Source: an uncultured Acidobacteriota bacterium (lineage in GTDB: Bacteria; Acidobacteriota; Blastocatellia; RBC074). From it: a stretch of DNA of 49,136 nt. Position numbers and translations under genes: made by a program. Of this stretch, positions 1 to 49,136 are shown in pieces; position 1 is the first letter of the stretch, and every line of letters begins with the position of its first letter. The stretch lies in NCBI GenBank assembly GCA_903828635.1, contig CAIKMY010000390.1, forward strand, positions 1-49,136, given 5' to 3'. Under the pieces are notes generated by a model. The model did no database searches, was not told the origin of the DNA, and saw only the letters and a program-made list of their open reading frames with translations.

Positions 1-45
1 CCATTCTCCATTCTCCATTCCCCCTTTGACTTCGGGTAGTCGAAA

Positions 46-73
46 TTGACAGCGCTTTCGAGCGCGTGATAAT
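46..73 (+). promoter_or_regulatory. candidate sigma70-type promoter (TTGACA-N16-GATAAT) upstream of the S2P protease gene
   Basis: TTGACA at 46-51 and GATAAT at 68-73, about 35 nt upstream of the preferred start at 110. Sequence match only. Confidence 0.3.
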
Positions 74-109
74 GTAAATTTCTTTGCCTGAAGAATGGAG
101 GTGATTGTA

Positions 110-766
110 ATGGACGGTCTGAATCTCGGGTCGATTCTGATCTGGTTTGTGGTTTTTCTGTTGTCGCTGACCGTACACGAATGTGCGCATGCCTGGGCTG
201 CCGAGAGATCAGGCGATCCGACAGGGCGTTATCTTGGCCGGGTGACGCTCAACCCGATAGCACATATTGACCTCTTTGGGACGATCATCTTTCCACTGAT
301 TGCCATCACCACCTCGGTGGGAGCCTGGATGTTCGGATGGGCGAAGCCGGTTCCATTCAACCCTGGTAATCTTCGTAATCGTCGTCGCGGTGAGATTGTG
401 ATTGCCCTTGCCGGTCCGATGAGCAATGTCCTCCTTGTCATGATCTTTGTTTTCATCTACAAAGTCGCCTTCCAGACATCGCTCATACCGCAGAGCCTGC
501 TGGGTGAGTATTTCCAGCCACTGACCGAGTTTCTGGAGATTGGGATTTCGCTCAACATCATCCTTGCCGTTTTTAATATGATTCCGATACCTCCGCTTGA
601 CGGGCATCACGTGCTGCGCAACCTCCTGCCGGACAGCCTTGCCGAACTCTACGTGCAGATACCTGGCTGGGCCGGCTTCGTCCTGCTTATCGTGATGGTT
701 CAATTAGGGCTGACCAGAATGCTGACCATGCCGGTATTTAATGTCGTCAGTTGGATTCTGGAATAG
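110..766 (+). CDS. site-2 protease family (peptidase M50) membrane metalloprotease
   Basis: ORF track 95..766. HExxH (HECAH) plus the downstream NMIPIPPLDG motif, and several hydrophobic helices. The ATG at 110 is preceded by GGAGG (97-101), so it is preferred over 95. Confidence 0.85.
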   Translation: MDGLNLGSILIWFVVFLLSLTVHECAHAWAAERSGDPTGRYLGRVTLNPIAHIDLFGTIIFPLIAITTSVGAWMFGWAKPVPFNPGNLRNRRRGEIVIALAGPMSNVLLVMIFVFIYKVAFQTSLIPQSLLGEYFQPLTEFLEIGISLNIILAVFNMIPIPPLDGHHVLRNLLPDSLAELYVQIPGWAGFVLLIVMVQLGLTRMLTMPVFNVVSWILE

Positions 767-813
767 CCTCACGATAGTTCGGGGGAGAGTCTTTATCTTT
801 AATCTCGACAAAT

Positions 814-1800
<987 letters not shown>

Positions 1801-1836
1801 TCAGAGATCGTCGAGCAGAGCATCAGGTAACAATAA

Positions 1837-2702
<866 letters not shown>

Positions 2703-2706
<4 letters not shown>

Positions 2707-3479
2707 ACGACGAGATGCACGATTCACAGGATTCACAGGATTCACAGGATTCATTGGAAGATTTGTCTGCTCAGAATCATGAGCAGGAGCAGGAAACCGC
2801 AATGACACCCCATACTGATCCTGCTGCCCCGGGGGCGGAGCTGTCAGAACCCGAGGCAGTGGAACCAGAGGCCGTCGATTCCGGTGCTCCGGAGCCGGCG
2901 TTGCTGGTCGAGGAGCCCGCTGGAGAATCACTTGACGACGCCATCACCGCGACCCGCGAAGAGATCCGACCGGTGATTGAGTGCCTGCTCTTCGTCGCCG
3001 AGGAGCCACTGCCATTCAAACAGATCTGCAAGGTTCTCGGGACCGTGCCGGAAGAGGAGGTCAGTATTGCCCTCAACGATCTGATTGCCGAGTACGAGCA
3101 GCGCGGGAGCGGCCTGGAGATTCGCGAGGTCGCCGGTGGATGGCGCATCTCCACCCGCCCGCAGCATCACGATTTCATCCGCAAGTACCTCAAAACCCGA
3201 CCATCGGCCAGGCTCTCGCTTCCCGCGCTGGAGACGCTGGCGGTGATTGCCTACAAGCAGCCGATCACCATCCCCGAGATTCTCGATATCCGCGGTGTCA
3301 GTTCCAGTTCGGCAATCAAGACGCTTCTTGAAAAGAGGCTGATCGTCACCAAAGGGCGCAAGGAGACAGTCGGGCGACCGATGATGTACGGCACCTCACG
3401 AGAGTTCCTCATCCAGTTCGGTTTGCGTGACCTCGGTGAACTGCCAAGCATGGAGGACTTCGAGGATCTGGCGCAGTAG
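2703..3479 (+). CDS. scpB: segregation and condensation protein B, with a low-complexity acidic N-terminal extension
   Basis: The ECLLFVAEEPL...GWRISTRP...LETLAVIAYKQPIT core is typical of ScpB. The start overlaps the scpA stop (ATGA at 2703-2706). Confidence 0.9.
2721..2753 (+). repeat. in-frame 9-bp tandem repeat (gattcacag x3.7) encoding DSQDSQDSQDS
   Basis: Read directly from the sequence; lies inside the scpB N-terminal extension. Confidence 0.95.
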
Positions 3480-3512
3480 CGGGTAAAGAGAGCCGTCGAG
3501 AGTGAATCCCGG

Positions 3513-4445
3513 TCACTTCGCCGGCTGATCGATCATCCTGATGGCGGCCTCTGCCTCGCCTCTGACCTGCGGATCGCGGTCATTGGCGGCAATCTCGGAG
3601 AGGGCATCACGCGCCTCGGCCAGGCGCAGACTTCCCATTCGCTGCGCCATCCAGATCCGCATCATCGGCGAGCTGTGCCTTTTGAGGATGCCGATCATTT
3701 CGCGAGTTCCATTGCGAGTCTGTGTCAGCGCGGTAAATATCTCGTCGATCACCTTCAGCAGTGCCGGATTCTTTGTCTCCCCGAGATCGTGCAGAAAGGT
3801 GATTGCCTTATAGCAGTAGGTGTTGTCGCTGATATTATTGAGTGTGAGGATGGCGACGCCGCGCACCCGGAGTTCGTCCTCTCTGGTAATCTCTTTTCCT
3901 CCAGGATGAGCGATGCTGTTGAGGATCGTCGTTTTTGCCTTCTGATACCTGAAAGATGCCAGTGAACCGATCAGGGCCATCCGAATCTCTACCGCTTCAT
4001 CAAAAGCCTGGTCGACGAGAAAGTCGATTGATTCCGGGTCACCGAGGCGTCCAAGCCCCTCGATTGCCGCGACGCGGATTGCCAGCGAGGGATCACGCAG
4101 CAGGTCGATCAGCGGCCTTACCGCTCGCTGATTGCAACTCTCTCCCAGTTGCCGGACAAACCCGACTCGCTCCTTCTCCTGATTATCCTGCTCGCCAGCC
4201 CCGGAGATCGCCTGGCTGAGGGTGTCTTTCTCACCACCAGCAGCCGCCTTACCGTCAGCCCCGCTGCCGGCCGGAGTCAGGCTCGCGCACTGAGCCGCTA
4301 CCGTCCGGGGCGCAATCGTTTGACCGGGAACTGCCTGCCAGCTCATCGTCAACATGGTCATTGTTGTGAATATCGGTGCGAGCATTGCTGCCGCTGAGAC
4401 TGCCGACCATCGGCCACGCATCACCTTCTCTTTGCTTACTGCCAT
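3513..4445 (-). CDS. HEAT/PBS-lyase-like repeat protein, probably exported
   Basis: Repeated ...VRVAAIEGLGRLGDP... / ...DPQVRGEAEAAI... HEAT-like units. N-terminal hydrophobic signal-like segment. Confidence 0.7.
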   Translation of the reverse strand: MAVSKEKVMRGRWSAVSAAAMLAPIFTTMTMLTMSWQAVPGQTIAPRTVAAQCASLTPAGSGADGKAAAGGEKDTLSQAISGAGEQDNQEKERVGFVRQLGESCNQRAVRPLIDLLRDPSLAIRVAAIEGLGRLGDPESIDFLVDQAFDEAVEIRMALIGSLASFRYQKAKTTILNSIAHPGGKEITREDELRVRGVAILTLNNISDNTYCYKAITFLHDLGETKNPALLKVIDEIFTALTQTRNGTREMIGILKRHSSPMMRIWMAQRMGSLRLAEARDALSEIAANDRDPQVRGEAEAAIRMIDQPAK

Positions 4446-4507
4446 TTCTTCCTACCCTGACCTGGTTTCAGGTTCACTATTTATTGATTTCAGGGGCCCC
4501 GATCTTT

Positions 4508-4579
4508 CAGACTGCCAGACTGCCAGACTGCCAGACTGCCAGACTGCCAGACTGCCAGATTGCCAGATTGCCAGATTGT
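4508..4579. repeat. 8-bp tandem repeat array, cagactgc x6 then cagattg(c/t) x3
   Basis: Nine perfectly phased octamers fill 72 of the 136 nt between the stop of gene 4582..5988 and the start of gene 3513..4445. A tenth cagactgc lies 3 nt further on at 4583-4590. Confidence 0.95.
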
Positions 4580-4581
4580 GC

Positions 4582-5988
4582 TCAGACTGCATTATCCGGG
4601 TTATCCGGGCTGAGCAGCTTCATTGCCCGCAGCGCATGGGAGACCGCGATGACAATATCGCTGACAAACTTCGGATCCCACCGGTAGAAGCTGTCGAGGT
4701 CGCGGGCACGCAGCCTGACCATTGCCTCGAAAAGCTGTGCCTCCGCCGCCTGCATCCGCTTCTCCTGGACCATTGAGAAGGGAAACAGGTTGTGCAGCCG
4801 AATGTAATTGAGCGCCTCGAAGCCGTGCCCGTTCATCTTGATGAAGTTGTTGAGGCTGATGACGTCGATCAGATCTGCCGGAGGGCCTCCCGATCCACGT
4901 TTTCGGCCATCCGGTCCCACTCCCATCTGATCTATATACTTCTGCCCATACTGTCGCGCCGCGTCAGTCTCCCGCGCCAGGGCCTCGGCATCACGCTGCA
5001 GCCTCGTTATCAGGTGATCCTTTAACTCTGTCAGCCTCTCACTCAGCCCGTTGCCACGATAACCATGCCGATAACAGGAGAAGAAGCCGTAAAATGAGTG
5101 CATCCCATAACAGCTATACTTTGTAATCTTCTCGCGATAGGCTGTCGATTCTCCCTTTGGCGGCGCATCCGCGGCAAGCAGCAGCCGGCATACTCCCTCA
5201 TAGTCGGCCAGCCCACGATCGATCACCTCATTGAAGTCGATCTTTTCTCCCAGGGCATTGACCCATGTTGGCGCTGTCGGCGGCACGAGAATCGAGAAGG
5301 CGATCAGCCCCCACGGAAGATGCTCCTCCGGCAGTACCGGATCATAACGCCTCAGGTTGCCGGGGTCGAAACGAAAGAGTGCCCTGGCGCTCTCACCCAG
5401 ATCGCGCAACGTGTAACGGCTGCTGCCGACCGTGATCGGCTGTTCGAGGGCGACCCCTGCCTCAAGCATCGTCTTCAGGAAGCTGTTGTCGTGAACTTCA
5501 TGCTCGCGCGGAAAGCAGAGATGACGCTTTCCGCCAACCTCTCTCTCCGCCGCAAACCGCGAACAGAGGTAATCGACTGCCCCCGTCTTATCGTCCAATC
5601 TGAAGTTTCGACCGAATGCCCGCACGGCGTGAATCGTCGATGACGCATTTCTCAGACGTCGAGTGTAGTGGCTGACGATCTCACTCGCCGCACGTACTGC
5701 GTTCTCTCGCGTTGGCGTCAGCGTCTCCGGTGTCAATAAGCCTGACCTCTCAGTGCCATCCCCGTCCCTGCCATCACCTCCAAACCAGCCGGCACGGTAG
5801 CCCACCGCCGCCGCTGTCGCCAGCACCCCGATCCCGGCGGCACCTCCAATCAGCAGCTTGCGCCTCCCCCCGTCAGGGCCGCTCCGCCGGCTACCCCGCT
5901 CATTGCCTCCCCGCCCCACCTCACCCTTCGCTTCTCCACGCCCTCTCGTTCGCTCTGACATTGCTCTCTCTCTTCTCCCTTCTCCCAC
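4582..5988 (-). CDS. hypothetical protein (Arg/Gly-rich N-terminus, one predicted TM or signal-anchor helix, no domain recognised)
   Basis: Long ORF with coding-like composition. RRKLLIGGAAGIGVLATAAAV segment near the N-terminus. The true start may be the internal Met at 5961. Confidence 0.6.
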   Translation of the reverse strand: MGEGRRERAMSERTRGRGEAKGEVGRGGNERGSRRSGPDGGRRKLLIGGAAGIGVLATAAAVGYRAGWFGGDGRDGDGTERSGLLTPETLTPTRENAVRAASEIVSHYTRRLRNASSTIHAVRAFGRNFRLDDKTGAVDYLCSRFAAEREVGGKRHLCFPREHEVHDNSFLKTMLEAGVALEQPITVGSSRYTLRDLGESARALFRFDPGNLRRYDPVLPEEHLPWGLIAFSILVPPTAPTWVNALGEKIDFNEVIDRGLADYEGVCRLLLAADAPPKGESTAYREKITKYSCYGMHSFYGFFSCYRHGYRGNGLSERLTELKDHLITRLQRDAEALARETDAARQYGQKYIDQMGVGPDGRKRGSGGPPADLIDVISLNNFIKMNGHGFEALNYIRLHNLFPFSMVQEKRMQAAEAQLFEAMVRLRARDLDSFYRWDPKFVSDIVIAVSHALRAMKLLSPDNPDNAV

Positions 5989-6462
5989 TTGAACCGCCCA
6001 GGATGATAAAGTCGATTCACCTCTCAGAGCAATCTATTTTTTCATGGCTCACCCTGTCGCACCACCTGAGATGTACCCCCCCTGCCTCCACACTCTTCGC
6101 TCCTGATCAATCCACGTTGATACCCAGGTCGATACTGCAGAAGATTATTTAATACTAATTTTAAACAAAGCAACAGCCGGATCGTTTAACACATCTGAAC
6201 GCCGGATTAAATGAGTGTGGAAACGAGAGACGAGTTGAGACTGGTTGGGGGGCGTATTTAACAGGCAGCGGGACTCTCACCTGTTAAAAATTGTTGGTCA
6301 CCCAGCATTGACAACAGAATACTGAGTAAAGAAAAAGGAAAGATCCGGCGACAGCAGCGTTCTATATTGGCGTCGAGCCTGAGACGCTCATGAGTGACGC
6401 CTTGAATGCAGAGATGTGAGGGATGAAATAACCTTATTCTTATTGAAGATAGAGGAGGGCAA

Positions 6463-6726
6463 ATGAACCTGCGAATCAGGGATGAGCTGCAGTTAAAGAG
6501 ATATCGGAAGCTTTCGCCGGCGAAGAAGCGCGTCGTGGATGAGATTCTTGGTCGCCATCTGAAGGCCTGCAAGAGGGAGAAGGTGGAGCCGGAGGTCGAA
6601 GCGACGTTTCGTGAGGCGATCGATATTGCTCTGGCGGGTAGTTGGGAGCCGGACAAGCCAATCGAGGTCGAGGGGCCCAGATGGCAGTACGATGTTTATG
6701 TCTCCCCCTCGAAAGAGGCCGCATAG
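6463..6726 (+). CDS. small hypothetical protein (87 aa, charged)
   Basis: ATG preceded by AGAGGAGGG (spacing about 4 nt). Isolated in a 1.1-kb gene-poor gap. No family recognised. Confidence 0.45.
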   Translation: MNLRIRDELQLKRYRKLSPAKKRVVDEILGRHLKACKREKVEPEVEATFREAIDIALAGSWEPDKPIEVEGPRWQYDVYVSPSKEAA

Positions 6727-6912
6727 AGTTTAGTCGGAACTCCGGTTTGCCAATGCAGGCGGACCGGAGATCTCAGAGGCTGGCTGGAAATTGACAGGTG
6801 CTATTTCCGGCGCTCTCCGGGGATTAGAGCTGCATACAGTTTAATAACGCTTTCGACACCACAGTCGCGAACAATCTTCCGATTATTGTCGGAGTAATGT
6901 AAGTCGCGGGAA

Positions 6913-7017
6913 GGTATTGCCCTTCCTGAGTCGTCAGGACGAACCGTTGAATGAGATGCCTGGGGGGGCTTCGCATTTAGTCCGGTTTTCGCCCGACGGC
7001 TCAGGAAGGGCAATACT
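6913..7017. repeat. long inverted repeat forming a ~22-bp stem with a 59-nt loop (candidate terminator or structured RNA)
   Basis: 6914-6930 gtattgcccttcctgag is the exact reverse complement of 7000-7016. Pairing extends through 6931-6935/6995-6999 with one G:U. The right arm is followed by tgtttt. Confidence 0.7.
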
Positions 7018-7106
7018 GTTTTGAGGAATGAGGAGTCAGACAGCAGGAGAGAAGAGAGGCGATGCTGTGTGTGTAAGACCTGCTGGCTGACGAAGTCTGA
7101 GGGGGG

Positions 7107-7937
7107 TCAGTCGAGGTATTTGACGAAGATGAGTTCGTTTCTTCGCTCGTTGTAGACGAGTTCATCGACCAGCTGATTGGTGAGAAGAATCCCGAAGCCA
7201 CCGGCGCGCAGGCCTTTCTCATTGCGAATGGTCACGTGACGGAATGGGTCATAATCGGGATTGCTGACGGCGGCGTGGGGCAGCTGGCCGGGATCAAATC
7301 CCGGGCCGGGATCCTTGATCCGAAAGATGATCGCTCGTTTAAGGCGAATCGAGGCGACTTCGACAAAGCTCGCCGGGTTGAGGTTGCCTCCGTGTTCAAT
7401 GGCATTATTGAGCATTTCGCGGAAGGCATAGGAGACAGCGTCGCGTGTCTCCTCGGGAAGATCGGCCTCAAGCTGCACCAGCAGCTTCTGGAGGAGAGGG
7501 ACGGCATTGAGGTCGCATGGGACACGCAGTTCAACCCAGTGAGGTTGAGCGGAAATGACCTCGATTTCAGGGATGAGGCAGAGGCCGAGTGCCCCCTCGA
7601 TGGCGGCCACAAGCTCGGCAACGGTGAAGGGCTTGACGAGCAGGTCGCAGACCTTGCCGTGAAGGGCGGCGATGGCGGCTGCCGGCGTGCCGCGATCTGA
7701 CATGAGGATGGTCCTGACGCCGGGGAAGAGGAGGCGAATCTCCCGGAGCAGGTTCAGGCTGTCGTAATTCGTCGGGTCGGCTCCGAAGAGCACGAGGTCG
7801 ACGTGGGCTTCAGCAATGATCGAGAGTACTGCCGACTGCTCGCTGGCGTGCAACAATCGGTGGTCGCTGCTGCTCAGACCACTCTCGATCTCACGATACG
7901 GACCGACATCGTCATCAACGACGAGGATCGTGCTCAT
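7107..7937 (-). CDS. response-regulator receiver domain fused to an RsbW/SpoIIAB-like HATPase_c domain
   Basis: N-terminal ILVVDDD...LVKPF receiver fold. C-terminal N-box EMLNNAIEHG, G1 DPGPGF and G2 GGFGI motifs. Confidence 0.85.
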   Translation of the reverse strand: MSTILVVDDDVGPYREIESGLSSSDHRLLHASEQSAVLSIIAEAHVDLVLFGADPTNYDSLNLLREIRLLFPGVRTILMSDRGTPAAAIAALHGKVCDLLVKPFTVAELVAAIEGALGLCLIPEIEVISAQPHWVELRVPCDLNAVPLLQKLLVQLEADLPEETRDAVSYAFREMLNNAIEHGGNLNPASFVEVASIRLKRAIIFRIKDPGPGFDPGQLPHAAVSNPDYDPFRHVTIRNEKGLRAGGFGILLTNQLVDELVYNERRNELIFVKYLD

Positions 7938-7942
7938 CCTTT

Positions 7943-7978
7943 CTCCCCTTCGTATCTTCTCTCCCCTTAGTATCTTCT
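7943..7978. repeat. 18-bp tandem duplication (ctccccttcgtatcttct / ctccccttagtatcttct) directly upstream of the response-regulator start; each copy carries an SD-like GGGGAG on the minus strand
   Basis: Read directly; one mismatch between the copies. Confidence 0.9.
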
Positions 7979-8025
7979 CAGACCTGCCACAAACTCAGAC
8001 CTGCCACAAACTCAGACCTGCCACA
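7979..8025. repeat. 17-bp tandem repeat cagacctgccacaaact x2.8
   Basis: Units at 7979-7995, 7996-8012 and a partial unit at 8013-8025. On the minus strand it reads TGGCAGGTCTGAGTTTG. Confidence 0.95.
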
Positions 8026-8229
8026 CCACTCAAGGCCGTTCATTCCCGTTGTGATACCCTGCCGCAGTGCCCGTCGCTTTCTTTTTCACCAGCCATTTTT
8101 GACCAGTCATATTTCACCATTCACAAAGATCACTCTTCATTATGCCTTCCGCTGGTGACTTTGACCAGTGGCTGCAATTGCAGGTTGGCTGCTTGCCTGC
8201 GCGAGTGATGCTGCTATAATAAAAACTTT

Positions 8230-8303
8230 GCTCCCGTAGCTCAGTCGGATAGAGCATCTGCCTTCTAAGCAGGGGGTCGCAAGTTCGAGTCTTGCCGGGA
8301 GTA
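8230..8303 (+). tRNA. tRNA-Arg (anticodon TCT)
   Basis: Cloverleaf folded by hand: acceptor gctcccg/cgggagt (G1:U72), D arm gctc-agtcggata-gagc, anticodon arm tctgc-cTTCTaa-gcagg, variable gggtc, T arm gcaag-ttcgagt-cttgc, discriminator a. No encoded CCA. Confidence 0.9.
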
Positions 8304-8407
8304 TTCTCAGGTTTCGGGTACCAGAGCATGCGTAATCGGGTCGCACCCACGTCACCTGCTCTGGTTTGTTGGTATGGCCATTTTCTCTTTTCCGGGTGGT
8401 AAGCGCT

Positions 8408-9466
8408 ATGCGGTATCTTGTTTATGGAGCTGGCGCCCTGGGCAGTCTGATTGGCGGACGGCTGGCGGTGGCTGGCGCTGAGGTGTTGCTGATCGGACGT
8501 CCTGACCACGTTGAGGCAATCAACCTTGCCGGTCTGGAGATCAGGGGGGAAGATGGTGCCCGGGTGGTGCGGGAGATCGGTGCGGTGGCATCGCTGAGCA
8601 GTATTGATGTCCTGCCGGGCGATCGGATTCTGCTGGCGGTCAAGACGGCGGAGGTGCCGAAATCGCTGCACGATCTGCGCGACATTTATCCGGAGACGAC
8701 TCCTGTCTTTTGTCTGCAAAATGGTGTGCGCAGTGAGGAGTATGCCGCCCGTCGCTTCCTGAGCGTTTTCGGGGTCTCAGCCGGACTCTGTGTCAACATG
8801 CCCGGGGCGGGGATCATCTCCTTGAACTTTCGCAACGACATCGCCATTGGTGGATATCCGCTTGGGTGCGAATCACCAGGACGAGAGCTGGCGGCCGATC
8901 TCGATCGTGCCGGTTTCAGGGTGAGCCTCTCCAATTCGATTATGGCGGTCAAGTGGGCCAAACTGGTGCTCAATCTCAATAACGCCACGCTGGCGATACT
9001 CGGCCTTCATCTGCAACTGGCGATGCTGCTGCCCGACGTTGCCCGCTTCATGGCCGAAGTCGAGGAGGAGGCGCTGAGGACTCTTGCTGCCGCCGGGATC
9101 TCGATCGATGATCGTGACAGTTCATCGGACAGTTCCGGTCTTTATGACCTGCCGGGTCACATTGCCGCACTGCGCGCGGTTGTTGAAGATCCCGCGGCCA
9201 TTGCCATTGCTGCCACGCTTCCCGATGACCGCCGCGCCCATACCTCGACCTGGACCGATCTCCGCCAGGAACGTGGCACCACTGAAGCCGGCTATTTCAA
9301 TGGTGAGATCGTTCTTCTTGGCGAGAAGCACTCCGTTCCGACTCCGTATAACTCGACACTGCTCTATACAATTGAACGCATGGCCGATCAGCGTACCCCT
9401 CCGGGCAGCCTCTCACTCGCCAGCTTGCGTGACCTTGTCGCCGAGCGTCAGCAAGAGGCAGGCTGA
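8408..9466 (+). CDS. ketopantoate reductase (ApbA/PanE) family oxidoreductase
   Basis: N-terminal Rossmann motif MRYLVYGAGALGSLIGGRL. The ATG at 8408 is preferred over 8366, which lies close to the tRNA. Confidence 0.75.
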   Translation: MRYLVYGAGALGSLIGGRLAVAGAEVLLIGRPDHVEAINLAGLEIRGEDGARVVREIGAVASLSSIDVLPGDRILLAVKTAEVPKSLHDLRDIYPETTPVFCLQNGVRSEEYAARRFLSVFGVSAGLCVNMPGAGIISLNFRNDIAIGGYPLGCESPGRELAADLDRAGFRVSLSNSIMAVKWAKLVLNLNNATLAILGLHLQLAMLLPDVARFMAEVEEEALRTLAAAGISIDDRDSSSDSSGLYDLPGHIAALRAVVEDPAAIAIAATLPDDRRAHTSTWTDLRQERGTTEAGYFNGEIVLLGEKHSVPTPYNSTLLYTIERMADQRTPPGSLSLASLRDLVAERQQEAG

Positions 9467-9585
9467 CACGTTCGAGTCGCTTTCCGCCGGGACACGCAGT
9501 AGTTGCCACAGGGGCCTGCCGGGAGTGCCATCATCCGACTTTCTTTGATCTGATAAGAAAATTTCAGAGATGTTTGTTAAAGCCA

Positions 9586-9614
9586 TTGCAATTGCTGCGG
9601 GAATGGTGCATATT
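9586..9614 (+). promoter_or_regulatory. candidate promoter TTGCAA-N17-CATATT giving a ~260-nt leader for the RRM protein gene
   Basis: Hexamers at 9586-9591 and 9609-9614. The leader contains an 8-bp hairpin gcgcatca-acgg-tgatgcgc at 9636-9655. Confidence 0.25.
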
Positions 9615-9627
9615 CTGTTTTGTCTAT

Positions 9628-9661
<34 letters not shown>

Positions 9662-9872
9662 CTGTTGGGTTCCCCGGTAAGTTATCCGGAGATGTCATCA
9701 GGGTTGCGAGGTCGTTTTCAGATGGTTCGAGAGCAGGTTGGTCATAAACTCTGAAGCTGCTCGATGAGAGCTATCGAACAAGTGCCTTCAATGCGACCGT
9801 TCACTGAGGCCATTAGGTTTTCGAAGCTTCTTTCAACCTCCTGAGGGAGGGGAAGGTCTAAAGGTCTATCTG

Positions 9873-10238
9873 ATGTCAATGAAACTCTATGTTGGTAATT
9901 TGTCGTTTAAGACGACGGGAGAGCATCTCGAGGATCTCTTCAGCCAGGTTGGCCAGGTGGAGTCGGCGACGGTGGTCACCGATCGTGACACTGGTCGTTC
10001 GCGCGGATTTGGTTTCGTCGAGATGGCGAGCAGCGAGGAAGGGAACGCGGCGATCGCCAAGTTCAACGGCGCTGAGGTTGCAGGCCGCAACCTGACGGTC
10101 AACGAGGCCCGGCCGCGTGAGGATCGTGGCGGCGGCGGCGGTGGATTCGGCGGCGGCGGTGGCGGTCGTCGTTGCGGCGGCGGCGGCGGCGGTGGACGTG
10201 GCGGCGGTTATGGCGGCGGTCGTTCGTCGCGTTACTGA
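9873..10238 (+). CDS. RRM-type RNA-binding protein with Gly/Arg-rich tail
   Basis: RNP2 LYVGNL and RNP1 RGFGFVEM. The C-terminal [15 protein letters not shown]...RGGGYGGGR is encoded by (GGC)n-like DNA at about 10126-10220. Confidence 0.9.
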
Positions 10239-10252
10239 TCGGTAAGTTCAAA

Positions 10253-10288
10253 GGCCCCGGGCATCGATCAAATGTCCGGGGCCTTTTG
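10253..10288 (+). terminator. rho-independent terminator after the RRM gene
   Basis: ggccccgg (10253-10260) pairs with ccggggcc (10276-10283), followed by tttt (10284-10287). Confidence 0.7.
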
Positions 10289-21251: not shown

Positions 21252-21321
21252 TATCTGAAGACACATTAGCATTCTTATGAGAACAGAGTGTAAGAGAGAG
21301 AAACCCGACTTTCAACCCTGT
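21252..21321 (+). repeat. dispersed repeat family R1, copy A (second copy at 45853..45921)
   Basis: The core cttatgagaacagagtg-aagagagaaacccga-ttt-aac-ctgt is shared by the two loci in the same orientation. About 85 percent identity by hand alignment over ~47 nt, with weaker similarity extending ~22 nt to the left. Confidence 0.85.
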
Positions 21322-21449
21322 GGACAATGGGTAATCATTCGCCTGAAAGTGCTCAGGATCGGCGCAAAGCTGCAAGTCACCATTTGACCAGCAGGTGAAT
21401 GAGGATTATTGGGAGAGATTGCGAAATGGTTGATCCCTCGATCGGGTGT

Positions 21450-21558
21450 ATGCCCCAACGGGGCATTGCATACCAGCCCGGGGTGAAACTCCGGGCAGAA
21501 GTGGCGCACAATTCAGGCGTTCTGAAGGAACGCCGCGTAACGGATCAAGTTTGAGACC
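21450..21558 (+). repeat. dispersed hairpin-rich repeat family R2, copy A (other copies at 43897..44005 and 44027..44062)
   Basis: Three consecutive hairpins: atgcccc-aac-ggggcat (21450-21466), gcccgg-N9-ccgggc (21476-21496), and ggcgttc-tgaag-gaacgcc (21517-21535). The 36-mer 21501-21536 recurs in reverse complement at 44027-44062 with one mismatch. Confidence 0.85.
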
Positions 21559-21816
21559 GGCGAGAGGTCAGCCCAAGGTCGAAAGGAGAACCGGAATAAT
21601 CAATTAGGAAATGGTTAACATATGAGTGTGATTAGCCGATTTTGATGTATATTGACAAACTGGCAATGTCGGAGTTTTGCCAACTCCGGTCTGCCGCAAC
21701 CCGACCTCGACCATACCCTCTGCCCCTCGAGCCAATCGACCAAGGGTCTGGTCAGGTATCAATAAGAAATATCGACGATGGTGATCAGAGTCTCACATTA
21801 ATACTGAGGAACCGTA

Positions 21817-24800
21817 ATGAGCACGGTATTCATCTCGTACAGTCAGAAGGACAAGAAGGTCGCCGCGAAGGTCAGGGCGACCCTTGAAGCAAATGGTATC
21901 AGTGTGACGATTGATTCTGAGTCAATGGCCGCCGGAGGCAACATCCGCGAGTTCATCGACCGGGCGGTTCGTGACACTCAGGTGACGCTCTCGATTGTCT
22001 CAAAGAACAGCCTCTCCTCTGACTGGGTGGCACTGGAGACAATGGAGTCTTTTGGGGCTGAGAAGTTTGTGAAAGGGAAAAGGTTCATCGCCTGTTATAT
22101 CGACAGGGAGGTTTTCAAGGATACATTTCTGGGAAATACGGTTAATAGTATTCAAATACAGATCAATGCGCTGAACCAGGAGATTTCAAAGCTCGGAGAG
22201 TTGGTCGATCCTGTTCCTCTTCAAACTAAAAAGAGCCGTAAAATCAAGCTGAGGGACAATCTTCCTCATATACTTGATCGACTGAATAATGACCTGACAC
22301 TTGACATCCGTAAAGCTGCATACGAGACCAGCATGCAGCGGATCATCAAAGAGATCAAAGACCTGCCAGATCCTATCCAACCCGGAGGCGGATTTTCATC
22401 TCCGATGGACAGGTTTGCCGAGGCATTCGCTAAAAAGATCAAAACCGACAAGCGCCAGCTTGATGAACGATTTGTCCAACTGACCCTGATGCTGGATCGC
22501 GGAGACGAAGCGACCGAAAAGTGGGAGCGCAAATCGCTGCAAAAACTGGATGACCTGCTCAAGATCAATCAGGATGAGTATCCGGTGATGGTGATCCTTG
22601 GAGCACCCGGGTCAGGTAAATCGACTCTGCTGCGGCGACTTGAGGTTGACTACCATCGGGACCAGACCAGTGCGGGTGATCTGGGGATTTCATTCTTCGC
22701 ACCTCTCAACAGGTATCGCCCATTTTCACGTGACAAACAGCCCGTTTCACCGCAGCAATTTCTTGAATCGATCTGGAACGAGTCTTACCAGAAGACCGGG
22801 TTGTCATTGGAAGACTGTCTGAAAAAGGGAAAGGTTCTGTTGCTGCTCGATGCCATCAATGAACTTCCGCACGGCAGCAAAGAGGAGTATCAGGAGCTGT
22901 TGGATTACTGGCGAGAATTTGCGATCGCACAGATGAAACTGGAGAATCGGGTGATCTTCAGTTGCCGCAGTCTCGATTACAGTCAATCGCTCAGCCGGCC
23001 TGATCTGCGTGTGCCCAATGTCGAGCTTCAACCATTGACGAAAGAAAAGATTGCCGAATTCCTGCAGGCCTATCTGTCTGAAGGTCACGATGAAGTGTTT
23101 GAGTCAATGGAACAGAATAAGACTCTGGATTTTTACAACAATCCCTTCTTTCTGAGTCTGCTTTGCCAACAGATTGGTACCAGTAAGGAGGTTCCAAAGG
23201 GCAGGGCGTCACTCTTTACCGGCTTCGTTCGGAATACTTTGAGAAGGGAGATGCACACTGCACTCTTCACCTCAGAAGAGTTCCTCTCTGAGTTTGATCA
23301 GGAAAAACTGACCCTGAATAAATGGGCAAATCCATTTCAGCTACCCGACGATGGTCCGCTCCCTGACAAACTGAGCCACCTTGCATACGAGATGCAGCAG
23401 AGCGGGAAGCGAAGAGAGAACAAACAGGTCTGTATCGATGTGAAGAAGGCGGTCGAGCTGGTTGGTGCGGGTAAAACCGGAAACGGCATTATCAAGGGTG
23501 GGCTGGCGATCAGCGTCCTTGATAAAGATGTGGGAAGAGGAGAGGTGACCTACTATCACCAGCTACTGCAGGAGTACTTTGCAGGACGCCGGCTGGCCAC
23601 TGATCCCAAGCCGGAGCTGGTAAGCGTGGAGTGGAGAGCCAGCGATGTTCGCCCGAGCCTTGAGGAGACGATCGCCGGACTGGCCAACGGAGATCCGCTG
23701 CCACCACCGGGGCAGACCGGATGGGAAGAGACTACGCTCGCCGCGCTGCCAATGTCGGATGATCCGGAAGGCTACGTCACGAGGCTGATCGAGTACAACC
23801 TGCCACTGGCCGCAAGATGTGCCATTTCGCCAGAGGTCAGGATCTCAGACAAGACAAAGAACCTGATCCGCGAGAAGCTGGTGAACCGGACTCAGGATAT
23901 GACGGCCGATCTGCGGGCGAGGATCACCGCTGGTGAGGCACTCGGGTTGATTGGAGATCCGCGGTTTAAGCCATATCCCAGTGACAAACCTGTGTGTCTG
24001 CTGCCGCTGATGGCCGATATACCAGCGGGGGTCTATCCGATCGGTGATGACCAGAGTGGTTATGCTGCTGAAAGACCAGCGCACAAGGTTCAATTGCCAG
24101 CTTACCAGATCGGAGTCTACCCGGTAACCAATGCCGAGTATGCCCGGTTCATCGAGGCCGGTGGGTATGAGGATGAGAGATGGTGGGATACTGTTGCGGC
24201 ACGACGCTGGCTGCGCGAGGGAGGAGCGGAGGATCAGAAACAAGCCTTTCGCGATCAACGTCGAAGATGGCAGAACGACTGGACTGATGATGAGATCAGG
24301 GCGCTGGTCAGCCAGAAGCGAGCCACGGAGGAACAGGTGGAGTATTATCTCTGGAGAAGAAATTCATCGGATGAAGAGTTTGAAAGACAAATTGACGAGT
24401 GGTTTCCTGCAGGAAATTTTGACCGGACACCGAGATATTGGGAGGACGCCAGCTACAACAGCCCGGGGCAGCCAGTCGTGGGAGTGAGCTGGTACGAGGC
24501 ACGAGCCTACTGCAAGTGGATCAGCCACGTAACGGGTGTGGAATACCGGTTGCCGACTGAGGTGGAGTATGAGGCTGCTGCCAGCGGCTTGGAAGGCAGA
24601 GAGTATGCCTATGGCAATGAATTCGATTCGAGCAGGTGTAATACCTTCGAGAGCCATATCCGCCGACCAACTCCGGTTGGCATATTTGACAACCGGACGC
24701 CGGAGGGAGCATACGACCTGACGGGAAATGTCTGGACGTGGACCTCGACAATCTATGATCAGAAGAGTTATGCCTATCCATACCGCGCAGATGATGGAAG

Positions 24801-25020
24801 GGAAATGGTGGAGACGACAGTGGGAAGCGAAGAAGGGAGCGGTGGTGAAAAACGTGCATTGGCCGCGAACCGTGTCTTCCGCGGCGGCAGCTGGCACCGC
24901 CACGCCGTCTACTGCCGCTCGGCTTACCGCAACTGGACCGCGCCGGGCGGCCGCGACGACCGCCTCGGCTTCCGCCTTTCGAGGACTTTACCGTTGGCCC
25001 TCTTTACCCTTGGGACATGA
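21817..25020 (+). CDS. TIR domain / NACHT-like STAND P-loop NTPase / FGE-sulfatase (SUMF1-type) domain protein; candidate NLR-like defence protein
   Basis: GAGGA SD at 21806-21810. TIR: MSTVFISYSQKD...SSDWVALE (Glu74 at 22036-22038). Walker A GAPGSGKST (Lys268 at 22618-22620), Walker B LLLLDAINE (Asp345 at 22849-22851), then VIFSCRS. C-terminal FGE-type motifs RPAHKVQLPAYQIGVYPVTNAEYARF, VVGVSWYEARAYCKW, YRLPTEVEYEAAA, FRGGSW and LGFRLSR. Confidence 0.9.
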   Translation: MSTVFISYSQKDKKVAAKVRATLEANGISVTIDSESMAAGGNIREFIDRAVRDTQVTLSIVSKNSLSSDWVALETMESFGAEKFVKGKRFIACYIDREVFKDTFLGNTVNSIQIQINALNQEISKLGELVDPVPLQTKKSRKIKLRDNLPHILDRLNNDLTLDIRKAAYETSMQRIIKEIKDLPDPIQPGGGFSSPMDRFAEAFAKKIKTDKRQLDERFVQLTLMLDRGDEATEKWERKSLQKLDDLLKINQDEYPVMVILGAPGSGKSTLLRRLEVDYHRDQTSAGDLGISFFAPLNRYRPFSRDKQPVSPQQFLESIWNESYQKTGLSLEDCLKKGKVLLLLDAINELPHGSKEEYQELLDYWREFAIAQMKLENRVIFSCRSLDYSQSLSRPDLRVPNVELQPLTKEKIAEFLQAYLSEGHDEVFESMEQNKTLDFYNNPFFLSLLCQQIGTSKEVPKGRASLFTGFVRNTLRREMHTALFTSEEFLSEFDQEKLTLNKWANPFQLPDDGPLPDKLSHLAYEMQQSGKRRENKQVCIDVKKAVELVGAGKTGNGIIKGGLAISVLDKDVGRGEVTYYHQLLQEYFAGRRLATDPKPELVSVEWRASDVRPSLEETIAGLANGDPLPPPGQTGWEETTLAALPMSDDPEGYVTRLIEYNLPLAARCAISPEVRISDKTKNLIREKLVNRTQDMTADLRARITAGEALGLIGDPRFKPYPSDKPVCLLPLMADIPAGVYPIGDDQSGYAAERPAHKVQLPAYQIGVYPVTNAEYARFIEAGGYEDERWWDTVAARRWLREGGAEDQKQAFRDQRRRWQNDWTDDEIRALVSQKRATEEQVEYYLWRRNSSDEEFERQIDEWFPAGNFDRTPRYWEDASYNSPGQPVVGVSWYEARAYCKWISHVTGVEYRLPTEVEYEAAASGLEGREYAYGNEFDSSRCNTFESHIRRPTPVGIFDNRTPEGAYDLTGNVWTWTSTIYDQKSYAYPYRADDGREMVETTVGSEEGSGGEKRALAANRVFRGGSWHRHAVYCRSAYRNWTAPGGRDDRLGFRLSRTLPLALFTLGT

Positions 25021-25301
25021 AACAAAGGCCGATAGCGGGGAGCAAGAGGCCGCGCCGGGGTGGGAAGCGGGCGAGGCGAGAGCCGACCGCCCCACCACGG
25101 CTCGGCCGGAGAGACGTCCTGCATGATCACCCCGAAGAAGGACCGTCGGGAAAAGAAGCAAAAGAAGGTGGATAAAAAAGGGACAGAGAAACAAAGGCCC
25201 GCAAAATGGAGCGAAGCGGAGCGGAGCGGGAAAAATTTAGTTTCCAGGTCAACGACAGTGCCTGCCCGGGATCTCGCGTCTTCAGACGAGGACCCGGAGC
25301 G

Positions 25302-26135
25302 TTAGTCTCTGTTGTCAGGTCCTCTCTCTTCCCGCAACACCTGATGAATAGTCCTGATCAGTCGTTCGTGAATCGGACCGTTGCTGGCGAGGACACCGTG
25401 CCGATTGCGGACCCCCTCGGCACCATACTGAAGAGGATCTCCGTTGATGTCGGTGACGAGGCCACCAGCAGCACACAGGATCGCTTCGGGGCCACAGGTA
25501 TCCCAGACATTGGTCTTCTGTCCGGGATGAAGGTAAATATGAGCCAGACCCTCGGCAAGCATCCCCATCTTCAGCCCGACGCTGCCGGAAGAGACGCGGC
25601 TGCCAACCCCGAGTCGATCGAGAATGTCATCGACGATCGGGCTCTTGTGAGAGCGGCTCATTGCCACCGTCATCGCGTTCGGCTGTTGCTCGGTGGAGAC
25701 ACGCAGCCGACGGGTCGACCAGTTCTCCTCGACAAAGGCTCCCAGTCCCGATGCCGCATAAAAGATCCGTTTTCGAGGGGCGTGACAGACGACCCCGAGG
25801 GATGGTACTCCGCCAATCGTCAGGCCAATCTGGATGGCAAACTCGCCAATCCCCTCGATGAACTGTTTGGTTCCATCGATCGGGTCGATCATCCAGACGC
25901 GTTCGTGGCGTAAACGTGAGCCATCGTCCGCCTCCTCCTCCGAGAGGACGGCGTCACCGGGAAAGGCCTGAGACAGTCGATCTACCAGCAACCTGCTGGC
26001 TGCGTGATCGGCCACGGTCACCGGATCGTCGATATCCTTCCATTTGACCTCAGCGCCGGTGTGATAGTAGCGCATCACAATCTCGCTCGCTTCACGGGCA
26101 AGGCCAAGAGCTGTTTCAAGTTCGTGTTCAAGCAT
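25302..26135 (-). CDS. inositol monophosphatase family protein (IMPase/CysQ-like)
   Basis: WMIDPIDGTKQF and VWDTCGPEAILCAAGG signature motifs. The ORF extends to 26231, but the internal Met (MLEHELETAL...) gives a normal-length protein and avoids overlapping the divergent neighbour. Confidence 0.85.
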   Translation of the reverse strand: MLEHELETALGLAREASEIVMRYYHTGAEVKWKDIDDPVTVADHAASRLLVDRLSQAFPGDAVLSEEEADDGSRLRHERVWMIDPIDGTKQFIEGIGEFAIQIGLTIGGVPSLGVVCHAPRKRIFYAASGLGAFVEENWSTRRLRVSTEQQPNAMTVAMSRSHKSPIVDDILDRLGVGSRVSSGSVGLKMGMLAEGLAHIYLHPGQKTNVWDTCGPEAILCAAGGLVTDINGDPLQYGAEGVRNRHGVLASNGPIHERLIRTIHQVLREERGPDNRD

Positions 26136-26258
26136 ATCAATCAGGGAGTCACTCTCTCCACGACGAGAGTGGCTGTCCGGTTTACGTAATCGTTGACTTC
26201 CCGAAGACCGGTTTCTATACTGCCGCTGCAATCAGATGCGACCACCGGAGGAAGCGTG

Positions 26259-26888
26259 ATGAAACTTTACGACATCACCGTTCCGATTACTAATGACATG
26301 CCGGTCTATCCCGGAGATCCTCCGGTGGGAGTGTCGTGCGTTCAGTCACTTGAGGCCGGTGATATCGCCGCGGTTTCGCACCTCAGCTTCAGCTCGCATG
26401 CCGGGACGCATCTCGATCCACCTGCCCATTTCATCCCGGGAGGCGTGACGCTCGACCGTTTGCCGCTCGAAATACTGCTTGGCCCGTGTCGCGTGCTGGA
26501 GGTGCTGGATGTCGATGTCATCGATGCCGCCTGGCTCAGGAGTGCCTCGTGGGAGGGAGTGACGCGGCTGCTCTTCAAAACGCGCAACTCGCGTTTCTGG
26601 CCTGCTGAGAGAAGCTTTCGCCGCGACTATGTGTATATTGAATCTGACGCCGCACGGTTGCTGGTCGAGCGCGGTGTGCGCCTTGTCGGTATCGACTATC
26701 TCTCCGTCGAGAAGTTTGATTTCGAGCAACCGGAGACTCACCTTGAATTGCTGGGGCACGGCGTGATCATCGTCGAGGGGCTCGATCTCTCCGCTGTCCC
26801 GCCCGGCGATTACGAGCTGATCTGCCTCCCGCTGAAGATCAGGGATGGTGATGGCGGGCCGGCGCGGGTCATTCTTCGCCAGAGTTGA
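26259..26888 (+). CDS. cyclase family protein (kynurenine formamidase KynB-like)
   Basis: HAGTHLDPPAHF metal-binding motif. The ATG at 26259 is preceded by GGAGGA. Confidence 0.82.
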   Translation: MKLYDITVPITNDMPVYPGDPPVGVSCVQSLEAGDIAAVSHLSFSSHAGTHLDPPAHFIPGGVTLDRLPLEILLGPCRVLEVLDVDVIDAAWLRSASWEGVTRLLFKTRNSRFWPAERSFRRDYVYIESDAARLLVERGVRLVGIDYLSVEKFDFEQPETHLELLGHGVIIVEGLDLSAVPPGDYELICLPLKIRDGDGGPARVILRQS

Positions 26889-26949
26889 GACGACAATCAT
26901 TTGCAGTACTTTTTTTACCACTTTGTTCAAGTCAGGAAAGGACAGCTTT

Positions 26950-27402
26950 ATGTCGACACAGATTGAATCAACGATTGCCAACTGGAATCGCATTCACAAG
27001 CAGACGACACGCGTCATGGCGATTGCACCGAACGACCAGTATGGCTGGCGCCCCCACGAGACGGCCATGACGCTCGGTGAGCTGATGAATCACCTCTTTC
27101 AGTCAGAGATGGGATTGGCCGATGCCGTGGTCACGGGAGTCTACCCGAAGGAGTTTCCGTCATATTCACAGACGGCTGAACTGATCGAGGCCTTCGACAA
27201 ATCGCATGCCGAGGGAGTCGCCAAGGTGACGGCACTCTCGCCGGAGGCTTTGCAGGAGGAGATTACTCCCTTCGGTCCGCAGTGGCAGGTACCGCGGATG
27301 GTGGTACTCAACCTCGCACTGGAGCACGAGATTCATCACCGCGGGCAGCTCTACACCTACCTGCGGATTCTCGGCTGCGAGCTGCCGTCGCTTTTCGGGT
27401 AA
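26950..27402 (+). CDS. DinB/YfiT-like metal-dependent superfamily protein
   Basis: C-terminal LEHEIHHRGQLYTYLR motif. The ATG at 26950 follows AGGAAAGGA. Confidence 0.8.
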   Translation: MSTQIESTIANWNRIHKQTTRVMAIAPNDQYGWRPHETAMTLGELMNHLFQSEMGLADAVVTGVYPKEFPSYSQTAELIEAFDKSHAEGVAKVTALSPEALQEEITPFGPQWQVPRMVVLNLALEHEIHHRGQLYTYLRILGCELPSLFG

Positions 27403-27408
27403 CCCGGC

Positions 27409-27801
27409 ATGGTCTCGATCAACCAGCGGCCGCGTGAGGCTCCGAGCTATCGTCAGCGGGTCTATGATCTGGTCTTGCGCATCCCGGCAGGGCGTGTCAT
27501 GTCATACGGCCAGATCGCACGGGTTCTCGGCATCGGTTACGATGCCCGGGCAATCGGCAACATCATGCACGCGACTCCTGACGATGAGCCTGCGATTCCG
27601 TGGCATCGCGTGATCAATGCGCAGGGAGGCTGCTCAACCTCGGGCCTGACGCTGCCACCTGACCTGCAACAGCGTCTGCTTGAGGCTGAGGGAGTCGTCT
27701 TTAACGAGAAGGGGCGCTGCCGCATCAGCGAGTATCTCTGGTACCCTCCCGAGTACCATCCCACGGAGTCGCCGGAGTCGCCGCTCTTTCCGATGAATTA
27801 G
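27409..27801 (+). CDS. alkyltransferase-like protein (MGMT/Ogt DNA-binding domain with Trp replacing the acceptor Cys)
   Basis: YGQIARVLG helix-turn-helix region, and IPWHRVIN in place of the canonical IPCHRV motif (TGG at 27601-27603). 130 aa. Confidence 0.82.
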   Translation: MVSINQRPREAPSYRQRVYDLVLRIPAGRVMSYGQIARVLGIGYDARAIGNIMHATPDDEPAIPWHRVINAQGGCSTSGLTLPPDLQQRLLEAEGVVFNEKGRCRISEYLWYPPEYHPTESPESPLFPMN

Positions 27802-27831
27802 CGGACGGCCCGGTGTGAGGGAAGGTGGATA

Positions 27832-28458
27832 ATGGCGCGAAGGTTGACATCAATTCTCTCTCTTCCTGTTCTGGTGTTGTCGATATTGGCGGCAGGGCGC
27901 GATACCGTTTACCTGATCGATCCCACGCAGAGCCGGGTAACGGTAACGCTGAAGCAGGATGGACTGATGTCAGGCCGCTATCCGACTCACCAGGTGGCCG
28001 TTCGCGAGTTCAGCGGGCGTGTTGAGATCCCCTCGGGCAACGAATCTCGCATGCGGGCTGGTTTTGAAGCGGTCGGATCTTCATTCGTCAATATCGACGA
28101 GAAGATGAGCGAATTTGAGCGGCGCGAATTTCACCGTGTGCTGCGGGATCTCGTTCTGGAGATCGGTCGCTATCCGACCATCGGCTTTACCAGCACCGGA
28201 GTCAGCGGGCTGCGGCGTGAAGGGGCGCAACGTCGTTTCATGCTCAGCGGCGAATTACGGTTGCACGGCGAAGTCCGTGGGGTCTCATTTCCCGTGGAGG
28301 CGCAGTTTGACGGGGATTGGCTGACGGCCGAGGCCACGACGACTCTCAGGCAGACCGATTACAAGATTACTCCATACACCGGCGCGCTCGGTGCCATCAA
28401 AATTGGTGACGAGGTTGTCGTCACCTTCAAGCTGGTTGCAAAGCGTGCCCGGCAGTGA
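27832..28458 (+). CDS. YceI family periplasmic protein
   Basis: Signal peptide. LRLHGEVRGVSFPVEA...LRQTDYKITPY...IKIGDEVVVTFKLVA is typical of YceI. Confidence 0.82.
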   Translation: MARRLTSILSLPVLVLSILAAGRDTVYLIDPTQSRVTVTLKQDGLMSGRYPTHQVAVREFSGRVEIPSGNESRMRAGFEAVGSSFVNIDEKMSEFERREFHRVLRDLVLEIGRYPTIGFTSTGVSGLRREGAQRRFMLSGELRLHGEVRGVSFPVEAQFDGDWLTAEATTTLRQTDYKITPYTGALGAIKIGDEVVVTFKLVAKRARQ

Positions 28459-29102
28459 GGCTGACGGTGAGAAAAATATCGATTATTGCGCTGACACTGC
28501 TGCTATGGCTGCCGGCAATGGCTGGCCAGGCACAGGCGCCACGAGTTCTCGTCTTCAACGTTATTCCTGCGGAGAGCAGTTTTAACGTCTTCGTCGCCAA
28601 GGCCGGGTTGCTCAGTCTTCTTGCCCATGATCACAACATGGGCATCAAATCCTTCAGCGGGACTCTGCGCATGCCGGAGAAGGCGATCGGCGGTTCAAGC
28701 CTGCGAATGGAGGTCGATACACGCTCGCTGGTGGTCCTTGACGCCAATATCAGCGAGGGTGATCGGGCGAAGATCACCCGCTCGATGCATGAAGAGGTGC
28801 TCGAATCGACCAGGTATCCGCTGGCGACTTTCGATTCGGCAGCAGTCGCAGATCTGCAAACGACTGCCGATGGTCAGCAGCACCTTCGCCTCAGCGGTGA
28901 CCTGATGCTGCACGGCGTGACGCGGCGGATTACGATCCCGGTCACCGTCAGACTCGAAGGCGGGCGGCTGCAGGCCAGCGGCAAATATACCCTCAGGCAG
29001 AGCGACTTTGGCATCCGGCCATACTCGACTGCCGGCGGGGCAATCAAGGTGAAGGACGAGGTTGTCCTCAACTTCCGTATCGTCGCACAGCTCTCATCCT
29101 GA
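28455..29102 (+). CDS. YceI family periplasmic protein (paralog)
   Basis: GTG start overlapping the upstream stop (GTGA). Signal peptide. LMLHGVTRRITIPV...LRQSDFGIRPY...IKVKDEVVLNFRIVA. Confidence 0.82.
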   Translation: MRLTVRKISIIALTLLLWLPAMAGQAQAPRVLVFNVIPAESSFNVFVAKAGLLSLLAHDHNMGIKSFSGTLRMPEKAIGGSSLRMEVDTRSLVVLDANISEGDRAKITRSMHEEVLESTRYPLATFDSAAVADLQTTADGQQHLRLSGDLMLHGVTRRITIPVTVRLEGGRLQASGKYTLRQSDFGIRPYSTAGGAIKVKDEVVLNFRIVAQLSS

Positions 29103-29131
29103 AAAGCGCGGGCAGTGCAGGGAGGTTTCTC

Positions 29132-30694
29132 ATGTCAAGTCAGGCTGGAGTCCAATCACGACAGACCATCGAGATCAGCAGTCCGGCGACTCTCGAGCGG
29201 GTTGGTGAGGTGCCGGTCGATACTCAGGCAGAGGTTCAGGCCGCGGCTGAACGCGCGCGCCTTGCCCTCGCCGGCTGGCGTGAGACCCCGATTGCCGAGC
29301 GTGCGAGGGTTCTGCTGGCCGCACGCGACGCTTTCATTGCCGATCGCGAAGAGCTGATCGAGCTGATTACTCGCGAGAATGGCAAGCCGCGAATGGAGGC
29401 GCTCACCGAGTTTGCCTATGTTTGCGACATGCTCACCTTTTACCCCGGACGCGCACGGAAATTCCTCAGGCCGCACCGCATCACTCCGCACATGCTGCTC
29501 AACAAGCGGGTGACCGTCCACTATCGGCCACGCGGGATCATCGGTTTGATCACGCCGTGGAACTTTCCGCTGATCCTCACTGCCGGTGAGGCCATTCCCG
29601 CGCTGATGGCTGGCAATGCTGTCATTATCAAACCTTCCGAGTGGACTCCGCTGATTGCCCGGCGTGGCGTCGGGATCCTCAGACAAAATTTCCGCGCTCA
29701 TGGCTACCCCGAGGATCTCATCCAGATAGTCAATGGGTACGGCGAGACGGGGGCCTCTCTCATCGATGAGGTCGATATGGTCGCCTTCACCGGCAGCGTC
29801 AACACCGGACGCCGGGTTGCCGAGCGAGCTGCCAGCCGCCTGATCCCTGTCAGCCTTGAGCTTGGCGGCAAGGATCCGATGATTGTTCTGCGTGATGCCG
29901 ATATTGAACGCGCCTCCAATGCAGCTGTCTGGGGCGCTTTCACCAACTCCGGCCAGGTCTGTATCTCTGTTGAGCGCGTCTATGTCGAGGAGCCGGTCGC
30001 CGATGAATTCATTCGTCGCGTCGTCGAGAAGACCAAGGCTTTGCGGCAGGGATTTGATGGAAGCGAGCGAGACTCGGAGCGCCGCGTCGATGTTGGTGCC
30101 ATGACCTTCCCGAAACAGATCGAGACCGTCGAGTCACACGTTGCCGAGGCTCGGGATCGCGGGGCACAGATCCTCACCGGAGGCCGTCGCCATCCGGTGA
30201 TGCAGGGCCAATTTTACGAACCAACCGTGCTCACCGATGTCCAGCCCGCTATGAAGATCATGACTGAGGAGACCTTCGGCCCGGTACTGCCGATTATGCG
30301 CGTTCGTGATGAAGCCGAAGCCCTCCGTCTTGCCAATGACTCGCCCTACGGCCTCAATGCCAGCGTCTGGACCCGCAATCGTCGCCACGGCGAGGATCTC
30401 GCCGCCAGGGTCGAGGCCGGCATCACCTGCGTCAACGATGTCATCATGGGGTTTGGTGTCACTGATGCCCCCAGCGGCGGACTCAAGGAGAGCGGCATCG
30501 GCAAGCGCCACGGCGCTGAAGGCATCCGCCGTTTCTGCAATCAGCAGGTCATCGTTACCGATCGCTTCGGTGCCAGCCGCGAGCCTGTCTGGTATCCGTA
30601 CTCCGCTGGCTTCGAGCGACTCTTTGCCCGGTTGCTGGTTGTCGGGTTTTCAACCGGGATTATCAGGAAGCTGAAAGCGCTCTTCGCGCGCTAA
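29132..30694 (+). CDS. NAD(P)-dependent aldehyde dehydrogenase family protein
   Basis: Catalytic Glu motif ELGGKDP, catalytic Cys motif FTNSGQVCISVERVYV, and EETFGPVLPI. Confidence 0.9.
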   Translation: MSSQAGVQSRQTIEISSPATLERVGEVPVDTQAEVQAAAERARLALAGWRETPIAERARVLLAARDAFIADREELIELITRENGKPRMEALTEFAYVCDMLTFYPGRARKFLRPHRITPHMLLNKRVTVHYRPRGIIGLITPWNFPLILTAGEAIPALMAGNAVIIKPSEWTPLIARRGVGILRQNFRAHGYPEDLIQIVNGYGETGASLIDEVDMVAFTGSVNTGRRVAERAASRLIPVSLELGGKDPMIVLRDADIERASNAAVWGAFTNSGQVCISVERVYVEEPVADEFIRRVVEKTKALRQGFDGSERDSERRVDVGAMTFPKQIETVESHVAEARDRGAQILTGGRRHPVMQGQFYEPTVLTDVQPAMKIMTEETFGPVLPIMRVRDEAEALRLANDSPYGLNASVWTRNRRHGEDLAARVEAGITCVNDVIMGFGVTDAPSGGLKESGIGKRHGAEGIRRFCNQQVIVTDRFGASREPVWYPYSAGFERLFARLLVVGFSTGIIRKLKALFAR

Positions 30695-30712
30695 AATGGG
30701 GGAACAAGACAG

Positions 30713-31537
30713 ATGGCAGAGACGGAACAGAGCGGTAATCAATCTTCCTCCCGCTCGATTCTCAGCCGGCCGGCACCGGCGGCAGATTATCGCTTCACCT
30801 ATGGCTCGGCATCGCCACAGTTTGGCGATCTGCGATTGCCAAAGGGGCCCGGGCCCTTTGCGGTGGTCGTCGTCATTCACGGAGGCTGCTGGCGGGCCGA
30901 GTATGACCTTGAATATATGGGCCACGTCTGTGCCGATCTGACCGCCGCAGGTGTCGCCACCTGGAACATCGAGTATCGTCGTCTCGATCAGGAGGGAGGT
31001 GGCTGGCCGGGAACCTATCTCGATGTGGCAGGGGCGATCGATCATCTGCGAGTACTCGCACGGGAGCATCCACTCGATCTGAAGCGAGTAGTGGTCACCG
31101 GCCACTCGGCTGGCGGTCATCTGACCCTCTGGGCGGCGGGCAGACACAGGTTGCCTCAAAACAGCAGTCTCTCAAGGCCCGATCCGCTGCCGCTTGCGGG
31201 AGCTGTGCCGATTGCCGGCCTGACCGATCTCTCGCGGGCAGGGACTGCCTGCGATGATCAGTCACCGCTCATGCGCGGGCCGCAAGACGCGCTCTCAGAG
31301 ACTTCGCCGATTGAGATGCTGCCGCTGGGGCTTCCCGTGACCATCATTCAGGGAGAGGCTGATGAGGCGGTGCCACCAATCCAGGCAACAACTTACGTTG
31401 AGGCTGCCGTTCGCGCCGGTGACCATCCGAAGCTTGTCCTTTTTCACGATGCCGACCACTTCGTCGTCATCGATCCCCACTCCAATGTCTGGGCGCGTGT
31501 CCGATCTGAGATCCTCGCCCTTGCCGGCAAACCCTGA
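30713..31537 (+). CDS. alpha/beta hydrolase (esterase/lipase-type)
   Basis: Oxyanion-hole HGGCW and nucleophile elbow GHSAGGHL. Confidence 0.8.
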   Translation: MAETEQSGNQSSSRSILSRPAPAADYRFTYGSASPQFGDLRLPKGPGPFAVVVVIHGGCWRAEYDLEYMGHVCADLTAAGVATWNIEYRRLDQEGGGWPGTYLDVAGAIDHLRVLAREHPLDLKRVVVTGHSAGGHLTLWAAGRHRLPQNSSLSRPDPLPLAGAVPIAGLTDLSRAGTACDDQSPLMRGPQDALSETSPIEMLPLGLPVTIIQGEADEAVPPIQATTYVEAAVRAGDHPKLVLFHDADHFVVIDPHSNVWARVRSEILALAGKP

Positions 31538-31556
31538 CCACCTGAAAGGAGACCGG

Positions 31557-32849
31557 ATGAAACCGGAGAAGCCCGATACCAACCTCGAGCGCCGCTCGCT
31601 GCTTAAGTCGGCGGTCGTCGCCACCGTCGGTCTGGCGGCAAGCGACAACGCCAGCGCCGCGCCTGTTGTTGACGACGATGTCACCATCCCCGCCGAGCAG
31701 CAGGCGGCGGCCCCCCGTCGCCCCGCCGTGCGCGAGAGCGTCAAGATCACCCGCCTTGAGACCATTCTCGTCAAGCCACGCTGGCTCTTCCTCAAGATTC
31801 ATACCGATGCCGGCATCGTCGGCCTCGGCGAGCCGATTACCGAGGGACGCGCCCTGACCTGCGCCGAGGCCATTCGCGAGATCGCTCCCTACCTTGTCGG
31901 CAAGGATCCGCGCGATGTTACCCATCACTGGCAGGCGATCTATCGCCATGCCTTTTACCGTGGCGGCCCGATCCTTACCTCGGCTCTCAGCGGCATCGAT
32001 CAGGCACTCTGGGATATCAAGGGCAAACTGCTCGGTGTTCCCGTCTATGAGCTGCTCGGCGGGCCAACCCGCAAGCGCATTCGCGTCTATGCCCACGCCA
32101 GCACTCCCGAACTCGTTCGTGAAAAGCGGGCTCAGGGCTTCACTGCCTTCAAAACTGCCCCGGCCCGCCTCAATGGTCGCTATGCGCGCATCGTCGAAAA
32201 TAAAGCGTGGATCGACAACGCCGTCGCCAAATTCGCCGAACTGCGTTCCATCGTTGGTAACGAAGGCGATATCGGCATCGATTTTCACGGTGCTGTCCCG
32301 GCTGCCACCGCCAAAATTCTGATGAAGGAGCTCGAACAATTTCAGCCCTTCTTTTACGAAGAGGTCATCAACTGCCAGGATGTCAATCTCATGGCCGAGC
32401 TGGCGAAGACGACCCATATTCCAATCGCCACCGGTGAGCGCATCTTCACCAAGTGGGGCTTCCGCGAAATCCTCGAAAAGGGAGCTGCGACCATCCTCCA
32501 GCCCGACCTCTGCCACGCCGGCGGTATCAGCGAGGTCAAAATAATCGCCGGCATGGCCGAGGCCTACTATGCCTCGATCGCCCCCCACAATCCGCTCGGC
32601 CCGATCTCGCTCGCCGCCGGCCTGCAGATTGCCGCCTCGATCCCCAATTTCCTCTGCCAGGAACAGGTCAGCCTCGGCGAGGGGTATATCAAAAAGCCAT
32701 TCACCGTTCGCGACGGCTATGTTGACCTTCCTACCGGCCCCGGTCTGGGCATTGAACTCGACGAGGAGGCACTCAGGGATAAGATCGGTCACGACTGGCG
32801 CAATCCCGAGACCTATGATCCGGATGATGGCTCGGTCGTTGACTGGTAA
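31557..32849 (+). CDS. enolase-superfamily dehydratase of the D-galactonate dehydratase family, with an N-terminal twin-arginine (Tat) signal
   Basis: ATG at 31557 after AAAGGAG. ERRSLLKSAVVATVGLAASDNASA, then KITRLETILVKPRWLFLKIHTDAGIVGLGEP...ALSGIDQALWDIKGK, as in DgoD-family enzymes. Confidence 0.85.
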   Translation: MKPEKPDTNLERRSLLKSAVVATVGLAASDNASAAPVVDDDVTIPAEQQAAAPRRPAVRESVKITRLETILVKPRWLFLKIHTDAGIVGLGEPITEGRALTCAEAIREIAPYLVGKDPRDVTHHWQAIYRHAFYRGGPILTSALSGIDQALWDIKGKLLGVPVYELLGGPTRKRIRVYAHASTPELVREKRAQGFTAFKTAPARLNGRYARIVENKAWIDNAVAKFAELRSIVGNEGDIGIDFHGAVPAATAKILMKELEQFQPFFYEEVINCQDVNLMAELAKTTHIPIATGERIFTKWGFREILEKGAATILQPDLCHAGGISEVKIIAGMAEAYYASIAPHNPLGPISLAAGLQIAASIPNFLCQEQVSLGEGYIKKPFTVRDGYVDLPTGPGLGIELDEEALRDKIGHDWRNPETYDPDDGSVVDW

Positions 32850-32870
32850 AGAGTGCTGGATAGCCAGGAC

Positions 32871-32896
32871 AGGGGCCGGACGGCCCCTCTTTTTTG
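32871..32896 (+). terminator. rho-independent terminator
   Basis: aggggcc-ggac-ggcccct followed by cttttttg. Confidence 0.65.
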
Positions 32897-32926
32897 TCCG
32901 TGAGATTTACTTCAGAGAATCTGACA

Positions 32927-33463
32927 ATGGTTGAATGTCGTGAAATCGAGCCCGGTGATGCCGGGCTCATCGCCCGGCTCCACACGCTGAGCTGGGGGAA
33001 TGCTTATCGTGGAATTATCTCAGACGACTGGCTCGACAACGAGCTTGCGGCCAATCGCCGCAACTTCTGGGAGGAGCGCATGCATTCACAGCCGGAGCAC
33101 TCATTTGGTTTCATTGTCCTGGTTGACGATGATCCGGCCGGGTTTGTCTTTGCCATTCCGGGGGCCGACAGTCGCTGGGGGACGCTGATTGATAACCTGC
33201 ACATCATCCCCGGCCACAAGCGCCAGGGGCTTGGCCGGCTCCTGCTTGCCCGCTTTGCTATCCGCGCTGATGAGCTCGCTGCCGATGATGGCGTCTACCT
33301 CACCGTCTACGAGGAGAATAACTCCGCACGTCGCTTTTATGAGGCCATGGGCGGGGTGTGCAAGGAGCGCATGCTCACTGATCTTTACGACGGAGGCCGG
33401 GCGCCAATCCTGCGCTACTGCTGGGAGTCGCCGGCAGCCCTCCTCGCTGCGGTGACTCGCTGA
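32927..33463 (+). CDS. GNAT family N-acetyltransferase
   Basis: HIIPGHKRQGLGRLLL acetyl-CoA-binding motif and ARRFYEAMGG. The ATG at 32927 is preferred because the TTG at 32894 lies in the terminator T-tract. Confidence 0.75.
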   Translation: MVECREIEPGDAGLIARLHTLSWGNAYRGIISDDWLDNELAANRRNFWEERMHSQPEHSFGFIVLVDDDPAGFVFAIPGADSRWGTLIDNLHIIPGHKRQGLGRLLLARFAIRADELAADDGVYLTVYEENNSARRFYEAMGGVCKERMLTDLYDGGRAPILRYCWESPAALLAAVTR

Positions 33464-33521
33464 GTGTCGTGAGTGCCGATAGTTTTCTGGTGATGAGCGC
33501 GATGATGCCTGAGCCACCGGG

Positions 33522-36395
33522 TTACTGGCGCTGATGAGCCATGCGCCGATGGCTGCGCTCGAAATCAGCAGGCGAGTCGAGATCCTCGGGCTCACCGGTT
33601 TTGCTGATCATCCGCACCTTTGCCGGGTCAAAGAGGCGGGGATCGACCGGGTGGCAATCGTATGGCGTGAAGTCCGGCTGGTCGGTAAAGGCCTCGCGGA
33701 GGTCACTGGCCGCGGCGTCATACTGGTTGAGTGGAGGCAGCCCTGACAGGAGAGTGATGGTCTTGAAGATGCTGGCGATGCTGGTGTGGGTGCGTGTCGC
33801 CACGCCGCGTCGTGCATAAGGGCTGATCACCATCAGCAGGCTCCGATGGGCGTCGATGCTGTCGCGGCCGTCCTGGGCATCATCCTCGGTGACAAAGATG
33901 GCCATCTCCTTCCAGTATGGCGTATGCGAGAGGAACTCGACGACGCGGCCCAGTGCGAGGTCGTTGTCGGCAACGAAGGATGCCCGATAGGGATACCCAT
34001 CCTCCGGGCGCTCCTTCGTGGTATGGTCGCACGGGAGGTAGATATTGAGGAATCGCGGCATCGGCTGACCGCCATCGATGAAGCGTGCGGTAAAGTCCCG
34101 TTTGAACTGTTGCCAGCGATACTGGTCAGAGATGTTCATGTTGTAAGTCGGGAAGTCACGGGCAGTGTTCTCATAAAGTGGGCGCGGCATCGGATAGTTG
34201 ACGGGAAGCCGTGCGCCGGTCGGTTCGAAGTCGGCCTCCTCCTCGATGCCGCCAAGTTCAAATCCCTCGCCGTAGTTACGGAAGCTGAGCCCGGCACGGT
34301 GGAGATGCTCCCAGATCGAGCCGGCTTCGAGGTAGTCCTCCGGATGGATCGATGAAGAGGATCCGGTGAAGGTCAGGCGACCCGGTGATTTGTCGGTCGG
34401 GCGAAAGTCGCGATGGCCACCATAGGCTGCGGCGAGGCTCGTCTCGACCCAGGCGTTGGGATAGACCCCGACCAGCCAGCGATGGCCGTCAGCCGAGACA
34501 TCCGAATCGAGGTAAAAGTTATCACTGAAGGCGAACCTCCGCGCGAGGGCGAGGTGGTTCGGCACGACGTTGACTTCGCGCAATACCGGCCGGTTGTTGC
34601 GATCATAGATTGTCGCCCGCTCGCCATATCCGGCCAGCGTCGGCTCGCCGCGCAGTCGTCTCCCCGTCGCGTCCCGCTCCAGCGTCCCGAAGATCTGATC
34701 GTAGGTTCGATTCTCCTTGGTGATGAAGACGACATAACGGATCTGCCGGCTCGCCACGCCATACTCTGCCGGCACGACGCTCGTGTCGATCGGCCGTCTG
34801 GTGAAGTCGAAACCGTTGTTGCTGATTACCTGGTGCGTCTCGGCGGCAAGGTCGCGATCGGCCGGGATCGGGATGATCGAGACTACCCCCTTCTGCAGCG
34901 CTCCGACGAAACTACCCTCCGGACCGGGGCGAAAATTCGGCCCGCCATTCGGGCCCGATCCGTAACCCTTGGCACCCGCAACATAGAGGCTGCGACCGTC
35001 TTCGCTGACGGCGACCTGCGAGGGAAACCACGTCGTCGGTATGTGGCCGAGCACTCTTGATGACACCGTGTCGATGACGGCGACGGCATTGATGCCGGCC
35101 TCGGCGACATAAAGCCTCCGTTCGTCACGACTGAGCGCCAGCCCGAACGGGATCTGCCCTCGCAGCCGCGAAAGCATGCGCCCCTGAGCTGCACTGATCG
35201 CCTCGCCCCGCCGCCGATGGCCCGCAATCACCTCGTTGAACAGATTGAGCTCGATCGTTGCCACTACCCGGTCGGTCCGCGCATCAATCACCGTCACACT
35301 GTCGTTGTTGGCATTGCTGACATAAACAAAGCTTTTTCCCGCGACCACCCCGCTCGGACTGCTTGCTCCGACCGCGCTCAGCCCGGCAGTCACCTCCCCG
35401 ATCAGCCGACCCGTCCTGGTGCGTGCCGTCGTCCTCAGGTCACCGCTATCCCCAACCTCATACGTCCAGACCGAGGCCGCATCCGGGTGGTTTGGATCTC
35501 CCAGCCCCGGCACCCTCTTCCCCTCGACCGTTACCCCCTCCTCCGCCTCCTTCGAGGGAAAGCCAAATGGCGGGAATGTCAGCCCCGTCTTCCCCGGATT
35601 CTTCGGATCATACCCGCCGACCAGCGAGTAGCGAAAAAGACCTGCATTGGTCACATAAAGCCGTCGCTCGTCCGGCGACAATGCAATTGAGAATGGCGCC
35701 CTGCCCGTCGGAACACTCCCGATCACCTCGCGCCGCCCGGTGTCGATTGTCACCACACGGTAGTTTGCCTGATCCAGCACAAAGAGCCGCCTTCCATCGC
35801 GACTCAGCGCCAGTGCCCCGGAGAAGCTGTCACGCAGACCCTCCCGCAGACCCTTCTGGTTGATACCGATCGTGGCTATCCGTCGTCGCTGCGCCAGATC
35901 AAAGACGAAGACCGATCCCTGATTCCCTCCCGACGCATAGAGCGTTCGATTGTCCGGCGCAATCGCCACTCCCATAAAGGCTGTCCGGAATTCGTCGTCA
36001 TCCTCGTCGGCGACCTTCTTACCCCGGTACCTCTCGCGGTCAGCAATAATCTGCTCAAGCACCGGCTCTCCCTCACTGCTCCCGCTGAAGCCGCTGATAA
36101 TCGATATCGCGAAGGGCTCCGTCCCATTGCACGAGGCGACCAGCGTCCGCCCGTCAGGGCTCAGCGCCAGTCCATAAGGATGCGCCGCAACTCTCACCTG
36201 TCTTCCGCGCGGCGTTAATACCCGCCCATTGGGCAGCACCGGCCCCGCTGGTGAATTGGTCGCTATCCTCTCACCCGCCGGTGCCATCAGCGACCCAAGC
36301 GTCACCGTCTTCAGTCGTGCCCCGGCAAAGAGCAGCAACAGCGGCAACAAAACCAGAATGTATCGCCTTACCATTTCGTTATTCTCTGGAAACAA
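33522..36395 (-). CDS. secreted fusion of a YVTN/YncE-type beta-propeller with a phosphoesterase (PlcC/AcpA phospholipase C / acid phosphatase) family domain
   Basis: N-terminal signal, then repeated ...PDG(R)(T/R)L(Y/F)V... blades. C-terminal IRYVVFITKENRTYDQIFG phosphoesterase signature. Confidence 0.82.
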   Translation of the reverse strand: MFPENNEMVRRYILVLLPLLLLFAGARLKTVTLGSLMAPAGERIATNSPAGPVLPNGRVLTPRGRQVRVAAHPYGLALSPDGRTLVASCNGTEPFAISIISGFSGSSEGEPVLEQIIADRERYRGKKVADEDDDEFRTAFMGVAIAPDNRTLYASGGNQGSVFVFDLAQRRRIATIGINQKGLREGLRDSFSGALALSRDGRRLFVLDQANYRVVTIDTGRREVIGSVPTGRAPFSIALSPDERRLYVTNAGLFRYSLVGGYDPKNPGKTGLTFPPFGFPSKEAEEGVTVEGKRVPGLGDPNHPDAASVWTYEVGDSGDLRTTARTRTGRLIGEVTAGLSAVGASSPSGVVAGKSFVYVSNANNDSVTVIDARTDRVVATIELNLFNEVIAGHRRRGEAISAAQGRMLSRLRGQIPFGLALSRDERRLYVAEAGINAVAVIDTVSSRVLGHIPTTWFPSQVAVSEDGRSLYVAGAKGYGSGPNGGPNFRPGPEGSFVGALQKGVVSIIPIPADRDLAAETHQVISNNGFDFTRRPIDTSVVPAEYGVASRQIRYVVFITKENRTYDQIFGTLERDATGRRLRGEPTLAGYGERATIYDRNNRPVLREVNVVPNHLALARRFAFSDNFYLDSDVSADGHRWLVGVYPNAWVETSLAAAYGGHRDFRPTDKSPGRLTFTGSSSSIHPEDYLEAGSIWEHLHRAGLSFRNYGEGFELGGIEEEADFEPTGARLPVNYPMPRPLYENTARDFPTYNMNISDQYRWQQFKRDFTARFIDGGQPMPRFLNIYLPCDHTTKERPEDGYPYRASFVADNDLALGRVVEFLSHTPYWKEMAIFVTEDDAQDGRDSIDAHRSLLMVISPYARRGVATRTHTSIASIFKTITLLSGLPPLNQYDAAASDLREAFTDQPDFTPYDCHPVDPRLFDPAKVRMISKTGEPEDLDSPADFERSHRRMAHQRQ

Positions 36396-36511
36396 GATCC
36401 CGTTGAGACTGCAAGGCCGGGCAGATCCCGGACGGCCCTATTGTGACCAAAAACAGGATTTAAGCAAGTAATGGCTGATTACTGAAGAATCACCCTGAAC
36501 CGGTGTTCTGC

Positions 36512-36540
36512 TTGACAGTACCCCATCCGGGATAAATAAT
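36512..36540 (+). promoter_or_regulatory. candidate promoter TTGACA-N17-AATAAT upstream of the TonB-dependent receptor (~235-nt leader)
   Basis: Hexamers at 36512-36517 and 36535-36540. Sequence match only. Confidence 0.25.
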
Positions 36541-36774
36541 TATTCCTGCCATTCAAAAGAGATTCTCCGGTCAGAAGACGAGTCGTACTGCTCGAACTTC
36601 AGGCTGCTCAATTAAGATCCGGGATTGGCGCCGCTGGGACGATCAAACAAATATACGACAATTGCTTTCTTCCATTGCTACTGACGGGCGTTGAGGTCTG
36701 TGCAGGCGTGTCTTGTGCGATCGGTGGCGCAAATATCATTCAATATCAAAAAACATGGATTGAGGAGAAAGTAC

Positions 36775-40494
<3,720 letters not shown>

Positions 40495-40496
40495 AT

Positions 40497-40520
40497 CCGG
40501 TCTGAGAGCCGGTCTGAGAG
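40497..40520 (+). repeat. 12-bp tandem duplication ccggtctgagag x2
   Basis: Exact copies at 40497-40508 and 40509-40520, between the receptor stop and its terminator. Confidence 0.95.
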
Positions 40521-40523
40521 GCT

Positions 40524-40566
40524 GGGGAGTTGCGGGGCCGATGGCTCCGCGGCTCCCCGGTTTTTA
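40524..40566 (+). terminator. rho-independent terminator after the TonB-dependent receptor
   Basis: ggggagttgcgg (40524-40535) pairs with ccgcggctcccc (40547-40558) with two G:U pairs, followed by ggtttttatt. Confidence 0.7.
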
Positions 40567-40568
40567 TT

Positions 40569-41534
40569 ATGCCAGCGACAATTCTGACAATCATCATTTC
40601 CACTCTGCTTTGGCAGGGAGGGATCACTGTCTTCGGCAGAGTCTACCAGCCAGGGGGACAGTCGGCGGTGCGGGCAAAGGTAAAGATCGAGATCGTCAAC
40701 GGTTTTTCACGAGAGATCTGGAGCGACGATCAGGGAAACTTTGAGTTTCGTGGGATTCCGGCGGGGCGCTATCGGTTGTCAGCGACCAATCCGGAGGCGG
40801 CAGAGCAGTTTTCAGAGCCGGCGGAGTCAGACTCGACGCGGAGTTTTGCCAACCGGCTGCAGGTCAATCTCTATTTGCGACTGCCGGTGAAGGTCGGGCC
40901 GGGGCCGGCTCCGCCGGGAACGATCAGCGTCGAGGAGTCCGCGCAGCGAGTGCCCGGGGCAGCACGCAAGGCACTGGAACAGGGGAGGCGCCTGCTGGCT
41001 GACAATCGCAGTGACGAGGCGCTGGCGCAGTTCGATCGGGCAATTGATGCCTATCCCGACTATTACCAGGCGCTGACCGAGCGAGCCAATCTGCTGGTGG
41101 AGCGCAGTCGTCTCGATGAGGCCTCGAATGATTTCGAGCGGGCACTCCGGTTGAATGGAAAGTATGCGCCGGCCCTGCGCGGTTATGGCTACTGCCTGAT
41201 CCAGCAGGGACGATTTGCGGCGGCGCTGGCCCCGCTCGAACAGTCATACGCGCTGGCCTCAGATGTGCCGCTGACACTGCTGCTGCTGGGTTATGCCAAT
41301 CTCTCACTCGGACGGAAGGATCCCGCACGCCAATGCCTGCTGGAGTCGCTGCGGCTCGATGAGAAGGGAGCGGCGCGTGCGCATGTCTATCTGGGCGAGA
41401 TTCTCGCCGGTGAGGGGAAATTTGCCCCTGCAGCGGATGAACTGGAGCGTTATTTGAGGCTCAAGCCGGGAGCGGCCGATGCCGGGCCGCTGCGCCAGCG
41501 GCAGGCAGAGTGGCGCGAGCGCGCCGGGAAGTGA
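40569..41534 (+). CDS. carboxypeptidase-regulatory-like domain plus TPR repeat protein
   Basis: GRVYQPGGQSAVRAKVKIEI...GNFEFRGIPAGRYRLSA, then TPR-like AxxxFxxAlxxxPxy units. The ATG at 40569 is preferred because the TTG at 40530 lies inside the terminator hairpin. Confidence 0.72.
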   Translation: MPATILTIIISTLLWQGGITVFGRVYQPGGQSAVRAKVKIEIVNGFSREIWSDDQGNFEFRGIPAGRYRLSATNPEAAEQFSEPAESDSTRSFANRLQVNLYLRLPVKVGPGPAPPGTISVEESAQRVPGAARKALEQGRRLLADNRSDEALAQFDRAIDAYPDYYQALTERANLLVERSRLDEASNDFERALRLNGKYAPALRGYGYCLIQQGRFAAALAPLEQSYALASDVPLTLLLLGYANLSLGRKDPARQCLLESLRLDEKGAARAHVYLGEILAGEGKFAPAADELERYLRLKPGAADAGPLRQRQAEWRERAGK

Positions 41535-41538
41535 TTCG

Positions 41539-42669
41539 ATGATCTTTTTGTCGCTTCTGTTAATGATGATATCAATGGTGCAGGTACCCGCCCAGCCACC
41601 ATCAAGGTCGGGGGAGAATCTGGTAGCGCGGTTCAATCGTGCCGTCGAATTGCAGCAGCGTGGCAATCTGGCCGAGGCGGTGGCTGAGTACCGACTGGTC
41701 ATCAGGCGCAAGCCCGACTACCTCGAAGCTCATGCCAACCTCGGTGTCGTGCTTGCGCGGCTGGGGCGCTATGCCGAAGCGGTTAACGCCTATGAGTCGG
41801 CCCTCCGACTGGCCCCGGCAATGGTGCCGATCAGGTTCAACCTTGCGATTGCTCACTACCGGGCGGGGCAGCACCCAAAGGCGATCATCGTCCTCGATCA
41901 GGTACTGCGGGAGCAACCAAATGCACTGCCAGCACGGCAGCTTCAGGGACTCGCGCTCTCGGCGCTCGGGCGGGATGAGGAGGCGATTGCACGACTTGCC
42001 CCGACGATTGACCAGGGTCCGCCCGATGCGGCGGTTCTCTACAGCCTCGGACTTGCCTACCTTCGCCTCGGGAGGGCCGGATTTCGCGATATCCTTCAAA
42101 GACTGGCCGCGCTGCCTGCCGGTAAGCCGGCACTTCACCTCCTCCAGGGCCAGGCGTTTCTGCGCGACCGTGACTATGAGCAGGCTCTGGAAGAGCTGCG
42201 CGCCGCTGCCACTCTCAGCGAGGACCTGCCGCGCCTCCACTTCTCGCTTGGTGTTGCCCACTCGATGCTCGGGCAGAACCGCGACGCCCTCGCTGCCCTC
42301 CGTGTCGCCGTCGCTCGTAACCCGCTCGATACCCCCGCCTGGTATTACCTTGCCGATGCCTGTGAAAAGGATGGCAACCTTGCCGAGGCCACGCAGTTTG
42401 TTGGCAAATCGCTGGCGCTCGATCCGCAGTCGCCTGACTCCAACGGCCTGCTCGGACGCATTCTCCTCAAGCAGGGCCGCCTTGCCGAGGCCGTCACACG
42501 CCTGGAATTTGCCGTCGCTGCCAAAAAGTCTGATCAGGAATTGCGTTATGCTCTTGCCCGCGCTTACCAGCAACTCGGTCGCCGCGACGATGCTGCCCGC
42601 GAGTTTGCCGAGGTTCGCCGGCTCAAGGAGGAACAGCTCAGAAAGGATCGCGAGGTTACTCCGAAATAG
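41539..42669 (+). CDS. TPR repeat protein, secreted
   Basis: Signal-like MIFLSLLLMMISMVQVPAQ, then about 9 TPR units (e.g. AEAVAEYRLVIRRKPDYLEAHANLGVVL). Confidence 0.8.
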   Translation: MIFLSLLLMMISMVQVPAQPPSRSGENLVARFNRAVELQQRGNLAEAVAEYRLVIRRKPDYLEAHANLGVVLARLGRYAEAVNAYESALRLAPAMVPIRFNLAIAHYRAGQHPKAIIVLDQVLREQPNALPARQLQGLALSALGRDEEAIARLAPTIDQGPPDAAVLYSLGLAYLRLGRAGFRDILQRLAALPAGKPALHLLQGQAFLRDRDYEQALEELRAAATLSEDLPRLHFSLGVAHSMLGQNRDALAALRVAVARNPLDTPAWYYLADACEKDGNLAEATQFVGKSLALDPQSPDSNGLLGRILLKQGRLAEAVTRLEFAVAAKKSDQELRYALARAYQQLGRRDDAAREFAEVRRLKEEQLRKDREVTPK

Positions 42670-42671
42670 CT

Positions 42672-49136: not shown

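Follow-up and report, generated by a model that had tools for sequence, protein, structure and literature searches.

A 1067-aa TIR-NACHT-FGE(CLec) gene at positions 21817..25020 (+ strand) of a 49,136-nt stretch of Blastocatellia (Acidobacteriota) contig DNA, hereafter the window, carries a diversity-generating-retroelement (DGR)-type variable region (VR) at the tip of its FGE-fold sensor, a feature that an earlier sequence-only reading of the same DNA had missed. The explanation that we favor, at a probability of roughly 0.65, is that the product is an NLR-like conflict sensor whose sensor tip was written by a DGR, with the gene being a remote target of a DGR that either acts in trans or has been lost.

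We characterized the gene from the ORF list, Pfam, an AlphaFold2 model of the 1067-aa protein (mean pLDDT 86.1, pTM 0.76), and Foldseek, which matched the model to ToxD, EgtB, OvsA, and FGE, to the NACHT domains of NLRP3 and NOD2, and to the plant TIR-NLR RPP1. The sequence-only reading had described a single ORF with a good Shine-Dalgarno sequence, standing alone amid unrelated housekeeping genes, and both points hold. The ORF starts with ATG, GAGGA (21806..21810, + strand, read directly from the sequence) lies 6 nt before it, and the non-coding flanks measure 640 bp upstream, up to the start of SelA at 21176, and 281 bp downstream, up to an inositol-monophosphatase-family gene at 25302. The surrounding genes are housekeeping or metabolic, and every Pfam-matching ORF of the window is of a housekeeping type; the locus is no defense island. 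Residue conservation was counted over 67 family members and, for the window's own subclade, over 11.

The variable region at the sensor tip

The VR spans aa 1021-1053 (24877..24975, + strand) and was recognized by its NNC codons and its divergence by codon position, with a hypervariable core inside it at aa 1027-1050 (nt 24895-24966, + strand); it amounts to ~35 codons at the end of the FGE domain, which itself stops at aa 1054. In the core, 19 of the 24 codons are NNC, compared with a background of 26% (P=7e-8), and the 24-codon stretches of the gene that are richest in NNC without exception begin at aa 1016-1031, within or just ahead of the VR. The GC content of the whole gene is 53.5% (vs ~60% in its flanks), whereas that of the VR is 77%. 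Against the 85%-identical homologue L080, no 24-aa stretch of the protein diverges more than the VR, and 37.5%, 37.5%, and 8% of the VR's first, second, and third codon positions differ, in contrast to 9%, 7%, and 25% in the rest of the gene.

Across nine VRs on the window's scaffold, A occurs in none of the 28 invariant core columns, and the template deduced from them would be AAC-rich. When very diverged genes are compared, third positions differ by 8-12% in the VR versus 62-71% upstream (Fisher P=2e-6 to 1e-9). Near-identical synonymous sites in the VRs of otherwise saturated genes therefore point to DNA-level templating from a shared template repeat (TR). Judged by these codon patterns, the VR of the TIR-NACHT-FGE gene bears a strong, if indirect, DGR signature.

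The window's VR scaffold is also found on caspase-FGE proteins. In principle, synonymous-site conservation in the VR could also stem from gene conversion or recombination acting on the 3' cassette instead of retrohoming.

Pattern matches identified a conserved 3' junction, TTCCGCCTTTCGAGGACTTTACC (24970..24992, + strand), which encodes FRLSRTLP and is present in the window, in the related loci L080, L081, L088, and L089, and in six metagenome contigs. In L080, L084, L085, and L087 the junction is kept and is directly followed by the stop codon. It is a candidate IMH-like VR boundary and may play the part of an IMH. Downstream, beginning 27 nt past the stop codon, lies a GC-rich extended hairpin (25048..25107, + strand), for which we observed conservation in six SRTLP-type loci; three of its 18 predicted pairs show compensatory double changes, and its DNA fold of -27.4 kcal/mol (z=-5.15) was equaled in stability by none of 200 shuffles. 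Where a TR has been proven, the corresponding place downstream of the gene is taken by another hairpin, which is branched and likewise conserved. The hairpin of the window is a candidate DGR target-recognition structure or, alternatively, a candidate terminator.

DGR parts in relatives and in the window

Adenine-specific TR/VR pairs were observed directly in relatives of the gene. P0007, a 64% identical homologue, stands in tandem with a paralogue and adjoins RVT_1 and bAvd genes. At locus L001, a template repeat (14939-15050, minus strand) matches the 3' ends of both tandem targets, with 10 and 17 mismatches at adenine sites and 0 and 1 at others, and a clean TR could be assigned to 18 VRs of relatives in all, each with 10-22 adenine-site mismatches and 0-1 others. 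A DGR-type RT lies downstream of the gene at ~28 of 78 related genome loci, accompanied by Avd at several, and the target genes are paired in L001, L081, and L088. For the SRTLP-type scaffold, no TR was found at any locus examined, and the lone adjacent cassette is that of L082, where the target is followed by HRDC, bAvd, and RT genes.

In the window, tblastn with the RT, Avd, and HRDC of L001 and L082 retrieved nothing, and there is no template repeat for the VR. With RT, Avd, and template all missing from the window, the gene would therefore be either a remote (trans) target of a DGR or the orphan of a lost one, and action in trans stays compatible with the missing cis RT and Avd because this DGR lineage is known to have remote targets (PMC10907252). 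An IUPAC pattern covering all possible TRs of this VR had no match in genome, metagenome, and viral collections, a result that is uninformative since the source genome is absent from them. The sequence-only reading had called the gene a single-gene defense cassette, which fits its solitary state here but is incomplete because the family is a DGR target family, many relatives comprising one or two targets together with Avd, TR, and RT.

In the mechanism that we propose, an error-prone RT would copy a conserved template repeat and randomize its adenines, turning AAC into NNC codons, and the resulting cDNA would replace the 3' end of the gene, where the VR (aa ~1027-1050) would encode a binding surface. 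The RT, Avd, and template would be encoded at another genomic site and act in trans, or they would have been lost, leaving a frozen specificity. That a DGR elsewhere in the Blastocatellia genome still rewrites the tip of this solitary TIR-NLR, with the scaffold, junction, and hairpin forming a portable "address tag", is a view we hold only tentatively. If it is true, one template could serve dispersed receptors with different killing modules (TIR-NACHT here, caspase in L087), and bacteria would possess an anticipatory immune repertoire made of proteins and targeted through a defined cis-acting signal.

It is also conceivable, if somewhat unlikely, that a past DGR wrote the VR and has since disappeared, so that the gene would now encode a germline NLR-type sensor of one fixed specificity, signaling as in our main explanation minus the diversification. 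DGR parts are absent over 21.8 kb upstream and 24 kb downstream of the gene, and of the 50 VRs of the family that are followed by 2.5 kb of sequence or more, 32 show no DGR trace and 7 have RT fragments only, so decay and orphaning are common in the family; at L082 the RT ORF breaks off after ~96 aa and gives way to repeat elements, and the VR of L088 NLR3 has decayed. Against a DGR long gone stand the still very clean NNC pattern of the window's VR, its intact conserved hairpin, the documented trans-acting DGRs with remote targets in this lineage (PMC10907252), and synonymous sites almost identical to those in distant genes, a match that favors recent templating.

Effector, NTPase switch, and predicted signaling

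The protein is NLR-like, being built from an effector, a STAND NTPase, and a C-terminal sensor, and this architecture and its TIR and NTPase motifs were observed directly. The TIR domain occupies aa 4-115 (21826..22161, + strand) and matches Pfam TIR_2 (PF13676; E=4.9e-19, 69.4 bits vs a cut-off of 28). A PDB sequence search with it matched Cat1 and AbTIR, and the candidate catalytic Glu74, in SDWVALE, aligns with the motif Glu (W-x-x-x-E) of both, which in AbTIR we take to be the catalytic residue. The sequence-only reading had proposed this domain and this placement of Glu74 at the position of the catalytic Glu of NADase TIRs, and both proposals are borne out, with E74 kept throughout the gene's own subclade (11/11). 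Most of the family is more distantly related and has a divergent TIR, in which the column aligned with E74 holds mostly Asp. In other homologues the TIR is replaced by EAD-type domains (PF19961/PF19956), a trypsin-like domain, or a DUF559 nuclease, and since such swapping of N-terminal effectors is typical of NLR-type conflict families, it supports the likeness to them.

The NACHT NTPase follows at aa 257-422 (22585..23082, + strand; PF05729, E=6.2e-12, 46.1 bits vs a cut-off of 26.7), with Foldseek matches to NLRP3, NOD2, and RPP1. All three motifs by which it had been recognized from sequence were found, namely Walker A GAPGSGKST (aa 262-270, nt 22600-22626, + strand), Walker B LLLLDAINE (aa 341-349, nt 22837-22863, + strand), and FSCRS (aa 381-385, + strand), and K268, D345, E349, C383, and R384 are invariant in 67/67 family members. 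Between this domain and the sensor runs a helical region, winged-helix and HEAT-like (23083..24006, + strand), which the earlier reading had anticipated and which is seen in the secondary structure of the AlphaFold2 model. The region terminates in a HEAT-type "AGEALGLIGDPRF" repeat that aligns with the N-terminal segment of ToxD; a PDB sequence search with the region gave no match.

No PADLOC model spans the whole protein. PADLOC returned partial matches only, mainly to generic TIR models, the best non-TIR match being a partial one to PDC-S60 (E=5.7e-4), and none of its Avs models matches; NCBIfam EruA matches partially, at 49.9 bits, far under its cut-off of 1000. The proposed likeness to NLR-type conflict proteins holds.

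For an NLR-like conflict sensor with a DGR-written tip, signaling would begin when the FGE-fold sensor of the cytoplasmic protein engages something foreign, with a phage protein as the likeliest ligand. The NACHT module would then exchange or hydrolyze nucleotide and oligomerize, the TIR domains thus brought together would consume NAD+ or make a signal, and the cell would stop growing or die, limiting the spread of infection. The identity of the ligand, oligomerization, NADase activity, the defense phenotype, and any continuing diversification are what we infer for this protein.

An improbable alternative to a phage ligand is that the variable FGE domain recognizes a cellular or conspecific one and that the protein is a self/non-self or developmental STAND protein of an aggregate-forming bacterium, acting, e.g., in kin recognition or regulated cell death. 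Members of the family come chiefly from lineages that are filamentous or form flocs or biofilms (e.g., Anaerolineae, Blastocatellia, Competibacter, and Accumulibacter), the gene lies amid housekeeping genes rather than in a defense island, and Kaur et al. (PMC7159879) tie such systems to multicellularity. Nevertheless, conflict systems characteristically swap effectors on one chassis, as is seen here for TIR, caspase, trypsin, and nuclease; protection against phage is known from related bNACHT and Avs proteins (10.1101/2022.07.19.500537; PMC13581612); and hypervariation would be expected of an arms race more than of binding to a fixed cellular ligand.

The TIR-NACHT-FGE gene belongs to a class already described from genomes. 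In Kibby et al. (10.1101/2022.07.19.500537), NACHT and other STAND proteins that end in an FGS domain form an explicit "antigen receptor-type" category; the FGS domain is predicted to recognize a molecule of the phage or a guarded one of the host and, for several members, to undergo DGR diversification. FGE-type sensors on STAND proteins were also described by Kaur et al. 2020 (PMC7159879) and by Dore et al. 2024 (PMC10907252), who give CLec domains on STAND proteins as being without experimental characterization. The 2026 Nature STAND survey (PMC13581612, Fig. 1c) includes FGE-type sensors in passages that are descriptive only, and DGRs appear nowhere in its text. As such, the claim of the sequence-only reading to an uncharacterized sensor type needs correcting, in that FGE/FGS sensors on NACHT proteins are a named class, and holds insofar as we found no experiments on members of this class in the literature that could be searched. 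The field's picture is unchanged by the locus.

The order effector-NACHT-FGS is that of the antigen receptor-type bNACHTs (Kibby bioRxiv 2022/Cell 2023; Kaur eLife 2020, 2021); the bNACHTs tested experimentally by Kibby et al. (10.1101/2022.07.19.500537) appear not to be of the FGS class. Clade 5D of Dore et al. (PMC10907252) comprises putative antigen sensors of the NACHT/nSTAND1-CLec type from Thiohalocapsa PB-PSB1 and further bacteria that form aggregates, and its targets likewise have a central STAND NTPase and a C-terminal FGE-type CLec domain bearing the VR. Some of its members have N-terminal TIR or peptidase effectors, its targets are often paired, some are remote and diversified in trans, and its hosts, Accumulibacter and filamentous Chloroflexi, recur in our family. 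In contrast, the window copy is solitary with no DGR over 49 kb, comes from Blastocatellia, a lineage absent from that study, and has a VR scaffold, a 3' junction (GFRLSRTLP), and a hairpin distinct from the common "RPPS" type.

Of the bacterial analogues proposed to date, NLR-like proteins diversified by DGRs come closest to antibody-like anticipatory receptors, and the claims made about them all still rest on comparative genomics. To these the locus adds a clean Acidobacteriota example of a remote or orphan DGR target with three handles: a distinct VR scaffold ("…GFRLSRTLP") that occurs on both caspase and TIR-NACHT proteins, a junction motif and a hairpin, both conserved, that may define what a DGR needs for finding a distant target, and, in the NNC excess and conserved synonymous sites of otherwise diverged genes, a simple statistical signature of a DGR-written VR that is legible with no retroelement on the contig.

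Avs and the characterized antiviral STANDs (Gao et al. 2022; PMC13581612) share the succession of effector, STAND switch, and C-terminal sensor, and Avs-type sensors bind phage proteins, activating a lethal effector (PMC13581612). However, Avs sensors are germline-encoded TPR-like repeats for conserved folds, while the sensor here consists of one globular domain of lectin fold that bears a hypermutable patch. Plant TIR-NLRs (RPP1, ROQ1) also place a TIR before a STAND NTPase and a sensor, and their activation of TIR NADases by induced proximity is our working model; Foldseek aligns the model with RPP1, but identity is only ~13%, and plant TNLs have an NB-ARC NTPase and LRR and C-JID sensors.

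The FGE fold as a predicted ligand binder

The FGE-sulfatase/C-type-lectin-fold domain at aa 731-1054 (24007..24978, + strand) had also been recognized from sequence, and is confirmed by Pfam FGE-sulfatase (E=2.1e-46, 159.1 bits vs a cut-off of 23.3) and by Foldseek matches to FGE-fold proteins. Its PDB matches are ToxD, EgtB, OvsA, FGE, PvdO, and the DGR protein TvpA (2y3c). The fold is common to FGE, EgtB, OvsA, and ToxD (TM 0.63-0.69, normalized to the target; Foldseek), but unlike them the domain has no conserved catalytic residues, is fused to TIR and NACHT, and contains a family-specific helical insert of ~70 aa (aa ~793-862, 24193-24402, + strand) that is a gap in all PDB alignments and forms five helices in the AlphaFold2 model.

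True FGEs have two copper-binding cysteines in the loop after GGSW. Here the corresponding loop, W1026-R1034, is hypervariable, and its lone cysteine, C1033, is replaced by Ala in 60/67 relatives. The domain has no conserved FGE catalytic site, and in our favored explanation it would be a ligand-binding sensor rather than an enzyme. That it is instead a working FGE/EgtB/PvdO-type oxidase with a metabolic or protein-modification role is very improbable: the Pfam FGE-sulfatase match is strong, NCBIfam gives partial matches to EgtB, SenA, OvoA, and PvdO, and relatives are annotated at source as "SUMF1/EgtB/PvdO family nonheme iron enzyme", but all NCBIfam enzyme equivalogs fall far under their cut-offs (EgtB 119.8 vs 360 bits, others lower), Pfam found no DinB-type iron-binding N-terminal domain like that of EgtB, a DGR variable protein (TvpA) is a detectable relative, and fusion to TIR and NACHT together with DGR linkage would make no sense for a housekeeping enzyme.

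Mtd of Bordetella phage BPP-1 and TvpA of Treponema denticola likewise have a CLec/FGE-type fold, and the VR at their C-terminus consists of NNC codons for which AAC-rich TRs are the template. Both are surface or receptor-binding proteins with neither NTPase nor effector, whereas in the window's protein the fold would serve as the sensor arm of an intracellular signaling protein.

Architecture and surroundings of the TIR-NACHT-FGE gene

The ORF proposed by the sequence-only reading was recovered exactly at 21817-25020 on the plus strand, encoding 1067 aa from an ATG start with the Shine-Dalgarno motif GAGGA 6 nt upstream. Its three proposed modules all exceeded the curated Pfam cut-offs, with TIR_2 at aa 4-115 (E=4.9e-19), NACHT at aa 257-422 (E=6.2e-12) and FGE-sulfatase at aa 731-1054 (E=2.1e-46). 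As described, the protein contains Walker A, Walker B and FSCRS motifs, with K268, D345, E349, C383 and R384 invariant in a family alignment of 67 sequences. In alignments with AbTIR and Cat1, E74, previously placed at the catalytic Glu position of the TIR domain, matches the Glu of their motif. An AlphaFold2 model generated from this family alignment was confident (mean pLDDT 86.1, pTM 0.76), and a Foldseek search with it retrieved FGE-fold proteins (ToxD, TM 0.69; human FGE, about 0.65), the NACHT modules of NLRP3 and NOD2, and the plant TIR-NLR RPP1. The observation was therefore borne out, and its interpretation was upheld in part. In the family alignment, the majority of the more distant TIR-NACHT-FGE relatives (identity about 45%) have a divergent TIR variant ('…RKEVHREWFYFDQ') with Asp in the E74 column and a Glu preceding the Trp.

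The gene lies between non-coding flanks of 640 bp upstream and 281 bp downstream, and its GC content (53.5%) is lower than that of its surroundings (about 60%). Its near neighbours encode SelA, an inositol-monophosphatase-family protein, a cyclase, DinB, an ATL-type protein, two YceI proteins and an aldehyde dehydrogenase, and farther genes of the window encode a TrpRS/TyrRS-class synthetase, ScpA/B, a DEAD-box helicase, a TonB-dependent receptor and RpoC; these neighbouring genes rule out a defence-island context for this locus. By its RpoC, the contig belongs to Blastocatellia (Acidobacteriota), whereas exact look-ups of the 1067-aa protein returned no record. Among the other features of the window are a 1013-aa ORF at 15698-18739 (+) with an unusual fusion of APH-type phosphotransferase, Peptidase_M23 and class-III aminotransferase domains, and a GGC-rich imperfect tandem repeat at 10128-10224, glycine-rich if translated, just 5' of the DEAD-box helicase gene.

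Rfam searches of the window and the upstream intergenic region yielded only a tRNA (8230-8303) and a meaningless mir-320 match, and promoter and terminator scans gave no excess of sites over shuffled sequence. The 640-bp upstream region does contain, at 21451-21539, a repeat of about 90 nt forming three successive hairpins (GCGCCCCAACGGGGCGC / CCCAGGGTGnAACCCTGGG / GGCGTTCTGAAGGAACGCC), with further copies in the window at 44024-44066 (opposite strand) and in two related loci, L082 (387-641) and L087 (4130-4341). These copies vary in compensatory fashion, have a REP/MITE-like look and are without an Rfam match; those in L082 sit exactly where the ORF for the reverse transcriptase (RT) of a diversity-generating retroelement (DGR) breaks off. 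A second short direct repeat, at 77-80% identity, links 21242-21293 in the upstream region with another low-GC intergenic stretch at 45843-45921.

A DGR-type variable region at the sensor tip

The sensor tip of the gene bears the signature of writing by a DGR, a feature that the sequence-only reading had missed. The variable region (VR) spans aa 1021-1053, with a hypervariable core at aa 1027-1050 (nt 24895-24966). Codons at the AAC positions of the template repeat (TR) of the DGR-bearing related locus L001 are NNC in the window gene, and NNC makes up 19 of the 24 core codons versus 26% in the remaining gene (binomial P=7e-8). Across the gene, those 24-codon windows that are richest in NNC all begin at aa 1016-1031, in or just before the VR, and the GC content of the VR segment is 77% versus 53.5% for the gene as a whole. 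When the window gene is aligned with its 85%-identical relative at locus L080, no other 24-aa stretch is as divergent as the VR, where first, second and third codon positions differ at 37.5, 37.5 and 8%, compared with 9, 7 and 25% elsewhere.

The same contrast holds at greater distances. Against loci L082, L083, L085 and L087, third positions differ by 62-71% upstream, i.e., at saturation, and by only 8-12% in the VR core (Fisher P=2e-6 to 1e-9). Synonymous sites that are identical across genes so diverged require a copying process at the DNA level, and overwriting again and again from a conserved template would explain these identical sites as well as the hypervariability at first and second positions. 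Across nine VRs sharing the scaffold of the window gene (SRTLP-type), adenine occurs in 0 of 28 invariant core columns, and the inferred template is AAC-rich.

DGR linkage across the family and the search in the window

We scanned one genome per species, which gave at least 395 relatives, and retained 78 loci. Most of these come from Blastocatellia, Anaerolineae and other Chloroflexota, Competibacteraceae and Accumulibacter, and a single genome often has several paralogues. A DGR-type RT lies just 3' of the gene in about 28 of the 78 loci, several of them with the accessory gene Avd, and some of these RT matches are fragments. For instance, at a homologue with 64% identity (P0007), two tandem TIR-NACHT-FGE genes are followed directly by RVT_1 and bAvd. 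At their locus, L001, an adenine-tolerant scan placed the TR at 14939-15050 on the minus strand; it differs from the two gene 3' ends at 10 and 17 template adenines and at 0 and 1 positions elsewhere. Such mismatches at template adenines are the defining signature of a DGR. An unambiguous TR was found for 18 VRs, mismatched at 10-22 adenines and at 0-1 other positions. Downstream sequence of at least 2.5 kb was available for 50 VRs: a TR is present for 9 of them, a weaker TR for 2, a full RT for 10, an RT fragment for 7 and no DGR part for 32; cis linkage to a DGR is common in the family, not the rule. In the TR-bearing loci, TR-VR homology stops at a conserved junction ('CGTCCCCC' in the VR, 'CGTCCCAC' in the TR), and a conserved branched GC hairpin lies 30-40 nt past it.

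Unlike these loci, the window gene ends in 'GFRLSRTLPLALFTLGT', with the candidate junction TTCCGCCTNTCNAGGACTTTACC at 24970-24992. This tail and the VR scaffold are common to the window gene and the homologues P0002, P0003, P0005 (L080), P0006 (L081b), P0012 (L088) and P0016 (L089). Searching metagenome contigs for the junction yielded six more matches, every one of which is a VR and none a TR. A 60-nt GC-rich hairpin (25048-25107; DNA-fold z-score -5.15) starts 27 nt past the stop codon and is kept in six SRTLP-type loci, with compensatory double changes in 3 of its 18 predicted pairs. At L082, an SRTLP-type target is followed directly by HRDC, bAvd and the start of an RT whose ORF ends early, after about 96 aa; no TR was found on this 2.7-kb contig. 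The effector is swapped among relatives. L087 encodes (62-1882, minus strand) a caspase (Peptidase_C14)-FGE protein with the VR scaffold, junction motif and hairpin start of the window gene, so the scaffold serves different effector architectures. L085 (53-1537, minus strand) has an FGE Pfam match and, by eye, a caspase-like DACFSGS motif. One template family appears to serve several effector architectures.

Directly 3' of the SRTLP-type NLR genes in several loci is a conserved ORF of 143-159 aa without a Pfam match (L088 5688-6125, L081 13502-13933, L080 2561-3040, L086 324-797, L018 9291-9746), which may be an accessory partner; the window has no copy. Five FGE-domain genes, including three TIR-NACHT-FGE genes, are arrayed in L088 (contig Ga0620594_0003899), where HNH_4 and stand-alone TIR genes, one of each, are also found. 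The array mixes SRTLP-type VRs with RPPS-type VRs, the common type of the family, and the VR of its paralogue NLR3 (9514-12600) has decayed.

For the window VR, a generic repeat search and adenine-tolerant sliding and Kadane scans of both strands of the window recovered only the VR itself, as did an IUPAC pattern for all possible TRs of this VR with up to 3 mismatches. No RT, Avd or HRDC of the L001 or L082 type was detected in the window by tblastn. The all-possible-TR pattern had 0 matches in genome, metagenome and viral contig collections, a result that is uninformative since the VR itself was unmatched there too, meaning that the source genome of the window is absent from all three. In viral contigs, the inferred AAC-rich TR pattern had 0 matches, and so had the junction motif.

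Readings of the solitary gene

With no RT, Avd, HRDC or TR in the window, the gene is a remote target that a DGR serves in trans or else the orphan of a lost DGR. Remote targets of this kind are documented for this DGR lineage (Dore et al. 2024, PMC10907252). We give roughly a one in three chance (about 0.35) to the gene belonging to a dispersed receptor repertoire that is actively diversified in trans and addressed by a portable tag of VR, junction and hairpin. A receptor whose DGR is lost and whose specificity is now fixed is credible but unlikely. The NNC excess alone cannot tell active from orphan genes, as family members average 14.6 of 24 NNC codons with a nearby DGR and 14.2 without; the clean NNC pattern, preserved scaffold and intact hairpin favour recent templating, although they are no proof of current activity.

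By analogy with characterised bNACHT/Avs proteins and TIR NADases, a ligand bound at the variable patch would release the NACHT switch, and oligomerisation would bring together the TIR domains, which could then use up NAD+ or make a signal, leading to growth arrest or death. The FGE sensor had been taken as an uncharacterised type. Computationally, the class is already described: Kaur et al. (2020, PMC7159879; 2021) reported 'FGS' domains as C-terminal modules of NTPase conflict systems, often DGR-diversified; Kibby et al. (10.1101/2022.07.19.500537) counted 'FGS' among the two C-termini of bacterial NACHT proteins that they call 'antigen receptor-type', with DGR diversification likely; and Dore et al. 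(2024) found paired NACHT/nSTAND1-CLec targets, some with TIR and some remote, commonly diversified by one DGR clade. Experimentally, Dore et al. call these sensors uncharacterised. A 2026 Nature survey (PMC13581612) shows FGE-sulfatase sensors among defence STANDs and does not mention DGRs. The window gene thus joins a known class that is defined by computation and untested by experiment. Our modest additions to it are the SRTLP-type VR scaffold, which caspase-FGE proteins also have, the conserved junction and hairpin of this scaffold, and the solitary position of the window copy. A recognition role outside defence, in aggregate-forming bacteria, seems improbable to us.

The FGE domain is a predicted binding module, not an enzyme. 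NCBIfam enzyme models score far under cut-off (EgtB, 120 bits vs 360), Pfam finds no DinB-type iron domain in the protein, and sequence searches detect TvpA, a DGR variable protein, as a relative. The loop after GGSW, where FGE presumably holds its two copper-binding cysteines, is where the family is hypervariable, and its sole Cys, C1033, is Ala in 60 of 67 relatives. The low enzyme scores, this loop and the replacement of C1033 lead us to reject the enzymatic reading, to which we assign almost no probability. An insert of five helices and about 70 aa in the FGE domain (24193-24402, aa ~793-862) is conserved across the NLR family; ToxD, FGE and EgtB, and apparently the caspase-FGE proteins, lack it.
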